Shown: piece by piece, positions 1 through 64,000 of the stretch | How the letters are laid out: each line of letters opens with the position of its first letter | Numbering within the stretch: the stretch's first letter is position 1 | Assembly: GCA_039588295.1 (NCBI GenBank) | Contig: JBDHAB010000019.1 | Span: forward strand, 32,001-96,000 | Source of the DNA: Gemmatimonadota bacterium | Lineage (GTDB): Bacteria; Gemmatimonadota; Gemmatimonadetes; Gemmatimonadales; GWC2-71-9 | Direction of reading: 5' to 3' | Length of the DNA: 64,000 nucleotides | Notes under the pieces: model-generated | Database searches by the model: none | Told to the model about the DNA's origin: nothing | Seen by the model: only the letters and a program-made list of their open reading frames with translations | Program-made: the position numbers and the translations under genes

Positions 1-556
1 CGACTTCATTGGGCTCGGGCTGCAAGGCTTCCAGAACCGGCTCCCCGTGGTGGACGAGTCGTTGGTGTTCTATGCCGGGCTGCTGGGTCCGCAGCAGCGA
101 TCGGCAGAAGCGCTGCAACGTATGCTCGAAGACTACTTCGGGATTCCGGTGGAGGTCGAGCAGTTCATCGGGGGTTGGTATCCGCTGCCGGCCGCAACCC
201 ACTGTACGCTCGGTGAGGAAACGGGCAGCTTCACGCAGCTCGGGCGGGGCGCGGTGGTGGGGGACGCCGTGTGGGATCAGCAGGCTCGCGTTCGGATCAA
301 GCTGGGACCGCTCACGAGAGCCCAGTACGAGGAGTTTCTTCCCGAGAGAGAGGCGTATCTGGCCCTGCGAGCCTTGACGAGATTCTTCAGCGATGACCGC
401 TTTGACTTCGAGGTGCAACTGATCCTGGCCCGCGGCGACGTGCCCGGCTGCACACTCGAGATGGACGACGGCGCCGGCCTGCGGCTTGGCTGGTTCACCT
501 GGATCAGCTCGAAGCCGTTTGCGCATGACCCGGACGATACGATCCTCAGCCTCTAG
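1..556 (+). CDS. tssG: Type VI secretion baseplate subunit TssG (5'-truncated by window edge)
   Basis: Frame open from base 2 (DFIGLGLQG...FYAGLL...RSAEALQRMLEDYFGIPVEVEQFIGGW...LG..VWDQQARVRIKLGPL...LGW.TW), typical of TssG/ImpH; directly upstream of clpV and vgrG. Confidence 0.9.
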   Translation, partial: DFIGLGLQGFQNRLPVVDESLVFYAGLLGPQQRSAEALQRMLEDYFGIPVEVEQFIGGWYPLPAATHCTLGEETGSFTQLGRGAVVGDAVWDQQARVRIKLGPLTRAQYEEFLPEREAYLALRALTRFFSDDRFDFEVQLILARGDVPGCTLEMDDGAGLRLGWFTWISSKPFAHDPDDTILSL

Positions 557-571
557 CGCGAGGGAGCCGCT

Positions 572-3268
572 ATGAATGTCGATCTGCGATCTCTGATTGG
601 AAGACTCAACCATGAGGCGCGAAATGCGATCGAAGCCGCGGCGGGTCTGTGCCTCTCGCGCACGCATTACGACGTCGAAATCGAGCACTACTTGATGAAG
701 GTGTTGGACGCAAGCGACGGGGACGTGGCGTTCATTCTCAAGCACTTCGGGGTGGACCGCTCGCGGCTGGCGAAGGACGTCACGCAGACCCTGGACCGGT
801 TCAAGACGGGCAATGCCCGAACGCCATCGCTGAGTCCCAGTCTCGTCAAGATGCTGTCGGAGGCCTGGCTCCTGGCGTCGGTGGAACATGGGGCGTCGCA
901 ACTCCGCACCGGTCACACCATGCTCGCGCTGGCAGTGAGCGAGGAGCTTCGGCGGCTGGTGCTGGAGACCAGCCGGGAGTTCCAGAAGCTCTCGGGCGAA
1001 GCACTGCGCCAGGACTTCGCGACGATCGTGGGGGAGTCCGTGGAGGAGACGGCGGCAGCCGCGGCACCGGTCGAAGGAGCGCCCCGCCCCGGGGGCAAGA
1101 CGCCCAATCTCGATCAGTTCACCGTCAACCTCACGCAACGGGCCAGGGACGGACACCTGGATGTGGTGCTCGGTCGGGACTTCGAGATACGGCAAGTGGT
1201 GGACATCCTGACTCGGCGACGCCAAAACAATCCGATCTTGGTGGGTGAAGCCGGGGTAGGGAAGACGGCTGTCGTCGAGGGGTTCGCCATGCGGATCGGG
1301 CAGGGGGATGTGCCGCCCGTGCTGAAGAACGTCACGATCCACACACTCGATCTCGCGCTCCTCCAAGCCGGGGCAGGGGTGAAGGGCGAGTTCGAGAATC
1401 GCATCAAGAGCCTTATCGAAGAGGTGCGCTCATCGGAGACGCCCATCATCCTGTTCATCGACGAGGCGCACACGATGATCGGTGCCGGGGGGGCCGCCGG
1501 TCAGGGGGACGCAGCCAACCTGCTCAAGCCGGCGCTCGCCCGCGGTGAGCTCCGAACGATCGCGGCAACGACCTGGTCGGAATACAAGAAGTATTTCGAA
1601 AAAGATCCGGCGTTGGCCCGGCGGTTCCAGTTGGTCAAGGTCGACGAGCCGACGGAGCCGTCCTGCGCCTTGATGATGCGCGGCGTCGCCCCGAGTCTGG
1701 AGAAGCACCATGGGGTGCGGATCCTCGACGACGCAATCGACGCCGCCGTGCGGCTGTCACATCGGTATCTGCCCGATCGACAGCTTCCCGATAAGGCCGT
1801 ATCCGTGCTCGACACCACGTGCGCCCGACTCGCACTTGGGCAGAGTGCGACGCCGGCAGCCATTGAGGACGCGAGGCGTACGCTCGACGACTTGGCGGTC
1901 CAGACCCGAGTGCTCGAGCGGGAGCAGGCAGTGGGCACGGACCATTCGGAGCGGTTGACCAGCCTCGCCGAGCAACGAGCAGAAACGGAGGCGAGACTGA
2001 CGTCCCTCACCGGACAGTGGGAGCAGGAGCGCGAGCTGGTGAAGCGGGTTCGGGAGTTGCGCGGGCAGCTCGAAGCGAGTGTCGCCGAGGAAGCGAAGCC
2101 GGCCAAGAAGAAGAGCGCCAAGAAGGATCTCGCTGCTCTCCGCGACGAGTTGGCAGGACTCACGGCGGAGCTCGACGCATTGCAGGGAGAAGCAGCCCTG
2201 GTGCCCGTAACGGTCGATTCCGACTTGGTGGGACAGGTCATTTCCGGATGGACGGGGATTCCGGTCGGCAAAATGCTGCGAGACGAAGTGGCGACCGTTC
2301 TCCGCCTCGAGGAGCACCTCGGACAACGCATCATCGGGCAGTCGCACGCGCTGGAAGGGATCAGCCAGCGCATTCGCACCTCGCGTGCGGGGAGCGAGGA
2401 TCCGAACAAGCCCGTTGGGGTCTTTATGCTCGTCGGCCCCAGCGGGGTCGGCAAGACCGAGACGGCCCTGGTACTCTCGGACTTGCTGTACGGCGGTGAC
2501 CGCAACCTCATTTCGATCAACATGTCGGAGTTCCAGGAGGCACATACCGTCTCGACGCTCAAGGGGTCGCCTCCCGGGTATGTCGGATACGGTGAAGGTG
2601 GTGTCCTGACGGAGGCGGTGCGGCGGCGGCCGTATTCCGTGGTGTTGTTGGATGAGGTCGAGAAGGCTCACCCAGACGTGCTCGAGCTGTTCTTCCAGGT
2701 CTTTGACAAGGGGGTCATGGAGGACGGCGAGGGTCGGCAGATCGACTTCAAGAACACGATCATCATGTTGACGACCAACGCGGGGACTGAGACGATCATG
2801 ACGCTGACGGCAGATCCGGAGACGATGCCGGATGCCGCCGGGCTCGCCAAGGCCCTGAAACCCGAGCTGAACAAGACCTTCAAGCCGGCGTTCCTTGGCA
2901 GGCTCGTGATTATCCCGTACTTCCCGATCCGTGATGATGCGATGAAGCACATTATCCGGCTCAAGCTCGGCAAGATCGAGCGGCGGCTCGCGGAGACGCA
3001 TCGAGTCACTCTGAAGTACGACGACACCATGATCGACGAAATTGCGGGGCGGTGTACGGAGGTTGAGAGTGGGGCGCGAAATGTCGACAACATCCTCACG
3101 AATACGATGTTGCCCGAGGTTTCTCGGCACTTGCTCGAATCTCTCGCGGAGGGAGCCAAGCTGGACATCATTCGAGTCAGCGTCGGTGACGGCGGCGCGT
3201 TTCAGTACTCGATGGAGTCAGCGGCAGGTGGGAGCAGCCGGGCTGCAGCGACGGGTGCACTCGCCTGA
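572..3268 (+). CDS. tssH: Type VI secretion AAA+ ATPase ClpV/TssH
   Basis: ClpV-type N-terminus (LIGRLN...AAGLCLSRTHYDVEIEH); two Walker A motifs GEAGVGKT and GPSGVGKT; T6SS context. Confidence 0.95.
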   Translation: MNVDLRSLIGRLNHEARNAIEAAAGLCLSRTHYDVEIEHYLMKVLDASDGDVAFILKHFGVDRSRLAKDVTQTLDRFKTGNARTPSLSPSLVKMLSEAWLLASVEHGASQLRTGHTMLALAVSEELRRLVLETSREFQKLSGEALRQDFATIVGESVEETAAAAAPVEGAPRPGGKTPNLDQFTVNLTQRARDGHLDVVLGRDFEIRQVVDILTRRRQNNPILVGEAGVGKTAVVEGFAMRIGQGDVPPVLKNVTIHTLDLALLQAGAGVKGEFENRIKSLIEEVRSSETPIILFIDEAHTMIGAGGAAGQGDAANLLKPALARGELRTIAATTWSEYKKYFEKDPALARRFQLVKVDEPTEPSCALMMRGVAPSLEKHHGVRILDDAIDAAVRLSHRYLPDRQLPDKAVSVLDTTCARLALGQSATPAAIEDARRTLDDLAVQTRVLEREQAVGTDHSERLTSLAEQRAETEARLTSLTGQWEQERELVKRVRELRGQLEASVAEEAKPAKKKSAKKDLAALRDELAGLTAELDALQGEAALVPVTVDSDLVGQVISGWTGIPVGKMLRDEVATVLRLEEHLGQRIIGQSHALEGISQRIRTSRAGSEDPNKPVGVFMLVGPSGVGKTETALVLSDLLYGGDRNLISINMSEFQEAHTVSTLKGSPPGYVGYGEGGVLTEAVRRRPYSVVLLDEVEKAHPDVLELFFQVFDKGVMEDGEGRQIDFKNTIIMLTTNAGTETIMTLTADPETMPDAAGLAKALKPELNKTFKPAFLGRLVIIPYFPIRDDAMKHIIRLKLGKIERRLAETHRVTLKYDDTMIDEIAGRCTEVESGARNVDNILTNTMLPEVSRHLLESLAEGAKLDIIRVSVGDGGAFQYSMESAAGGSSRAAATGALA

Positions 3269-3307
3269 CCGACGCATCACCACATTTGGCAAGGAACGAG
3301 GCAGCGT

Positions 3308-5281
3308 ATGCCGGAGTACTCTCAGGCCAATCGCCCCATCCGAGTCGAGACCGCGCTAGGCGAAGACGTGCTGCTGTTGGAGGCATTCTCCGGTGAGGAG
3401 CGTGTCTCCGCGCCGTATGCGTTCACGCTCGAGCTGGTGTCGCAGGATGCCGCCATAGAGCCGGTGAAGGTACTGCGGTCTCCGGCAGCAGTCATGATTG
3501 ACTTACCCAACGGGGAGAAACGTGCCATCCACGGGTTGATCAGTCGGTTCGTGCAGCTGGGACAGACTGGAGGCGCGGACCTGACTGCGTATCGTGCGGA
3601 GTTGGTTCCGTGGCTCTGGTTTCTCTCTCTGTCGTCCGACTGCAAGGTCTTCCAGAACATGACCGTTCTCGAGATCGTGGAGCAGGTGTTCAAGGACCTG
3701 GGTTACTCCGATTTCGAGATCAAGTGCGTGAAGAGCCACCCCAAGCGAGAGTTCTGTGTCCAGTATCGGGAAACGCATCTGAACTTCGTGTCTCGGCTGT
3801 TAGAGGAAGAGGGCATCTTCTACTTCTTCAACCACACGAGCTCCAAGCATGTGTTGACCCTGGCCGACGACGTCAGCGCCGTCAAACCGTGTCCCGGCCA
3901 GGCGGCCGCGCGGATGGCGGTGAAGTCGGGTGGGTGGCAGGAGGAGGACGTCGTCACGGCGGTCGAGCGGGAACATGCAGCGTATATCGGGAAGGTCACC
4001 CTCCGCGAATTCGACTATCTGCAACCGTCACTTCGATTGGAAAGCTCGGTGTCTGGCGACGGGCACGGGGAGATCTACGACTACACGTTTCCGGGGAACT
4101 TCAAGTCGCCAGACACCGGTGATCAATTGGCACGCCTGCAACTCGAGGAACAGGAGCAGTGGCATGAGGTCGTGCGAGGTGACGGCACGTGCCGCTCATT
4201 TCAGAGCGGCTGCCGCTTCGACCTCAAGGAGCACTACCGAGGTGAGGTGAATCAAGCGTACCAGTTGCTGCGAGTCCACCATGCGGCTCGAACGGGGGGC
4301 TACCGCTCCCGGACCGAAGACGAGTTCGACTATCGCAACGGCTTCGTCGCAATTCCGCACACCGTGCCATTTCGCCCACCGCGCATCACGCCGAAGCCGG
4401 TGGTCCAGGGCTCGCAGACGGCGCTGGTGGTGGGGAAGGCGGGCGAGGAGATCTGGGTGGACAAGCATGGCCGGGTGAAGGTGCAGTTCCACTGGGATCG
4501 GGACGGCAAGAAGGACGAGAACAGCTCGTGCTGGGTCCGCGTGTCGAGCACCTGGGCTGGCAAGGGGTGGGGCTTCGTGCAGATACCGCGTATCGGGCAG
4601 GAGGTGATCGTCGATTTCCTCGAAGGTGACCCGGACATGCCCATCATCACCGGCCGAGTCTACAATGCCGAACAGGTGCCGCCGTATGCCCTGCCGGCGA
4701 ATCAGACCCAGAGCGGGGCCAAGTCACGCAGCTCTAAAGGCGGTGGCACGGACAACTTCAATGAGCTCCGGTTCGAGGACAAGAAGGGAAGTGAGGAAGT
4801 CTACCTGCAGGCCGAAAAGGACCTCACAGCCAAGGTCAAGAATGACGCGTCGGCGCAGATCGGCAACGACCGCACGGTCGTCATCCAGAACAACGACACC
4901 TTGACCGTGGAGAAGGGAGACCAGGCCGTCGACATCAAGATGGGCGACCAGACGATCACCTTGGGCCAAGGGAATCAGAACATCGTCATCAAGATGGGCG
5001 ATCAGAATACCCAGGTTGACATGGGGAACATGAGCACCAAAGTGTCAATGGGTAACATCTCCACCAAGGCCGATCTCGGTGCGGTGGCCGTAGAGGGGAT
5101 GCAGGGAATCGAGTTCAAAGTTGGGGGGAGCAGCGTGAAGATCGATCAGATGGGAGTGACCATGAAAGGCATGATGGTCAAGATAGAAGGCCAGGTTCAG
5201 ACCGACGTCAAGGGTCTGATGACCAACATCAACGGCGACGCCATGCTGAAGGTCAAGGGTGGCATAACCATGATCAACTAG
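3308..5281 (+). CDS. vgrG: Type VI secretion spike protein VgrG/TssI
   Basis: CVQYRETHLNFVSRLLEEEGIFYFF, GRVKVQFHWDR, PRIGQEVIVDFLEGDPDMPII, NELRFED motifs; gp5-like beta-helical C-terminus; no effector extension. Confidence 0.95.
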   Translation: MPEYSQANRPIRVETALGEDVLLLEAFSGEERVSAPYAFTLELVSQDAAIEPVKVLRSPAAVMIDLPNGEKRAIHGLISRFVQLGQTGGADLTAYRAELVPWLWFLSLSSDCKVFQNMTVLEIVEQVFKDLGYSDFEIKCVKSHPKREFCVQYRETHLNFVSRLLEEEGIFYFFNHTSSKHVLTLADDVSAVKPCPGQAAARMAVKSGGWQEEDVVTAVEREHAAYIGKVTLREFDYLQPSLRLESSVSGDGHGEIYDYTFPGNFKSPDTGDQLARLQLEEQEQWHEVVRGDGTCRSFQSGCRFDLKEHYRGEVNQAYQLLRVHHAARTGGYRSRTEDEFDYRNGFVAIPHTVPFRPPRITPKPVVQGSQTALVVGKAGEEIWVDKHGRVKVQFHWDRDGKKDENSSCWVRVSSTWAGKGWGFVQIPRIGQEVIVDFLEGDPDMPIITGRVYNAEQVPPYALPANQTQSGAKSRSSKGGGTDNFNELRFEDKKGSEEVYLQAEKDLTAKVKNDASAQIGNDRTVVIQNNDTLTVEKGDQAVDIKMGDQTITLGQGNQNIVIKMGDQNTQVDMGNMSTKVSMGNISTKADLGAVAVEGMQGIEFKVGGSSVKIDQMGVTMKGMMVKIEGQVQTDVKGLMTNINGDAMLKVKGGITMIN

Positions 5282-5283
5282 CG

Positions 5284-5886
5284 ATGAGCGATACACCGCC
5301 AATGCTCCGTTCGGGACGGACGGTCGCGGAAATCTGTGGGGCTTCGGAGTTGAGCGACGAGGCCTTGACGCTGCTCGCGGACCGTCAGGTACCCAAGGAG
5401 TATGTCGAGCTCTTGATGGAGCAGGAGCTCTATCCCGACGCGGTTCGGTTTCTGGCGCATGCGCTGCCCAAGCGGGAGGCCGTGTGGTGGGCGTGGGTGT
5501 GTGCGCGGCGGGCCGCGGGCGAAGAGCCGCCGGATGATATTCAGGCGGTGCTCGAGGCAACCAGGCAGTGGATTGCCGAGCCGACGGACGGGCATCGGCG
5601 TGCCGCCATGGAACTGGCCGAGCAAGTCGGGTTCGACAAACCGGCCGGGTCTGCCGCGCTCGCAGCGTTCTTCAGCGGAGAGTCCCTTGCCCCCGCTGAT
5701 GTCGAGCAGCCCGTGCCACCCGGAGAATACATGGCGGCCAAAGCCATCACAGGGTGCATTCTGTTGGCGACCGTTGGCACGGAGCCGGAAAGAGCGGGGG
5801 AGAAGTTCCAGGACTTCGTGCAGCAGGGGATGGAGGTGGCGGAGAAGATCGAACTGTGGAAGCCGCCGGAGGAGTCACGCGGATGA
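5284..5886 (+). CDS. DUF6931-like T6SS-associated protein
   Basis: DAVRFLAHALPKREAVWWAWVC and AAFFSG.SLAP motifs match a family I recall sitting between vgrG and PAAR; starts 2 nt after the vgrG stop. Confidence 0.7.
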   Translation: MSDTPPMLRSGRTVAEICGASELSDEALTLLADRQVPKEYVELLMEQELYPDAVRFLAHALPKREAVWWAWVCARRAAGEEPPDDIQAVLEATRQWIAEPTDGHRRAAMELAEQVGFDKPAGSAALAAFFSGESLAPADVEQPVPPGEYMAAKAITGCILLATVGTEPERAGEKFQDFVQQGMEVAEKIELWKPPEESRG

Positions 5887-5918
5887 TTCGCTCTCGGACA
5901 CAGACGAGGTAGACGGCA

Positions 5919-6215
5919 ATGGGATTCCCAGCCGCTAGAGTGGCCGATATGCACGTGTGTCCCATGGTGACCCCGCCAGCCATTCCGCACGTCGGAGGAC
6001 CCATCCTCCCACCCGGGTGCGTGCTAGTGCTGATCGGCGGAATGCCGGCGGCGCGGCTGGGGGACATGGCCACGTGCGTCGGCCCGCCGGATGTGATCGT
6101 CAAGGGTTCGCCGACCGTGCTGATCGGTGGCATGCCCGCGGCCCGAATGCTGGACATGACGGTGCATGGCGGGACAATCGTCTCTGGGTTCCCGATGGTG
6201 TTGATCGGGCCGTGA
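5919..6215 (+). CDS. PAAR domain spike-tip protein
   Basis: Three PAAR motifs, with His/Cys metal-ligand candidates (HVCP, PH, VHG). Confidence 0.92.
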   Translation: MGFPAARVADMHVCPMVTPPAIPHVGGPILPPGCVLVLIGGMPAARLGDMATCVGPPDVIVKGSPTVLIGGMPAARMLDMTVHGGTIVSGFPMVLIGP

Positions 6216-6291
6216 CCTCCCTACGCCAGGGACCCTCCAATCGGCCCTCACCGTTTCGCCGGAGATAGCAGTCGGCCAAGTAGAGCTGAAT

Positions 6292-7113
6292 ATGTCCCTG
6301 CCAAGCACGATTCGAGACGTGGGTCGCGGTGTAGTTGGATTGACGCGTAGACCCAAGACGACACCCGGGGGTCTTGGCATGTGTGATGAGTTTGCCGGCT
6401 CTCGCAAAGGTACTCTCGTTGCGCAGGCCGCATCTCCGTTAGGGATTCGAGTCCTCGCGGAGTTTGACAAAGAGAATGGTGTCATCTGGGCAAACGAAGC
6501 CCTGCTGCAAGCAATGGCAAGGGCACGCAGTACTGGAACAAAACTGAGCGAGGCCAACGTCGCAACGCTCACCCATGAATTTGCTCATGTGTTGGACTAT
6601 GAGGATATCTTCGAAAAATTCAAAGACAGAGGGAGAATTACTGCCGAGTTAGCGGAAATCGCTTCTGCGTTACGAACCCGGCTGGCCGAAAAGGTGAACA
6701 ACACGACGGAAGTCCAGTTTATGCAACACTATCTCGCCAAGGAGAGGTCCGCGGAAGAGTATGCGAAGAAGATTACTGCAGAGCTCAGAGGGTATCATGG
6801 CAGCCTACGAGCATTCTGGGTGAGCCAAGCCCTGGATACATGGGCTCATAACACCAAAACAACGTATGAAGAGGATGCCCGCGGTACCTATAGGAGAATA
6901 AAAAGGCAACTTAAGGAACTCGGTAACTCTCCGTCGAAAGTGGCAGCCGAAGCGGAGAAGAAGAAGAAGTACAGACAAAAATTGCTGCCCGTTTATACAA
7001 TCGTCGATATCTTCCCTGGAAGAGAGGAGTCTCTCACGTTACACAACCTGTTGGAGATGATAAGCGAATACCATGTGGTGATAGTAGTATCGGTGCCTAT
7101 TGAATCGAGGTAG
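6292..7113 (+). CDS. Putative zincin (HExxH) metallopeptidase, candidate T6SS effector
   Basis: 273-aa ORF containing THEFAHVLD; lower GC (28/60 G+C in bases 6841-6900); immediately downstream of PAAR. Confidence 0.55.
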   Translation: MSLPSTIRDVGRGVVGLTRRPKTTPGGLGMCDEFAGSRKGTLVAQAASPLGIRVLAEFDKENGVIWANEALLQAMARARSTGTKLSEANVATLTHEFAHVLDYEDIFEKFKDRGRITAELAEIASALRTRLAEKVNNTTEVQFMQHYLAKERSAEEYAKKITAELRGYHGSLRAFWVSQALDTWAHNTKTTYEEDARGTYRRIKRQLKELGNSPSKVAAEAEKKKKYRQKLLPVYTIVDIFPGREESLTLHNLLEMISEYHVVIVVSVPIESR

Positions 7114-7189
7114 AAGAAGGGCTCGTTTCCGTATCGCGTCTGCGATCGAGTGGCGCTCGCATGCGCAATTGCAGGAGGCCGGAGCAATC

Positions 7190-7399
7190 ATGTCAATCTG
7201 GACTCGAATCTTCAGGAAAGTGGCCGACCCCCGGAACCAGCTGGGCCCGCGACGAGAGGAGCGACGAGAGGAGCGTCCGTGCTCTCCGACGCCTCCACGA
7301 GATCCTGAGCCGGTCCATCCTCCGGAAGCCGAATGCGCAACGGGGCCCGATCCCCGAATTCGTGCCCACCGGCCGGGGCGCCGCGGGAAGCTGCGGTAG
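7190..7399 (+). CDS. Small hypothetical protein (69 aa)
   Basis: ATG at 7190 preceded by AGGAGG/GGAG; MSIWTRIFRKV...; contains an in-frame 12-bp duplication. Confidence 0.35.
   Translation: MSIWTRIFRKVADPRNQLGPRREERREERPCSPTPPRDPEPVHPPEAECATGPDPRIRAHRPGRRGKLR
7249..7275. repeat. 12-bp tandem duplication GCGACGAGAGGA x2 plus GCG
   Basis: Read directly from sequence. Confidence 0.8.
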
Positions 7400-7456
7400 C
7401 GGATTACTCCGCTTGCGGTCGCCGCCGGGTTCCCGAGGTCGCTCAGCGTCGCTCGG

Positions 7457-7828
7457 TCAAGTGCGGTCGTCGAAGGCCGCGAGATATGGCTGGTCCCAGG
7501 CGATGTCGAAGCGCTGGCAGCAGTCGTCGCAGCGCATCGCCTGCGGCCGCCCGATCGGGAGTTGCCGGTAGCGGCAGCTGGGGCACACCGCATAGCCCTT
7601 GGCCCAACGGGCCGGTATCACGGCCGAGTTGCGGGCACGTGACACGATGGTCCATTGGGCCGGCCGAGTGGCAACGAGCTCCAAGTGGCGGAGCGGTAAG
7701 GACCGCGGCTTTCCGTGCACGTCGAGCAAGACCTCTGTACGTCCCAGCGCCACGGTCCGGTACCACGCGCCTCGGCGCAGGCCGCAGTCGACATCCTCGC
7801 GCAGACGCGCCCATTGTGCGACGGGCAA
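7457..7828 (-). CDS. Hypothetical protein with C-terminal Zn-ribbon (CPSC...CDDC)
   Basis: QWARLREDVDCGLRRGAWY...YAVCPSC...CDDC; probable TTG start at 7828 with GGAG/GAGG upstream (ORF is open to 7900). Confidence 0.6.
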   Translation of the reverse strand: MPVAQWARLREDVDCGLRRGAWYRTVALGRTEVLLDVHGKPRSLPLRHLELVATRPAQWTIVSRARNSAVIPARWAKGYAVCPSCRYRQLPIGRPQAMRCDDCCQRFDIAWDQPYLAAFDDRT

Positions 7829-7914
7829 AGCCTCAGTCTCCAGTCGAGAACAACTTCCAATTGAGCCGGTGGTGGACGGTAAGGCGGTGGGATACGTCAC
7901 ACAATACGTGGAAC

Positions 7915-8075
7915 GCGCACCCCTCGCTGCCGCCGCCGAGCGTTGCCAGAGACGAGCGTTGCCAGAGACGAGCGTGTGCGCAGGAATTGTCAGGAGGGCG
8001 AAAGCGAAGCAGGCGGATAGTCACTCAGGCAAACGGTATTGAAGGCTTCCGTGTCGGCCTTTCGCCCTCCTCACT
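7915..8075 (-). ncRNA. Candidate sigma-54-driven structured RNA or leader, copy 1
   Basis: 13-bp perfect stem 7992-8004/8059-8071; shares multiple blocks with 12019-12156; sigma-54 box sits at the same spacing upstream in both copies. Confidence 0.6.
7937..7975. repeat. 16-bp tandem repeat CGAGCGTTGCCAGAGA x2.4
   Basis: Units at 7937-7952 and 7953-7968, partial unit at 7969-7975. Confidence 0.85.
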
Positions 8076-8085
8076 CAACGAGTGA

Positions 8086-8101
8086 TGCAAGAGCCACGCC
8101 A
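8086..8101 (-). promoter_or_regulatory. Sigma-54 (-24/-12) promoter TGGCGTGGCTCTTGCA
   Basis: GG-N10-GC with TGGC and TTGCA matching the RpoN consensus; predicted +1 near 8075. Confidence 0.65.
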
Positions 8102-8368
8102 AAGTGGCGTCCTCTGAGGTGTCAGCGTCGATGCTCGTGGTTGCGAATCTCGGTGGGAAGCACGGTGCCCCGACCGAGATACTTGGATATCACCCGTCCG
8201 TGGGGCTCCAAACGCGGTGTTCTGTCTGGAACGTGGGAATCCTTGACGTGAAGCCAAGGACGCCGAGGCACCGCACCTGTACGACCCCCACGCCACCGTA
8301 GAGTTCCCGCCGGAATGACCGCGACCTCCTCGCCTCGACCCCACGGTCGGACTAGCTTGCGGTGAGCC

Positions 8369-9037
8369 ATGCGCGACCCATCAAATCGCCTCAGGACCAG
8401 TCTCTTTGTGGCCATCGTCGTCAGCGGGTCCGCGGTCACCGTGAGCGCCGCATCCGCCCAGCGCGAGGTGCACGGCACGATCCTCACGTCGCCTGTCATG
8501 CCGGTTGCGCGTCTTGCGCTCGACTCGACGCTGTCGTACGTCGGGACCCAAACCGTCATGCTGTCGCCCACCACGCGGGCGGAGCAACACTTCTTCGTCG
8601 AATCCGACCGCGGTCGGGTCAAGCGGCTCTATTGGGTCCAGTTCGAAGGGAAGCTGGAGGGCCGAGGCCGGCCCTACGACTATTCGAACGATCCCACGAT
8701 CGAATTCGCCGGACAGGTGTTTCACACGAACCACCGGTTCTATCCCACGAGCGGATTCGCCGGGCGTGCCGGATCGGACGGAGACCACGCGCAGCAGCTC
8801 CTGGAGCGAGCGGGGTTGACCCTCGGCACCGACCTGATGCGGGTTCGGCTTGTCTGGTTACTGGACGACCCACCACGGAACGAGCTGATGATCATCTACC
8901 TCGAAGATTTGGCCGATCACGGGCTCACCGTGGTCGACCTGAGGAAGGAGCCGGAGCGTTGGGCGGACGTTGCGACAGGCCTCCGGCGGCGTGCGTTACA
9001 CGGCATGCGACTCGTTGCCACGCAACGTCGGCGGTAA
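8369..9037 (+). CDS. Hypothetical secreted protein
   Basis: Signal-peptide-like N-terminus ending ASA-Q; normal codon pattern. Confidence 0.7.
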   Translation: MRDPSNRLRTSLFVAIVVSGSAVTVSAASAQREVHGTILTSPVMPVARLALDSTLSYVGTQTVMLSPTTRAEQHFFVESDRGRVKRLYWVQFEGKLEGRGRPYDYSNDPTIEFAGQVFHTNHRFYPTSGFAGRAGSDGDHAQQLLERAGLTLGTDLMRVRLVWLLDDPPRNELMIIYLEDLADHGLTVVDLRKEPERWADVATGLRRRALHGMRLVATQRRR

Positions 9038-9052
9038 CCGGACTCCGCACGG

Positions 9053-9370
9053 ATGGTTGGCCTCATCGTGGCTATCGGTTTTGCCGTGCTGTTCCATCGC
9101 ATGGCGGCGTATGAACGCTTGTCTCCGTGGATGTGGGCCGCGGCCAGCTTCGCGCTTTCAATGGTCGTCCTGCTCGTCATGGGCTTCGCACCGGTCCTCT
9201 TCGCACAGGTGGCCCTGTACGGAGTGATGTGGTGGTACAACGCACGGAAGGGCGGCAGACGCGAGCAGGATTGGGCGGCGAGGCGCGAGGAGCAACATCA
9301 CATCGAAGAGGAGCGGTGGCGCCGCGCGCAAGAGGAAATCCAGCGCGATCGCAAGCGACGCGAACGGTGA
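9053..9370 (+). CDS. Small membrane protein with charged C-terminal tail
   Basis: About three hydrophobic segments followed by an E/R-rich helix; 15 nt after the upstream stop. Confidence 0.65.
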   Translation: MVGLIVAIGFAVLFHRMAAYERLSPWMWAAASFALSMVVLLVMGFAPVLFAQVALYGVMWWYNARKGGRREQDWAARREEQHHIEEERWRRAQEEIQRDRKRRER

Positions 9371-9595
9371 GCTTCGCCGGTCCGCGGACCGGCACACAAC
9401 CGTTCAGAATTCGCCGGTAATCCGACGCCGCTCCCGCGAGAATCTCGCAGCTACCGACCCACGTACTACCCCCTGTTGTGATAGTCGTCACGGTACCGGC
9501 TCCGATCGCGCCGTAGCGTGAACGGAATGCGTCGAGCCCGGCGCGGGCGGCGGACAACAGGTCGGCCGCTTCCGACACCACGGGAGGAACGACTG

Positions 9596-10246
9596 ATGCA
9601 CATCGCACTGCGCACCAAGCGGGTGGTGGTGGCCACGGCGACGTTGACCCTGCTCGCCGCGCCCGCCTTGCACGCCCAGGGGGTCTCAATCGCGCCGTCC
9701 ATCGGCATCTACGCGCCGACGACCGACTTGGTGAACAGCTTGATCAGCGGCGGTAGCACCATTGCCTTCAAGCAGAAGGTCGGACTCGCGCTCGGTGGTC
9801 GTGTTGGCCTCTGGTTCAGTCCCCGGATCGGCGTCACGGCGACGGGTTCGTATGTCCCGAGCAAGCTGCAGGCGACGATTACCGAGACCGGGATCTCGCA
9901 AGACGCGGCGAGCAACACCACCCTTTGGTTCGGCACCGGGCGGCTCAACGTCTGGCTGCTGCCGCCGTCGAGCATTCTGTCGATTGGCGTGAACGGCGGC
10001 GTCGGCGTTGTGGGCCGCGGCGCGACGACTGTGACCGATGACAACGGCACGACCTATACCGACCAGTCGAGAAACGACATCGGCGGCGTCGTAGGCGGCA
10101 CCGTCGGCCTCAATCTCGGCGTCATCGGTGTGTTCGTGTCGGTGGACGACTACATCTACAATCCAAGCGTGTTCGAACAGCTCGGTGTGAAGTCCCGGAC
10201 CCAGAACGACCTTCAGTTCTCGTTCGGGTTCGGCGGGAAGTTCTGA
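9596..10246 (+). CDS. Outer-membrane beta-barrel protein
   Basis: GGAGG RBS, signal peptide (ALHA-Q), alternating beta-strand pattern, C-terminal FSFGFGGKF. Confidence 0.75.
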   Translation: MHIALRTKRVVVATATLTLLAAPALHAQGVSIAPSIGIYAPTTDLVNSLISGGSTIAFKQKVGLALGGRVGLWFSPRIGVTATGSYVPSKLQATITETGISQDAASNTTLWFGTGRLNVWLLPPSSILSIGVNGGVGVVGRGATTVTDDNGTTYTDQSRNDIGGVVGGTVGLNLGVIGVFVSVDDYIYNPSVFEQLGVKSRTQNDLQFSFGFGGKF

Positions 10247-10251
10247 GCGAG

Positions 10252-10324
10252 CGTTTGACGGCAGCCCGTGCTGCCGCGACCGTCAAACGAACCAAACGCC
10301 CGGCCCGTAGGCCGGGCGTTTGGT
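10252..10324. terminator. Tandem hairpins between convergent genes (likely bidirectional terminator)
   Basis: 10-bp IR 10252-10261/10280-10289 and 15-bp perfect IR 10291-10305/10310-10324. Confidence 0.75.
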
Positions 10325-10331
10325 GTCTCGT

Positions 10332-11498
10332 TCAGCTCGTCCCTCCAGCTGCCTCACGCAACAGGTTTCGCGCGATCACCAATCGCTGGACCTGATTCGT
10401 CCCTTCGTAGATCTGGGTGATCTTCGCGTCCCGCATGAACTTCTCGATGGGGTAGTCCTTGCAGTATCCGTAGCCGCCGAACAGCTGGACGCAGTCCGTC
10501 GTCACCCGCATGGCCACGTCGGTTGCCATGAGCTTGCACATGGCGGAGATCTTGGTGATCTGCTTGTGCCCCGAGTCGATGGTTCTGGCGGCGGCATGCA
10601 CGAGCTGGCGAGCTGCCTCGACCTGGGTCGCCATATCCGCCAACATCCACTGGATGCCCTGGAAGGAACTGACCGGCTGGCCGAACTGCTGCCGCTCGTG
10701 CGTGTACTGCATCGCCAAATCGAGCGCGCCTTGCGCGAGTCCCACCGCCTGCGCCGCCACACCGGGACGGGCCCGGTCCAGGGTGATCATGGCGTGCTTG
10801 AAGCCGAGGCCCTCCCGCTCCCCCAGCAGGTGGTCGGCCGGGACGCGGCAATCCTCCAGATGGATCTCGACGACCGGTACGCAACGGATGCCCATCTTGT
10901 CCTCGTGCTTGCCCACGCGATAGCCGGGGGTCCCCTCCTCGACGACGAACGCCGAGATGCCGCGCGCACCCCGATCGGGATTGGTGACCGCAAAGATGGT
11001 GTTGAACGCCGCAACCGCGCCGCCGGTGTTCCACTTCTTCTCACCGTTCAACACGTACGTGTCGCCGTCCCGCGCCGCGCGAGTGGTCATCGAGCCGGCG
11101 TCCGATCCGGCCATCTTCTCCGACAGGCCGAACGCGATCAGCTTCTCCCCCGCCGCGATCGGAGGTAGCCAGCGCTCCTTTTGCTCATCGGTCCCACCCA
11201 CGAGAATCGGGAACGAGCCCAACGCGTTGACGGCGAAGCCGACACCCATACCGCCGCAGGCCCGGGAGAATTCCTCTACCACAATGCACAGGTCGAGCAC
11301 ACCGCCACCGAGGCCACCGTACTCGGGCGGAATCCAGACACCGGACAGTTCGGCCTCCTTGATCGCCTTCTGGACTTCCCAGGGATAGGTCTGCTCGACA
11401 TCGTACTTGGCGGCCACGGGGCGCATGACCGTTTCGGCAAGCTCCCGAGCGCGTTCTCGAAGTTCGATTTGCTGGGCGGTGTAGAGCTCTTTGATCAT
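10332..11498 (-). CDS. Acyl-CoA dehydrogenase
   Basis: AFGLSE..AGSD, LNGEKKW.T, KMGIR, R.QFG.P..SFQ, FGGYGY, TQIYEGTNQVQR motifs. Confidence 0.95.
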   Translation of the reverse strand: MIKELYTAQQIELRERARELAETVMRPVAAKYDVEQTYPWEVQKAIKEAELSGVWIPPEYGGLGGGVLDLCIVVEEFSRACGGMGVGFAVNALGSFPILVGGTDEQKERWLPPIAAGEKLIAFGLSEKMAGSDAGSMTTRAARDGDTYVLNGEKKWNTGGAVAAFNTIFAVTNPDRGARGISAFVVEEGTPGYRVGKHEDKMGIRCVPVVEIHLEDCRVPADHLLGEREGLGFKHAMITLDRARPGVAAQAVGLAQGALDLAMQYTHERQQFGQPVSSFQGIQWMLADMATQVEAARQLVHAAARTIDSGHKQITKISAMCKLMATDVAMRVTTDCVQLFGGYGYCKDYPIEKFMRDAKITQIYEGTNQVQRLVIARNLLREAAGGTS

Positions 11499-11645
11499 CG
11501 TAACACTCGTCTTCGGGTTCGCAGTCTTGGTGGACCAGGGGTCGCCCTGGGATCGTACAATAGTACGGGGTGTGACGCTTCGTCGCCTGTCACCCGGGCC
11601 GGGAGAATGCGGGTCCCGCCTCCGACCGCAGGCCTCGACGCTGTG

Positions 11646-11837
11646 CTAGCCGATCTTGCCGTCGCGGTTGAGGTCCTCGCCAATCGCCTGTTCGAGTCGC
11701 AGCAACAGCGCCTGCAGCAACTCCTGCGTGTGACGGTGCTCGACTTCGAGTCGCGCAACGCGGTCGTCCAGTGACGCCGATCGATCTTGCTGTTTGCTGA
11801 TCTGATTCTGTTGGATCAAGTCCCAGAACAGGCCCAT
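11646..11837 (-). CDS. Small coiled-coil protein (63 aa) ending in a DxNxDG loop
   Basis: GGAGG RBS; MGLFWDLIQQ...LDDRVARLE...EDLNRDGKIG. Confidence 0.7.
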   Translation of the reverse strand: MGLFWDLIQQNQISKQQDRSASLDDRVARLEVEHRHTQELLQALLLRLEQAIGEDLNRDGKIG

Positions 11838-12018
11838 GAGTTGACCTCCGGCCAAAGCGTGCAGTTCCTGTCGCAAAATATAGTCGGGGACTGACCGATG
11901 TCCGGCCGGGCAACGCCGCACACGTATGCCGAAGGCGTGTTGTGAGTCCGCAACGCAGAAATGGAGAAGTGTTGAGACGTCGCGCTAGCGGGTCGGCTAC
12001 ACTTTCAAGCAGCCGCGA

Positions 12019-12156
12019 GCGCACACATAGCCGCCGCCGAGCGCGGAGGACGTGCCCGGGGAGTATTTAGTGGTCAGGAGGGCGAAGACGATCATGGCGG
12101 ACAACCAGCCAAGCAAGGGTGAGAAGGGGTCGGTCCTCGTCTTCGCCCTCCTCGGC
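12019..12156 (-). ncRNA. Candidate sigma-54-driven structured RNA or leader, copy 2
   Basis: 16-bp perfect stem 12076-12091/12137-12152; homologous to 7915-8075 with compensatory stem changes. Confidence 0.6.
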
Positions 12157-12166
12157 CAACAGAATA

Positions 12167-12182
12167 TGCAAGAAGCCAGCCA
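12167..12182 (-). promoter_or_regulatory. Sigma-54 (-24/-12) promoter TGGCTGGCTTCTTGCA
   Basis: GG-N10-GC, TGGC...TTGCA; predicted +1 near 12156. Confidence 0.65.
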
Positions 12183-12209
12183 CCCTCCGGCGCGAGGAGG
12201 TCTGCCGGC

Positions 12210-12410
12210 TCATTCGTCGGTGGGAAGCCCGCTCGGGCCCGATGTGCCGGTGGCTCGGCTCGCCAGTTCGAGCACCATGTGCCAGGGAAGCGTCAGGACT
12301 TCGGGATGGTACTCCGTGACTTGTACCTCCAGACCTGCACGGCCATAGCGCACGCAGAATCCTTCGCGGGGAAACTCGATGGTACCTGATCTCGGAGTGC
12401 GGCGGTTCAT
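12210..12410 (-). CDS. Small hypothetical protein (66 aa)
   Basis: GGAGG RBS 6 nt before ATG; sigma-54-like box upstream; globular-looking sequence. Confidence 0.55.
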   Translation of the reverse strand: MNRRTPRSGTIEFPREGFCVRYGRAGLEVQVTEYHPEVLTLPWHMVLELASRATGTSGPSGLPTDE

Positions 12411-12436
12411 GCAATGCCTCCACCGTGTGTCGTATC

Positions 12437-12452
12437 TGCAAGGTAGCCGCCG
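12437..12452 (-). promoter_or_regulatory. Sigma-54-like promoter CGGCGGCTACCTTGCA
   Basis: GG-N10-GC with CTTGCA; predicted +1 near 12426, just upstream of the RBS of 12210-12410. Confidence 0.5.
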
Positions 12453-12589
12453 AAGTACGTCGCCGCCGTCTTAGGGTCCGAGGTCACCGATCCGCCACAC
12501 CGATGCTATCTCGCTGTGCCCCATGTATGTTTCAACGTTAGGGTATAGGGGTGGACCGGCGGGGCCAACCACCAAGAAGGAGCGAGATT

Positions 12590-13252
12590 ATGAAGCGTGC
12601 CGTAGCGATCGTTGCGCTCTCGGCCATGACCGTGGGCTTTGTTGGTTGCGCGTCCAAAGCGCAGACCGGGACACTCATTGGCGCGGGTGGTGGGGCGGTC
12701 GTCGGCGGGGTGATCGGCAAGGCCGCTGGCAACACGGCTGCCGGGGTAATCATCGGCGCGGCCGTCGGCGGGGCCGCCGGAGCGATCATCGGCGGGTACA
12801 TGGACCGTCAGGCAGCGGAGATGGAGCGAGATCTCGAGGGTGCCCGGATCGAGCGCATCGGCGAGGGCATCAAGGTCACGTTTGCAAGCGGTATTCTGTT
12901 TGACGTCGACAGGGCCGACCTCCGGCCCGAGGCGCAGGCGGATCTCGTCAAGCTCTCCCGCATCGTTAACAAGTACGAGGACACCAACATTCTGGTTGAG
13001 GGTCACACTGACGCGACTGGACCGGAGGACTACAACGACCAGCTGTCGGTGCGCCGCGGTGAATCGGTGGCCAATTACGTGGTGGCGCAGAACGTCGCCA
13101 GCCAGCGGCTGAGTGTCGTGGGCTACGGTGAGCGCCAACCGATTGCGACGAACGACTCACCTGATGGCCGGCAACAGAATCGTCGGGTTGAGATAGCCAT
13201 CTGGGCGAACGACAAGCTGAAGGAAACGGCCAGCAGGCAAGCGCAGCAGTAA
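12590..13252 (+). CDS. OmpA-family lipoprotein with glycine zipper (YiaD-like)
   Basis: Lipobox FVGC; glycine zipper; OmpA domain (EGHTD...N..LS.RR...GYGE...NRRVEI). Confidence 0.92.
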   Translation: MKRAVAIVALSAMTVGFVGCASKAQTGTLIGAGGGAVVGGVIGKAAGNTAAGVIIGAAVGGAAGAIIGGYMDRQAAEMERDLEGARIERIGEGIKVTFASGILFDVDRADLRPEAQADLVKLSRIVNKYEDTNILVEGHTDATGPEDYNDQLSVRRGESVANYVVAQNVASQRLSVVGYGERQPIATNDSPDGRQQNRRVEIAIWANDKLKETASRQAQQ

Positions 13253-13296
13253 CGACCACGGCCACGTCGGCTTCGCCGACAAACCGTCGACGTTAC

Positions 13297-13331
13297 ACAG
13301 CCCCGCAGCTCGAGATCAGCTGCGGGGCTGT
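13297..13331. terminator. Intrinsic terminator hairpin between convergent genes
   Basis: 14-bp perfect IR ACAGCCCCGCAGCT/AGCTGCGGGGCTGT. Confidence 0.75.
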
Positions 13332-13355
13332 TCGTATCCGACACGCCACTCTCCG

Positions 13356-13568
13356 TTACGTCGGGCGGCTTGCAGCGCAGGCGGTCGCCACGGCCGCGGT
13401 GGGGCAGATACACTGGCATTGATTCCACGCGGCATCAGTGCACTCCAACGTCCCGTCCTGATACACCGCTTCGGAGCGGCTGCAGGAGTACTCGCACTCG
13501 ACCCCGGAATCGAGGCATGTCGTGGTGATGATCACCAGGGCGATCAGCAGCGCTGTTCGGCGGAGCAT
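13356..13568 (-). CDS. Small Cys-rich putative lipoprotein
   Basis: MLRRTALLIALVIITTTC signal/lipobox-like; 8 Cys in 70 aa; ends next to the hairpin. Confidence 0.55.
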   Translation of the reverse strand: MLRRTALLIALVIITTTCLDSGVECEYSCSRSEAVYQDGTLECTDAAWNQCQCICPTAAVATACAASRPT

Positions 13569-13778
13569 CGTTGGACCCTCACTGGCAAGGCCGATCTCAC
13601 CTGCTGTACAGCTTGGGCACGGTCGATCCTCGAGTCAAGCGATTCACGGTGCTCCGGTTGTTAGTTCGCAAGGGTCAAGAGACGGTCGCGGAGGTGCCGA
13701 GCCGTTGCGCATCTTGGCAACCCCCCCATCCGGTGCGGTACATTTAGCTGGAGCCGAACCATGTGGTGGGAGGAACCG

Positions 13779-14192
13779 ATGGCCTACAAGATTCGCCGAG
13801 CCGAGTACTTCTATACCACGGTCCAGGATCAGCCAGGCGAGGGGTACGGCCTGCTATCCCAGCTCGCTGGCCTCGGAGTCAATCTGCTAGCCTTCACCGG
13901 CGTCCCCGTCGGTCCGATGCGGACACAGCTCACGCTGTTTCCGGAGGCCCCCTCGAAACTCGTTGCCGCCGCGGATAAGGCCGGCCTTTCGCTGGACGGG
14001 CCTCACCCCGCGCTGCTCGTGCAGGGCGACGACGAGCTCGGAGCATTGGCCCGTATCCACGAACAACTGGCGGACGCGGGCGTCAACGTCTACGCATCGA
14101 GCGGAGTGACCGATGGGCGTGGCAGCTTCGGCTACGTCCTGTACGTACGCCCCGACAAGTACAACCAGGCGGTCGCCGCAATGGACGTGTAG
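13779..14192 (+). CDS. Tandem ACT-domain protein
   Basis: GGAGG RBS; VQDQPGE...LA.LGVNL and DDELGALARIH..LADAGVNV repeats. Confidence 0.8.
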   Translation: MAYKIRRAEYFYTTVQDQPGEGYGLLSQLAGLGVNLLAFTGVPVGPMRTQLTLFPEAPSKLVAAADKAGLSLDGPHPALLVQGDDELGALARIHEQLADAGVNVYASSGVTDGRGSFGYVLYVRPDKYNQAVAAMDV

Positions 14193-14273
14193 CCGTGAGA
14201 CCCGAAGCGCCCGGCGAGAATGCGGAGCGCTTCGGTGTCGCTCGTTAGATCTTCTTCGAGGTGGAGCCGTGCC

Positions 14274-16451
14274 CTAACGGCGAGTGGCGTCTGCCTCTTC
14301 CTCCGTTTGGTACAGCTGCTGCGTTGTCAATTCCAGCACGATGCGATCGGCATCGTAGACATGGTCCATGGCGGCTTGGATCGCGCGGACGTCGACCATG
14401 ATATTCCGTCCCTGTTCCGGCAGATAGATGAAATCCCGGGACAGGCCCTGGATGTTGCGGTCGAAGTTGAGGCCGACGAGTTCCAACTCGGGCGTCACCG
14501 CCGGGGAGCCTGAGTTCCCGCCGTAGGTATCCGCGGTAGAGACGAAGTTGAGCGGCGTCGCGAGATCCAATCCCTGAGGGGGCATCTGCCAGCGCGTTGG
14601 CAGCTCCCAATCCCCACCCGACCCGTGACTCCGGGCACGGTCATAGAGGCCGTAGAACGTCGTGTACGCCGGTGCGAGCGTCCCGTTGTACTCGTATGGC
14701 TTGACGACGCCGTCGGTGATGCGAGGTGATCGGCTGGCATCTGGCGGCACGCTGGCACCGTACACGTCGAATCGGGCACGGCCCAGCTCGGCAGCAAGCT
14801 CCCGCTCCTGCGCCGAGAGCCTCCCCGCCTCGGCCTGGTACTTGCCAAACACGGGTTGCAGGGCGGCCGCGAGTCGTAGCGCCGGATCGGACATGCCGAG
14901 CGCATCGCTTTCGACGGCGTGGGCGGTACCTTCGGCACTGCCGAGTACCGAGTTCGCGATGAGTACTTGGGCGGCGTCCCACGGTGATCGGCCGTTGAGC
15001 GCGGTGACCGTGACGGGATGGTCGGCGCCGAGGTGACGCTCGAGGTCCATGAATCGCTCGGCGAGCAGGCGGTGCTCCAGCTCCGCCGGGTGATCGCTGA
15101 TGCCGAGGAGCGTCCTCCGGAGTCCGGAGACGGTCGTGGCGCCCGACTCCCGGGCCGCGAGGTACGCCAGCGCCTCCATGCCACGCCGCAACGTTGCGGA
15201 CGAGAACGTCGACTGCAACGCGAAGAACGCGGCGTACTGTGCACCAAGCGACCGCTTCTGTCTCTGGATCTCGGTGATGCGATCGAACACGTCACCGTAG
15301 CGGCCGCGTAGCTCCGCGCGCGATTGGATCCCCTCTCGCAAGAGCCGCTCCGCATCTCGGCGTTTGGCCACGATGACCGGGGTGTTCAACGCCTGCAGCC
15401 TCCCGGTCGATGCCTTGAGTGAGTTGGACAGTCCGAACATCCGGTTGCGGAACCCGAGCGCCTCCGCGCGTTCCGGATGGGCCGCACGAAAGTCGCCGAG
15501 TGCATCGAGGCGGCTGCTCAGGAAGTGCACGGCCGCGGGAACCTGCACGTCGCGCTGATACTCGAGTTGCGCGACGGTGGCAAGACGGTTGGTTGGTCCG
15601 GGATTGCCGATCACGAACACCACATCGTCCTCTTCGACCCCCTCCTCGCTCCAACCGAAATAGTGATCGGTCTGGAACGGTTCGCCGGCGCGGTCGTAGA
15701 CGCGGAGAAAGGCGAAGTCCAGGGCATACCGGGGGTACGTGAAATTGTCCGGATCGCCCCCGAAAAACCCCATTTGGAGCTCTGCGGCTGCTACCAGTCG
15801 GATGTCTGTGAAGCGGCGGAACACGTAGGCGGAATACCGTCCGCCGTTGTACAGGCCAATCACCTGCACGATCACCGAGTCGCCGAGATCGGCGTGACGC
15901 TGGCGCGCCCGGTCCGTGATCCGTTCGATGACCTGGCTCCGCGCCTGGTCGCGCTCGGCGTCGCTCGTCGCACGATCCAGCGCCGCAAAGACCTCGTTGG
16001 ACACGTCCTCGATGGCAATGAGTTGATCCGCCCGATACCCGGGAATGCGGCGCTCCTCCTCCAACGACGTTGCGTAGAACCCGTCATCCAGGAGGCCCTC
16101 GCCCTCGCGAGTCACACGAGCCACAACGCCGCGCACACAGTGGTGGTTGGTGGCCAGCAGTCCATGCGGTGAGACGAACGAGGCGGAACAGCCGGGAATT
16201 CTCAGCGCCGCGAGCCGCGCGCGCTCGAACCAGGCGTCGTTCGCGTCGAATCCGTAGGTCTCCGTGAAATACTCGGAGGGGGCATACTCGAACGTCCACA
16301 TCTTCCCGTTGTCGAACCGGCCGGCCCGAGCCGTGTCGAGCTCGAACTGGGCGAAGAGGGGGTTGGCAGACGCCGCCGCCGCCGCCAGCGAGACTGCCAG
16401 GCAGAGGGTGCGAGGCGAAACCGTGAAGTACCGATGCGTTGTGGGTCTCAT
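14274..16451 (-). CDS. S46 family dipeptidyl peptidase
   Basis: Signal peptide; GKMW, CSASFVS..GLLATNHHC, FFGGDPDNFTYPR, GGNSGSP, GLNFDRN. Confidence 0.93.
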   Translation of the reverse strand: MRPTTHRYFTVSPRTLCLAVSLAAAAASANPLFAQFELDTARAGRFDNGKMWTFEYAPSEYFTETYGFDANDAWFERARLAALRIPGCSASFVSPHGLLATNHHCVRGVVARVTREGEGLLDDGFYATSLEEERRIPGYRADQLIAIEDVSNEVFAALDRATSDAERDQARSQVIERITDRARQRHADLGDSVIVQVIGLYNGGRYSAYVFRRFTDIRLVAAAELQMGFFGGDPDNFTYPRYALDFAFLRVYDRAGEPFQTDHYFGWSEEGVEEDDVVFVIGNPGPTNRLATVAQLEYQRDVQVPAAVHFLSSRLDALGDFRAAHPERAEALGFRNRMFGLSNSLKASTGRLQALNTPVIVAKRRDAERLLREGIQSRAELRGRYGDVFDRITEIQRQKRSLGAQYAAFFALQSTFSSATLRRGMEALAYLAARESGATTVSGLRRTLLGISDHPAELEHRLLAERFMDLERHLGADHPVTVTALNGRSPWDAAQVLIANSVLGSAEGTAHAVESDALGMSDPALRLAAALQPVFGKYQAEAGRLSAQERELAAELGRARFDVYGASVPPDASRSPRITDGVVKPYEYNGTLAPAYTTFYGLYDRARSHGSGGDWELPTRWQMPPQGLDLATPLNFVSTADTYGGNSGSPAVTPELELVGLNFDRNIQGLSRDFIYLPEQGRNIMVDVRAIQAAMDHVYDADRIVLELTTQQLYQTEEEADATRR

Positions 16452-16853
16452 GCGTCTTCTCCGAGCGCAGGCCGGGACGTTGGCAGTGAAATCGGTGTGA
16501 AAGATACTCAGGCAGCCACGGAGGTGACGGGCTCCTGCCGAGCGTCGCGGCCAGCCGATCGAGCTATCGCAACACGGATCGCCGTGGCATCTTAAGTACT
16601 GCAACGTACGCTCTTCGAGCTGAGCCGTAGCCGACAACCTCTCGATCGTGACCACCGTGCTGATCGACGAATCTGAACAACACCGTCCACCGCGCGTACG
16701 GGGATTTGCCCAACAGTGCGTACATCATCGCGCGGGTTTGCACCATTGTACCCAAGGACCTTTGCGCGGACTCAACCGACTGGCGTTGAATCCTATGAAC
16801 GGCTCTCGAAGGGCGGCCATGGCGGTGAGCTGGCTGCGGAAGGCTCGATAAGC

Positions 16854-17297
16854 GTGTCGTCGCATCAACCCAGGCTCTCCGCCCGCGCCCGGGCACAGCT
16901 CGGTGTGCTCCAGGAAGCGCGACATAAGCTGGATCGCATGCGGGCGCTCGTGGAGCAGGCCAAGGCAAGAAAGTCCGGCGTCTTTCGACACGGCGGCGGG
17001 TCGTCGAGCTCCGCCGATCGGGTCGCCCAGACCCTGCTTGCGCAGGTTGGCCGCACGGCGCTCGACGTCGGCAAGCTCTTGGAGGAGCGCGGGTACAAGG
17101 GTCTCTCCGAGCAGCTGATTGAGTTCCAGCAGCTGGCGCGGCGCAAGGGGAACGTGCCGCTCTCCACCTACCACCGCATGCGTGAGATTGTGAACGCGGT
17201 CCACGGCAGCATCGATGTGGCGGAGCGAGAGATCAACCAGGAACGCTGGTCCCAGGTCGACGTCGAGCGCCCGCCGGAAGGAAGCAGTGAGGGCTAG
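16854..17297 (+). CDS. Hypothetical helical protein
   Basis: Helical amphipathic sequence with GC3-rich codons; start uncertain (GTG 16854; ORF open from 16716). Confidence 0.55.
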   Translation: MSSHQPRLSARARAQLGVLQEARHKLDRMRALVEQAKARKSGVFRHGGGSSSSADRVAQTLLAQVGRTALDVGKLLEERGYKGLSEQLIEFQQLARRKGNVPLSTYHRMREIVNAVHGSIDVAEREINQERWSQVDVERPPEGSSEG

Positions 17298-17968
17298 GGC
17301 TCCCCGCCTTGATCGGTGAGAACCGAGTTGGCTACAAACCCCACCCGCTCACCGTCCACGAACACCGACCACCACCCAAGCCGCAGCATCGCCACCTCGA
17401 CCCGCTCCCCGGGCTGGAGGACCCGTATTACAGCAGACGGCACGCGCGGTGCCCCACGGAGGTTCGCCCAGGTTGTGGCCCAGCGTGTCTGCGTGGGTGG
17501 CAGTTGGGGCGTTTGGGCGGCCGGCAGTTGGGCAGGGCGCAGTTCCGCCTCCATCAGTGGTGCGGACGGGAGTGACTCGACGGTCGGTTGCGGCAGCGGA
17601 CGTACGACGGATTCGGGAGTTGCGCTGGGCGGCGGTGAGGGCTCGCCCAACGAGGGCGCCGGAGGCGTCGTGGTGCCTCGCTGCGCGGTGAGCGCCCAGA
17701 GGCCCCACGCCGCGAGCACGAGCGCGCCGATTCCGGCGGCAGACCATATGGCGAGGCGCAGGCGTCGGCGGAACTGCCGCGGGTACCCGCAGAACTTGCA
17801 CTCCGCCGTCGATCGGGCCACGAGCTTCCCGCAACGGCGGCACTCGACAACCTGCCCGTCCTCGCTCTCTGACATCGGATTCTGCAGGAGGAGGTGCGAG
17901 CACTTGGGGCAGACGGAGGCCACGCTCAGCACCGTCTGCCCGCACTTCGGACACTTGATCAATGCCAT
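17294..17968 (-). CDS. Double zinc-ribbon / TM / Pro-rich linker / SH3-like protein
   Basis: Four CxxC motifs (CPKC, CPKC, CRRC, CKFC), one TM helix, C-terminal ANLR..P...VI..L.PGE.V....GWW.V....GFV SH3 pattern. Confidence 0.75.
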   Translation of the reverse strand: MALIKCPKCGQTVLSVASVCPKCSHLLLQNPMSESEDGQVVECRRCGKLVARSTAECKFCGYPRQFRRRLRLAIWSAAGIGALVLAAWGLWALTAQRGTTTPPAPSLGEPSPPPSATPESVVRPLPQPTVESLPSAPLMEAELRPAQLPAAQTPQLPPTQTRWATTWANLRGAPRVPSAVIRVLQPGERVEVAMLRLGWWSVFVDGERVGFVANSVLTDQGGEP

Positions 17969-18007
17969 GGGGGGCGTCTTGCGGTCTGCAGGCCCGAGGT
18001 CCGGTGC

Positions 18008-18244
18008 CTACACCTCGCGGCGCCAGTCGCGGCGGAAGACCTGCACGTGGCCACAGTGGTCACAAGCCTCGACGTGCCAGAGCACATCCGGCTCAGCGCT
18101 TGTGACGCCCAGTTTCGCCAGTCCGCCGGAACCCGAGTAGGCATCGGTCTCCAGGCGGGTTGCATAGACGCCTTGCAGACATACCCCGCAGGGTCGTTCC
18201 GGCAGGGATCGCCGCTCACGAGCTGGTGTCTGGGTTGCCGTCAT
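18008..18244 (-). CDS. Small zinc-ribbon protein
   Basis: CGVC...CDHCG; GGAGA RBS; co-oriented with 17294-17968. Confidence 0.6.
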   Translation of the reverse strand: MTATQTPARERRSLPERPCGVCLQGVYATRLETDAYSGSGGLAKLGVTSAEPDVLWHVEACDHCGHVQVFRRDWRREV

Positions 18245-18406
18245 GGGTGTGCTTCTCCGTCTGGACGGGTGGAGGTTGCTACCGGAACCTTAACCCGTCG
18301 CGGGGTCCTGGGCAAAGTAATCTCGGGACCCCTTCATGCGACCTTCATGGAGGCTTCATGGCAGGTGATGAAGCTCGATGGGGTCCTACCCGCCGGAGGG
18401 AGCGGC

Positions 18407-19669
18407 ATGTCCGCGAATGAAGTCGAGCGATCGCTGACGCTGACGGCGAACCCCTGGCTCCGCACCGCCAGCTTCGTCACGGGCGCGGGCATGGTGGTCG
18501 CCTCGGTCGTGACCATGCAGCACTACTTCGCTGCCAACTTCCCATCATCCATCTTCGAGGGGTCGTTCTGCGATCTGAACGCCTTCTTCAACTGTGATAG
18601 CTCCGCCTACTCGGTGATCTCGGCCGTGGCCGGTGTCCCGCTGGGGTACTTCGGGTTGATGGTCGGGGGGCTCGTCATGCTCGGTGCCATGTTTCCATCT
18701 GCGGCATTCGAGCGCACCAACAAGACGATCGCTGTGGTGAACGGCATCGGCGTGGTGGCGCTCTTGGTCTATTCGGTCGCCGTGCTCAAGAGCCTCTGCC
18801 TTCTGTGCACCGGCTACTACGTGTTCGCGCTGCTGAGCCTTGCGCTCTTCTGGCGCTATGGCATTGATGGTGGCCGGCGTGGGCTTGCGCGACGGTTCCT
18901 GCGCCCGTCCACACCGCACCTCGTGGCGTTTGGCGTATGCCTCCTGGGCGGTGCATACGCGCTTGCGTTGTTCCACCGCGCCAAGGAACAGGCGCGATCG
19001 GGTGGGGTGGCTGCCAGGATCGTGGAGCAGTACATCAACCTGCCTCTGGTTCCCAACCCGAGCATCATCTCCCCGTTCATGACCGCCCGTGCTACGGAAC
19101 GGTTCGAGGACGCTCCAATTCGCCTCATCGAGTATGGTGACTTTCTTTGTTCGGACTGTCGCTACCTCAACGAACAGTTGGATCGCCTGAAAGAGGAGTT
19201 CCGGGGTCAGATCAACATCGCGTTTCAGTTCTTCCCGCTCGACGCCCAATGCAACCGCGTCGTGAACAAGGACAAGCATCCGGGCGCCTGCGACCTGTCG
19301 TACATGGCGGCATACGACCCCGCGAAGTTCGCCGCGATCCACGACGAGGTGTTCGCCAACATGACTGCCGCCAAGGATCCTGCCTGGCGCGCCGATCTGG
19401 CCCGCCGCTACGGGGTGGAGGCGGCCCTCGCGGACTCCGCTACCCAAGCGTTGGTGCTGCGCATGATCCAAACGGGGGCGGAGTACGAACAGACTTCGGA
19501 GCGGTACGCATACGGAATCAGATCAACGCCAACGTTGATCCTCAACAACCGCATGGTGATTGGCACGTTTCCCTACGAGCAGCTTCGCGCGATCTTCCAG
19601 GCACTCGTGAATGAGCACGAGCAGGGAGACGAAGGACGGTTTCTCGAGAACTGGGTGGACGACGGCTAG
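18407..19669 (+). CDS. VKOR-family disulfide-bond formation protein fused to a DsbA-like thioredoxin domain
   Basis: VKOR loop C..C (FCDLNAFFNCD), GVP...G, CLLC; C-terminal DFLCSDC and STPT. Confidence 0.88.
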   Translation: MSANEVERSLTLTANPWLRTASFVTGAGMVVASVVTMQHYFAANFPSSIFEGSFCDLNAFFNCDSSAYSVISAVAGVPLGYFGLMVGGLVMLGAMFPSAAFERTNKTIAVVNGIGVVALLVYSVAVLKSLCLLCTGYYVFALLSLALFWRYGIDGGRRGLARRFLRPSTPHLVAFGVCLLGGAYALALFHRAKEQARSGGVAARIVEQYINLPLVPNPSIISPFMTARATERFEDAPIRLIEYGDFLCSDCRYLNEQLDRLKEEFRGQINIAFQFFPLDAQCNRVVNKDKHPGACDLSYMAAYDPAKFAAIHDEVFANMTAAKDPAWRADLARRYGVEAALADSATQALVLRMIQTGAEYEQTSERYAYGIRSTPTLILNNRMVIGTFPYEQLRAIFQALVNEHEQGDEGRFLENWVDDG

Positions 19670-19735
19670 AACCGGGGTCCGTCGATCTCGGCTTCGAGGC
19701 CCTGCACGCTGGGATCCACCGATCCCGCCCGTTAC

Positions 19736-21133
19736 TCATCGCCACACCTGTCCGAGGAATGCCTGAACCTCCGGTACCCCACCCTGGAGGATGAGGTATC
19801 CGTCATGCGGTTCACGCTCGGTGGTCTCGCCGGCGAGCGTGGTCGTCATGAGCTCCTGCACGGCGCGCGGATCGCCGGGGTGCACGCCGAGTGCCCAGCA
19901 GAGTTTGACGAACGCGACCTCGGGCAGCATGTTGGCGAGCGGAACGACCCCGAGCTCTAGGATCTCCCGCCCCGTCTCGTACACGTGCATTTGCACGAAG
20001 CCCCAGAGGGTCTGCAGCGTCATGTACATGTGCACGCCGGCGTCACGTGCCCGCTCGAGTGCCGGGTAGATCTTGCGGTTCACGTGTCCGAGTCCGGTGC
20101 CGGCGATCACGATTCCCTGGTAGCCACGGTCGACGAACGCGTCAATGATGTCCCCGTGCATTCCAGGGTAGTAGTACATGAGCGTCACACGCTCGTTGTA
20201 CTTCGCGAAGATTGTGACGTCTCGATCCTCGCGTCGCGGAAGGAAGTCGTCCTTGAACGGTGTGATCGTGTCGCGATCGACCATTGCGAGGGGGATGTCA
20301 CCCAACGTACGGAACGTGCTTCGGTAGGAGCTGTGCATCTTGCGGACACGGGTGCCGCGGTGCAGCAGGTTGTAGCGATCGGACGTCGGGCCGAACATGC
20401 AGACCATGACCTCGGCAATCGGCCCGTGCGCTGCCGTCCATGTGGCGTTGATGAGGTTCTGCGCCGCGTCGGATGACGGTCGATCGGAGGATCGTTGGCT
20501 CCCCACCAGGACGACCGGCACCGGTGGCCGCTGAACCATGAAGCTCAGTGCGGCTGCTGTGTGATGCATGGTATCGGTGCCATGGCCGATCACGACTCCG
20601 TCGTATCCGTCGGCAATCGCATCACCGATCTTCTCCGCCAACACCAAATACTGCTCCGGGCCCATGTTCTCCGAGAAGACACCGAACAACTTCTCGGTCT
20701 CGAGATTGCAGATGTCGGCCAACTCCGGCACCGACCCGTAGAGCTCTCCGGGGCTGAAGGCGGGGATCACCGCACCGGTGCGATAGTCGAGCCGTGACGC
20801 GATCGTGCCCCCGGTCCCAAATAGCTTCACGCGGGGATTGGCAGGGTCGACCGGAAACGCCTTCTCTGGAATCCTGTAATGCGCCTCCCGATACCCGACC
20901 TTCTCGATCTCGAGCACTGTGTCGTGACGGATACCGACGTTGTACCCGCTCCCCAGCTTGAGCACCAAGTGTAGGTCATCGCTCGTTTCCGAGCGTGGCA
21001 GCAACAGCCCCTCGAAGTCACCGCGGGTCGTTCGTGCCACGACCTCGCACCACACGGTGATTCCGGAGCGTGCCATCAGGTCGCGCGTCGGGCCGCGATA
21101 GCCGCGGTAGGGATCGCTCTGCTGGTCGCTCAT
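19736..21133 (-). CDS. gatD: Glu-tRNA(Gln) amidotransferase subunit D (GatD)
   Basis: N-terminal LVLKLGSGYNVG domain plus asparaginase fold TGGTIASRLDY.TGAV, HGTDT, GSQRSSDRPSSD, RKMHSS.R..F, GTGLGHV; ATGA overlap with gatE. Confidence 0.92.
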   Translation of the reverse strand: MSDQQSDPYRGYRGPTRDLMARSGITVWCEVVARTTRGDFEGLLLPRSETSDDLHLVLKLGSGYNVGIRHDTVLEIEKVGYREAHYRIPEKAFPVDPANPRVKLFGTGGTIASRLDYRTGAVIPAFSPGELYGSVPELADICNLETEKLFGVFSENMGPEQYLVLAEKIGDAIADGYDGVVIGHGTDTMHHTAAALSFMVQRPPVPVVLVGSQRSSDRPSSDAAQNLINATWTAAHGPIAEVMVCMFGPTSDRYNLLHRGTRVRKMHSSYRSTFRTLGDIPLAMVDRDTITPFKDDFLPRREDRDVTIFAKYNERVTLMYYYPGMHGDIIDAFVDRGYQGIVIAGTGLGHVNRKIYPALERARDAGVHMYMTLQTLWGFVQMHVYETGREILELGVVPLANMLPEVAFVKLCWALGVHPGDPRAVQELMTTTLAGETTEREPHDGYLILQGGVPEVQAFLGQVWR

Positions 21134-23202
21134 GACGCATGCTCGGGGGCGGGTTCTCGCAACGCGGCAGCCAGACGCTGCCGAATTGCCTGAGGGTCGA
21201 CTCGGCCAAGAAACGCTGGTACGACTTGGCCCATGGCCCACCGCAGCCTCGCGTCGAGAGAGCGTCCGTTGAGCTCGAGCGCCGTTGCCGCAACCTGGGC
21301 AATCCGCTGGTCGAGTCGCGCACCGTCTTGAGGTGCGGGCTGATAGCCCACGACGATTTCGTCGGCGCCGACGTCGGGCTGCCTAGTGAGGTCGTCGAGC
21401 ACCCGCGCCGCTGCCTCGGGGCGGAGCGCGCCGGCTTCCAGCGCGCGGGCAAGGGGACGAAGTCGCGCCGCGTCGGGCAGGGAGGCTGCGCCGCGGCGGG
21501 AGTGGTAGGGCCACCGCTTCTCGAGCGCAGTGGCGAGTCGCCGTGCGGCACTGCGTGACGCCGGCCGTACCTCGTCGTACACATCCGCCCACGGTGCGCT
21601 GGCAAGCCGGCGTGCGCCCCGTGCGTCGAGCCCAAGGTCACGGTACCGTGCCTCCCGTTCCCACGGTCGCTCCGGCAAACGCTCGCGAATCTCCGTCACG
21701 GCGGCGTCGGTGATCGGTAGGGGCGGCGTATCCGTGTCCGGGTACATTCGGTCCGGACCCGGCAGGATCCGCTCGAATCCCGTCGTGCTGTCCGCGTGGG
21801 CCTGGCGCGTTTCGGCAGGCACGCCCACCAACGCTTCGCCGGCGCGCAGCAGCACCTCGCGGGCGGCGGTGGCTGCGTCCGCGTCATCGCCCCACACCAG
21901 TACGAGCGCATCACCGGACTCGGCCCCGACTTCCCGACCGAGGCGCTGCCACACGAGCGGGTCCAGGCCGCCGCGGTCATTCCCGGAATGGGCCAAGAAC
22001 GGGCGGTGTACCGGGCAGGCAATCACGCGCACGCGTTCTGCCAGCTCGTTGGCGAAGGTGGCCCCGGGTTGGGTCGGGTGGTCGAGGAGCTGGTTGAATC
22101 CCGGGAGCCGCACGACACAGATGCGATGTCCGCGGCCGAGCGCCTCGAGGATAGGCCGAGCCGTACACGCACGGAGCAATGAGGCGGCGTCCCCAACCAA
22201 GTGCGACACCTCCCAGGGCCTTCCGGTGGATGGAAGCGCCAGCATCGTCGGTTCGACACCACGCCGGTCGAGCGCGTGCTTGATCCGGAGCAAGTTGAGT
22301 TGGCGAAACGCCTCGACGTGGACCAAACGTGGCAGCCCGCGATGGTGATGTACACCTTTGATCTCGACCCGCCGGCCACCGGCGATCGAGACGTTCACGT
22401 CCTGGCGGGCTGCGCCAGGCCCCCGTCGCACTTTGCCCGTGGCCTGCGCCACTCGTGCCAGGAGCCGTGCACCGGCCTGCAGCTCGAGCGGGGTCAGGAA
22501 CTCTGGTTCCGTGACTGTCTCGGTGAGCGGCATGCCGAGGCGATCGGTGCGGAAGGTGATGCGATGACCGATGTCGGAGACTTCGCGACAGGAGTCCTCC
22601 TCGAGCGACAGCTGCCTGATGCTGAGGTCCCGATCCACACCGAGCTCCGGGGCTCGGAACGGAATCCGCCCGGTCAGACCCACCATGGCCGTTCGCTGGA
22701 AGCCGGTCGGGATCGACCCGTCGAGATACTGCTTGCGCATCACGTGGAGTTCCGAAACCAAGTTGAGATTGAGGAGCTGGGCGACCTCGAGGGCGATACG
22801 CACCGCCTCCCCGTCGATCTCAAACGGCGGGGTATCGTCCATTTCGTAGGTGCAGACCGATCCGCGCTCGAGGAGGTAGACAATCTCCTTGCGTGTCTTG
22901 AACTCCATCAGCGCCGTCCCGTCGTACTCCCCCAACTCGCTCAACGTCGGTCGCATGTGTCGCAGCACTTCACCGTCAACACGCGTGACCCGATGACCGG
23001 GTGGACAGCGGCAGAACAGCTTCGATTTGGTGTGGAGCTGTTGATGCACCTCGAGGCCACCCATGAAGCCCAGCACCTGGTAGTCCTCGTGGCGCAGTTC
23101 CCCGTATGCCCGATCGGGAAAGTCGAGCACGGGATCATGCCGCGGATTGACGTCCCCGGGGGGGCGGACGCCGTGGTTGGGTGCCCCGTTAGGAGGCGTC
23201 AA
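21130..23202 (-). CDS. gatE: Glu-tRNA(Gln) amidotransferase subunit E (GatE)
   Basis: GLEVHQQL..KLFCRCP, RPTLSELGE, MRK..LDGS..GFQRT, LEEDSCR, DRLG.PL.E, RQDVNVSI, RVEIKGV, AspRS-like insertion, P.ETR, PG..RMYP.TD; start uncertain (TTG). Confidence 0.92.
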   Translation of the reverse strand: MTPPNGAPNHGVRPPGDVNPRHDPVLDFPDRAYGELRHEDYQVLGFMGGLEVHQQLHTKSKLFCRCPPGHRVTRVDGEVLRHMRPTLSELGEYDGTALMEFKTRKEIVYLLERGSVCTYEMDDTPPFEIDGEAVRIALEVAQLLNLNLVSELHVMRKQYLDGSIPTGFQRTAMVGLTGRIPFRAPELGVDRDLSIRQLSLEEDSCREVSDIGHRITFRTDRLGMPLTETVTEPEFLTPLELQAGARLLARVAQATGKVRRGPGAARQDVNVSIAGGRRVEIKGVHHHRGLPRLVHVEAFRQLNLLRIKHALDRRGVEPTMLALPSTGRPWEVSHLVGDAASLLRACTARPILEALGRGHRICVVRLPGFNQLLDHPTQPGATFANELAERVRVIACPVHRPFLAHSGNDRGGLDPLVWQRLGREVGAESGDALVLVWGDDADAATAAREVLLRAGEALVGVPAETRQAHADSTTGFERILPGPDRMYPDTDTPPLPITDAAVTEIRERLPERPWEREARYRDLGLDARGARRLASAPWADVYDEVRPASRSAARRLATALEKRWPYHSRRGAASLPDAARLRPLARALEAGALRPEAAARVLDDLTRQPDVGADEIVVGYQPAPQDGARLDQRIAQVAATALELNGRSLDARLRWAMGQVVPAFLGRVDPQAIRQRLAAALREPAPEHAS

Positions 23203-23475
23203 TGGTCTCGTCCATTCGTACGACCATGCGCGCTGCGCCCGTGAGGCGATCCGACCGAGGTTCCGTACGGCACGCCTGAAGATACACGGGGAAGGGAGCG
23301 ACGGTATCGGTACTTGCTCTGTGTCGGTGCGTCGGTTTGTGGCTCAGCGCACAGCGCTCGGTGGTGCGGAGTGGCGCTATTGTGTCCCGGAGTGAGCGAT
23401 GCGACCCCAGCGGCAGGGGTGCGGAACTCCACGGTTGCGAATAGCTTTGTGTTCTCCGACGAAGGACCCACGAGG

Positions 23476-24159
23476 ATGGCCAAAGGCAAACCACCCCAGA
23501 ACCGACATGATGATTTGATGGCGGCGGAGGTCGACAAGCTTCTGAAGAAGCTGCCTCATGCCGACCCCTCCCTGTCGGGGGAGCGCGTGGCGCAGCCCGA
23601 GCCAGGCGCTGCGCCAGGTAGGCCTCCGGTGTCTGGTCACCGCCGTGAGATCCAGGGAGGTGCGCCGAGGGTACCGCGGCCGCGCACACCTGAAGAGGAA
23701 CGCCGAGCGAATCTCGGTGTCTGGGGCCTCGTGGCGCTCGGGGTCGTGCTGGGGGTAGCGTTGACCCAGTGGCCGTACAACGCGGCGTGCGGTCTTGCGT
23801 TGCTGTGGTATGTGGGGGCCGTCGCCACCATGCTCGTCGTCGGTGGGTGGTGCGCTTTGTCATCGTGGGACCAGCGGCTTGGGGTCGCGCACGTTCTGTC
23901 CCTCATACTCGTGTTCTGGGGAATCGTGCTGTCCGCTGAGGTGATTCTCCCTCGCATCGGGTATTCCGTCGACAAAGCGACCTGGCGTTGTCGGGTGGCT
24001 GAGCCCGCACGTCCGTCAGCGACACCGGTCCCGGTCGTTCCGCCGTTGCCCGCTCCCGCGCCGGCCGATCTGGAGGTCGATTCGACCGTCTCGACCGAAC
24101 AGCCATCGCAGCCGGGCACCGACTCCATCGTAGCTGAGCCGGGCGATTCGATAGGATAG
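23476..24159 (+). CDS. Hypothetical membrane protein
   Basis: EVDKLLKKLP N-terminus, about three TM helices, Pro-rich tail. Confidence 0.7.
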   Translation: MAKGKPPQNRHDDLMAAEVDKLLKKLPHADPSLSGERVAQPEPGAAPGRPPVSGHRREIQGGAPRVPRPRTPEEERRANLGVWGLVALGVVLGVALTQWPYNAACGLALLWYVGAVATMLVVGGWCALSSWDQRLGVAHVLSLILVFWGIVLSAEVILPRIGYSVDKATWRCRVAEPARPSATPVPVVPPLPAPAPADLEVDSTVSTEQPSQPGTDSIVAEPGDSIG

Positions 24160-24210
24160 ACCGAAGACGCGACGCACAGGGCCCCGGCGCCGGGTGTCGC
24201 GCCTGACGGG

Positions 24211-25986
24211 CTAGTGCTCCCGGACCTTCTGAATGAGCGCCAGGGGGTGGATGGGTTTGCGGAGGATGGATTGGATCCGCAGATCCGCCACTTCCTCGGC
24301 GACGCTCACGGGCTCGCCGCTCGTCACCAACACGATACCGGTGTCCGAAGCGTATTGCCGTACTTGCTCCATCGTGCTCCGCAGCGTGTCTCCAAGTTGA
24401 TCGGCGTCGAACACCGCCGCCGCGATGGTGTTGCCGTGCACCCGGAGGAGGTCGACGGCGGCCTGAACGGTATCTGCGGACAAGACCTTGAGCCCGGCCG
24501 CCGCAAGCCCGCCGCGCGTTTCCGCCAGATCGGATCCTCCGTCGGCCAACACCACGGTGCCCTCCAGCTGGACCTCGGGTTCACCTGCCACCGATTCCCG
24601 CTCGTTGGGCAAGTTCAAGGGGCGGACAATGCACTGGTAGCCACGGATCGACCCGTCGGTACTTGCGCGGCGAGTCGCTGAGAGCAGCGCCTGAAACGTC
24701 GCTCCACTTTGGGTGGTGAGTTCGACTTCGAGATCGCCGACGGCGCCGATCGTGTTCATCTGAACCTGGAATCGGCGAATATCGACTTGCCGCGCGAACA
24801 GCCTCCGTGCGTCGAGGCCGACGAGTTCGTCCCGTTTGTATCCGAAGAGCTCGACAGCCGCGGCGTTGACCGCCTCGATCTCACCGTCACGAGCCGTGAG
24901 GTAGATCGCGTCCCAGCACTGTTCGAACAGACTCTGGTATTGTTCCTCGCTCTGGTGTACGGATTCCTCGAAGGCTCGGCGTGCCTTGACGTCGCGCGCC
25001 ACGGCGAGGACGAACTCCTCGGAACCGATCCTGTGGTGCGCGACGGCGATCTCCACCGGAAAGCTGCTTCCGTCCCGCCGTCGATGCTCGCCTTGCAGCA
25101 TGAGCGGCCGCCGGGTGTCACGCGTGTCGGTGAACTCCAGCTCGGCCTCCACCGGGGGCTGCACGGGAAACTCGAGTTGGAGCTCGTGGAGACGGTGTCC
25201 GATCACCTCTTCCCGGGCGCGGCCGAGCCAGCGGGCCGCCGTTTCGTTGACATCGATGACTTCTTCGGTGCGGGGATCTGTAACGAAGATTGCGTCGCCC
25301 GCATGATCCATCAGGGTGCGAAACCGTCGCCACAGCTTCTCGCGTTCCGCGCGGCTGCGCGTTTCCTCCTGAATGGTCGCGTTTGCCCGATCGAGGTCGG
25401 CGGTGCGCTCCTCGAGCGAGCGCTGCAGGTCGCGACAAGCTCCCTCGAGCCGCTGGACGGCGCGCACATACTGTGTGATGTCGTGCGCGACCAGGGTCGC
25501 GGACACCACCCGGCCGTCGCGGATGTTCGGCGTGATGCGGCAGTCGTACCACGCGTCGGGATCGTGATTCTGTAGACCGGCCAGCTCGTGGTGCTGCGAT
25601 AGGCCGGTCTCGAACGCCTGTGCTAGCGATTCAGCCACGCCTTCGTGCTGATTCGGTGGAATCCAGTCGAAGATGCTTGACCCAATGAGCTCGTCTTCAG
25701 ACCGATCGCCGAGCGCGCAATTGGCGAATAGGATCTCGCCGGTCTGCCGCACGATGAACACTGGATCGCGCGCGTCCGCCCGCGTGGCCGACGCCTCGAG
25801 CGGCGGGGGTGCGGGGCTGAACGCACTGTCCCGGATGCCACCGATCCGAGCGGGGGGCTTCAGCGATTCATCGCTCCCGCTTGGTTCGGAGCTCGTCTTT
25901 GTCTGACCCAGCAATGGGTAGCGTTCAGTCATCAGTCTCACCGAAAAGGGCCGGCTCGCCCGCGACTCGCTGTCGCGCTCCGTCAT
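24211..25986 (-). CDS. PAS-coiled coil-PAS-PAS-receiver protein with no kinase or other output domain
   Basis: Three PAS/PAC patterns (N.A, RRDGS.FPVE, ARD); C-terminal REC with AVFD, LVTS and RKP. Confidence 0.8.
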   Translation of the reverse strand: MTERDSESRASRPFSVRLMTERYPLLGQTKTSSEPSGSDESLKPPARIGGIRDSAFSPAPPPLEASATRADARDPVFIVRQTGEILFANCALGDRSEDELIGSSIFDWIPPNQHEGVAESLAQAFETGLSQHHELAGLQNHDPDAWYDCRITPNIRDGRVVSATLVAHDITQYVRAVQRLEGACRDLQRSLEERTADLDRANATIQEETRSRAEREKLWRRFRTLMDHAGDAIFVTDPRTEEVIDVNETAARWLGRAREEVIGHRLHELQLEFPVQPPVEAELEFTDTRDTRRPLMLQGEHRRRDGSSFPVEIAVAHHRIGSEEFVLAVARDVKARRAFEESVHQSEEQYQSLFEQCWDAIYLTARDGEIEAVNAAAVELFGYKRDELVGLDARRLFARQVDIRRFQVQMNTIGAVGDLEVELTTQSGATFQALLSATRRASTDGSIRGYQCIVRPLNLPNERESVAGEPEVQLEGTVVLADGGSDLAETRGGLAAAGLKVLSADTVQAAVDLLRVHGNTIAAAVFDADQLGDTLRSTMEQVRQYASDTGIVLVTSGEPVSVAEEVADLRIQSILRKPIHPLALIQKVREH

Positions 25987-26412
25987 CGCAGCGGACCCGC
26001 CGGACGGGGCTCCGCCCCGCAGGGGGGCCGCTCACGGGGATGGAGAGGAGGGTTACACGACCCTCGGCCTATACTGCGCCAGCCTCCCCAGGTTCGCCAG
26101 CTGCTGTGGTAATGTTGCAGCAAAATCTTTGCCGCCTGTAGGACCCGGGTCACGTTCCGCGCGAGGCGTTTCCGGGAGCTGTTCACATAACTCATTGTCT
26201 CAAAAGGGTTTATGGGAACGGCTCGTGCTGATCGGCGGCTCCGGGGTTGCGGGGATGCCGGAACATCGTATGCTGAATATTCGCAAGACCGAGCGAAGCG
26301 AAGTGCCACACCATGTGGCGGAGAACGTGAGAGCCCGAGGCGTTCCCTCGGGCTCTGTCGCTTGACAGGCACCCCGCTGGAGCGCATGCGTACGATCCAG
26401 TCGGAGATGCCG

Positions 26413-27471
26413 ATGCCGTTTCCAGCCCCCACGCCGAGGTGCCGCGCGGTCGCGGCCGCGGCGCTCCTCGCGCTGGTTCTTCCGAGTTGTGACAACGCCG
26501 TTGCGCCCGGTACGATCGAGCCGATCGGCGAAACCGCGCTGCGCAGGCATCTCGACGTTCTGGCGGACGACAGCCTCTACGGCCGAGCTGCAGGATGGTT
26601 GGACGAGCTCCGGGCGGCCGAGTATGTCCGCGATCAGTTCATCGCGGTGGGCCTGAGCCCAGGGGTCGACGGGTATCTCCAGACGTTCTGGATCGGCGAG
26701 CAGCCACCCCCCGCGACCCCTCCTGACGCCGGTATCGGGAGCGGCGACCACGATGGTCCGCGCGGCACCCCGGCAGACGACCCGATCCGCCCCGAGCGCT
26801 TTTGGTCGCAGAACGTGCTCGGTGTGCTTCCGGGCCGGGGTCGGCTAGCCCGACAATGGGTCGTGCTGGGCGCGCACTACGATCATATCGGGTGGACCGT
26901 GCCCCTGCCCGACTCCGTGGTCGTGTACAATGGCGCTGACGACAACGCCTCGGGAACGGCAATGCTTGTCGAGCTGGCGCGATACCTGAGCGCGCTGCTC
27001 ACGACGAGCGAGTTGCAGAGCGGCGACCGGCGCTCGATCATGTTCCACGCCTACGGTGCGGAGGAGATTGGGCTGGTGGGATCGCGGCACTTCTGTGCGC
27101 ACCCCACCGTGCCGATGGATAGCGTCGTCGCGATGGTCAACCTCGATATGGTCGGGCGCCTGCGCGACGGTGTCGTCACAGCCGTGGGGACGTCGACGGC
27201 CCCGTCATTGTGGCAGCAGCTCCTGGAGGCAGCCAACGAGGACGGGCTCGAGTTCAACTTGCAGGACAAGGGTAGCAGTGATCATCGGTGCTTTGCCGAG
27301 GCAGGCAGGCCGGTGCTGCACTTGTTCACGGGCCTTCATCAGGAGTACCACACGCCGCTGGACGACGTGTGGTTGCTCAACGTGCCCGGCATGGTGCAAG
27401 TCGGAAACCTCGCGGCGGGTGTCCTCGTCGAACTGGTGACCCGGCCTGACCTCAGCTCCGTCGGGAACTGA
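26413..27471 (+). CDS. M28 family peptidase lipoprotein
   Basis: Lipobox LPSC; GAHYDH, NGADDNASG, AEEIGL.GS, NLDMVG, SDH, YH motifs. Confidence 0.9.
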   Translation: MPFPAPTPRCRAVAAAALLALVLPSCDNAVAPGTIEPIGETALRRHLDVLADDSLYGRAAGWLDELRAAEYVRDQFIAVGLSPGVDGYLQTFWIGEQPPPATPPDAGIGSGDHDGPRGTPADDPIRPERFWSQNVLGVLPGRGRLARQWVVLGAHYDHIGWTVPLPDSVVVYNGADDNASGTAMLVELARYLSALLTTSELQSGDRRSIMFHAYGAEEIGLVGSRHFCAHPTVPMDSVVAMVNLDMVGRLRDGVVTAVGTSTAPSLWQQLLEAANEDGLEFNLQDKGSSDHRCFAEAGRPVLHLFTGLHQEYHTPLDDVWLLNVPGMVQVGNLAAGVLVELVTRPDLSSVGN

Positions 27472-27680
27472 CCATCCACCGGCCGCGGTGGGTAGGGGTC
27501 GGTCGCCGCACGCGCTCCCGGTGATCGGTCCAAACAAGTGGGAGAGAACCGCTCGCATTAGACGCGGCCCACCGCATCGCGTTCGACCGTCGAGGTTCAC
27601 GCGGGTTTCACAACGGATTTACCTGCGTCGGTGTAAGCTGTAGCGGGCGATGTGCGCAGCTTTTAGCAGGAGCGAATACC

Positions 27681-28190
27681 ATGCGACACGTTGCGCTGCC
27701 GGTCTGTTGCCTACTTGCGGTGGTCACGAGTGGTGTGGCGGCCCAAGAGCAAACCCTCGATGAGACGCTCGTGTTCATCAACACCGCTCTGCGCGACAAC
27801 GGCTTTCAAGATCATGAGGGGAAGCCGACGGTCTCACAGGTGAAGCTGGTGGCTGGTGGAAAGCTCGTGGTCGAGATCGCCAAGACGGAATCGGGCAATC
27901 GCTTCACCAACGTGTTATCGGTGGCACTCGGCGATCTGGATGTGACTCGAGTCAAGGCGCACCAACGGAGCGGACACACGGTGCTATCACTCGGCGCGAC
28001 GGGCCTGGTGACGGCACGTCTCAAGTGTGTGATGGCAGCAGGGACGCGACACGAATGGGACCTGCCCAGCACCGACGAGGTTGCCGTGGAGTTCGCACCA
28101 GCTGATGAGCTGGCACGCACGCTGACGGCCGCGTTTGTCCGCCTGATTACGTTGGCTCGTGAGGACACCCGCTACCGCGTGTCCTCATAA
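27681..28190 (+). CDS. Hypothetical secreted protein
   Basis: AGGAG RBS, signal peptide (VAA-Q). Confidence 0.7.
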   Translation: MRHVALPVCCLLAVVTSGVAAQEQTLDETLVFINTALRDNGFQDHEGKPTVSQVKLVAGGKLVVEIAKTESGNRFTNVLSVALGDLDVTRVKAHQRSGHTVLSLGATGLVTARLKCVMAAGTRHEWDLPSTDEVAVEFAPADELARTLTAAFVRLITLAREDTRYRVSS

Positions 28191-28217
28191 CTAGGCACGT
28201 CCGGTCCGTACCCTCCC

Positions 28218-28253
28218 GAGCGCCGGCGCCCGTGGGCGCCGGCGCTCCTGTTT
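28218..28253 (+). terminator. Hairpin terminator
   Basis: GAGCGCCGGCGCCC/GGGCGCCGGCGCTC IR followed by CTGTTT. Confidence 0.6.
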
Positions 28254-28295
28254 GGGGCTTTGCGTGGGCGTCGGCACCGGTGTATTCTCGGTCTC

Positions 28296-28769
28296 ATGCT
28301 TGCCAAGTTCCTACTCCCGTGCGTTGCCATCGGTGCCGTGGTCGGAATCGTCGGCCTGCCCGATCCCCAACAGGACAGTTCCATGAAGAAGCTCTCACCT
28401 GTGATCTTCGTCGAAGAGATCGAACCATGTCTAGGTTTCTGGATCGACCGGCTTGGCTTCGAGCGAACCCTTGAGGTGCCGCACGGAGATCGGCTGGGGT
28501 TTGCGGCAATGGTGCGCGACAACGTGGAGGTCATGTATCAGAGCCGCGCCAGCATCGCGGAGGACCTGCCGGTTTTGGCCCAGGGTCCGTTCGACCGCTC
28601 GGGTTCGGTGTTGTTCATCGAGGTCGGCGACCTCAATGCGATTCTGCCAAAGCTGGAAGGCGTGGAGGTCGTGGTTCCGGAGCGCACGACGTTCTATGGC
28701 GCCCGAGAGATCTTCGTGCGAGCGCCATGCGGCACGGTAGTCGGTCTCGCCGAGCTGACTGGCGAGTAA
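28296..28769 (+). CDS. VOC/glyoxalase family protein
   Basis: LSPVIFV.E....FW.DRLGF, LFIEV.DL, TFYGAREIFVRAPCG; alternative start at 28383. Confidence 0.85.
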   Translation: MLAKFLLPCVAIGAVVGIVGLPDPQQDSSMKKLSPVIFVEEIEPCLGFWIDRLGFERTLEVPHGDRLGFAAMVRDNVEVMYQSRASIAEDLPVLAQGPFDRSGSVLFIEVGDLNAILPKLEGVEVVVPERTTFYGAREIFVRAPCGTVVGLAELTGE

Positions 28770-28922
28770 AGCGTTACGGCCGGCGCCTCACTCCCGCGCG
28801 AATCGAGGGTCGCGGCGTCGCCATCCAAACCGCGGGGGTGTGAGATTACGCGCATGTGACCGCATTGAGAGCGGGCGCACGACGGTGGGGCTCGTCGGGC
28901 GCCGGGGATGCAGGAGGGAACG

Positions 28923-30536
28923 ATGACGAAGCCTCAGTACCAAGACCCTTTTCCGCTGGCGCCCGACCACACGGCGTACCGATTGGTGACGCCAGACTAC
29001 GTGTCGGTTGAAACCTTCGACGGACGGGAAGTGCTCAAGGTCGAGCCGGCAGGGCTTACGTTGCTGGCGCGCGAAGCGCTTCGTGACGCGTCGTTCCTGC
29101 TCCGTGCAGCACACCTGGAGCAAGTCGCTGCGATTCTCGACGATCCCGAGGCGAGTGACAATGATCGTGGCGTCGCACTGGCAATGCTGCGCAACGCGGA
29201 GGTCGCTGCCGGTTACGTACTCCCCTTCTGCCAGGATACCGGTACGGCAACGGTCGTCGCCAAGAAAGGTCAGCAGGTGTGGACGGGCGGCGGGGATGCC
29301 GCGGCCCTGACAGAGGGGATCTTCGAGACCTACGCCACGGAGAACCTGCGGTACTCGCAGACGATACCGCTCACCCTGTACGAAGAGCAGAACTCGGGTT
29401 CCAACCTCCCGGCACAAATCGACATCTACGCGACGGACGGGATGGAGTACGCTTTCCTCTTCGTCGCCAAGGGTGGAGGATCTGCCAACAAGACCTATCT
29501 GTTTCAGGAAACGAAAGCACTGCTCAACCCCGAGCGGCTCGAGGCGTTTCTCACGGAGAAGATGAAGACGCTGGGGACGGCCGCGTGTCCGCCGTATCAC
29601 CTGGGGTTCGTCATTGGTGGTACCTCGGCCGAAGCCTGCCTGAAGACGGTCAAGCTCGCGACGACCGGGTACCTAGACGGCCTGCCGTCGGCAGGGAACG
29701 CACACGGGCAGGCGTTCCGTGACCCCACGCTCGAGGCGGCGCTGCTTGAGGCGGCGTACCGCACGGGGATCGGTGCCCAGTTCGGCGGAAAGTATTTCGC
29801 CGTCGACGTCAGGGTGATCCGGCTACCACGGCACGGTGCGTCCTGCCCGATCGGCATGGGCGTGTCGTGCTCCGCGCACCGCAATGTGAAGGCCAAGATC
29901 AACCGTGAGGGGATTTGGCTGGAAGAACTGGAGCGCAATCCGGGGCGCTTCATACCGGCGCACTACCGTGATAGGGAAGAGCGGGGTGTCGTGAACATCG
30001 ACCTGAATCAGCCGATGCCGGAGATCCTCGCCGCATTGAGCAAGCACCCCATCAAGACGCGGCTGGCACTGACCGGCACGATGGTCGTTGCCCGTGACAT
30101 CGCACACGCGAAGATCAAGGAGCGACTCGACGCCGGTGACGGATTGCCACAATACCTGAAGGATCACCCTGTGTACTACGCCGGGCCGTCGAAGACTCCG
30201 GACGGCATGGCGTCGGGTTCGTTCGGTCCGACGACCGCCGGTCGGATGGACTCCTACGTGGATCCGTTCCAGGCCAACGGTGGCTCGATGATCATGATCG
30301 CCAAGGGGAACCGGAGCCGGCAGGTGACCGAGGCATGCCGGAGGTACGGCGGGTTCTATCTCGGGTCGATTGGCGGACCCGCGGCGGTGCTGGCGCAGGA
30401 GCACATCAGAAAAGTCGAGGTGCTCGAGTATCCCGAGCTCGGTATGGAGGCGGTGTACCGGATCGAGGTCGAGGATTTCCCGGCGTTCATCCTCGTCGAC
30501 GACAAGGGGAATGACTTCTTTGCCGGGTTGTCCTAA
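28923..30536 (+). CDS. fumA: Class I (Fe-S) fumarate hydratase
   Basis: [46 protein letters not shown]. Confidence 0.95.
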
Positions 30537-30581
30537 CGCGCAAACACGCGGCCACGGTGGAGCGTACCGCCAACCGGGTTC

Positions 30582-31688
30582 CTAGTCGTCCACCATCACG
30601 GTGAAGTTGTACGAACGCACGTCGCTGCCCGCCCTGATCGCGCCACGGATGCGTATCTGGGCGGGGAATCCGGTCAGGCCCTCCACCGACCAACTCCAGC
30701 TGGTCAGGACGACCGTGGGTACTCCTCCGCCAATCGTCAGACTTCCATCGAGCACCATCGTCAAGCGACCAGCGTCGACGTCGAACTCCCCCCACGTGAA
30801 GCCAAACTGTCCGCTCGCGAACAAGCCCGGGATCAGATGGCACTGGTCCCACTCGTTGTCGATTCGGGGCGTCACGGCATCGACGTGGCTCACGGAACTG
30901 GTGCCACAACCGAGGTCGTGGGTGTGCGGCGGTCGGCCGATCTCGAGGGTCTCGTCGAACAGAAACGATGCGAGTCCGATTCCCGCGTGGTACGCGAGGC
31001 GCTTGAGATCGGCCTCGGAGAGCGCTCCGAGCGACCCACCGGGATTGGAGAGCGAGTTGATGTGCAAGCCGGTTGTATCGAACACCTGGGCTGGAAGACT
31101 CGGATCGGAGACGGTCACCGACCGGTCACCAAGGGTCGCGACCAGCGAACGGAGGCCGAGCTCCCCGGTGAGCGGGTTTGGCCCCTCCGGCAGGGGATCG
31201 CCGAAGGGCTGCATGTCGATCTGCGCGACCTCGAACCCCGGGACCAGCACGGTCGTGCCGTCTATCTCGACACGAAGATTGCCCGACCAGGACGCCTGTG
31301 GAGCGCAGGGTGGTGACGCGCCGAGAACGCAGAATGGGTCCCGGTCCACGGCCGCGGGCCCGACCCACGTCAACTCGCCGTCCCCGTTGACCACGATGGC
31401 GTCTCCGACCTCGCACCCACTGAAGGTGACCCGACGCCCCGTCGCAGTGTTCGAGTAATCAGCGACCCCGCGTCGCGTACAGGGGAGGAAGTTGTCAAAG
31501 AAGCTCCGGCCCTGCGGACCCACGGCTACCGAAAGCGCGATCACGGCCGCCCGAGCGAGCAGACGATCCTGTTGCGCGTCCGTGAGGGTGTCGAACGACA
31601 CGACCTCGGTGGGCCCGTCGCCGCACTGGGTCAGAACGGTGAGGCCGAGCACCAGGCCGGTCGCGGCTGAGAACTTGCTCTTGAACAT
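30582..31688 (-). CDS. Hypothetical lipoprotein with two internal beta-rich repeats
   Basis: Lipobox-like LTQC; two C-x(n)-C...G..TW units. Confidence 0.7.
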   Translation of the reverse strand: MFKSKFSAATGLVLGLTVLTQCGDGPTEVVSFDTLTDAQQDRLLARAAVIALSVAVGPQGRSFFDNFLPCTRRGVADYSNTATGRRVTFSGCEVGDAIVVNGDGELTWVGPAAVDRDPFCVLGASPPCAPQASWSGNLRVEIDGTTVLVPGFEVAQIDMQPFGDPLPEGPNPLTGELGLRSLVATLGDRSVTVSDPSLPAQVFDTTGLHINSLSNPGGSLGALSEADLKRLAYHAGIGLASFLFDETLEIGRPPHTHDLGCGTSSVSHVDAVTPRIDNEWDQCHLIPGLFASGQFGFTWGEFDVDAGRLTMVLDGSLTIGGGVPTVVLTSWSWSVEGLTGFPAQIRIRGAIRAGSDVRSYNFTVMVDD

Positions 31689-31868
31689 GTGTGCCAGGTC
31701 GGCGGTGGCGACTCGTAAATGGTAACACGGCGGACGCCCGGCGTGCCGCCGCCGCCGGCTGTGGCGGAGGCCCAATACCTGAGTGGTCTTGTCGCAACAA
31801 CGAGGGAGACTTCACAGTTTCTTCACGCGCTGGGTGATACCCTGCGCCAGCGATCGTCAGGAGTCGGG

Positions 31869-32039
31869 ATGCAGGAGCAGCGTTGCGGTGTGCCCGTGCC
31901 GCGTAAGTCGAAGGTCATCCGAGACCGGATGCGCAAGATCGAGATGGAGCTTGGCACGCTCAATCCCGAGGAGGGATATGAGTGGCCGCAGCCGGAGGAC
32001 CCTGACCCCAAGGCAGACCGCGACGTCGCTGCAAGTTGA
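31869..32039 (+). CDS. Small hypothetical protein
   Basis: AGGAG RBS; RKSKVIRDRMRKIEMELG..; followed by a terminator. Confidence 0.5.
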   Translation: MQEQRCGVPVPRKSKVIRDRMRKIEMELGTLNPEEGYEWPQPEDPDPKADRDVAAS

Positions 32040-32066
32040 CGCTTGTGCAGACGCACCCCGATTCTG

Positions 32067-32089
32067 ACGCCCGGCGAGCCGGGCGTTTT
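32067..32089 (+). terminator. Intrinsic terminator
   Basis: ACGCCCGGC-GA-GCCGGGCGT followed by TTT. Confidence 0.7.
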
Positions 32090-32164
32090 CCGTTGTCCGG
32101 GATTCTCGGAACCACCGTACGCCTAGTCATCGATAGCTGTCGACTCTGTCACCGAGGAGGATCC

Positions 32165-32452
32165 ATGTCACTCAATGTGAAGGCACTGGCGTTCGCCGGT
32201 GCCGTGCTGTGGGGGGGAGCGTTCTTGGCGGTCGGCATCGCCAACCTGTGGTGGCCGACGTATGGGGACGCGTTCCTCGAGATCGGGCGATCGATCTATC
32301 CCGGGTACGCGGGGCCTGGTGGCTTCGGGTCCGTCATCGTGGTCACCCTCTACGCGCTGGTCGACGGGGCGGTGACGGGAGCCATTCTCGCCTGGTTGTA
32401 CAACCTGATGGCGCGTGGGGCGGTGGCAAAGGGAGAGCGGTTCGCGGCGTGA
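32165..32452 (+). CDS. Small two-TM membrane protein (SLNVKA...YPGY family)
   Basis: GAGGAGG RBS; two TM helices; resembles a family sometimes auto-labelled holin-like. Confidence 0.75.
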   Translation: MSLNVKALAFAGAVLWGGAFLAVGIANLWWPTYGDAFLEIGRSIYPGYAGPGGFGSVIVVTLYALVDGAVTGAILAWLYNLMARGAVAKGERFAA

Positions 32453-32580
32453 GCACCGACTAGGGAACCCGGAGGAGTCATCCAGGGTGTAAAAGGGTTA
32501 TGGTGCATAATTCCGACTCGAATTGTCACGGATTGTCCCACCGGTTCTCGGATCGTGAGGGTCGAGTATGGAGCCGATGG

Positions 32581-33648
32581 GTGGGTTTCGTGCACGTGGT
32601 GCGAGGGCGGCGGTGGGACGTGGTCGCCGCGGCCCTGACCCTGGGGGTTGTTGGCTGCGACGATGCGAAGCTCTTGGGACCGCGCTTGTACGTGGCCTCG
32701 GGATTCACGGACGAGGTGCTCCAGTTGGATCCCGACAACGGCGCTGTCGTGACCAGTATTTCGATGGACGTCCGACGAGCTGAGACCGATGAGCCGCACG
32801 CCGTGGCGGTCGACCCGAACGGGAGGTACTGGTACGCGACGGTGGCACACGGGGAGCCCACGCTGTGGAAGTTCGAGCTGCGTGGGAACCGCCTCGTCGG
32901 TCGGGTGCGGTTGGGCATGGCGGGTGCCGGCCGGATCGGCGTGACGCCCGGTGGCGACCGCGCGTTTGTCCCGGATTATTATCGCTCCGGCGGTGACGTG
33001 CGCAGCGAGGTGGCCGTGGTGCGTCTCGCCGATCTCGAGGTCATCGATCGGGTGCGGGTGTGTGTCGCGCCCCACGATGCGCAGGTGTCGCCGCTGGGTG
33101 ACGTGGTGGCAATCACGTGTAGCAAGAGTGATGAAATCGTGGTACTGGACGTCGCGACGCTCGAGGAGCGCACGAGATTCGCCGTGGGGCCCGATGCCGG
33201 TCTGCCCGGGGCACCGCACTACCGGCCGCTCAACGCGGTCTGGTCACCCAGTGGCGAGCGGTTGTTCGTGACCTTGCACGATGTGGCAACCGTGCGCGCG
33301 TTTGCGCCCGACGGAGAAGTGCTCGGTTCGGTGACAGTGGGAGACGGCCCAGCCCAGATCGCGCAGACCGGGGACGGACGAAGGCTGACCGTTGCCAACC
33401 GCCGTGACGGGTCGGTTTCGGTGGTTCTGACGGCAGCGCTGGCAGAAGAGGCACGGATCCCATTGGGCGTTCTCCATCCGCACGGCGTCGCGCTCTCCGG
33501 TGACGACAGCGTGGCCTTCGTGACCTATGAAGGCGATACACGGTCGCCCGGGGGCGTCGTGGCGATGGATCTACGGAGCCGGGCCGTCCTCTGGAGTGCG
33601 GAGGCGGGCGCGTACACGCTGGGCGTGGCCTTCGCCGCCGGACCGTGA
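32581..33648 (+). CDS. YncE/YVTN-type beta-propeller lipoprotein
   Basis: Lipobox VVGC; repeated PH.V..SPDG..L.V blades; start uncertain. Confidence 0.8.
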   Translation: MGFVHVVRGRRWDVVAAALTLGVVGCDDAKLLGPRLYVASGFTDEVLQLDPDNGAVVTSISMDVRRAETDEPHAVAVDPNGRYWYATVAHGEPTLWKFELRGNRLVGRVRLGMAGAGRIGVTPGGDRAFVPDYYRSGGDVRSEVAVVRLADLEVIDRVRVCVAPHDAQVSPLGDVVAITCSKSDEIVVLDVATLEERTRFAVGPDAGLPGAPHYRPLNAVWSPSGERLFVTLHDVATVRAFAPDGEVLGSVTVGDGPAQIAQTGDGRRLTVANRRDGSVSVVLTAALAEEARIPLGVLHPHGVALSGDDSVAFVTYEGDTRSPGGVVAMDLRSRAVLWSAEAGAYTLGVAFAAGP

Positions 33649-33712
33649 TGCGGGCCGTGGTTACGAGCACGAGGCATGAACTGATGCGCCAATCACCGAC
33701 GGAGGGTATGGC

Positions 33713-35482
33713 GTGAGCCGTTCGAGTCGTGGTCTCATCGTCGCGGTCCAGGCGATGGCGGTGGCACTGCTGGGGTCGTGCAGTGATTCGGCTGCACCGA
33801 CGGGCTCGCCGCGGCTCGTGTTCGAGCCCGCGGTGGTTGCGCTCGACACCGCGGGCCCCGCGACGGTTGTGATTCGCAACACCGGCGACGCGGCGGCCGG
33901 ACCGCTCGAGATGGCCGCCAGCCAGCTACGGGACACGGCGGGGACCACCCTGGTCGGCCCGAGCGTTGCCGTGTCTCCACGGGACATCGCGACCCTCAAT
34001 CCCGGAGCAGAGCGAACGGTCACGCTGTCACTCACGCTGGCACCGCTGACGCAGCCCGGCCGCTACGTTGCGGACCTGGCGGTGCGATCTCAGGGAAACA
34101 CGTTGGCATCCTTGGATCTCGATATTCGGGTCGACCAAGAGGTGACTGGCGCCCCCGGGCAGTCGGTCGCCGTCATGGGAGGGCCGTCCACCGTGCGCCA
34201 GGGCGACGTCGCCCAGTACACGGCAGAGGTCCGGGACTCGGCCGGAGCGGAGATGAACGGTGCCGTCGTGCACTGGTCGGTGGTTCCGTCGACGGCAGGG
34301 GTGTTCTCCGCCGGGGGGCGTTTTGTCGGGTACGACGTGCGCGATGTACGGGTCGTAGCGCGATCAGGCGCCGCCGCCGACACGCTGGACGTGACGGTTC
34401 AGCCCCGCGCCCTGTCGGGATCGTTCACCACGGTGGGGCAGGGCTCCGTGCCTGCCCGCTTCTCCGCCGATCTCTGGGTGCACGGCGGGACGCTGTACAC
34501 GGGGACCTGGGGAGGTCGGACGGTGAATGGTGTCACCCAGTTCGGCAATGCGCTGTTTGCGTGGGACATCACTAACCCGACCCAACCGGCCATTGTCGAC
34601 TCGGTGATCGTCGATGCTCGAGTGGTGAACGATGTCAAAGTCCGCGCGGATGGCCGGCTCGCGGTGATCACCCACGAGGCCTCCGGCGACGGCAAGAACG
34701 GCGTCACGCTGTTGGATCTGTCGGACCCCCACCATCCGTCGGTCATCACGCGGTTCACGAACTCTCTGGAGACCGGCGTGCACAACGCCTGGATCGAGGG
34801 GGATTACGTGTACCTCGTCGTGGACGGTACCAGCGCGACGAGCGGTTTGCGCGTTCTCGACATCAGCAACCCGACGCAGCCCACGGTCATGGCCAGCTTT
34901 CACGCGGGCTCGAGCTTCCTGCACGATGTGTATGTTCGCGACGGACTCGCGCTGCTGTCGCATTGGGACGCGGGGCTCGTGATCGTCGATGTTGGCAACG
35001 GCATTGCCGGTGGGTCCCCCACGAACCCCGTCGAGGTGAGCCGCGTTCTCGTGGCCGGAGGGCAGACCCACAATGCGTGGTACTGGCCTGATGCGGGCTA
35101 CGTGTTCGTCGGAGAGGAGGACTTCGCCACGCCCGGCATCATCCACGTCGTGGATGTGCGAGACCTGCGCAGTCCCGTCGAAGTCGCAACCTTCCAGATC
35201 GGCGGTGGCACCCCGCACAACTTCTGGCTCGACGAGGCCACCGGTATGCTGTACCTCGCGTGGTATGAGAATGGCGTTCGTGCGCTCGATGTAACGGGCG
35301 AGCTGATGGGCCAGCTCGAGCGACAGGGCCGGGAAGTCGCCGCGCTCCAGTACTCGGGGGGCTCGGGGTGCCCGGCTTCCGTGGGTGGTGGTACATGCGC
35401 GTGGGCCCCGCAGCTCAAGACTGGCCTGGTGTATGTGTCGGACATGAACACCGGCGTCTGGGTGCTCCAGCCACAGTTCTAG
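33713..35482 (+). CDS. Ig-like plus LVIVD-repeat beta-propeller lipoprotein
   Basis: Lipobox LGSC; repeated DI(S/T)NP..P, GLVIVDV, HN/HD motifs. Confidence 0.85.
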   Translation: MSRSSRGLIVAVQAMAVALLGSCSDSAAPTGSPRLVFEPAVVALDTAGPATVVIRNTGDAAAGPLEMAASQLRDTAGTTLVGPSVAVSPRDIATLNPGAERTVTLSLTLAPLTQPGRYVADLAVRSQGNTLASLDLDIRVDQEVTGAPGQSVAVMGGPSTVRQGDVAQYTAEVRDSAGAEMNGAVVHWSVVPSTAGVFSAGGRFVGYDVRDVRVVARSGAAADTLDVTVQPRALSGSFTTVGQGSVPARFSADLWVHGGTLYTGTWGGRTVNGVTQFGNALFAWDITNPTQPAIVDSVIVDARVVNDVKVRADGRLAVITHEASGDGKNGVTLLDLSDPHHPSVITRFTNSLETGVHNAWIEGDYVYLVVDGTSATSGLRVLDISNPTQPTVMASFHAGSSFLHDVYVRDGLALLSHWDAGLVIVDVGNGIAGGSPTNPVEVSRVLVAGGQTHNAWYWPDAGYVFVGEEDFATPGIIHVVDVRDLRSPVEVATFQIGGGTPHNFWLDEATGMLYLAWYENGVRALDVTGELMGQLERQGREVAALQYSGGSGCPASVGGGTCAWAPQLKTGLVYVSDMNTGVWVLQPQF

Positions 35483-35490
35483 GCGGTCCG

Positions 35491-35534
35491 ACGCGCCGTG
35501 GCGCACGGAGCGGAACCCGTGCGCCACGGCGCGT
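35491..35534. terminator. 18-bp perfect inverted repeat hairpin after the propeller operon
   Basis: ACGCGCCGTGGCGCACGG (35491-35508) / CCGTGCGCCACGGCGCGT (35517-35534). Confidence 0.65.
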
Positions 35535-35587
35535 TGTGGTGTAGCGTACACGTGGGTGTCACCCCGATCCTCGCCGAGGGTTCGTGC

Positions 35588-36076
35588 ATGCTGGACGCGA
35601 TCAAGCGCTTCTTCGACAATCATCTCGCTCCGTCCGACGCGGAGACACACGGCGAGCAGCAGGCCGAGGCCCCGAATGGGGGTGACCAGCGCCTTGCGCT
35701 CGCCGCGTGTGCCCTGATGCTCGAGCTGGCGCACGCCGACGAGGAATTCTCGGAGGCAGAACGGCTCCACATCGAGGAGGTACTGACCCGACACTTTGAC
35801 CTTCCCCTCGAGCAGGCCAAGGAGGTGATCGAGCTCGCGGACCAGGAGCGCCGGCGGGCGGTCGACCTCTATCAGTTCACGTCGTTGATGACTGAGAATT
35901 ACGACGAGGGACAACGCATGGTGCTTGCCGAGGTCATGTGGCGACTGGTGTACGCCGATGGCGAGCTGGCGAAGCATGAGGATTACCTGATGCGCAAGCT
36001 GTCACACCTGCTCGAGCTGCGGCCCGGGTATCTGGCGGAAGCACGCCAGCGCGCGCTCGATTCCTCCGTCGAGTAG
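35588..36076 (+). CDS. TerB family protein
   Basis: ALMLELAHAD..FSEAE, DLYQFT, VYADG..AKHEDYLMRKLSHLL. Confidence 0.88.
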   Translation: MLDAIKRFFDNHLAPSDAETHGEQQAEAPNGGDQRLALAACALMLELAHADEEFSEAERLHIEEVLTRHFDLPLEQAKEVIELADQERRRAVDLYQFTSLMTENYDEGQRMVLAEVMWRLVYADGELAKHEDYLMRKLSHLLELRPGYLAEARQRALDSSVE

Positions 36077-36088
36077 TCGAGCACCGCC

Positions 36089-37453
36089 GTGGATCTCCGT
36101 TCCCGGTTAGGTGATCATTTGCTGAAGCAGGATCTGTTTCCCACTGCAGGTCGCGCTGTGCTGGCGGTTAGCGGGGGGTCGGACTCTGTTGCCCTGCTCG
36201 ACCTCCTGGCGGGTCTCGCATCGGAGCTCGAACTCGAACTCGTCGTGGGACATGTCGACCATGGGATCGCGTCGGAAAGCGGTGATGTGGCGAAGGTGGT
36301 TGCGGCCGCCGCCGCGCGGTATGGGTTGCCGTTCCACCTCGCCGTGTTGCAGTTGGGGCGGGGCACCTCCGAGACGACGGCTCGCAAGGAGCGGTACCGC
36401 GAGTTGCGAGCGATCCAACGCGAGGTCGGAGCGGCTTACCTGGTGACGGCGCACCACGCCGACGATCAGGTCGAGACCGTGCTGCACCGCCTGCTCAAGG
36501 GAACGGGGGTGGCGGGGCTCGCTGGGATCCCGGCGCGCGGTCCGCGGGGACTCGTACGACCCCTCCTGCCATTCAGCCGCGCTGAACTCGGTGCATGGCT
36601 CCGCGACGCCGGCCTCGAGGACACCGCGCACGAGGATCCGGCCAATCGGGACCTGCGTCATGACCGCTCGTGGATTCGTCAAGAACTGCTGCCGCTGCTC
36701 CGGAGCAGATTCGGTCCGGAGGTGGAGCGGCGACTGACCAACGTCGGACGGTTCGCACGACAGGATCGGAAGGCATGGAGCAGCGCCCTTCGCGAGCTTG
36801 GTGAGCTTGAGTACCGTCGTGGCCTTCGCGGCGTCGAGGTCGCGAGAGAACCGCTGCGGCGGTACGATAACTCCTTGACCGATGCGATGTTGCGAGCTCT
36901 TGCTCGGGAGGTCGGCTGCCTGCTCGGTCCGCAGCGCGCGCAGCGACTTCGCCGGTTCGTGCAGTCCAGCTCCAGCGGCCGTGTGTTGCAGCTGGGCGGT
37001 GGTTGGGAAGCGGAACTCTCGTTCGACCGCCTGACCCTCGTGCGCGCCCAGGCGGACGAGGACGCAGACGTCATCGAGTGCGGGGTGCTGCCAGAGGGTC
37101 GGGCAACGTGGGGCGCGTGGGTGTTCAGCTGGCGTATGGAGCCGGCGGGGTGTCCGAGCAGGGTCGCGTATGAAACCTGGGTCACCCCGGGGGCGAGCAG
37201 GGTGCGGGGAGCGGCACCCGGTGACCGCATCGCGCCGCTCGGCGGGGTCGGTCGCCGGAAGGTGCGGAGACTCCTGATGGAATCGCGGGTGCCGTTTCGT
37301 CAGCGGACGAAACACCCGGTGCTCGTGAGAGATGCCGAGGTGTTGTGGATTCCCGGTGTCTGCCGCTCGAGCGTTGCCGTCCCGCGTGCAGGCGATCCCG
37401 CGCTGAAGATCGAGGCGCGCAGCGACTCGCCGCGTCGCGAGGGAGGCTCGTAG
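36089..37453 (+). CDS. tilS: tRNA(Ile)-lysidine synthetase
   Basis: PP-loop AVSGGSDS, HVDHG, AR..RY, TAHHADDQVET, RPLL, DPAN. Confidence 0.95.
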   Translation: MDLRSRLGDHLLKQDLFPTAGRAVLAVSGGSDSVALLDLLAGLASELELELVVGHVDHGIASESGDVAKVVAAAAARYGLPFHLAVLQLGRGTSETTARKERYRELRAIQREVGAAYLVTAHHADDQVETVLHRLLKGTGVAGLAGIPARGPRGLVRPLLPFSRAELGAWLRDAGLEDTAHEDPANRDLRHDRSWIRQELLPLLRSRFGPEVERRLTNVGRFARQDRKAWSSALRELGELEYRRGLRGVEVAREPLRRYDNSLTDAMLRALAREVGCLLGPQRAQRLRRFVQSSSSGRVLQLGGGWEAELSFDRLTLVRAQADEDADVIECGVLPEGRATWGAWVFSWRMEPAGCPSRVAYETWVTPGASRVRGAAPGDRIAPLGGVGRRKVRRLLMESRVPFRQRTKHPVLVRDAEVLWIPGVCRSSVAVPRAGDPALKIEARSDSPRREGGS

Positions 37454-37618
37454 GGAACTCCGACCGCGGATTGCGTACTATTATGTGTCGGGCCTCTGGG
37501 AGGTCCTGCACGGGGCGGTGGCAGGGTAGCGCCGGAGCCACCGGGTGGGATCGGGGTGGGCTAGATTGAAGAAGGGGCATACCGGCGGCGAACGCCGCCA
37601 GACAGAGACTGGATGTGA

Positions 37619-39604
37619 ATGGCTGACCGAACACCGCCGAACAATCGATTCAACTGGGCTGGGCTGAGCCGGAACCTGGTATTCTGGTTGCTCATCATCC
37701 TCATTCCGATCGCGTTCTATCAGATGATCGGCTCGAGTCGCGGATCGGCTGAGGAGATCTCCTATTCGAGTTTCCAGGATTATCTCGATCGAGACAACAT
37801 CGCTCGAGTCGAGGTCACCAGCGGCAAGTTCGTCGAGGGGGACTTCAAGCGGCCGATCTCGGTGGACGGGCGCGACGTCGAGCGCTTCCGCGTCGTCCTC
37901 CCCATCCAAGACTCGGAGCTGTTCTTGGAGCGGCTGGAAGAGCAGAGTGTCCCGATCGCCGCGAAAGAGCCGAAGCCGTCGTTCGGTGCCGTGTTCATCC
38001 AACTGTTACCGTGGGTGATTCTCATTGGGCTATGGGTGTTCTTCTTCCGCCAGGTGCAGCAGGGTGGCAATCGAGCCTTTGCCTTCGGCAAGTCGAAGGC
38101 GAAGCTGCTGACCGGTGACACGCCGAAGGTGACCTTCCAGGACGTCGCCGGGTGCGATGAGGCGAAGGTCGAGCTCGAGGAGATCATTGAGTTTCTGCGG
38201 GATCCCCAGCGGTTTCAGCGTCTCGGCGGGCGCCTTCCCAAGGGCGTGCTGCTGGTCGGGCCGCCGGGAACCGGTAAGACGCTGCTGGCACGAGCCGTCG
38301 CCGGAGAGGCGGCTAGGCCGTTCTTCTCTATGTCCGGTTCCGACTTCGTGGAGATGTTCGTGGGCGTGGGTGCCTCGCGGGTTCGTGATCTCTTCGAACA
38401 GGGAAAGTCGCACGCGCCGTGCCTCATCTTCATCGACGAGATCGACGCCGTTGGACGGCACCGCGGTGCTGGTCTCGGAGGTGGCCACGACGAGCGTGAG
38501 CAGACGCTGAATCAGCTCTTGGTCGAGATGGACGGGTTCGAGTCGAACGAGGGCGTGATCCTGATCGCGGCCACCAACCGGCCCGATGTGCTGGATCCGG
38601 CGCTCCTGCGTCCCGGTCGGTTCGATCGACAGATCGTGGTCGACATGCCGGACGTGCGCGGCCGCGAGATGATTCTCAAGGTCCACGCCCGCAAGATCCC
38701 GCTCGGCGATACCGTACAGCTGGAGGTGATTTCGCGGGCGACGCCGGGTCTCGCGGGGGCGGATCTGGCGAACATCGTCAATGAGGCGGCTCTGCTCGCC
38801 GCCCGTCGCAACAAGCAGAAGGTGGAGATGGTCGATTTCGAGGATGCCAAGGACAAGCTGATGCTCGGAATCGAACGAAAGAGCCTCGTGTTGTCCGATG
38901 AGGAGCGCAAGCTCACTGCCTATCACGAGGCGGGGCATGCCCTGGTGAGTCTCCGGGTTCCGGGCCTCGACCCGGTCCACAAGGTGACGATCGTGCCGCG
39001 CGGGCGCGCGTTGGGCATCACCTTCTCGTTGCCCGAAGAGGACCGCCACAACTACACCAAGGCCTACATTGTTGGGCGTCTGGCAATGGCCTATGGCGGG
39101 AGGGTTGCGGAGGAGATCATCTTCGGGGTTGACAAGGTCACGACGGGAGCGGCGCAGGACATCCAGCAGGCGACGGAAATGGCGCGGCGCATGGTGACCC
39201 AGTTCGGTATGAGTGATGCAATAGGGCCCGTCGCCGTCGGTGACCGGGAACAGCAAATCTTCCTCGGCCGTGAGTTCGCGCAGCATCGGGAGATCTCCGA
39301 CAAGACGGCGGAACTCGTGGATGTCGAGGTGCGGCGGATTCTCGACAAGGCCTTCCAGCGGGCCCGCGATATCCTGCGGGGAGACCTCAACACGTTGCAC
39401 CGGATGGCGGAGGCACTGCTGGAGCGGGAGACGCTCGATCGGCAGGAAGTCGAGCTCATTGCTGAGGGCAAGGAGTTGCCGCAGCGGGCGCCACCGCCGG
39501 CGGAGCTGACGCCAGGTGCCGAGTCGGCGGCGTCGACCGTGTCGAGCGCGCCAGGGAAACGTCCGGTGTTGGGGACTCCCCCAGCCGAGCCGGCTGGCGC
39601 GTGA
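37619..39604 (+). CDS. ftsH: ATP-dependent zinc metalloprotease FtsH
   Basis: Two TM helices, [11 protein letters not shown] ([10 protein letters not shown]), HEAGH. Confidence 0.98.
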
Positions 39605-40773
39605 GCGCCGCCCCACTCGTTCTTCACCACGCACGCGAAATTGAAGCCGCCCTGGTGCGCCGGGGCGTTGCGCCGTCGCAGGCCGCCTCGGCTGCCCGGG
39701 GCGTGCAGTCCGTGGCACTGGTCTTTGATGCGATAGACGCGGACATGCGTGATCGCCTCGGCCGTGAGGCGTCGCGCGCGGGACTCGATTGCCTGACGGG
39801 GACCGAATGGGCGTTGCTGGCGGGCGGGGTGTCCCGTTTGGCGGGACTGGCACGCCCGGGCGCGTCTTCCCTCCCCGAGCCCGTGGCCCACGTGCTTGGC
39901 AGCTCCTTGGCGGCGTTGGTCGAGCGCCCGCGGGCCTGGAATCTGGGGAGGGGCTCGGTTCCGCTCGATGGGCCCGTGGTGGTCGGGATTCTGAACGTGA
40001 CGCCCGACTCGTTCAGTGACGGAGGTCGCTATCTGGATCCCGATGCGGCCTTGCGGCAGGCCGAGGCCTTGCTCGACCAGGGAGCGGCGATGCTCGATCT
40101 GGGGGCGGAGTCCACGCGCCCGGGGCGGCCAACTCCCGTTTCTCCCGATGAGGAATGGGAACGCCTCGAACCTGTGCTCGCGCACCTCATCACCAGATTC
40201 CCGGACGTCCCTGTCAGTGTGGATACCGTCAAGGAAGCGGTCGCGCGACGCTCGCTCGAGGTCGGTGCCTGGGCGATCAACGATGTCTCAGGGTTACGGC
40301 TCGATCCCGGCGTGGCCGACGTGTGCGCGGAGTTCCAGGCCGGGCTCATTCTCATGCACTCGCGCGGTACGGTCGCGGACATGGCGACTTACGACCACGC
40401 GCAGTACGACCACGTGGGCGAAGCGGTCGTGCGGGAGCTCACGGTGGCAGCGCGCCAGGCGGAGCGTCGTGGGGTCGCCAGCGACCGGATCGTGGTGGAC
40501 CCGGGGCTGGGATTTGCCAAGACGCCGGCGCAGACGCTGGCTGCCATGCGGGATCTGCGAATGCTCGCGTCGCTCGGGTATCCGGTAATGGTCGGGCCGT
40601 CGCGCAAGCGCTTCCTGGGCACCGTGACAGGGCGGGAGGTCGACGCGCGCGACGGGGCGACGGCGGCAGCGTGCGTCACTCAGTATCTTATGGGGGCTGT
40701 ATTCTTTCGGGTTCATGCCGTCGGTCCGACGCATGAGGCACTGGCCGTTGCGCACGCAGTACGGAGCGCCTGA
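39601..40773 (+). CDS. folP: Dihydropteroate synthase with N-terminal extension
   Basis: GILNVTPDSFSDGG, GAESTRPG, NDVSG, DPGLGFAK, SRKRF, RVH. Confidence 0.95.
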   Translation: MSAAPLVLHHAREIEAALVRRGVAPSQAASAARGVQSVALVFDAIDADMRDRLGREASRAGLDCLTGTEWALLAGGVSRLAGLARPGASSLPEPVAHVLGSSLAALVERPRAWNLGRGSVPLDGPVVVGILNVTPDSFSDGGRYLDPDAALRQAEALLDQGAAMLDLGAESTRPGRPTPVSPDEEWERLEPVLAHLITRFPDVPVSVDTVKEAVARRSLEVGAWAINDVSGLRLDPGVADVCAEFQAGLILMHSRGTVADMATYDHAQYDHVGEAVVRELTVAARQAERRGVASDRIVVDPGLGFAKTPAQTLAAMRDLRMLASLGYPVMVGPSRKRFLGTVTGREVDARDGATAAACVTQYLMGAVFFRVHAVGPTHEALAVAHAVRSA

Positions 40774-41576
40774 TGTGGTTTGAGCAACTCACACTGCTGA
40801 TTCCCGATTGGTACGACGTCATCGAGATCCTCATCGTGGCGTACGTGATCTATCGGCTGTTGCTGTTCCTCGCCGGCACCCGCGCGCTGCAGATCATGGT
40901 TGGGATCACCGCGCTGGTGCTGATCTACTTCGCGGCCCTCGTGCTCAAGCTGAACATGATTACCACGCTCCTCGGCGTGGTGTTCACCTATGGTGCCTTC
41001 GCGGCGATCGTCGTGTTTCAACCGGAGCTCCGCCACGCGCTGGCGCGACTGGGGCGGTCTCGCGTCATCAGTTTCCTCGCCGGTTCGAGCAAGCAAGCGG
41101 TCGCGGACGAAATTGCGGAGGCGGTCGGCCGCTTGGCGCGAAACGGAACGGGGGCAATCATCGCGGTGGAGCGAGACGTATCGCTGGATCAGTACGTTGA
41201 GAGCGGCACCGTCATGCGCGCCACCGTGTCCGCCGATCTCCTCGCGACGATCTTCACGCCCTACTCGCCGCTGCACGATGGTGCGGTCATCATCCGTGGC
41301 GATCAGATCGTCGGTGCAGGCTGCGTCCTTCCGCTCACCCAGTTCCCGGTCAGCGACCGGTCGCTGGGCACCAGGCATCGTGCTGCCCTTGGTCTCTCGG
41401 AGGAAGCCGACGCGATCCTGATCGTGGTGTCGGAGGAAACGTCCAAGATCTCCGTCGCTGTGCGCGGCATGATCCGGCGGGGACTCACTCCCGATCAGGT
41501 CCGCGAAGCCCTGGCCAAGACCGCAGGGTCAGGCCTTGCGTTATCCGCCGCTCGGAGTGACGCTTCACCCGCCTAA
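40773..41576 (+). CDS. cdaA: Diadenylate cyclase CdaA/DacA
   Basis: Three N-terminal TM helices, FQPELR, HDGAVII (DGA) and GTRHRAA (RHR). Confidence 0.93.
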   Translation: MWFEQLTLLIPDWYDVIEILIVAYVIYRLLLFLAGTRALQIMVGITALVLIYFAALVLKLNMITTLLGVVFTYGAFAAIVVFQPELRHALARLGRSRVISFLAGSSKQAVADEIAEAVGRLARNGTGAIIAVERDVSLDQYVESGTVMRATVSADLLATIFTPYSPLHDGAVIIRGDQIVGAGCVLPLTQFPVSDRSLGTRHRAALGLSEEADAILIVVSEETSKISVAVRGMIRRGLTPDQVREALAKTAGSGLALSAARSDASPA

Positions 41577-41590
41577 CGACCACCGCTCCG

Positions 41591-44119
41591 ATGCTGGATG
41601 TGAACACGAAACAGGCAGCGATCGAGACCCAAGCTGACACCGCGCCCTACCGGTTGGCGGTGGCGGTGTTCGGCGTGGTATTCGCCGGCTATGTCGTCAC
41701 GTTGGCGCCGACGGTGACGTTCTGGGACGCGGGCGAGTTCATCGCCGCGGCGAGCATCCTCGGTATCCCGCATCCGCCGGGGACGCCACTCTTCGTGCTC
41801 ATGGGGAATGTCTGGGGGAGCCTGGTCCCCATCGGCGAATTCGCTTTCCGCACCAACCTGATGACGGCGGTGTTCAGCGCCTCAGCGGCCGGGCTGTTCT
41901 TCCTGCTGGTCGCCAAAGCGCTCCGCGGGTGGTCGGCAACGCGGGGTCCGGAGGACGAGGACCGGGTGTTCGTGCTCGGTGGGGCGGTAGCGGCCGCCCT
42001 CGTGTCTGCCTTCGCGTTCACCGTGTGGCAGAACTCGAACGAGACCGAAGTCTACATGGTCTCGGCGTTCAGCATCGCGGCCGTGTCGTGGCTCGCCTGG
42101 ATGTGGCGTAAACACCGCGGGGGTGAGCGAGCCCCCCACGTGCTCCTGCTCATCGTCTATCTCGGGGCCGTCTCGCTAGGCAGCCACCTGCTCACGCTGC
42201 TCGTGGGGCCGGCGCTGATCGGGTATATGTGGCATGTGCTACGAACCGAGCCCCTTGCCGACGAACGCGATCGGCGGACGGAGTGGGCGCAGTGGGCGGT
42301 GGTCGTCGGGATCTGGGCGCTCCTGATCGGGATCGGGTTGGGCAGCAAGGGCCTGCTGATTGTCGGCGGCATCGCGTTCCTCGGCGCCGCACTGTACGCC
42401 ACATCGCTCGGCGCCCTGCCGTTTGCCGCGACGGTGCTGGCGATCGGGCTCGTCGGTGCCTCGACCTACTTGTTCCTGCTGGTCCGGTCCCAAGTCGGTC
42501 CCCTCATCAACGAGGCCGATCCGTCGACGTGGGAAAGTCTGTGGGCGGTGATCCGCCGTGAGCAGTATCCACCGCGCTCACCGATCGACAACCCGATCTA
42601 CACCCTGCGGGAAGGCGGAGTCACCGACCGGATCGGAAACTTCATTGGCTGCCTCTTCCAGTTTGTGGACGGCCCCGTACAACCTGGCGAGGCGGTCTTC
42701 GGTATTCCCGACTGCTACGCGGTCCGCAGCATCCCACTCATGGGGCGGCAGCTCCAGATGTACTTGCAGTACTTCGACTGGCAGTGGGTCAACGGCCTCG
42801 CACCCACCGAGCCGGTCTTCGCGCGGGCGCGCCTCCCCGTCACGTTGATCTTCATCACCCTCGGGGTCTATGGCGCGTGGGTCTTACGCCAGCGCGATCG
42901 GTCGGTGTTCTGGCTCCTCATGCTGCTGTTCTTGACGACCGGCCCGGGCCTTGTGGGCTACATGAACTTCAAGCCGGGGTACTCGCTCGCGTGGGATCTG
43001 TTTCCCCAAATCGAGATGCACGAAGTCCGCGAACGGGACTACTTCTTCACCGTGTCGTTCCAGACGTGGGGGCTCTTTGTCGGCATCGGCTTGGCCGGGA
43101 TGTACCGGCGGCTTCGGGCCCGACTCGAGACCGGCGCAGCAGGACCGGCCCGGGCGCGTCTGGCGGCGGGCGTGTTCGTCTTGGCGCTGGTGCCGCTCGC
43201 CGTGAATTTCCGCGCGGCAAGCCGTCGGCACGGTCCCGAGGCAATGTTGGCGCGTGACTTCTCGTACAACCTGCTCCAGTCCGTCGAGCCGTACGGAATC
43301 GTGTTCACCAACGGGGACAACGACACATTCCCGTTGTGGTACCTGCAGGAGGTTGAGGGTGTCCGGCAGGACGTCTCCGTCGTGAACCTCTCGCTCGGGA
43401 ACACCGACTGGTACATCCGTCAACTCAGGGACAACCCCATCCGCGCGTTCGACCCGCAGCAGGCACCGTGGTATGCCGACATGGCCCCCGGCGCGCCGCC
43501 GGGGCCGCTGCTCACTCTCACTGACGATGAGATCGCGCAGTTGGGCTCGCGTCTGCTCGCGCGCACACTCACGTTCAGCGCCGGCAGGCTGTCGCTCACG
43601 TACCCGGAGAACTCGGCGCTGTACACCTACGACATGCTGATTATCCGGCTCATCCAAGAGAATTGGCAGCGACGGCCCATCTACTTCTCGATGACGGCGG
43701 GGTCGGAGAACTGGGGTCGCATGCGGGAGTATCTGAGCCAGCAGGGACTGGTGTTCGCACTGCATGTCGCCGCACCGCCCGACACCGCACGGCTCGCACC
43801 CGGGCTGTTCGGCGGCGTGCCGATCGACGTGGTCCGCACGGACTCCCTTGTCTGGGACGTGTACCGCTATGCGGGCCTGTTTGACGTCGATACGCTCACG
43901 CTCGATCCGACGAATCGCAACATCACCGTGAACATGAGTTACCCGTTCTATGGCCTGGGGCTGGCGTACGAGACGCTTGGCGATTCCGCGCGAGCCGCCG
44001 AGAACATCCGCCGCGGGCTCCACCTCCAGTACATTCCCGATGTCGCGCGAGCGCTGGATGCCAACGCGGCAATCTTCACGGGCCCACCCACGCTGGACGA
44101 CACGCTGCCGCGTCGCTAA
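41591..44119 (+). CDS. DUF2723 multi-pass membrane protein (TMEM260-like glycosyltransferase)
   Basis: WDAGEF, GIPHPPG.PL, E.EVY, REQY, ERDYFF, GDNDTFPLWY.QEVEG.R.DV. Confidence 0.88.
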   Translation: MLDVNTKQAAIETQADTAPYRLAVAVFGVVFAGYVVTLAPTVTFWDAGEFIAAASILGIPHPPGTPLFVLMGNVWGSLVPIGEFAFRTNLMTAVFSASAAGLFFLLVAKALRGWSATRGPEDEDRVFVLGGAVAAALVSAFAFTVWQNSNETEVYMVSAFSIAAVSWLAWMWRKHRGGERAPHVLLLIVYLGAVSLGSHLLTLLVGPALIGYMWHVLRTEPLADERDRRTEWAQWAVVVGIWALLIGIGLGSKGLLIVGGIAFLGAALYATSLGALPFAATVLAIGLVGASTYLFLLVRSQVGPLINEADPSTWESLWAVIRREQYPPRSPIDNPIYTLREGGVTDRIGNFIGCLFQFVDGPVQPGEAVFGIPDCYAVRSIPLMGRQLQMYLQYFDWQWVNGLAPTEPVFARARLPVTLIFITLGVYGAWVLRQRDRSVFWLLMLLFLTTGPGLVGYMNFKPGYSLAWDLFPQIEMHEVRERDYFFTVSFQTWGLFVGIGLAGMYRRLRARLETGAAGPARARLAAGVFVLALVPLAVNFRAASRRHGPEAMLARDFSYNLLQSVEPYGIVFTNGDNDTFPLWYLQEVEGVRQDVSVVNLSLGNTDWYIRQLRDNPIRAFDPQQAPWYADMAPGAPPGPLLTLTDDEIAQLGSRLLARTLTFSAGRLSLTYPENSALYTYDMLIIRLIQENWQRRPIYFSMTAGSENWGRMREYLSQQGLVFALHVAAPPDTARLAPGLFGGVPIDVVRTDSLVWDVYRYAGLFDVDTLTLDPTNRNITVNMSYPFYGLGLAYETLGDSARAAENIRRGLHLQYIPDVARALDANAAIFTGPPTLDDTLPRR

Positions 44120-44199
44120 GGCGGGACGGCCGGCACCCTTCCGGGTTCCCAAGCGGCGCGGCTTTGCTTCGCTGCAAGGCACGGCTACCATTAAGGGTT

Positions 44200-44895
44200 A
44201 TGGATTTTGCGGTGCTTCCTGACAACCTCCGCCGGGTGCGAGATACCATTGCGCGTACGCAAGCGAAGGAAGGACTCACCGCGGAGGTGCGCATCGTCGC
44301 CGTGACAAAGGGCCATCACCCGGCGGCTGCGCGGGCGGCCGTGGCCGCCGGCCTCGCCGACCTGGGAGAGAACCGCGTGCAGGAGGCGATCACCAAGATC
44401 GATGGATTGGCCAGCCTGGAGGCGCGGTGGCATCTGATTGGCCACCTGCAGACGAACAAGGCGAAGTACGTTCCGGAGCGCTTTGCGATGGTCCACTCGG
44501 TAGATAGCGCGCGAGTGGCTCGGGCGCTGCACGGCGCGATGGAGCAGCGGGCACCATCCGATCGGTTGCCCGTGCTGCTGCAAGTCAACATGGCAGGAGA
44601 ATCCCAGAAGAGCGGGTGTGAACCCGACGAGGCACAGGACGTGGCGCGCGCCGTCACGAGCTTCTCGCGACTCGAGCTCAAGGGCCTCATGACCATGGCG
44701 CCACTGACGGATGACCAGGTGGTCCAGCGGCAGGTCTTCGGCGATTTGCGTCGGTTGCGCGATCATCTCGAGCTGGTGGGATTCTCGCTGCCGGAGCTTT
44801 CAATGGGAATGTCCGGGGATTATGAGGCAGCCGTCGCCGAGGGCGCGACGATCTTGCGTTTGGGTACTGTGCTGTTTGGAGAACGGCCGACATGA
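44200..44895 (+). CDS. yggS: PLP homeostasis protein YggS/PLPBP
   Basis: AVTK, GENRVQE, WHLIGHLQTNK, GLMTMAP, LSMGMSGDY, RLGT.LFG. Confidence 0.95.
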   Translation: MDFAVLPDNLRRVRDTIARTQAKEGLTAEVRIVAVTKGHHPAAARAAVAAGLADLGENRVQEAITKIDGLASLEARWHLIGHLQTNKAKYVPERFAMVHSVDSARVARALHGAMEQRAPSDRLPVLLQVNMAGESQKSGCEPDEAQDVARAVTSFSRLELKGLMTMAPLTDDQVVQRQVFGDLRRLRDHLELVGFSLPELSMGMSGDYEAAVAEGATILRLGTVLFGERPT

Positions 44896-45380
44896 ACGAC
44901 AACGAATTCCGACTCACGCCGGCGGATGTACGAACGCAGGAGTTTCGGCGCGTCCCGCTCGGGTACGAAGTGGCAGGCGTCGAGGAATTTCGCGGGCGGA
45001 TGGCGGACGAACTGGAACGACTCCTGCGCGAACGTGCGGCGCTGGAAGAACGGCTGCACAGTTTCCGTGAGCAGCTCAAAGCGTTCCGCGAGCGGGAAAA
45101 GGCGCTCAACGACGCCGTCGTGATGGCCCATCAGGTACGGACCGACATCGAGCAATCGGCAAAGCGCGAGTCCGAGTTGGCAATGCGGGAGGCACGGGCC
45201 AAGGCCGATGACATTCTCAATGGCGCCCGGAAGGCCGAGACTTTCGTGCGGCACGATCTTGAGGAGGCGCAGCGCCAGTTCAGTGCGTACCTCGCGGCGT
45301 TCCGTCGACTGCTCGAGCGGCAGCTCGCCCAGGTCGACGCCCTCGCCGACCAGGAGCGAGACGGGAGCCCGCCCGAGTGA
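44892..45380 (+). CDS. divIVA: DivIVA domain coiled-coil protein
   Basis: LTPADVRTQEF..VPLGY...GVEEF N-terminus followed by coiled coil. Confidence 0.85.
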   Translation: MNDNEFRLTPADVRTQEFRRVPLGYEVAGVEEFRGRMADELERLLRERAALEERLHSFREQLKAFREREKALNDAVVMAHQVRTDIEQSAKRESELAMREARAKADDILNGARKAETFVRHDLEEAQRQFSAYLAAFRRLLERQLAQVDALADQERDGSPPE

Positions 45381-46213
45381 GCACCTCGACGTCGAGGTTG
45401 CGGGAGGAGATCGAGCGGGCCGTTCAGGAGATCCGCGGCGTCACAAAGGCGGAGCCGGCCGTGGCCGTGATACTGGGAACCGGACTCGGGGGGCTGGCCG
45501 AAGCGCTCGAGCTGGAGGCGGAAATCCCCTACGAGGCCATTCCCGGATTCCCGCTCTCCACGGTGGAGTCGCACTCGGGTCGTCTGCTGTTCGGGCGCGC
45601 GGGGCGGCAGCACGTCGTCGCCATGCAGGGCCGGTTCCACCGATACGAAGGCTATACGCTGCGTGAGATAGCGTTTCCGGTTCGGGTGATGCGGGCGCTG
45701 GGCGCGGGGACGCTGGTCGTGTCGAATGCGTGCGGCGGCTTGCACCCACTCTGGGCACCCGGTGATCTCGTGCTACTCGCGGACCACATCAACCTCCTCG
45801 GTGACAACCCGCTTATCGGTCCCAATGACGAGGCCCTTGGGCCGCGTTTCCCGGACATGTCGCAGCCGTATGACGAAGGACTGCGCTCGATCGCCCGTCG
45901 GGTTGCCCGGGATCTCAAGCTTGTGCTCCGTGAGGGCGTGTATGTCGGCGTCACGGGTCCGGCCCTCTCGACGGCGGCTGAGTATCGCTACTTGCGTGGC
46001 ATTGGGGCGGACATCGTTGGCATGTCGACGGTTCCCGAAGTCATTGTCGCGGTCCATGGCGGTCTCCGGGTGCTCGGCCTGTCGGTGATCACCGACGCGT
46101 GCCTCCCGGATGCGCTCGAGCCGGTGGATGTCGCCACGATCATCCAGACGGCGAAGGATGCCGAGCCACAGTTGACCCGGTTGATCACGGGCGTGTTGGA
46201 GCAGCTGCCCTGA
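45377..46213 (+). CDS. punA: Purine nucleoside phosphorylase (trimeric type)
   Basis: ILGTGLG, GRFHRYEG, NACGG, PRFPDM, VGMSTVPE. Confidence 0.92.
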   Translation: MSTSTSRLREEIERAVQEIRGVTKAEPAVAVILGTGLGGLAEALELEAEIPYEAIPGFPLSTVESHSGRLLFGRAGRQHVVAMQGRFHRYEGYTLREIAFPVRVMRALGAGTLVVSNACGGLHPLWAPGDLVLLADHINLLGDNPLIGPNDEALGPRFPDMSQPYDEGLRSIARRVARDLKLVLREGVYVGVTGPALSTAAEYRYLRGIGADIVGMSTVPEVIVAVHGGLRVLGLSVITDACLPDALEPVDVATIIQTAKDAEPQLTRLITGVLEQLP

Positions 46214-49200
46214 TGGGGTACGAACCGCTTCACTACTCGACGCCCGACGCGTTCGAAGCGGCCATGCTGGAGCAGTGGCGTGCGGACGATCTGTTTCACC
46301 GCACGCTCGAGGCGACGGCGTCGGGGCAGCCCTTTGTGTTCTATGAAGGCCCGCCGACGGCCAACGGACGACCGGGTGTCCATCATGTATTTGCGCGAAC
46401 GATCAAGGATCTGATCTGCCGCTACCACACGATGCTCGGTGAGTCGGTGACGCGTATCGCTGGCTGGGACACGCATGGGCTTCCTGTGGAGATCGAAGTC
46501 GAGAAGGCGCTCAACATCAGCGGGAAGGCGGACATCGAGCGGTTCGGTGTCGCCGAGTTCAACGCTCGCTGCCGAGAGAGCGTCTTTCGGTACAAGGCAG
46601 ACTGGGAATCCCTGTCCGAGCGGATCGGCTATTGGCTCGATTACTCGAAGCCGTACATCACGTACACTAACGACTACATCGAAAGCGTGTGGTGGCTGCT
46701 CAAGCAGCTGCATGAGCGCGATCTGTTGTACCTGGGACACAAGGTCTTGCCGTACTGTCCGCGATGCGGCACGGCACTGTCGAGTCACGAGCTCGCACAA
46801 GGATACGAGACGCATCGGAGCCCTTCGATCCATGTGCTGTTTCGTCTTCGTGGAGAGGCAAAGCGCTACCTCCTCGTGTGGACGACGACGCCGTGGACGC
46901 TGCCGTCCAATGTCGCGGTCGCGGTCCACCCGGACTTCCGGTATGTCGAGCACGAGGTTGATGGGCGGCGCCTGATCGTCGAGAAGGTGATCGCCGAGCA
47001 GCGTGTGGTTCCCGGAGCGACGGGCGGGGAAACGCTGGCGGCGTTCCCACGGGTCGCCGAGCACATGGGAAGGGATTTGGTCGGACTCGAGTACGAGCAG
47101 TTGCTCGATGCGGTGCACGTGGATCCGGACCAGGCCTTTCGAGTCGTCGCCGGGGACTTCGTAACAAACGAGGAAGGCACGGGCCTGGTGCACATCGCCC
47201 CGGCGTTTGGCGCGGACGACTACGCCACGGGTCAGCGGGAGGGGTTGGCCTTCGTGAACCCGGTGGACGGCGAGGGTCGGTTTGCCAACACGACGTGGGC
47301 CGCGCTCAATGGGGTGGGAGTGTTCGACGCCAACCCCATGATCGCCGAGCGACTCGCACACGAGCGGAAGGTGTTTGGCCGTTATCAACCAGAAGGGTAC
47401 GAGCACACGTATCCCTTCTGCTGGCGCTGTGACTCGCCACTGATCTACTACGCCCGCGAGTCCTGGTTCGTCGGCACTACGGCGTTCCGCGACCGCATGC
47501 TGTCGATCAATAGAGAGATTTCGTGGTCACCGCCCGAGGTCGGGGCGGGCCGGTTCGGTGAGTGGCTGGAGAACAACGTCGACTGGGCGCTGTCGCGGGA
47601 CCGGTACTGGGGGACGCCGCTCCCAGTGTGGTTGTGCGACCGGCACCCCGAGCATCGTGTCGTGATTGGCTCCTACGCGGAGTTGGCGGAGCGATGGGGG
47701 CGGGGACTGCCGGCGGACTTCGATCCGCACAAGCCGTTCATCGATGAGTACGTGTTCGCCTGCTCCCAAGCGGGCTGTGGCGGAACGATGCGGCGCGTGT
47801 CGGGGGTGATCGACGCGTGGTTCGATTCGGGTGCGATGCCATACGCGCAATGGCACTATCCGTTCGAGCACCGTGAAGCATTCGAGCGCCAGTTCCCCGC
47901 CGACTTCATCTGCGAGGGATTGGACCAGACCAGGGGCTGGTTCTATTCGTTGCTCGCCATCGCCGCGGGCGTCTCTGAGGGTCCTGCGTATCACAACGTG
48001 ATCGTCAACGGTCTCGTGCTCGATGCCGACGGTCGGAAGATGTCCAAGCGGGTTGGTAACGTAGTGGATCCGTGGGACGCGGTACGCGAGTTCGGCGCCG
48101 ATGCGGTCCGCCTCTATCTGCTGGCGTCGTCGCAGGTGTGGCTACCCAAGCGGTTCGACGTGTCGGCCATTCCGGAGGTGGCAGCGGGGTTCCTCAACCG
48201 GCTGCGGAACACCTACGGGTTCTATGCGCTGTATGCCGAAGACTGGACGCCGGACCATGTGCCGCCAGTCGACGGCCGGCCGTTGGTCGACCGCTGGTTG
48301 TTGAGCCGCCTGGATGCACTCGTGACCACGGTACGGGATGCCTGGTCGGACTATGATGTCACGACTGGGGTGCGCGCGATTATCGAGTTCTGTGATTCGG
48401 AACTGTCGAACTGGTATGTCCGCGTGAATCGCCGTCGGTTCTGGGCACCCGACGCCAGCGCCGATCCTCAAGCGCTCGCGACATTGCACGAGACGCTGGT
48501 TACGCTCACGCAATTGCTTGCGCCGGCGGCACCGTTTCTCAGTGATGCCATTCACCGGCGCCTCACCGGGCAGTCGGTACACATTGCGGTGTTCCCGGTC
48601 GACAGGGGGCGTAGCGACCCGAACCTTGATGTCGCGATGGATGCGGCGCGCCGGCTCGCCTCCCTGGCGCGCGCGGCTCGCGAGTCGGCCGGCCTGCGCG
48701 TGCGCCAACCACTGGCTGTGATGCAGATCGCGGTGCCTACCGCCGCTCGCGGGCCCGCGCTCGACGCCTTCCTCGACGTGCTCGCGACCGAGGTCAACGT
48801 CAAGACCGTTACCGTCGTGGCCTCGGATGAGGAACTCGTGCGCCTCAGAGGCAAACCGAATTTCCGCACGCTTGGCAGGATCTATGGAAAGGACACTCCA
48901 CGCGCCGCCCGCGCGGTCGCGGCGCTTACGGCGACCGAACTCCGGAGTCTCGAGGCCGGCACTCCGGTATCGGCCTCGTACGACGGCCGGTCGTTTGACT
49001 ACGGTCCGGAGGACGTGGTGATCGAGCGCGAGGTGTTGACGGATTGGCTGGTGCAGAGCGACGGCCCGCTCGTCGTTGCCTTGAACCCGCACCTGACCGC
49101 TGAGCTGCGGCAGGAGGGGTTGGCACGGGAAGTGATCAATCGAGTGCAGAGACTACGCAAACAGGCGGGATACGATTACAATTCGCGGATCACGTTGGGC

Positions 49201-49407
49201 ATCTCGGGGCCTGATGAGGTGGAGGCAGCGGTGGCGGCGTTTCGTGCGGTGATCGGGGCCGAAACGCTTGCGCGGCAACTCGAGGTGGGGAGTACCATTC
49301 CGCGCGCCGAGGGCCAGGAGGCCGTCGACATCGACGGTCGGGAGGTGCTGCTCTCGATGCGGCGGACGGCGGATCACGGGTCAGCGGACGATTCAAAGGA
49401 AGTATAG
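46213..49407 (+). CDS. ileS: Isoleucine-tRNA ligase, type 2
   Basis: EGPPTANGRPGVHH, GWDTHGLPVE, WTTTPWTLPSN, DWALSRDRYWGTP, EGLDQTRGWFY, KMSKR; type-2 C-terminus (EGLARE..NRVQ.LRK); TGATG coupling. Confidence 0.97.
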   Translation: MGYEPLHYSTPDAFEAAMLEQWRADDLFHRTLEATASGQPFVFYEGPPTANGRPGVHHVFARTIKDLICRYHTMLGESVTRIAGWDTHGLPVEIEVEKALNISGKADIERFGVAEFNARCRESVFRYKADWESLSERIGYWLDYSKPYITYTNDYIESVWWLLKQLHERDLLYLGHKVLPYCPRCGTALSSHELAQGYETHRSPSIHVLFRLRGEAKRYLLVWTTTPWTLPSNVAVAVHPDFRYVEHEVDGRRLIVEKVIAEQRVVPGATGGETLAAFPRVAEHMGRDLVGLEYEQLLDAVHVDPDQAFRVVAGDFVTNEEGTGLVHIAPAFGADDYATGQREGLAFVNPVDGEGRFANTTWAALNGVGVFDANPMIAERLAHERKVFGRYQPEGYEHTYPFCWRCDSPLIYYARESWFVGTTAFRDRMLSINREISWSPPEVGAGRFGEWLENNVDWALSRDRYWGTPLPVWLCDRHPEHRVVIGSYAELAERWGRGLPADFDPHKPFIDEYVFACSQAGCGGTMRRVSGVIDAWFDSGAMPYAQWHYPFEHREAFERQFPADFICEGLDQTRGWFYSLLAIAAGVSEGPAYHNVIVNGLVLDADGRKMSKRVGNVVDPWDAVREFGADAVRLYLLASSQVWLPKRFDVSAIPEVAAGFLNRLRNTYGFYALYAEDWTPDHVPPVDGRPLVDRWLLSRLDALVTTVRDAWSDYDVTTGVRAIIEFCDSELSNWYVRVNRRRFWAPDASADPQALATLHETLVTLTQLLAPAAPFLSDAIHRRLTGQSVHIAVFPVDRGRSDPNLDVAMDAARRLASLARAARESAGLRVRQPLAVMQIAVPTAARGPALDAFLDVLATEVNVKTVTVVASDEELVRLRGKPNFRTLGRIYGKDTPRAARAVAALTATELRSLEAGTPVSASYDGRSFDYGPEDVVIEREVLTDWLVQSDGPLVVALNPHLTAELRQEGLAREVINRVQRLRKQAGYDYNSRITLGISGPDEVEAAVAAFRAVIGAETLARQLEVGSTIPRAEGQEAVDIDGREVLLSMRRTADHGSADDSKEV

Positions 49408-49418
49408 GAATCGGCACT

Positions 49419-49802
49419 ATGAAGAAGAAATACTTGACCCATCTCGAGAAGCGACTGCTCGAAGAACGGGGTCGCGTCATGAAGGAGCTCGGGCACTACG
49501 ACGAGCAATTCAGTGGCACGCTCCAGGCGTCAGATGGGGACCTGTCATCGTATTCGTTTCACATGGCCGATCAGGGCACGGATGCCATGGAGCGCGAGAA
49601 GCAGTTCCTGTTCGCCTCCAAAGAAGGGCGCTATCTCTGGCACGTGAACGAAGCACTCCGGCGGCTCTACAGCGCCCCTGGGGACTTTGGGAAGTGCCAC
49701 GAGTGTGGGGACGAGATTGACTTCGACCGGCTCGACGCGCTCCCGCACGCGCGCTTGTGTATCAAGTGCAAGGCCAAGGAGGAAGATGCCAAGCGGGAGT
49801 AA
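49419..49802 (+). CDS. TraR/DksA C4 zinc-finger protein
   Basis: HMADQGTD coiled-coil tip, CHEC...RL.ALP.ARLCIKC. Confidence 0.9.
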   Translation: MKKKYLTHLEKRLLEERGRVMKELGHYDEQFSGTLQASDGDLSSYSFHMADQGTDAMEREKQFLFASKEGRYLWHVNEALRRLYSAPGDFGKCHECGDEIDFDRLDALPHARLCIKCKAKEEDAKRE

Positions 49803-50304
49803 ACACCCGCTCTTCTGGGGCGTCGCCGGCGCGGTGGTGATCCTCGACTTGCTCACGAAGCAAGTCGCGGTGGCTATGCTGACCGGGCGGATCGTGCGTA
49901 TTCTGGGCGATTGGCTCTCGCTGCGCCTGGTGTACAACCCTGGCGCTGCCTTCGGCATCAACGTTGGCACCCACTCACGCTGGGTCTTCATGGTGCTGGC
50001 CATCGTTGCGTTGGTCGTGCTCGGCTCCATGGTGCGACACACGCACGTGTCTCAGCGGTTTCGCCTCACGGCACTGGCATTGGTGTGCGGTGGCGCGGTT
50101 GGAAATCTGCTCGATCGAATACGGAGTCCGCGCGGCGTCGTCGATTTCGTCGACGTGTGGATTGGGCCGTTTCACTGGCCGACCTTCAACGTCGCGGACA
50201 TGGCCGTGAGCTGTGGCGCCGTCGCGCTCGCGACGGCGCTCTGGCTCGAAGGGCGGTCTGACCGTGATCGGGCGACCGAACATGCCGGTGCCGCCGAGGC
50301 CTGA
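49786..50304 (+). CDS. lspA: Lipoprotein signal peptidase II
   Basis: D..TK, NPGAAFG, GGAVGNLLDR, VVDF, FNVAD. Confidence 0.95.
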   Translation: MPSGSKHPLFWGVAGAVVILDLLTKQVAVAMLTGRIVRILGDWLSLRLVYNPGAAFGINVGTHSRWVFMVLAIVALVVLGSMVRHTHVSQRFRLTALALVCGGAVGNLLDRIRSPRGVVDFVDVWIGPFHWPTFNVADMAVSCGAVALATALWLEGRSDRDRATEHAGAAEA

Positions 50305-51307
50305 TCGCCTCTCGGAGCCTACCCGCACCTTCTCCATCTGCGTCTGCACCACTGAGCGGCTCGACCGCTTTCTCGCCGATCAGCTCGCATTCTCCCGGAC
50401 CCACGCGGCACGGCTCGTCGCCGCGGGGACGGTGCGCGTGAACCACGAACCGGCGCGTGCGGCCCGTCAGCTGCAGCACGGGGACATCGTCGCCGTCACC
50501 ATTCCCGAGAGCCCGCCACCGCAGGAACTTGCGCCGCGACCACGGTCGCTCGACATCGTATACGAGAACGGGGCACTCCTGGTGCTGGACAAGCCTGCGG
50601 GCCTTGTCGTGCATCCGGCTCCCGGACACTGGGACGATACCCTGTTGAACGCGCTCGTCGCGCGGGGCACACCGCTGTCAGTGGGTGGCAGTGGTCGGCC
50701 CGGCATCGTCCACCGCCTCGACAAGGACACGTCGGGACTGCTGATCGTCGCGAAGACCGATGCCGCACATCGGTCGCTTGCTCGCGCTCTCGCACGGCGA
50801 AAGGTGGAACGGACGTACGCCGCCCTCATTTGGGGCCACATCAAGGGATCGGTCGAGATCGATGCGCCGATCGCGCGGCACCCCAAAGACCGCAAGCGGA
50901 TGGCGGTGCTCGCCACCGGCCGGTCCGCCGTTACGCAGGTCGATCGGATTGGGCGTTTCGGCGCCTGCGATCTGGTCCGCGTGCGGCTGCTGACCGGCAG
51001 AACCCACCAGATCCGGGTGCATTTGGCGCACGTCGGACATCCGGTCGTTGGCGACCCGACCTACGGTGGCGGCGGAGCGCGGCGGTTATCAGGGCCACAG
51101 CGACGCGAGGCAGCCGCCATCGAGCGCGCCGCGCCCCGACAGGCACTTCACGCGGCCCGGCTCCGGTTCGACCACCCCGCGACCGGCGAGGCATTGGACC
51201 TTCGGAGCGAATGGCCGCGCGATCTCCGGGCAGCGCTGTCTGCAGCTGCCGGTGATCACACGCTTGATCGGGAGAATTCACTCCAATATCTTGAATTCTT
51301 CGAGTGA
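50282..51307 (+). CDS. rluD: RluA/RluD family pseudouridine synthase
   Basis: S4 domain, KPAGLVVHP, HRLDKDTSG, TGRTHQIRVH, GDPTYG. Confidence 0.9.
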   Translation: MPVPPRPDRLSEPTRTFSICVCTTERLDRFLADQLAFSRTHAARLVAAGTVRVNHEPARAARQLQHGDIVAVTIPESPPPQELAPRPRSLDIVYENGALLVLDKPAGLVVHPAPGHWDDTLLNALVARGTPLSVGGSGRPGIVHRLDKDTSGLLIVAKTDAAHRSLARALARRKVERTYAALIWGHIKGSVEIDAPIARHPKDRKRMAVLATGRSAVTQVDRIGRFGACDLVRVRLLTGRTHQIRVHLAHVGHPVVGDPTYGGGGARRLSGPQRREAAAIERAAPRQALHAARLRFDHPATGEALDLRSEWPRDLRAALSAAAGDHTLDRENSLQYLEFFE

Positions 51308-51448
51308 GCGCCGAGCGGGTCGGCACGACCGATACCGACTGGCACCGTGATGCGCGGGAATGGAACCGCTCCTTGTCCCCTTCCAGCCAGCCTTATCGAC
51401 GAATATCCGTGAGCAGCGTGTGGTGAGAGCCAACAGGCGGTGGTGCGG

Positions 51449-54157
51449 ATGCGTCAGTCTGAGCGACTGGAGCGAGACCGCGTGACGGGTGCTCCACCGC
51501 TTGAGCGTGACCGGGCCATTCTTCGGGCCCTCGCCGGGCGGATCGATCCTAGTGATGCCGGTGCGCAGAACAACCTCGGCGTGCTCTACTACCGTCGCGG
51601 ACTCATCGAAGAGGCGGTCCGGCAATTCCGCGAGGCATTGGAGCTCGATCCGCGGCTGCACACCGCTCGGCGGAACCTCGAGATCGCGTACACGGAGACG
51701 GGCTACTACGATCACCGGATCGCGGAACTCAGCGAGCAGCTCCGCGCGAATCCGCAAAACGATGAAGCCCAGTGGGAGCTTGGGCGAATCTACGCGTCCA
51801 TGCGGCACTTCGATTCGGCGATCGATGCGTTTCAGACCATCGTCCTCCGCGCGCCGGAACGGACGGAGGTCCTCGTGGAGTTGGGTCTGGCCGAGCGCGG
51901 TCGCGGGCGCCTGGAGCCGGCGCTGGAATGGCTGGAGCGCGCGCGGACCATCGATCCACACGATGCCACCGTGCTACAGCACCTGGGTACGGTGCTGCAT
52001 GAGCACGGTGCCGACACCGAAGCGTTCTCGGCGCTGACCCGCGCCACCCAGCTCGCCCCGGACAACGCGGAAGCGCATTATCAGCTCGCGTTCGTGCTTG
52101 GCACCCTTGGCCGGCACGACGAGGCAAGAAGCGCCACGAAACTCGCCATGCAGTTGAGTCCGTCCTTGGGCCGCCCGCACGCCACGCTATCGCTCACCTC
52201 CACGCCACATGACGGCGTTCCTCCACCAGCCGCCGCGCCGGGCCAGCAACCGACGGCGGCGCTCGCGCACTACAACCTCGGACTCGTGTTCCGCCGGCAG
52301 GGCCGGTACACCGAGGCGCTACGCGAGTTTCGCCTCGCATTGGAGGCAGGGGACGATCGCCGTCTCGTGCTGCCGGCCGTGGCCGAGCTCCATTTGCTCC
52401 GGCGGGACCACGATGCCGCGATCGAGGCGTACGATCATTTGGTGGAAGACATGGCTGACACGCCCAAGGTCTGGAACGAGCGAGGCGTCGTGCTGCACCT
52501 GCTGGGGCGATTCGATGAGGCGCTTGCCTCGTTCGAGCGTGCGATTTCGTTGGATGCCGATTATGCGCTCGCGCTCAACAACCTTGCGATCACCGCGGCG
52601 TACGGTGGCGAGCCGGCGAAGGCGATGACGGCTCTGCGCGATGCGATTCGGCGAGCGCCGGCGGTGACGCTCCCGCACACGAACCTGGGGATGCTCCTCT
52701 TCAAAGTCGGACAGCTCCAGGTGGCCATGGACGCGTTTCAGCGGGCGGCGGACTTGGATCCGACGGATGCGGCGGCGTGGAACGGCATCGGATTGGTGTT
52801 GACGGAGCTTGGGCGCGATCGGGATGCACGGCGCGCCTTCGCACGGGCCGTGGACGCCGATCCCGACTCCGCCGAACCGCACTACAACTTGAGCTTTGCA
52901 CTCTCCCGTCTCGGGGAGTTCGACGAGGCATTGCGTGAGGTGACCCGCGCACAAACCCTGGATCCGTATTACATGCCCGGCAAGTTCCGTCTCGGGATCG
53001 ACGCGGTCTACGAGCATCGGTCTACCGCGGTGGCGCCAGAAATCTCGGCGGATGTCGCGTCCGGATTGGGTGGACGCGGGTTTGCGTTTGAGGCGGAGTT
53101 GTTCGACGACGTGTTTGCCCAGCTGGATCAGGAGCCCGACGAGCCAGCAGCCGCCGGTGACGAGTCGGACCGGTACGCGGCGGCGCGCGCGCACCTGGAT
53201 CGCGGCGAGGTCGATCGTGCGATCGAGGAGGCCCAGCGGGTGCTGCAGGCCGGCGGTGAGCCAGTGGCCGGTAACGCGCTGCTCGGCATGCTGTTCGAGC
53301 GCCGGGAGTTGTACACGGAGGCGCTGGAACGGTACCGCGCCGCCCGCGCCAAGGCGCCACAACGCGTCGACCTCCGACTCGGCGAGATTCGGCAGCTCCT
53401 GGCACTCGGACGCAGCACGGTCGCGCTCGGGGAGGCCGTTGCGTTGTCCGCTGCTCACCCGGATGAAGTCGAGGCGGCGGTGCTCGTCGCCCGCGCCCGG
53501 CTCGCGAGCGGCGACCCGGCGCGCGCGCGGGAGGTTCTGGCGGAGGCGATCCATCGCACTCCGCGGCGCACCGATCTGCTCGCGCTGGAGGCGGAGATCG
53601 CCCTGGCCCTGGGGGATCTTCATGTCGCCCGCGACGCCTGCCAATCGGCGGTGGAGCTCGAACCGGGATTCGTGCACGCGTGGCTGATGCTCGGCACGGT
53701 CGCCGAAGAGGCCGAGGAATGGGATGACGCCGAGTCGGCCTATCGGTCGGCGCTGGAGGGAGACCCCGCGTTTGTGGCCGCAACCCTTGCGTTGGCCGAC
53801 GTTCACCGTAAGCGTGGGGCCTCGGAGCGAGCTGTGAACCTCCTGGCCGACGTGCTGGCCGAGCATCCTTCGAACCTGGACGCGTTGGTCGGTCTCGGCC
53901 GCGCGTTGCTCGACGGCGGTCGCACGGAGCAGGCCCTGGAGGCCTTCGATCGGCTGCTGCAATACGATAGTGAGCACGTCGGGGCGCTGTTTCTGTCTGC
54001 GGTGGCGGACGCGCGCCTCCGGAGATTTCGGGAAGCCGTGGCGTGTTGGGAACGCGTGGTGGCGCTCGAACCGACGAGTCCATTGGCCGCACGAGCGAAG
54101 GATCTCGCGCGAACGGCCCTCGACCTCGACCGCTTGTTTCCGGTTGGAGAGCTGTAG
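51449..54157 (+). CDS. Large multi-TPR protein
   Basis: Many TPR units (AHYNLG, AWNGIG, ALNNLA...); no signal peptide. Confidence 0.9.
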   Translation: MRQSERLERDRVTGAPPLERDRAILRALAGRIDPSDAGAQNNLGVLYYRRGLIEEAVRQFREALELDPRLHTARRNLEIAYTETGYYDHRIAELSEQLRANPQNDEAQWELGRIYASMRHFDSAIDAFQTIVLRAPERTEVLVELGLAERGRGRLEPALEWLERARTIDPHDATVLQHLGTVLHEHGADTEAFSALTRATQLAPDNAEAHYQLAFVLGTLGRHDEARSATKLAMQLSPSLGRPHATLSLTSTPHDGVPPPAAAPGQQPTAALAHYNLGLVFRRQGRYTEALREFRLALEAGDDRRLVLPAVAELHLLRRDHDAAIEAYDHLVEDMADTPKVWNERGVVLHLLGRFDEALASFERAISLDADYALALNNLAITAAYGGEPAKAMTALRDAIRRAPAVTLPHTNLGMLLFKVGQLQVAMDAFQRAADLDPTDAAAWNGIGLVLTELGRDRDARRAFARAVDADPDSAEPHYNLSFALSRLGEFDEALREVTRAQTLDPYYMPGKFRLGIDAVYEHRSTAVAPEISADVASGLGGRGFAFEAELFDDVFAQLDQEPDEPAAAGDESDRYAAARAHLDRGEVDRAIEEAQRVLQAGGEPVAGNALLGMLFERRELYTEALERYRAARAKAPQRVDLRLGEIRQLLALGRSTVALGEAVALSAAHPDEVEAAVLVARARLASGDPARAREVLAEAIHRTPRRTDLLALEAEIALALGDLHVARDACQSAVELEPGFVHAWLMLGTVAEEAEEWDDAESAYRSALEGDPAFVAATLALADVHRKRGASERAVNLLADVLAEHPSNLDALVGLGRALLDGGRTEQALEAFDRLLQYDSEHVGALFLSAVADARLRRFREAVACWERVVALEPTSPLAARAKDLARTALDLDRLFPVGEL

Positions 54158-55318
54158 ATGGCAATCGAAGGTCCGCTGAGAGAACTCGGGATTCACGACG
54201 TGTTCCAATTGCTCGATCTCAGTCGAAAGACGGGCGTGTTGACGATTACCTCCCGCGTCCGCCAGAACCGAGGGGTCGTGTACTTCGAGCACGGTGCAGT
54301 GGTGCACGCCGGCATTCAGGCGAATCCCCATCCGCTGGGTGGGGTGCTCCTTCGCGCGGGTAAGATCGCCGAGGCGGATCTCCACCGAGCGCGAGCCATG
54401 CAGCAACGTGGCGATACCCGTCGCTTGGGGGAGATCTTGGTGGCGATCGGTGCGCTGGCGCGACGGGAAGTGGAGCGTCAGGTGCGGCTCCAGATCGAAG
54501 AGGTCGTCTTCGAGGTGATGAGCTGGCGCGAGGGCTATTTCTCGTTTATCGAGGGTCCCTTGGACGGTATCCCGGCCGAGGCAACGGTGCGCATCCCAAC
54601 CGGTTCGCTCCTGCTGGAGGCCGCGCGGAGAATCGACGAATGGTCACGGATCGAGTCGCACATCCCGCGGTTGACCTTGGTGCCGCACCTCGCCGAACTC
54701 GAGGGCGAGGGCGGCTGGCTGGACCTCCTACCCGCGGAATGGGAGGTGCTTGCCGCCATTGACGGCCAACGCGATCTTCGCGCCATCGGGCGGACGCTGC
54801 GCAAATCCGAATTCGACGTGGCGAGAACGGTGTTCGGACTCGAGAGCGCCGGAGTGGTCGCGCTCAAGGAAGAGGGTATGCCGATCGCTGAGGGGGGAGA
54901 GAACCGTGGGGATCTGCAGGAGCTGCTCGACCGAGTCGAGGACGCTTTGGCCCGCGGGGATGCGCAGGACGCCGTGCGGTTAGCCGAAGCGGCGCGTGGG
55001 CGCTTCCGTGATGAACCCGGCGTCGCATTCATCTCAGGACGGGCCAGTCTGGTGGGTGGCCGGATCGCGGAGGCCGAGGAGGCGTTTCGCCATGCGCTCC
55101 GACTCGACCCCTTGATGCTCCCCGCCCACCGATTCCTCGGCGATGCCCTGGCGAAGCAAGGCAAGATCGCCGAAGCCGTCGAGTGGTGGGAGCGATGGCT
55201 CACGCTGCGTGGACACGGGAATGATGTGGAGGCGGACGACGACGAGACTGCAGCCGTGCGCAGCGCGCTTCAGGCAGCGCACACTCTCGCTACCTTCCTG
55301 CAGGTACCACATGAATGA
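54158..55318 (+). CDS. DUF4388 (PATAN-like) / MshEN-like motif / winged-helix / TPR protein
   Basis: MAIEGPL..LGIHDVFQLLDLSRKTGVL..GVVYFEHG, W.EG.F.F, LLLEAARRIDEW. Confidence 0.85.
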   Translation: MAIEGPLRELGIHDVFQLLDLSRKTGVLTITSRVRQNRGVVYFEHGAVVHAGIQANPHPLGGVLLRAGKIAEADLHRARAMQQRGDTRRLGEILVAIGALARREVERQVRLQIEEVVFEVMSWREGYFSFIEGPLDGIPAEATVRIPTGSLLLEAARRIDEWSRIESHIPRLTLVPHLAELEGEGGWLDLLPAEWEVLAAIDGQRDLRAIGRTLRKSEFDVARTVFGLESAGVVALKEEGMPIAEGGENRGDLQELLDRVEDALARGDAQDAVRLAEAARGRFRDEPGVAFISGRASLVGGRIAEAEEAFRHALRLDPLMLPAHRFLGDALAKQGKIAEAVEWWERWLTLRGHGNDVEADDDETAAVRSALQAAHTLATFLQVPHE

Positions 55319-56105
55319 CGAGATCGCGGCCCTCACGGACGCGCTGACCCGGGATCCGGGCAGCCTGGCATTTCTTGAGCTGGGGGAGATGTTGCGCCGA
55401 CGGGGCGAGTTCGAGGCAGCCGTCGGGGTGTCGCTCTCCGGTCTCGAGCATCACCCGGATCTGCTCGAGGCGCACGATCTGTACGCGCGCATCCTGGCGG
55501 ACGTGGGAGATGTGGACCGTGCCTGGGAGGTGTGGGAGGGGATCTTGGCGCGTGAGCCGCGGCACGTGGGCGCCCTCAAGGGTCTTGGGTTCCTGTCCTT
55601 TGGAGCGGGCGATCTGGATTCGGCCCTCGATCGCTTGGAGCTCGCGCTGGCCGCCGATCCGACGGACCCGACGGTGGTTCAGGCGCTCATGACGGCGCGT
55701 GCGGCAGCCGAAGGCGGCGTGCCCGTCGGCTCGCCTGAGCTGGCGGATCCGGTGTTTGCGGGGCTCGATGGTGCCGAGCAGGGAATCCTGCTCGTGGACG
55801 AACGGGGGCAGGTGTTGGGCGGTGGCGTGGCGGATGAGCGTGGCGAGGACGTGTCGGAGAAATCCGCGGCTTTTCTGGCGGGCGCGGCGCGTGAAGCCGA
55901 ACGTACGGCACGCCTGCTGGACATGGGCTATTGGCGCTGGGTCGCAGCCGAATCGTCGGGAGGCAACGTGCATCTCAGCGCCCCGGCGGAGGGAAGCCTG
56001 CTGATGATCGTGCGCGATCGCAGCGTGCCATCCGGTCGGCTCGCGATGCTCGCCGCACGTGCGGCGGAGGCCGCGCGAACCTGGCTCTGGGAGCAGCAGT
56101 TGTGA
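55311..56105 (+). CDS. TPR plus C-terminal Roadblock/LC7 protein
   Basis: N-terminal TPRs (DPGSLAF.ELGE); C-terminal GILLVDERGQVL...Roadblock pattern. Confidence 0.75.
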   Translation: MNDEIAALTDALTRDPGSLAFLELGEMLRRRGEFEAAVGVSLSGLEHHPDLLEAHDLYARILADVGDVDRAWEVWEGILAREPRHVGALKGLGFLSFGAGDLDSALDRLELALAADPTDPTVVQALMTARAAAEGGVPVGSPELADPVFAGLDGAEQGILLVDERGQVLGGGVADERGEDVSEKSAAFLAGAAREAERTARLLDMGYWRWVAAESSGGNVHLSAPAEGSLLMIVRDRSVPSGRLAMLAARAAEAARTWLWEQQL

Positions 56106-56452
56106 ACCCGCGGTTCCAACAGGCACTTGACGGGATCACCCGGGTCGGAGGGGTTCGGGGGGCGATGCTGGTGACGGCCGACGACGGGCTGGTGATTGCC
56201 GACACCGTGATGGAAGGAGTGCGGGGGAACGCGGTAGCGGCACTGGCCGCGAGCTTGATGAAGCGGTTTCGCCGGGTGTCGGCGGCCGCGTCAGTTGGGG
56301 CGCCCCACTTTCTACACTTGCAGGCAGACAATGGGACCCTGGTCGTTGTGCCCGCGCCGAACGACGTGCTCGTGGTGACGATCGGCAGCCCGGAGCTGAA
56401 CGTCGGACTGACACGACTGGTAATGATGCGGGCAGCCGAGGTGATGACGTGA
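56102..56452 (+). CDS. Roadblock/LC7 domain protein
   Basis: GVRGAMLV..DGLVI...AALAASL...NVGLTRL; GTGA overlap. Confidence 0.85.
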   Translation: MNPRFQQALDGITRVGGVRGAMLVTADDGLVIADTVMEGVRGNAVAALAASLMKRFRRVSAAASVGAPHFLHLQADNGTLVVVPAPNDVLVVTIGSPELNVGLTRLVMMRAAEVMT

Positions 56453-56919
56453 AGACGACGCGGGCTGTCGAGTCGTGGACGCTGCAGCCGTTAGAGCGGT
56501 TCATTTACGATACGGGGGCGCGCCTGACGCTGATCATGACCCCGGCTGGGCAGGTACTGGCCCAACATGGCTTCACGCGGGCCGTCGACGTGATGGCGGC
56601 TGCGGCACTGGGGGCGGCCATCTTCTCGTCCACGGGCGAGATTGCAAAGATGCTGCGGGAGGGCGGATTTTCGTCGTTGAATCATCAAGGGCGACGGCAT
56701 GGGGTCTTCCTCGGTGGATTTGAGACCCGCCGAGGCCGGCTGCTCGCGCTCGTGGTGTACGGCCCCGACTCGTCGCTCGGTCTGGTCCAGTTGTTCTTCG
56801 AGGAGCTGGTGGAGCGTCTAGCGCTCGCGTCGCCGATGCAGGACGATCGACGTCCCATCCTCGCAGCCGACTTCGAACGCGAGCTGAATGAGAGCCTCTC
56901 TAGCCTGTTTGGACGGTGA
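56449..56919 (+). CDS. mglB: MglB-like Roadblock protein
   Basis: GQVLAQHG...AAALGA.....A..L.E..F..L.HQG...SSLGLV...ELN.SL..LF, similar to MglB; adjacent to mglA. Confidence 0.7.
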   Translation: MKTTRAVESWTLQPLERFIYDTGARLTLIMTPAGQVLAQHGFTRAVDVMAAAALGAAIFSSTGEIAKMLREGGFSSLNHQGRRHGVFLGGFETRRGRLLALVVYGPDSSLGLVQLFFEELVERLALASPMQDDRRPILAADFERELNESLSSLFGR

Positions 56920-56922
56920 GCG

Positions 56923-57522
56923 TTGTCACTAGTCAACTTCACGAACCGTGAGATCACCTGCAAGATCGTCTACTACGGGCCGGGCCGCTCGGGAAAGACG
57001 ACGAATCTGCAGTACATTTACGGTCGCGTGCCCGACGGCCGCCGAGGCAGAATGGTATCGCTCGCGACGGAGACCGAGCGTACGCTGTTCTTCGATTTCC
57101 TCCCGCTCGAGCTCGGAAGCATCTCGGGGTTCACGACGCGGTTTCACCTCTATACAGTGCCGGGACAGGTGTACTACAACTCGACCCGCAAGCTGGTGCT
57201 GCAGGGCGCCGACGGCGTCGTGTTCGTGGCTGACAGTCAGGCCCGGCAGCTCGATGACAACATCGACAGCTTGCAGAACCTCCAGGCCAACCTGATCGAG
57301 TTGGATATCGAGGTGCGCTCGTTGCCGCTCGTGTTTCAATACAACAAGCAAGACCTGCCCGAGGATCTCATCCTGACGCACACGGAGCTGGATGACGCGG
57401 TCAACTTCTGGGGCGTCCCGAGCTTCACGTCAGACGCGTTGCGTGGGGTTGGAGTGTTCGAAACCTTGAAGGCCGTATCCGAGATGGTCCTGCGCAGATT
57501 GAGCCGGGAGGCTCCCGAGTGA
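56923..57522 (+). CDS. mglA: MglA family small Ras-like GTPase
   Basis: REITCKIVYYGPGRSGKTTNL, ERTLFFDFLP, LYTVPGQVYY, GADGVVFVADS, QYNKQD, GVFETLK; TTG start. Confidence 0.93.
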   Translation: MSLVNFTNREITCKIVYYGPGRSGKTTNLQYIYGRVPDGRRGRMVSLATETERTLFFDFLPLELGSISGFTTRFHLYTVPGQVYYNSTRKLVLQGADGVVFVADSQARQLDDNIDSLQNLQANLIELDIEVRSLPLVFQYNKQDLPEDLILTHTELDDAVNFWGVPSFTSDALRGVGVFETLKAVSEMVLRRLSREAPE

Positions 57523-59471
57523 ACGAAGAACTCAACCCGCGGTTCACGTTCGACGCCTTCGTGGTCGGCGCCGCCAATCGGCTCGCGGTGACCGCTACCC
57601 GAACCGTCGCCGAGTCGCCGGGGACGGCGTACAACCCGCTCTTCATCTACGGTGAGAGCGGCTTGGGCAAGACGCACCTGCTCATGGCCATTGGCCACTT
57701 GTCCAAAGAGCTCGCACCGGGCCTGGACGTGGAGTATGTGACGCTGGACGAGTTTGTGGAGCTCTATCAAGCGGCGGTTGGCGCGGGGCAGAGCGAGGCT
57801 CTGCGGGGGCGGCTCGGCCGGATCGACGTGCTTCTCGTCGATGACGTGCATTTCCTCACGCACCGCCGCGAGATGCAGGCTGAACTGCTGCGGGTCGTGG
57901 AGCAGCTGCAGGGCGGAAACCGTCAGGTCGTGCTGACCAGCGATCGTCCCCCAGCAGAGATCCAGGAACTCGACACCAGGCTGTTGACCCGGTTCGACGG
58001 CGGTTTGGTGGTGGACATCGACACCCCCGACTACGAGACCCGCCTTGCGATCCTCAAGCGTCGAGCGGCCGACCGCGGAGCACAATTCGCTTCAGGGGTG
58101 CTCGACGTGGTGGCCCAGGTCGAGGTCAACAACGTCCGCGAGCTGTTGGGTCTCCTGAACCGCCTCGTGGCGTACCAGGCCGTCAGTGAGACCCCACTCA
58201 CACCGGATGCCGCCCATCAACTGCTTTCGGGTGAGGTGCCGCAGCGTCCCAGCGTCACCGGCGTGCCCGACGCAGCCGTTCGAGCGGCAGACGAATTCGC
58301 AGAGTTCCTCTCTGGTATCAGCCACACCGTCCAGGAGCAGATCGACGCGTGGCGCACGCGGGTAGGCGACGGCATCAAACGGTGGGGGAGTGAGGGGTAC
58401 CGTACGGCGCGACTGGAACAGCTCCTGAAGCAAGATGTGCCCACGGGGGTCGATCGCGTGATCAAGGCCTATGAACAGGATGTCGACCACTTGAAGGCCT
58501 TCCAGCGTGCGATGGCGCGGGTCGACCCCCACCGGGTGAGTGATCCAGTATTCTACGACCCCGATCGACTGGAGGAGGCCGACGCGCTCGTGCAGGCGGC
58601 GCTGCGCGAAGGTCGCCCGCCGCCGGGTCCTTCCTCCGCCTGGACCATGGAAACGCTCGTCGTGGGAGAGGCGAACAAGTTCGCGTTGAACGCGGCGAAT
58701 GGTGTGATCGCGGCGCCGGGCGTGAGTTATAACCCGATGGTGGTCGTGGGACCGCCCGGCGTTGGGAAGACCCATCTGCTGCACGCGATGGGCAACGCGC
58801 TTGCTGAGGATCCCGAGGCCCGCGTGGCGTGCCTGTCGGCCCAGCAGTTCGTCGACGAGCTCCTCGATGCGATCGATGGGGACCGTGTGGAATCGTGGCG
58901 GAAGCGCTATCGGTCCGCCACTGCGTTGCTGCTGGACGATGTGCATCTCCTCGCAGGCAAGGAGCGGTCGCAGGAGGAGTTGTTTCACCTCTACAATTCG
59001 TTCATCCAGGGCGAGCAGCAGCTCATGTTCACGTTGATACTGCCCCCCAAGGATGTGGAGGGTTTCGACGCGCGACTGGTGTCTCGGTTGGAAGGTGGCC
59101 TGCTGGCACAACTGGCTGCCCCCGATCGGGAGTTGCGGCGTGAGATTGCCCTGCGGAAGCTCGGAGGGAAATTCGGCGATGTGGAGGTACCGTTGGTGGA
59201 CTATCTGGCGGATCGTCCGGCGGATTCGATCCGTGAGGTCCTCAATGTCGTTCAGCGCATCGTGCGAGCAGCGCAGGCGCAGGGGGCTGAGCCAACGGCC
59301 GCCTTCGCCAAGGCGTTGCTGGAAGGGGCGAGGCCCTCGGCGGCCCGAACGGCCGGAGCCGTTCGAACAAGCGGGATCATGATCTCGCCGATCGGGAGCA
59401 TCCGCAGCCGGGAGAAGGTAGTGTGGGATTGGCCCGAGCCGGCGGACCGGGTCATTGAGGAGCTGGTGTGA
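57519..59471 (+). CDS. Tandem DnaA/Hda-type AAA+ ATPase lacking DnaA domains I and IV
   Basis: Two modules: YNPLFIYGESGLGKTHL / LLVDDVHFL / RLLTRF / NVREL and YNP..VGPPGVGKTHL / LLLDDVHLL / RLVSRL / SIRE. Confidence 0.88.
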   Translation: MNEELNPRFTFDAFVVGAANRLAVTATRTVAESPGTAYNPLFIYGESGLGKTHLLMAIGHLSKELAPGLDVEYVTLDEFVELYQAAVGAGQSEALRGRLGRIDVLLVDDVHFLTHRREMQAELLRVVEQLQGGNRQVVLTSDRPPAEIQELDTRLLTRFDGGLVVDIDTPDYETRLAILKRRAADRGAQFASGVLDVVAQVEVNNVRELLGLLNRLVAYQAVSETPLTPDAAHQLLSGEVPQRPSVTGVPDAAVRAADEFAEFLSGISHTVQEQIDAWRTRVGDGIKRWGSEGYRTARLEQLLKQDVPTGVDRVIKAYEQDVDHLKAFQRAMARVDPHRVSDPVFYDPDRLEEADALVQAALREGRPPPGPSSAWTMETLVVGEANKFALNAANGVIAAPGVSYNPMVVVGPPGVGKTHLLHAMGNALAEDPEARVACLSAQQFVDELLDAIDGDRVESWRKRYRSATALLLDDVHLLAGKERSQEELFHLYNSFIQGEQQLMFTLILPPKDVEGFDARLVSRLEGGLLAQLAAPDRELRREIALRKLGGKFGDVEVPLVDYLADRPADSIREVLNVVQRIVRAAQAQGAEPTAAFAKALLEGARPSAARTAGAVRTSGIMISPIGSIRSREKVVWDWPEPADRVIEELV

Positions 59472-61090
59472 TGGCCATCAAGGGCAGTCTGAAGGAAGCC
59501 TCGCTCGCCGACGTGCTCCAGCTGCTCTCGCTGGGCCAGAAGACCGGATGTCTCACAGTCACGGATCGCACCAACCTGGGCTACATCTACTTTGAGAAGG
59601 GGAGGATCATCTATGCGTCGATCGTGAATCGGCGCGATCGCCTCGGCGATATCCTGCTCAAGGGTGGGCGGATCACCGGCGAACAGCTCGAGTCCGGTAT
59701 CGAACGGCAGTCCCAGCAGCGAGACCTGCGACTGGGGGAGATCCTCGTGACGCAGGGCTCGATCTCGCGTGACGATCTTGAGCACTACATGCGCGTGCAG
59801 ATCGAGGAAGCCGTGTATTTCCTCTTCACGTGGACGCGAGGGAACTTCACCTTCGAGGCCGACCTGCAGCCGGAAGAGCAGGACTTTGTGGTGAACATCA
59901 ACCCCGAGACCCTGCTGCTGGAAGGGGCGCGTCGCGTCGATGAATGGGGCCTGATTCGGAAGAAGATCCCGTCCATGGACTACATCTTCACCGTGGAGCA
60001 AGGCCGAATCGACGGCTCCGACGTCCAGCTCACTCGGGAACAGGAACGGATCGTTCCGCTTCTGGACGGATCCAGAGACGTGACGACGCTGGTTGATGAC
60101 TCCGGTCTCGTCGAATTCGAGGTCGGCAAGGCGTTGTATGGCTTGATCACCGCAGGATTTGCGCACCGTACGGGTCGCAGCGAGACTCCGCGCCCCGTCG
60201 TGGCCGGAGACGCTCGAGCCAACGAACACAACAATCTGGGCATCGCCTTCTACAAGACGGACATGCTGGATGAGGCGACTCGGGAGTTTCAGAAGGTCGT
60301 GGAACTGCGGCCAGCTGACGGGGATGCCTACTTCTACCTGGGCCTGATCGCCCTGAAGCAATCGCACTGGGAGGCAGCGGCCGCCTACTTCAATCAGGCG
60401 GTCGACAACGCCGGTCCGCGGGCGGCCGTGCTGGCCAATATGGCGTTCAGCTATGAAAAGGCAGGTCGCTTCGAGGAGGCAGACGACATCTATGCAGAGG
60501 CAGCGGCCCTCGCACCCAACGACCCGCGCATCCTCACGGGCTGGGGTATCGGCGCGCTCCACCGGGGTGATTTCGCGGTGGCGGCCGGCCGGTTGGACCG
60601 AGCACGCGAAGTCTCAGAGGATCGGGCGCTCGCTCCCCTGTGGTACTGGGCGCGGTCCCTGACCGCGGCGACGCTCGACCAGCTGGATGAAGCGGTGCGC
60701 CTGCTGCGCCAGGGGCTCGAGGCGTTTCCCGACAATGTCGTGCTCCTGAACAATTTGGCCGTCGCGCTGGAATTGACGGGGGACGTGGATGAGGCGGGCG
60801 AGGCATTGCGGGCGTCATTGGCGGAAGAGCAGTCGGTCCCGCAGGTGTCTAAGAACCTCGGAGACCTGCTCTACCGCGCCGCACGGTATGACGATGCGTG
60901 GGAGGCCTATCAACGAGCGGTGCGGCTGCAACCGACGTTAGGTGACGACATCTACTTCAAGCTCGGCAACATCGCGTATAAGCGCCAGGATCGGGAACTC
61001 GCCACCGAGTACTGGAATCGCGCGTTGGAGCTGAACCCCGATCACGAACTGGCGCGGACCAATCTCGAGACGGTGAGCGCCCTGTCATGA
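59471..61090 (+). CDS. DUF4388 / tandem MshEN motif / TPR protein
   Basis: MAIKGSLKEASLADVLQLL...KTG.L, RLGDIL..RLGEIL, LLLEGARRVDEW, C-terminal TPRs. Confidence 0.88.
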   Translation: MAIKGSLKEASLADVLQLLSLGQKTGCLTVTDRTNLGYIYFEKGRIIYASIVNRRDRLGDILLKGGRITGEQLESGIERQSQQRDLRLGEILVTQGSISRDDLEHYMRVQIEEAVYFLFTWTRGNFTFEADLQPEEQDFVVNINPETLLLEGARRVDEWGLIRKKIPSMDYIFTVEQGRIDGSDVQLTREQERIVPLLDGSRDVTTLVDDSGLVEFEVGKALYGLITAGFAHRTGRSETPRPVVAGDARANEHNNLGIAFYKTDMLDEATREFQKVVELRPADGDAYFYLGLIALKQSHWEAAAAYFNQAVDNAGPRAAVLANMAFSYEKAGRFEEADDIYAEAAALAPNDPRILTGWGIGALHRGDFAVAAGRLDRAREVSEDRALAPLWYWARSLTAATLDQLDEAVRLLRQGLEAFPDNVVLLNNLAVALELTGDVDEAGEALRASLAEEQSVPQVSKNLGDLLYRAARYDDAWEAYQRAVRLQPTLGDDIYFKLGNIAYKRQDRELATEYWNRALELNPDHELARTNLETVSALS

Positions 61091-61124
61091 CGCGGACGCG
61101 GCATGCGGGCCGCGGAGTGTGCTG

Positions 61125-61997
61125 GTGACGGAATCCTTTACGGAATCCTTTCTCGACCTGGTTCGAGAGCGTTATGCCCGCGTGTTGGAGCGCCTCGAAA
61201 CTGTGCGCACGCCCCAAGAGCGCGATCAGGTGAAGCGCGACATCATCGCGCTGTTCAAGACCGTCGATCAGTCCATCACCGATTTGTCGAAGCTGAAGGA
61301 AGACATCCGCGTTCTGGTGGATCGCTACAAGGAGCTGTCGCAGGACGAGCAAGAGGGCCAGGCGCCGCAATTCAGCGGGAGCGCTCCGGTGCTCCACGCC
61401 GATCACATTGGGGCCTCGACCTTCATCGAGAAGGGGTGGAGCCTCATCTCACTGGGTGATTACCCCGGCGCGATCCACGCGTTGGGAAAGGCACTTTCGT
61501 TGGCACCAGGGGACTTACAGGCTGAATCGATGCTGGGCTGGGCGCAGATGCTCAATGAGGAGTATGACTCGGCGCTGGGCACTTTCCAGGAAGTGCTCAC
61601 CAAACAGCCGACGAACTCCCTCGCGCAGATCAACGTCGGATACATCTGTCTCAAGAAACGCCTGTTTGCAGAGGCCATCGAGCACCTGTCGAAGGCAATC
61701 CGGTTGGACAATGACAAGAAGGCCACGCTCTACGCGCACTACTATCTCGGACTCGTCTATTTCGCGCGTGAGATGTTTGCGGAAGCGCAGAGCTTCTTCG
61801 AGAAGACGCTGAAGATTGGACCGAACCTGATCGAAGCGTACTATGAACTGGGTCGTACTCAGTGGTTCGCGGGCGATCGAGAGGCGGCGAAGCATACCTG
61901 GGAACGGGGCTATCAGGCCAACAAGTTCAACCCGTGGGGCAAACGCTGCATGCAGACGCTCGATCTGGTCGCTCGAGGCCAGGAGCCCCCACGCTAG
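61125..61997 (+). CDS. Coiled-coil plus TPR protein
   Basis: N-terminal heptads followed by about five TPRs; start GTG 61119 or 61125. Confidence 0.85.
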   Translation: MTESFTESFLDLVRERYARVLERLETVRTPQERDQVKRDIIALFKTVDQSITDLSKLKEDIRVLVDRYKELSQDEQEGQAPQFSGSAPVLHADHIGASTFIEKGWSLISLGDYPGAIHALGKALSLAPGDLQAESMLGWAQMLNEEYDSALGTFQEVLTKQPTNSLAQINVGYICLKKRLFAEAIEHLSKAIRLDNDKKATLYAHYYLGLVYFAREMFAEAQSFFEKTLKIGPNLIEAYYELGRTQWFAGDREAAKHTWERGYQANKFNPWGKRCMQTLDLVARGQEPPR

Positions 61998-62857
61998 TTC
62001 CACTCCTGCTCTTGTTGGCTCAGACCGGCGAGCCCAGCGTGGTGCAGGTGGGGCGTGTCAACGTCATCTATTGGGCGGGATCGGGGGCCACCGCCGTCGC
62101 CCTCGGCGAGTTCGCCGATCGTGCGGGACCCTGGCCCGGCATTCCCGATCCGCCGCGGCGTCCCATACGGCTGATTCTCGCGCCCGATGCCCGGCGCTTC
62201 GATTCGCTGACGGCTGGGCGCATTCCGGAGTGGGGCCAGGCCGCGTCATTTCCGGCCTCCAATACGATCGTGCTCACGCTCTCGCGGGATCATCGTCGAG
62301 TGCTCCGCCACGAGCTGGCGCATCTGGCGCTCCACAGCGTGGTGCAACGCGTGCCGCGGTGGTTCGACGAAGGCTATGCGGCCCGTGCTGCGGGGGAATG
62401 GGATCGGTTGGAGGCCCTCCGCGTGAACTGGGCGCTGCTGCGCGGAGCCGCCCCGTCCCTGGCGGCCCTGGATCGGTATATCCGCTCGGGCACGGCGGCG
62501 GAGGCTGAGGCGTCCTACGCGCTGGCGACCACTGCGGTGCTGCTGCTGGAGCGGATGGGTGGAGAGCGGCGGCTCGAACCACTGCTGGCGAGGCTGCGCG
62601 GCACGTCCGACTTCGATCTCGCACTGCGGGCCACGCACCAGATCACGCTGGGGCAGTTCGAAGAGTCGTGGCGCAAGGATCTGCGCACGCGCTATGGCTG
62701 GTTGCTGCTGGTCACGTCTCTGACCGTGTTTTGGGCGTTCGTCGCGCTCATCCTCACGGCACTCTGGGCCCGCCGACGCCAACGCGACCCCGAGCGCCGC
62801 CGGGCGCTCGACGAGGGGTGGGTTGTCCCGGAAGATCAATGGAACCCGGATGCTTGA
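61862..62857 (+). CDS. Peptidase MA-like (HExxH) membrane-anchored protein
   Basis: LRHELAH...PRWFDEGYA; C-terminal TM; true start probably later than 61862. Confidence 0.75.
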   Translation: MVRGRSRGGEAYLGTGLSGQQVQPVGQTLHADARSGRSRPGAPTLVPLLLLLAQTGEPSVVQVGRVNVIYWAGSGATAVALGEFADRAGPWPGIPDPPRRPIRLILAPDARRFDSLTAGRIPEWGQAASFPASNTIVLTLSRDHRRVLRHELAHLALHSVVQRVPRWFDEGYAARAAGEWDRLEALRVNWALLRGAAPSLAALDRYIRSGTAAEAEASYALATTAVLLLERMGGERRLEPLLARLRGTSDFDLALRATHQITLGQFEESWRKDLRTRYGWLLLVTSLTVFWAFVALILTALWARRRQRDPERRRALDEGWVVPEDQWNPDA

Positions 62858-62882
62858 CGCTCCCGGAACCTAGGATTAGCCT
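62854..62882 (+). promoter_or_regulatory. Sigma-70-type promoter TTGACG-N17-TAGCCT
   Basis: Near-consensus -35, 17-bp spacer; predicted +1 close to ATG 62891. Confidence 0.5.
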
Positions 62883-62890
62883 GAGTGTCT

Positions 62891-63076
62891 ATGAAGAATA
62901 GGACCGAGTCACCAGCGCGTCTTCGGTTTCGGCGCCGCAACATGGTGCTGCTGGGAGCGGCCATCGGGGCGCTCGCAGTAGGGTATGTGCTGCTTGCGCG
63001 GGGTTCGACGGTGGCAGCCCCTGTGCTCTTGGTCCTGGGCTACTGTGTGTTGTTCCCATTGGGACTGGCGCTGTGA
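62891..63076 (+). CDS. Small two-TM protein (DUF3098-like)
   Basis: F...N..LL...GY.LL..GS...AP.LLVLGY pattern. Confidence 0.7.
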   Translation: MKNRTESPARLRFRRRNMVLLGAAIGALAVGYVLLARGSTVAAPVLLVLGYCVLFPLGLAL

Positions 63077-63089
63077 GCGGCGGTCTCGC

Positions 63090-63163
63090 GGGCGAATAGC
63101 TCAGGGGTTCAGAGCGCCTGCCTTACAAGCAGGAAGTCGGGGGTTCAAATCCCTCTTCGCCCA
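63090..63163 (+). tRNA. tRNA-Val (anticodon TAC)
   Basis: Acceptor stem GGGCGAA/TTCGCCC, D arm TAGCTCAG, anticodon arm CCTGC-CTTACAA-GCAGG, T loop GGTTCAAATCC; CCA not encoded. Confidence 0.97.
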
Positions 63164-63209
63164 TGTTGAGGGCAATCATGAACCGGTACAGATCCGGAGG
63201 GCAGTAGTC

Positions 63210-64000
63210 TTGCGGACACGCTTACAGATTCGACTTGTTGTAGCATTGCTTGGTGCTGTGCTGGCGGTGTCCTTCACGACCACCGGCGCGCAGGCCCAGC
63301 TTGCCGTTCGGCAGTCCAACTTGAAGATCCTCTTCCTGATTCCGCACGCGGCTGAAACTGCCGATTCCGCGTTTGCCGTCCAACTGGCCAACGAAGTGCG
63401 AACGCGGCTGCGCAACAAGATGCGGCATAAGCTCCTGATCATTCAGAGCGACGTGATCTGCCAGGTGCTCGAGGAATCGGCCTACAGCTGTGACGCCGTG
63501 CTCGGTCCGGCGGACGCCGACCGGTTGGCGCGCGCGCTGGTGTCGGACGCCTACATCACCGGCAGTCTGTGGCGTGACGGCGACGCTCCGGTTGCGCGGT
63601 TCCACATCATCAACGTCAGCCGGTCCGGGCTGTCTGGCTGGACCACCGTCACCGGTTTGACTGAAGATCAGCCGCGGGACTTCGCGGAAACCATCGTCGA
63701 CAGCCTGGACAATCAGGTGCGAGCGGCGGAGCACGCCCGTGAGTGCTCCGATCGCATTGGCCGCGGTGACTTCTCGGGGGCGAGAAACCGGGCGGAGCGC
63801 GCGTTCCGCCTGTATCCGAACCACCCGTCGGCCGCGATGTGTGCCGAAGTGGTCGCGGAAGCGATGCGTCAGCCGCCCGACAGCCAGATTGCCATGCTCG
63901 AGCGGGCCGTGGCCGGCGATTCGCTGCTGGTGCGCGGGTGGGAGCGACTGGGGCGGCTGTATCAACAACGTGGCGACACGCTGAGTGCGCTCCAGGCGTT
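63210..64000 (+). CDS. Secreted TPR-containing protein (3'-truncated)
   Basis: GGAGGG RBS, TTG start, signal peptide (AQA-Q), frame open to the window end, TPR-like helices; absent from the ORF track because it has no stop. Confidence 0.75.
   Translation, partial: MRTRLQIRLVVALLGAVLAVSFTTTGAQAQLAVRQSNLKILFLIPHAAETADSAFAVQLANEVRTRLRNKMRHKLLIIQSDVICQVLEESAYSCDAVLGPADADRLARALVSDAYITGSLWRDGDAPVARFHIINVSRSGLSGWTTVTGLTEDQPRDFAETIVDSLDNQVRAAEHARECSDRIGRGDFSGARNRAERAFRLYPNHPSAAMCAEVVAEAMRQPPDSQIAMLERAVAGDSLLVRGWERLGRLYQQRGDTLSALQA

Follow-up and report, generated by a model that had tools for sequence, protein, structure and literature searches.

Among described small RNAs (sRNAs), Qrr of Vibrio and CrcZ/NrsZ of Pseudomonas are sigma-54-driven and often multicopy; Qrr and CrcZ need Hfq. 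GlmY of the Enterobacteriaceae is a decoy for RapZ. GlmY and GlmZ are a homologous pair of free-standing sigma-54 sRNAs, and GlmY is described as acting without mRNA pairing (PMC3045617). In myxobacteria, Pxr is described as a lineage-restricted sigma-54 sRNA of ~110 nt, encoded behind the activator gene nla19, with three stem-loops, whose 5′ structure is conserved and whose 3′ stem-loop varies, some genomes also carrying diverged paralogues of it (PMC5568312; PMC5684412); its processing to a short active form is also described (PMC5568312). The bacterial Y RNAs (YrlA, YrlB, Yrn) have their 5′ and 3′ ends paired in a long stem; the motif GNCGAAN0-1G and a Ro60 gene usually within 4 kb are given for them in PMC4201824.

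Here, we analyzed a 64,000-nt stretch of a Gemmatimonadota contig (the window), which holds two related elements on its minus strand. Judged from sequence comparison, both belong to an uncatalogued family of predicted free-standing, rod-shaped sRNA genes behind sigma-54 boxes, as the original prediction of a paralogous structured sRNA family had it. We collected 17 distinct members (box in 17/17, predicted rod). Within the window's genus the family occurs in eight of nine genomes, and outside it in a single genome of a different genus; the remaining members lie on metagenome contigs. All named records carrying it are Gemmatimonadota. Sixteen members could be aligned (43–97% identity), and the seventeenth, the divergent G007, stands outside the alignment. 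Like Pxr, the family is lineage-restricted, but its RNA is one end-to-end rod instead of three stem-loops, and no activator gene was found beside it in the flanks scanned. It differs from GlmY/GlmZ by the single rod, by the phylum and by having no Rfam match. No described sigma-54 sRNA was found in the literature for Gemmatimonadota, an abundant but barely studied phylum. The distribution is narrow and the hosts are apparently uncultured, the named carrier records being MAGs.

Promoter and rod structure

The features of the two copies are as follows.

Copy 1
8087..8101, minus strand: sigma-54 -24/-12 box TGGC-N7-TTGC, predicted start 8074-8076
7988..8075, minus strand: rod (~87 nt), conserved across the family
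8071-8059 with 8004-7992, minus strand: closing stem P1, 13 bp perfect, then a variable internal loop
8051-8048 with 8017-8014, minus strand: P2, CGGA/UCCG
8046-8042 with 8026-8021, minus strand: bulged-U helix P3, bulged U at 8023
8041-8027, minus strand: variable apical loop
7915..7987, minus strand: A/C-rich linker, then a 3′ hairpin with GCGCAC/GTGCGC as its closing helix, sequence not conserved, holding the 14-mer
7944-7959 and 7960-7975: 16-bp tandem duplication within the linker/3′ hairpin region

Copy 2
12168..12182, minus strand: sigma-54 -24/-12 box, predicted start 12155-12157
12072..12156, minus strand: rod (~84 nt), the more diverged paralogue
12152-12137 with 12091-12076, minus strand: P1, 16 bp perfect
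12133-12130 with 12101-12098, minus strand: P2 variant CCGA/UCCG with one C·C mismatch
12128-12124 with 12110-12105, minus strand: bulged-U helix, bulged U at 12107, compensatory CC/GG, one C·C mismatch
12019..12071, minus strand: linker and weak 3′ hairpin (GCAC 12055-12052 with GTGC 12024-12021), holding the 14-mer

The sigma-54 boxes foreseen in both copies were confirmed, with the -12 C 16 nt from the stem in each (GGAGGGCG). TGGC-N7-TTGC is present in all 17 members, 15–17 nt before the stem core in the 16 aligned ones, and it is kept while the spacer sequence between box and stem varies. The window genome carries rpoN (RpoN match, E 2.6e-63). Its TGGC-N6-YTTGC sites number 77, and the longest closing stems among them are those of these two copies (13 stacked pairs; the next has 10). 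Transcription from a sigma-54 promoter is predicted. In contrast to GlmY, neither a TGTC-N10-GACA-type site nor any other common activator site emerged from the upstream sequences (at most 300 nt), in which the most widespread 8-mer reached 4 lineages vs 5–6 in shuffles.

The perfect closing stems of 13 bp and 16 bp were found as originally predicted. The compensation reported between them (AG:CT vs GA:TC) is partly an alignment shift (an extra A-U pair in copy 1), but one clear double change (G-C to A-U) in copy 2 stands. Similarly, the motifs assigned to the loop are present, but most are helix strands in the family model. The fold z-scores of the rods are -2.5 (copy 1) and -5.4 (copy 2), and a rod of about 85–90 nt with a G/C-rich closing stem is predicted in every member. 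P1 of the aligned members comprises 151 Watson-Crick and 21 G·U pairs, with 4 others and no A·C; the excess of G·U over A·C fixes the strand and favors an RNA. The family-alignment positions hold 96% paired cells vs 50–55% with the partners slid, and in G007 the P1 sequence is rewritten with the pairing kept. Covariation is modest (double changes in 3 of 17 pairs, a count reached by 84 of 500 shuffles). A conserved ATG-started ORF was absent from the 16 members.

P2 is general in the family and lost only in G007. The bulged U is present in 16/16 aligned members and in G007 (17/17), and the outer pair flanking it is G-C, G·U, U-A or C-G in 14/16. P3 is a hand parse, which minimum-energy folding reproduces in some members only. 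The invariant bases sit in the helices and the bulge and none in loops. Their grouping around an asymmetric loop and the bulge would also fit a small ribozyme or aptamer, in which these bases would line a tertiary pocket for catalysis or ligand binding. Such a role is very improbable: the P2-P3 loop varies (0x3, 1x3 and 1x1 nt, with differing bases), Rfam similarity is lacking and there is no linked gene to regulate.

Distribution and copy number of the family

A model search of the window genome and related genomes gave two copies here (4.5 Mb searched) and members in relatives, with one clear copy per other carrier genome. The BLASTN link between copies 1 and 2 is weak by itself (E 0.05–0.06), and their kinship is firm because of their family membership. 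Three relatives were recovered by BLAST alignments that did not include the promoter. For the seven metagenome-only members, the search pattern held the P1 core and the promoter, so the invariance of these parts in them is partly circular; the interior of the rod was left unconstrained in both the genome-collection pattern (115 matches, 108 discarded) and the metagenome pattern (68 matches, 57 discarded and 4 duplicates). A loose stem-only pattern matched 162 of the 401 genomes of the phylum, mostly as background, and in a promoter-plus-P3 scan 5 of 14 matches were without a model match.

Weak model matches that on inspection lacked the promoter or the interior motifs, or both, were discarded, namely, 5 of 10 genomes in one search and 4, 8 and 3 in three others. 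In another search, four weak matches antisense to a true member were discarded, as were L313 (inspected), L316 and L317. L227 (31–35 bits) was rejected because it is a near-perfect hairpin that lacks the interior motifs, and L248 was retained despite 23 bits on its motif parse. Four unrelated records (L069, L212, L137 and L156) have similar ends and different interiors.

The two dispersed copies with terminal inverted repeats, lying in a rearranged region beside a type VI secretion cluster, could suggest a non-transcribed DNA element, such as a REP/MITE-like repeat, an integron att site or a protein-binding palindrome. We regard this as extremely improbable. The many promoter-less copies expected of a REP/MITE-like repeat were looked for and not seen, the genome having two copies, both with the box. 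An interior-motif scan run without the promoter gave 14 matches, 8 of them without the closing stem and the remaining 6 all with a sigma-54 box; no promoter-less rod was found in it. Scanned viral contigs yielded no members (in one scan, 80 of at least 120 matches were scored). Moreover, the strand-specific G·U/A·C ratio (21:0) and the fixed synteny around the rod in four relatives argue against such an element.

Within the family, copy 1 is nearer to the norm. Copy 2 is read as a duplicate that kept the promoter, fold and bulged U and changed other near-invariant bases.

Neighboring genes

The original prediction also considered a conserved 5′ leader controlling the small downstream genes (7457-7828 and 11646-11837). 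In favor of a cis-acting leader, 9/17 members, including both window copies, are followed by a same-strand ORF, and an acyl-CoA dehydrogenase gene lies downstream in four close relatives. However, in 8/17 members the downstream gene is convergent (FAD/BBE oxidase in five, YgjP-like in two and lyase in one), which leaves this reading unsupported, and the nine same-strand neighbors represent six unrelated ORF types. A sigma-70-like site of its own (11904-11877) serves ORF 11646-11837, and three paralogues of ORF 7457-7828 in the genome have no sigma-54 box up to 400 nt upstream. A leader function is accordingly hardly credible. With 8/17 convergent neighbors and no conserved ORF, the family has the features of a neighbor-independent non-coding sRNA, and the RNA would act independently of the adjacent genes.

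Base pairing and candidate protein partners

Pairing of a C/U-rich loop with Shine-Dalgarno (SD) regions, suggested earlier, gained no support, because no accessible 5-mer is widely common (the top one occurs in 6/17 members) and the anti-SD tract CCUCC(U) is buried inside the closing stem P1; the apical loop itself is variable. A broader version is a trans-acting base-pairing sRNA of the Qrr or Pxr type, in which the rod is a precursor or is opened by a chaperone, making its apical loop, its linker or the P1 3′-arm CCUCC(U) available to ribosome-binding sites. The sigma-54 box, stem-loop and variable 3′ hairpin correspond to the Pxr layout as described (PMC5568312), CCUCC is present in the P1 3′ arm of 11/16 members and CCU-type motifs occur in some apical loops. 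The conserved helices can alternatively serve the processing or stability of a base-pairing RNA. Yet the anti-SD tract has an unpaired probability of 0.0 and is missing from 5/16 members. Hfq, ProQ and a Jag_N domain were not found, the search for KhpB covering forms with this domain. Overall, base pairing seems rather unlikely. Compared with Qrr and CrcZ, the rod offers neither a common accessible seed nor a repeated motif, and Hfq was not found here.

The search for known sRNA proteins covered Hfq (not found in genome G000), ProQ and RapZ (PF03668) (each 0/5 genomes, four of them carriers), Ro60/TROVE (PF05731; 0/6 carrier genomes) and CsrA (0/5 carrier relatives, with a single match on a 3.9-kb contig of G000). 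With the first four not found and CsrA reduced to one stray match in the carriers tested, the partner that reads it probably falls outside the known sRNA proteins. That the known decoy targets RapZ, Ro60 and, apart from this match, CsrA were missing also counts against the decoy reading proposed below. A decoy for RapZ of the GlmY type and a chaperone-dependent base-pairing sRNA, which would need Hfq or ProQ and a conserved accessible seed, find no counterpart in these data. The same applies to a CsrA/Rsm sponge: each rod has 1–3 GGA with an unpaired probability of at most 0.12.

The Rfam search (Rfam 15, which includes GlmY/GlmZ, Qrr, Pxr, 6S and YrlA) matched no family to the copies, in agreement with the earlier remark that they were recognised as neither Qrr nor Pxr. 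At the gathering threshold the window gave one tRNA only; at E up to 10 there was nothing for copy 1 and three weak hairpin matches (16–19 bits) for copy 2. The RNA of member L166 had no match either. With the Y RNAs the family shares the pairing of its two ends in a long stem. The Y RNA motif GNCGAAN0-1G occurs near the 5′ end in both window copies, L241 and L213, but is broken to GGCGAG/GGCGGA in the other 12 aligned members, and no tRNA-like domain was detected by Rfam. Two further resemblances were dropped. The P2-P3 loop resembles the SRP helix-8 loop in four close relatives only; an approximate SRP pattern had 0 matches in the genome, a result that carries no weight. A tRNA-Ala/tmRNA-like acceptor stem was rejected since members conserve neither the position of the G·U nor the CCA end.

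Like the family, 6S RNA is a rod closed by a stem and interrupted by an internal loop. The zapA-rny interval is the usual 6S gene slot; in the window genome it has no match, and Rfam 6S was found in 0/39 genomes of the order. The rod might be a 6S-like promoter mimic that binds RNA polymerase, possibly its own sigma-54 holoenzyme, as a feedback brake. We consider this very unlikely. The rod (84–88 nt) is roughly half as long as the 187-position 6S model, RF00013 similarity was not obtained at E up to 10, and the internal loop differs among members in both sequence and size. In addition, the family has a sigma-54 box and is almost limited to one genus, whereas the absence of 6S is order-wide. 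The combination of a ~180–200 nt rod, a central bubble and an RF00013 match was not found.

Proposed mechanism

Based on the above results, we suggest, with slightly less than even confidence, that the two paralogous genes encode a sigma-54-induced decoy or scaffold RNA binding a putative partner protein in a GlmY-like mode. An enhancer-binding activator would turn on the promoter upon some signal, consistent with the boxes and their spacing. The transcript would begin with the 5′ arm of P1 and fold into the rod, as the pairing across members supports, and would probably terminate past the variable 3′ hairpin. Since conservation lies in helical features and the bulge, a protein may read the GGGCG/CGCCC core of P1 together with P2 (CGGA/UCCG) and the bulged-U helix P3, all of them invariant features. 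The bound protein might then be titrated or tethered, relaying the signal post-transcriptionally. The alignment supplies a bait and controls (the bulged U and P2) for a partner search.

It is unlikely that the RNA is a decoy for a type of partner so far not known as RNA-controlled. The boldest form would be a miniature 6S-like brake on its own sigma-54 holoenzyme or activator, in an order without detectable 6S. Another would be membership in a wider class of sigma-54 rods with GGRGGGCG/CGCCC stems, which is conceivable given the similar ends and different interiors of the four records mentioned above.

The 3′ region and the shared 14-mer

A canonical terminator was called for neither copy, which leaves room for read-through from copy 1 into its downstream ORF. 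At the equivalent place, L230 and L215, the closest relatives, carry a clean hairpin of 14–16 bp with a short U-rich run after it, and the 3′ hairpin region of copy 1 is possibly a terminator remnant. The identical 14-mer noted at 7929-7942 and 12030-12043 was verified and occurs twice in the genome, and sharing of a 14-mer with that region was seen in 0 of 1500 random genomic segments. The second stem proposed around it does no better than shuffles (z +0.9 and +1.1). The 14-mer is missing from 14/14 other members and is private to the window genome; it is a duplication relic rather than a family motif.

Features of the two copies

All four features of the original prediction were located in copy 1 (7915-8101) and copy 2 (12019-12182), both on the minus strand, at the positions proposed. 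These are the sigma-54 boxes, the long closing stems (perfect over 13 and 16 bp, respectively), the interior motifs present in both copies and a shared 14-mer (7929-7942 and 12030-12043).

8101-8087, minus strand: sigma-54 box of copy 1, 16 nt from GGAGGGCG
12182-12168, minus strand: sigma-54 box of copy 2, 16 nt from GGAGGGCG
63090-63163, plus strand: tRNA gene, the sole Rfam match at gathering threshold in the window

Both rods fold more stably than dinucleotide-shuffled sequences (z -2.5 and -5.4). The genome (4.5 Mb) encodes RpoN and contains 77 sigma-54-like sites, of which these two have the longest closing stems. The 14-mer was found as described, but the second stem proposed around it folds no better than dinucleotide shuffles in either copy (z +0.9 and +1.1). 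The 14-mer is non-random, yet missing from 14/14 other members, and is a duplication relic. Two covariance models found no third copy in this genome. In Rfam 15 the elements have no match at gathering threshold; relaxing the cut-off to E 10 brought up nothing beyond weak hairpin matches.

Family membership and distribution

The two copies are paralogues in a real family of 17 predicted sigma-54 small RNAs that is uncatalogued and restricted to one lineage. Of 40 related genomes, four yielded BLAST relatives (E about 1e-11), each in the window's genus; covariance model R1 added genomes G004 and G460. A promoter-plus-stem pattern gave 115 matches in a species-level genome collection, seven of them members, all from records titled Gemmatimonadota, Gemmatimonadales or Gemmatimonadaceae. 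In metagenomes, a pattern of this kind had 68 matches; 11 were members, seven of them new sequences. The resulting alignment holds 16 distinct sequences (identity 43-97%, mean 65%), and model R2 recovered a divergent 17th member in genome G007 (E 2.8e-7).

Model R2 matches 8/9 genomes of the window's genus; outside it the RNA was found only in G460 (1/7 genomes of its own genus). No clear member came from the other genomes sampled in the family (150 searched by model and 400 by two patterns) or from 150 genomes at class level searched by model. These large model searches scored only 22-24 candidates per genome, so that divergent members may be missed. Searches of the open-access literature turned up no account of an RNA of this type from Gemmatimonadota, though supplements of motif catalogues may hold motifs outside Rfam.

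Promoter

TGGC-N7-TTGC is present in 17/17 members; in the 16 aligned ones a spacer of 15-17 nt and variable sequence separates it from the stem core. For the seven members known only from metagenomes this conservation is circular. The circularity does not extend to three relatives with BLAST alignments that left out the box, or to a promoter-free scan, where the box was found in all six matches having the closing stem. Sigma-54 transcription usually starts 11-13 nt after the -12 C, and the expected start is predicted to coincide with the 5' arm of the stem. We infer transcription from this box and an activator; no upstream activator site common to the members was detected, nor did the flanks scanned show an activator gene.

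RNA structure

In the closing stem (P1), 151 cells are Watson-Crick pairs and 21 are G·U, with 0 A·C and four of other kinds. This asymmetry between G·U and A·C reveals the strand and speaks for an RNA, not a DNA palindrome. A DNA repeat is very unlikely. In P1 plus the CGGA/UCCG helix (P2), 96% of cells pair, a value reached by 0/500 shuffles and falling to 50-55% when the arms are slid. Formal covariation is modest, since double changes occur in only 3/17 pairs (84/500 shuffles match that count).

By motif parse, the interior consists of P2 (paired in 62/64 cells), followed by a small asymmetric loop and two pairs, then a bulged U and CUY/GAG. The bulged U is present in 16/16 aligned members, its outer flanking pair being G-C, G·U, U-A or C-G in 14/16. 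The register of this bulged-U helix (P3) is a hand parse, which energy minimisation recovers for some of the members only. In G007 the P1 sequence is rewritten with pairing retained, and the bulged-U module is kept while P2 is lost.

After the rod comes an A/C-rich linker; most members then have a hairpin, unrelated in sequence and terminator-like in the closest relatives (L230 and L215). The terminator scan called none for either window copy, and the RNA would presumably end in this region. In members L088 and L124 only, the linker is ATCACCTCCT or AACCTCCT, a close copy of the 16S rRNA 3' tail.

Gene context

Four relatives share the order outer-membrane-barrel-like gene, small membrane protein, RNA, acyl-CoA dehydrogenase; in the window the first and last of these genes are kept, rearranged, between the two copies. 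The original prediction had offered a 5' leader of small downstream genes as one role. This is very unlikely, because 8/17 members face a convergent gene at its 3' end (an FAD/BBE oxidase gene five times, a YgjP-like gene twice and a lyase gene once), six unrelated ORF types lie downstream of the remaining nine, and ORF 11646-11837 (minus strand) has its own sigma-70-like site (11904-11877). This arrangement shows the RNA to be independent of its neighbours. ORF 11646-11837 (63 aa, GGAGG ribosome-binding site) is an insertion that separates copy 2 from the acyl-CoA dehydrogenase gene. No conserved ATG-started ORF was found in the RNA.

The small ORF 7457-7828 (minus strand) ends in a CxxC...CxxC zinc ribbon and has three paralogues in the genome; neither ORF matched a Pfam family above cut-off. 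Genome G015 has a gene of similar appearance (L318:1156-1515) and, after it, a long G/C-rich rod with a weak model score, ambiguous and not counted as a member.

Possible function

The bases that are conserved belong to helices and the bulge rather than to exposed strands. The proposed pairing of a C/U-rich loop with Shine-Dalgarno regions is not supported: the best accessible 5-mer is common to only 6/17 members, and P1 pairs the whole CCUCC(U) anti-SD tract, which 5/16 members lack. A processed base-pairing sRNA is doubtful on the same grounds. The GGA motifs are also paired, and the overall pattern fits protein recognition of RNA shape. Our preferred reading, held tentatively, is a sigma-54-induced decoy or scaffold RNA for a protein that is probably outside the known partners sought, with binding and effect presumed. 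That the rod is a ribozyme or aptamer seems very unlikely.

Hfq was not found in the window's genome (G000). ProQ and RapZ (the protein for which GlmY is a decoy) were found in 0/5 genomes each, Ro60 in 0/6 and Jag_N in 0/9; with genome completeness of 78-99%, any one of these absences is soft. CsrA was found in 0/5 relatives and once in G000 (L185:1390-1686, G000:C109), among short unknown ORFs on a 3.9-kb contig that is possibly prophage or a foreign fragment. We consider a 6S-like polymerase decoy unlikely. In its favour, Rfam 6S RNA was detected in 0/39 genomes of the order, and in this genome the gap of about 100 nt from zapA to the next gene (L275:1815-1917) has no match.

The closest system in working would be GlmY, a sigma-54 sRNA with a homologue, acting without mRNA pairing (PMC3045617); GlmY/GlmZ are the only sigma-54 sRNAs discussed in the available part of PMC3162934. 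Pxr is closest in layout (PMC5568312). The Gemmatimonadota RNA is a member of neither family. The Y RNA motif (PMC4201824) matched both copies, but no Ro60 gene was found.

Other elements

Two unrelated records (L069:9-116 and L212:1449-1573) share a second sigma-54-box rod with the GGAGGGCGA...TTCGCCCTCC ends of the window family and a different conserved interior, CCTGCCGAG ... GGCTCA.CGGGAG; it is probably a separate uncatalogued family. In L212, Acido-Lenti-1 RNAs lie directly upstream. Further elements behind a sigma-54 box, whose ends are of the GGRGGGCG/CGCCC type and whose interiors differ, occur at L137:3001-3112 (Blastocatellia; immediately after the apparent helix-turn-helix end of a sigma-54 activator gene), L156:300-419 (Planctomycetota; containing GCTTGAGTGC, as in the window's family) and L227:890-995. 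Three viral contigs of a phage collection (L296, L304, L305) share a hairpin motif, CGGA..CCTC...GAGTGGAAATCCGC, without the family's promoter or closing stem. Hairpin repeats of GGCGGTGGAAGGCGGTGGAG-like units, unrelated to the RNA, are frequent in G072, G118, G355 and other Gemmatimonadota genomes.

The window begins (1-7113) with the end of a type VI secretion cluster, including ClpV-like and VgrG-like ORFs (by appearance), DUF6931 and PAAR. After PAAR, ORF 6292-7113 (273 aa, HEFAH motif, weak Peptidase_M43 match) may encode an effector.

Follow-up and report, generated by a model that had tools for sequence, protein, structure and literature searches.

Reviews up to 2022 describe the amidotransferase GatDE as confined to archaea, and this restriction has been used in arguments on the last common ancestor and on the archaeal lack of GlnRS (PMC9499178). 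In the described systems, from Methanothermobacter thermautotrophicus (2D6F) and Pyrococcus abyssi (1ZQ1), Gln-tRNA(Gln) is supplied by GatDE alone, and GlnRS is absent. According to reviews, the archaeal enzyme reads the A1-U72 pair of its tRNA while GatCAB reads U1-A72. Bacterial GatCAB works by the same chemistry as GatDE, and GatB and GatE have one catalytic fold. However, the glutaminase of GatCAB is the amidase-type GatA, unrelated to the asparaginase-type GatD, and GatDE has no GatC but carries an AspRS-like insertion in GatE. In Deinococcus, Thermus and Bdellovibrio, direct synthetases exist together with a tRNA-dependent amidotransferase, GatCAB, which serves asparagine synthesis with a second AspRS (PMC4206432).

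Here, we analyse an intact copy of GatDE in a sediment bacterium of Gemmatimonadota. It lies in a stretch of 64,000 nucleotides (the window; contig JBDHAB010000019.1, positions 32,001 to 96,000). The locus has the same two subunits and the same domain order as archaeal GatDE, its catalytic-core residues are invariant, and the predicted GatE fold is similar. However, the host is bacterial, has a GlnRS and carries U1-A72 instead of A1-U72 in tRNA(Gln). Most archaeal GatE are only about 30-39% identical to this one, which has a very divergent tail and shares with its clade characteristic substitutions at DGS(I/N), EEDx(C/A) and MYP(D/E)TD. GatCAB is the enzyme of most relatives and has seemingly been replaced by GatDE here. 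Unlike in Deinococcus, Thermus and Bdellovibrio, the amidotransferase is GatDE, only a single AspRS turned up and the genome has genes of the asparagine synthetase type.

Organisation of the gatE-gatD operon

The kinase/transamidase subunit gatE occupies 21130..23202 on the minus strand, an open reading frame of 690 amino acids from TTG 23202, while public annotation begins the gene at GTG 23130, which gives 666 amino acids. The asparaginase-type glutaminase subunit gatD follows at 19736..21133 on the same strand, with 465 amino acids from ATG 21133, its real start inside an open reading frame that spans 19736..21241. Read directly from the sequence, the gatD start codon (21133-21131) overlaps the gatE stop codon TGA (21132-21130) in an ATGA at 21130..21133 on the minus strand, which suggests translational coupling of the two genes. 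The original prediction of gatE followed by a coupled gatD, both full length, is thus borne out by the reading frames and by the codons at these positions. This is an intact two-gene operon whose products, GatE and GatD, are predicted to form the two subunits of one GatDE-type tRNA-dependent amidotransferase. The order, with the overlap, is general in the bacterial GatDE clade described below: of 89 loci, 77 have gatD after gatE in the same orientation, and a contig end cuts 7 of the remaining 12.

Upstream of gatE lies a small open reading frame of 163 amino acids (23637..24128, minus strand), and beyond it a PAS gene (24211..25986). The small frame matches neither Pfam nor NCBIfam, but is kept at this place within the genus, where tblastn matches it in five loci at 43-51% identity, covering residues ~47-123. 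The PAS gene is likewise matched in five loci. GatE scores above cut-off in 8 of the 9 genomes of the genus, this one included, and the ninth has a truncated match. From the synteny of both genes and this near-constant presence, the genus appears to have inherited gatDE vertically. An Rfam search of 19000-24500 gave nothing at E<=1, no sigma-70-like promoter site was found upstream of gatE, and the single terminator-like site falls below what chance would give.

Profiles, motifs and predicted structure of the two subunits

GatD is clearly recognised by the NCBIfam models TIGR02153 (483 bits, cut-off 324) and NF003217 (477.3 bits, cut-off 310), and both score higher than the type I asparaginase subfamily model (366.2 bits). 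The Pfam domains GatD_N (46.8 bits), Asparaginase (192 bits) and Asparaginase_C (102.2 bits) are all above cut-off. Against PDB 2d6f_A the protein aligns from end to end (379 bits, residues 11-441 on 2-428 of 435), and its TGGT, HGTDT and RKMH(S) motifs fall on the same motifs of that structure. Asparaginase-type catalysis uses a Thr nucleophile and a Thr-Lys-Asp triad, the latter named in a review.

GatE reaches 390.9 bits with TIGR00134 (cut-off 319.55) and 449.3 bits with NF003107, slightly below the cut-off of 456, whereas the highest-scoring GatB model reaches just 138.5 bits (cut-off 338). The Pfam GatB_N domain is above cut-off with 145 bits. An ordinary GatB paired with AnsA is therefore excluded, as the equivalog models of GatE and GatD win in both cases. 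The motifs HQQL, DGS..GFQRT, LEED, RQDVNVS, EIKG and YP.TD are conserved in GatE, with HQQL and LEED directly visible in the translation, and the protein retains every column that is invariant among 35 GatE of bacteria and archaea. The catalytic residues are also invariant in 39 bacterial GatE from many phyla.

The alignment of GatE to PDB 1zq1_C (288 bits) covers residues 16-657 on 9-627 of 633. The AlphaFold model has a pLDDT of 90.4, and its top fold matches in Foldseek are 1zq1_C and 2d6f, with TM-scores of 0.79-0.80 on the target; GatCAB structures follow at ranks 4-15. An additional stretch of about 150 residues (roughly 291-440) aligns with GatE of 1zq1 and corresponds to the AspRS-like (GAD) insertion. 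Pfam GAD alone gives 13 bits here, below its cut-off of 23.4, but the model is confident in this region and local Foldseek matches to AspRS have E of about 5e-4. The C-terminal tail reaches 14.4 bits with Pfam GatB_Yqey against a cut-off of 27, and aligns to residue 627 of 633 of 1zq1_C with low alignment confidence. It is only 16-18% identical to GatE outside the phylum, i.e., very divergent. In the model the tail is helical with a pLDDT of about 90, and the Foldseek alignments span about 520-535 columns. The N-terminal domain and motifs foreseen for GatD, and the HQQL/LEED motifs and AspRS-like insertion of GatE are thus real features of the proteins, and the C-terminal region of GatE is weak, as had been noted.

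The locus belongs to a bacterial genome

The genome is a metagenome-type assembly of 160 contigs, 96.3% complete, so the false joining of archaeal DNA to a bacterial contig in assembly or binning has to be considered. The evidence speaks clearly against it. The GC content in the two 2-kb bins covering gatDE is 0.663 and 0.650, within the window range of 0.602-0.683 and host-like as originally noted. Bacterial genes flank gatDE on either side in a single contig of 105,833 bases, and those in the window include type VI secretion, TilS, FtsH and OmpA-type lipoproteins. The upstream synteny is found again in other genomes of the genus, Gemmatimonadota contigs as long as 3.0 and 4.1 Mb carry close homologues, and GatE groups with the bacterial clade, outside the archaeal one. 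Contigs from four sediment metagenomes, all short and of low depth, leave parts of the locus uncovered and none bridges the gatDE junctions, while pieces from one metagenome run, which may be the source sample, show no differences in gatDE or its flanks. An assembly artefact is refuted as far as computational evidence allows, and we consider such an origin of the locus extremely improbable.

A large bacterial clade of GatDE

Among species-representative genomes there are more than 600 hits, and the best 80 of these are all bacterial, from more than 15 phyla. Public annotation already labels proteins of this clade as GatE, and so the description of GatDE as archaea-specific is true of the reviews but untrue of the databases. 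Profile searches, trees and the best 80 loci support the proposal of a genuine gatE-gatD pair that belongs to an old and separate bacterial clade; the notion that bacterial GatDE is a rarity is not supported.

The bacterial GatE form one clade with a support of 100, both with FastTree (40 rows, including a long-branch representative) and with IQ-TREE under LG+C20 (20/20 rows), on a stem of about 0.53-0.55. Its sister is a Heimdallarchaeota-labelled representative (support 81-88), which has the complete bacterial signature at all seven sites compared. DGSI and MYPDTD, earlier noted as deviations of this GatE, are real and mark the whole clade, as they occur in 39/39 aligned bacterial GatE; the 29 archaeal-type representatives mostly carry DGSN (23) and MYPETD (25). 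The fixed substitutions adjoining the catalytic motifs are Y-L-DGS-I-P, EEDxC and MYPDTD (39/39). They need not mean a new function, since the Asgard-labelled GatE has them too. Most likely, the bacterial clade goes back to a single ancient transfer whose donor was an Asgard-like archaeon.

Within Gemmatimonadota the distribution is patchy, with GatE in 11 of 151 sampled genomes and in 8 of 82 genera. The gatDE of the window is an ordinary member of the clade; what is special is that it is the only amidotransferase found in its genome.

GatDE, GatCAB and GlnRS in carrier genomes

The inventory called for by the original prediction found no GatB elsewhere in this genome and no GatA above cut-off, the best genome-wide match being an amidase with 192.9 bits against 481.1. 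Present are a GlnRS on contig C47 (723.7 bits, cut-off 425.8), an AsnRS (475.2 bits), a single GluRS, one AspRS that is split over two frames in the assembly, and three asparagine synthetase-type genes above cut-off. The GlnRS aligns to that of E. coli with 684.8 bits and its amino-acid pocket is unchanged at the residues that we take to confer glutamine specificity, Y211, S227, C229, F233, D235 and Q255 in the E. coli numbering. A glutamate-attaching role of this enzyme is thus out.

In the phylum sample GatB is common, with 116 of 151 genomes at E<=1e-60. It occurs in 3 of the 11 GatE carriers as against 113 of the 140 non-carriers, a pattern that suggests replacement of GatCAB but comes from related genomes and may reflect just one or a few events. 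Cross-tabulation shows GatB and GlnRS together in 40 of the 140 non-carriers. In a tree of GluRS, the family's carriers fall in one well-supported clade together with one genome that has both GatB and GlnRS; outside this clade come the other genomes with both, and then the GatB-only genomes. The Arg358 discrimination marker of GluRS is reported not to transfer between phyla (PMC3927822), and in a contrast of 7 GatB-only with 10 GlnRS-only sequences all 22 differing columns follow phylogeny.

In close relatives, glnS directly follows gatD, which was seen in five loci, and it lies nearby in two more. All 10 better-assembled carriers of other phyla have GlnRS, GatB or both, and only 2 of the 21 carriers examined, G008 and G095, show neither. 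A contig of G008 ends 140 bases beyond the gene next to which relatives carry glnS, and the missing glnS is therefore probably an assembly gap. Genomes with GatDE alone were rejected as proof of its function.

Both tRNA-Gln genes of the host have U1-A72, as had been expected for a bacterium, and A73. U1-A72 is also found in tRNA-Gln of three other GatDE carriers, G008 among them, and tRNA-Gln(CUG) keeps it in every amidotransferase-bearing genome read. It is missing from tRNA-Gln(CUG) in nine GlnRS-only genomes, probably one clade, of which eight have A1-U72 and one G1-U72. The host tRNA-Gln(CUG) has C3-G70 and tRNA-Gln(UUG) has G3-C70. A division of labour in which GlnRS serves tRNA-Gln(UUG) only was rejected, as this acceptor stem is phylum-wide; positions 2-71 of tRNA-Gln(CUG) show 97-100% identity in nine GlnRS-only genomes without an amidotransferase.

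Possible functions of bacterial GatDE

We suggest that the operon encodes a working amidotransferase, which has taken the place of GatCAB in this lineage and acts on Glu-tRNA(Gln) in parallel with GlnRS, a proposal that may equally turn out right or wrong. GatDE would have entered Gemmatimonadales cells equipped with both GlnRS and GatCAB, the latter of which would have been lost afterwards. The single GluRS may mischarge tRNA(Gln) to Glu-tRNA(Gln), which, although of the bacterial U1-A72 type, GatDE would then convert next to GlnRS. As judged from the homologous archaeal enzyme of solved structure, GatD would free ammonia from glutamine or asparagine, and GatE would phosphorylate the side-chain carboxyl of the glutamate on tRNA(Gln) and then amidate it. 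We infer the substrate, the mischarging and the order of gain and loss; because GatCAB would have gone after GatDE arrived, GatDE most likely does its former job. Three observations sit uneasily with a GatCAB-like role: GatDE is never clearly needed in any carrier examined, the A1-U72 pair read by the archaeal enzyme is absent from this host, and the tail, which in the archaeal complex contacts the D-loop, has diverged strongly here.

The lack of a clear need for GatDE, together with the substitutions fixed beside the catalytic motifs in 39/39 sequences and the fast evolution of the tRNA-binding tail, could instead point to a new substrate or role, such as a different aminoacyl-tRNA, a non-tRNA carboxylate, or service as a back-up under particular nitrogen or stress conditions only. 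A loose theme of Glu/Gln/Asp metabolism among the neighbours in other phyla fits with this, e.g., glutamine synthetase upstream in 2/37 and a Glu/Asp symporter downstream in 2/43. However, no partner gene recurs across phyla among the downstream (n=43) and upstream (n=37) neighbours, and no special tRNA lies nearby, as the 89 gatDE loci hold 8 tRNA genes, none of them tRNA-Gln. The Asgard-labelled GatE has identical substitutions, all catalytic-core invariants are kept and the model retains the full GatE fold, and we therefore regard a new role as unlikely, although it deserves some weight. Amidation of Asp-tRNA(Asn) to Asn-tRNA(Asn), as by GatCAB of Deinococcus and Thermus, is favoured by the GlnRS, which makes a glutamine route unnecessary. 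The host tRNA-Asn shares U1-A72; GatCAB, GlnRS and AsnRS coexist for this purpose elsewhere (PMC4206432), and in other phyla the upstream neighbours include aspartase-like lyases (2/37) and an Asp-Ala exchanger (1/37). Yet AsnRS is present in 149/151 genomes of the phylum, including 11/11 carriers, and in 9/10 carriers from other phyla, and this genome has its asparagine synthetase-type genes. Further, the archaeal enzyme refuses tRNA(Asn) according to a review, and the only recurrent translation gene by gatDE is glnS, not aspS or asnS, so that we hold this substrate to be distinctly improbable.

GatDE might also be a redundant leftover without selected function, on its way to loss, as GlnRS and AsnRS meet the need and the distribution is patchy. 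The genes do not look like it, and we find this very doubtful: GatE has diverged to 65-71% identity within the genus, yet neither reading frame is interrupted or shortened in this genome or in the genus, GatD remains 81-86% identical, the catalytic residues are invariant in the 39 bacterial sequences and the ATGA coupling is retained. Finally, in the clade as a whole GatDE may be an accessory enzyme that came once from Asgard-like archaea, spread over many phyla and is retained for a task beyond the means of GlnRS and GatCAB rather than as the housekeeping route to Gln-tRNA, which we think is rather unlikely. As such it could act on a different aminoacyl-tRNA or carboxylate, use asparagine as donor under particular nitrogen conditions, or provide an amidotransferase out of reach of toxins aimed at GatCAB, which is reportedly the target of the T6SS toxin Tse8.

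Implications

A large and coherent bacterial clade of GatDE alters the archaea-only picture given in reviews. Its members combine an Asgard-like sequence with hosts whose tRNA(Gln) has U1-A72, and often adjoin GlnRS. Since cultured carriers exist among the best 80 matches (Perlabentimonas gracilis and Labilibaculum sp. K2S), bench testing is possible. The clade is a natural experiment on how an amidotransferase shifts its tRNA identity rules, and on why a cell would keep two routes to one aminoacyl-tRNA.

Identification of gatE and gatD

The gene identity, intactness and bacterial ancestry of GatDE in this genome (GCA_039588295.1) are secure. Both genes lie on the minus strand of the window as long ORFs whose translations were read, gatE at 21130..23202 and gatD at 19736..21241. 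Read directly from the sequence, the gatE stop codon TGA (21132-21130) overlaps the gatD start codon ATG (21133-21131). In the public gene call, GatE starts at GTG 23130 and has 666 aa. All GatD and GatE motifs listed in the original prediction are present in the two translations. According to Pfam, the GatE ORF contains the GatB/GatE catalytic domain, and the GatD ORF contains GatD_N and both asparaginase domains. With NCBIfam, GatE is placed as GatE by TIGR00134 (390.9 bits, cut-off 319.55), and NF003107 gives 449.3 bits against a cut-off of 456. It is not an ordinary GatB, as the best GatB model reaches only 138.5 bits against a cut-off of 338. GatD is likewise placed as GatD (483 and 477.3 bits, cut-offs 324 and 310).

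In sequence, GatD aligns over nearly its whole length with the solved GatD of M. thermautotrophicus (379 bits), and residues 16-657 of GatE align with residues 9-627 of 633 of the solved P. abyssi GatE (288 bits). A model of GatE, built on 35 sequences, has a pLDDT of 90.4 and a pTM of 0.88. The GatE chains of 1zq1 and 2d6f are its top fold matches, with TM 0.79-0.80 relative to the target; GatB chains rank next, and matches to AspRS are local. The AspRS-like GAD insertion is sub-threshold in Pfam (13 bits). The tail of GatE, earlier called degenerate, indeed scores below threshold as a YqeY-like tail (14.4 bits, Pfam). GatE, GatD_N and asparaginase domains all occur in one public protein of 969 aa, P0101, on a contig of 61,894 bases. 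This could reflect a true fusion of GatE with GatD, or else the gene caller may have read across the ATGA overlap.

The host is bacterial and the locus non-chimeric, as seen from its bacterial neighbours, from Gemmatimonadota homologues on large contigs and from synteny within the genus. The window encodes ClpV (TssH) and VgrG, both of type VI secretion, as well as TilS, FtsH, dihydropteroate synthase, CdaA and OmpA-type lipoproteins. The GC content is host-like, as claimed, with 0.663 and 0.650 in the two bins covering the genes and a range of 0.602-0.683 over the window. The nearest GatE homologues are 63-70% identical, carry Gemmatimonadota or Gemmatimonadales names and come in some cases from contigs of 3.0 and 4.1 Mb. 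GatE is above cut-off in eight of the nine genomes of the genus, this genome included, and the ninth match is truncated; the tally includes the unpublished non-carrier G021. A PAS-domain gene and a small ORF upstream of gatE keep their position in other genomes of the genus. In four sediment metagenomes, the contigs over the locus are short low-depth pieces, and none bridges a junction.

A bacterial clade of GatE

When one genome per species was scanned with a profile, more than 600 stretches matched GatE, and the best 80 of these are all bacterial. Among them are stretches from Gemmatimonadota, Bacteroidota, Ignavibacteriota, Planctomycetota, Krumholzibacteriota, Fermentibacterota, Zixibacteria, Cloacimonadota, Holophagaceae, Aminicenantes, Myxococcota and Lentisphaerota, and include the cultured Bacteroidota Perlabentimonas gracilis and Labilibaculum sp. 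K2S. Among 1.84 billion cluster representatives, the first ~50 matches are 43-72% identical to GatE, and thereafter identity is 30-39%. The named representatives in this lower band are archaeal (Thermoprotei, Thorarchaeota, Thermoplasmatota, a DPANN lineage and Heimdallarchaeota), with a named member in five of the ten clusters looked up.

GatB-rooted trees, made with FastTree (73 rows) and with IQ-TREE under LG+C20 (43 rows), bear out the proposed distinct bacterial clade. In both, all bacterial GatE form a single clade with support 100 (20 of 20 bacterial rows in IQ-TREE); in FastTree it also contains one long-branch representative, P0221. The stem of the clade is about 0.53-0.55 changes per site. 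Its sister is a representative labelled Heimdallarchaeota (support 81 and 88), followed by another representative (87); support for the nodes below the bacterial clade is not strong, and the name Asgard comes from one metagenome-assembled record. Ten Gemmatimonadota rows, including the window, form one clade (support 99). GatE of G030 (locus L036), from the same order as this genome, groups with Holophagaceae (Acidobacteriota) and not with the other Gemmatimonadota, which points to more than one acquisition of GatDE in the phylum.

When 39 bacterial GatE sequences are aligned with 29 of archaeal type, all 39 bacterial ones show Y-L-D-G-S-I-P, EEDxC and MYPDTD, while the archaeal-type ones mostly have DGSN (23), EEDxA (24) and MYPETD (25). 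The Heimdallarchaeota-labelled GatE shows the full bacterial pattern at the seven compared sites, and three more representatives, one labelled Thorarchaeota, show part of it. In its first core segment, GatE of the window has median identities of 80, 61 and 41% to Gemmatimonadota, other bacteria and archaea; in the tail they are 45, 16 and 18%.

Neighbouring genes

In the window, gatDE lies among unrelated genes, which encode a zinc-ribbon/SH3 protein, a VKOR-DsbA fusion, a PAS protein and peptidases of families M28 and S46. In the nearest relatives (loci L038, L041, L042 and L043, and genome G086) glnS follows gatD directly. It lies ~2.5 kb downstream of the gatE end in G087 and upstream in locus L044. 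The same-strand order gatE then gatD is found in 77 of 89 loci, and contig ends cut seven of the other twelve. The 43 downstream neighbours include NUDIX (six, all Bacteroidota by record title), GlnRS (three), a ribosome hibernation factor (two) and the Glu/Asp symporter family (two, both Gemmatimonadaceae), the remainder being mixed. Upstream (n=37) there are two glutamine synthetases, two aspartase-like lyases, one Asp-Ala exchanger and two sigma-54 activators; the others are mixed or have no match. No universal partner gene appears among these 43 and 37 neighbours, and the eight tRNA genes detected across the 89 loci include no tRNA-Gln. Loosely, the neighbours tend towards the metabolism of Glu, Gln and Asp, with a specific link to glnS in Gemmatimonadota. 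glnS also adjoins gltX (GluRS) in G138 (C57:2615-6417), G139 (C33:10198-13398) and G071 (C1:11875-14897).

Elsewhere in the window, the type VI secretion genes at 572..5281 on the plus strand match TssH/ClpV (1290 bits) and VgrG (645.6 bits). Five ORFs without an NCBIfam match (200-273 aa) come next, up to ~10246, and may encode effectors, immunity proteins or adaptors. The fusion of VKOR and DsbA/thioredoxin (17894..19669, plus strand) weakly matches a thioredoxin-like (seleno)lipoprotein family, and a tRNA-Sec gene is present in the same genome.

Distribution in Gemmatimonadota and a possible order of events

The phylum was sampled with 151 genomes, this genome and the unpublished non-carriers G084 and G122 included, at thresholds of E<=1e-40 for GatE and E<=1e-60 for GatB. 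No conclusion here rests on G084, G122 or G021. GatE occurs in 11 genomes, from eight of 82 genera and four families; GatB occurs in 116, GlnRS in 70 and AsnRS in 149. By cross-tabulation, three carriers have both GatB and GlnRS (G001, G087, G028), six have GlnRS without GatB (this genome, G004, G086, G016, G079, G138) and two have neither (G008, G095). The 140 non-carriers divide into 40 with GatB and GlnRS, 73 with GatB only, 21 with GlnRS only and six with none of the three (G085, G107 and G125, in one to three contigs, and G015, G116 and G057). These six either have divergent forms that were missed or use another route. As the triple absence extends to genomes of one to three contigs, thresholds or assemblies miss genes and absences need caution.

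GatB is absent from 8 of 11 carriers against 27 of 140 non-carriers, a pattern that may reflect only a few events because the carriers are kin. A tree built on the single GluRS of each of 31 genomes mirrors relationships. In it, the GatDE carriers of the family fall in one well-supported clade together with one GatB+GlnRS genome (G071). Further GatB+GlnRS genomes branch outside this clade, followed by those with GatB only. This fits an order of events in which GatCAB was alone, GlnRS was added, GatDE was added and GatCAB was lost.

Among ten better-assembled carriers from other phyla, four have GlnRS without GatB, both cultured strains among them, two have GatB without GlnRS, three have both and one, an error-prone assembly, has broken copies of both; AsnRS is found in nine. 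The missing glnS of G008 is probably an assembly gap, since the gene next to glnS in G001 and G004 stops, in G008, 140 bases from a contig end. G095 is then the single remaining carrier with neither GlnRS nor GatB. Therefore, a clear dependence on GatDE is seen in none of the genomes examined.

Aminoacylation genes and the tRNA-Gln 1-72 pair

The genome (4.52 Mb, 160 contigs) is 96.3% complete and 1.6% contaminated. A search for GatB returned only GatE itself (72.6 bits), and one for GatA gave nothing above cut-off, the best match being an amidase (192.9 against 481.1 bits). GlnRS is present (723.7 bits) and matches E. coli GlnRS with 684.8 bits; the pocket and acceptor-reading residues of the latter are kept. 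There is one GluRS. The only bacterial-type AspRS lies in two overlapping frames (469.9 and 131.9 bits) at C38:26361..28228, owing to a frameshift or to a mistake in the assembly. With aragorn, the genome has 68 tRNA genes, including 8 Met and 5 Ile(GAT). At least 13 lie on contig C14, which may carry a tRNA gene array; a tRNA-Asp-like gene there is odd in having U at position 37 and an encoded CCA.

Reviews, PMC9499178 among them, state that GatCAB of S. aureus requires U1-A72 and that GatDE of M. thermautotrophicus recognises A1-U72 as well as the D-loop. The two tRNA-Gln genes of this genome (CUG and UUG) both have U1-A72 and A73, the bacterial pair expected in the original prediction. Its tRNA-Asn has U1-A72 and G73. 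Across the phylum, tRNA-Gln(CUG) hardly varies. In 20 fetched genes, U1-A72 is lost in nine GlnRS-only genomes from three genera of one family (L123-L131, in G090, G153, G112, G154, G145, G135, G105, G096 and G151), eight having A1-U72 and one G1-U72. Outside this change, these tRNAs are 97-100% identical to that of this genome, and their genomes have no amidotransferase. U1-A72 is kept in three GatCAB genomes, three GatDE genomes, this genome and five other GlnRS-only genomes. The loss is probably one evolutionary event, so the pattern is weak evidence that U1-A72 is constrained wherever an amidotransferase, GatDE included, is present.

Possible function of GatDE

Several explanations can be weighed for a GatDE beside GlnRS. 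A new substrate or a conditional role is unlikely. The deviant motifs are real and lie beside the catalytic motifs; however, as the Heimdallarchaeota-labelled GatE shares the bacterial pattern, these changes alone do not indicate a new bacterial function. Formation of asparagine on tRNA is improbable; this genome has AsnRS (475.2 bits) and three asparagine synthetase-type genes. A decaying leftover is very improbable. An artefact at the locus can practically be dismissed.

The background to these readings comes from PMC2330236, PMC3927822, PMC9499178 and PMC13047044, and a search of non-subscription literature found no paper on GatDE with Gemmatimonad. The most economical explanation, to which we give about an even chance, is that GatDE does its textbook job, i.e., amidation of Glu-tRNA(Gln), on a bacterial tRNA(Gln), having taken over from GatCAB, beside GlnRS, in this lineage. 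This would require that GluRS still mischarges tRNA(Gln).
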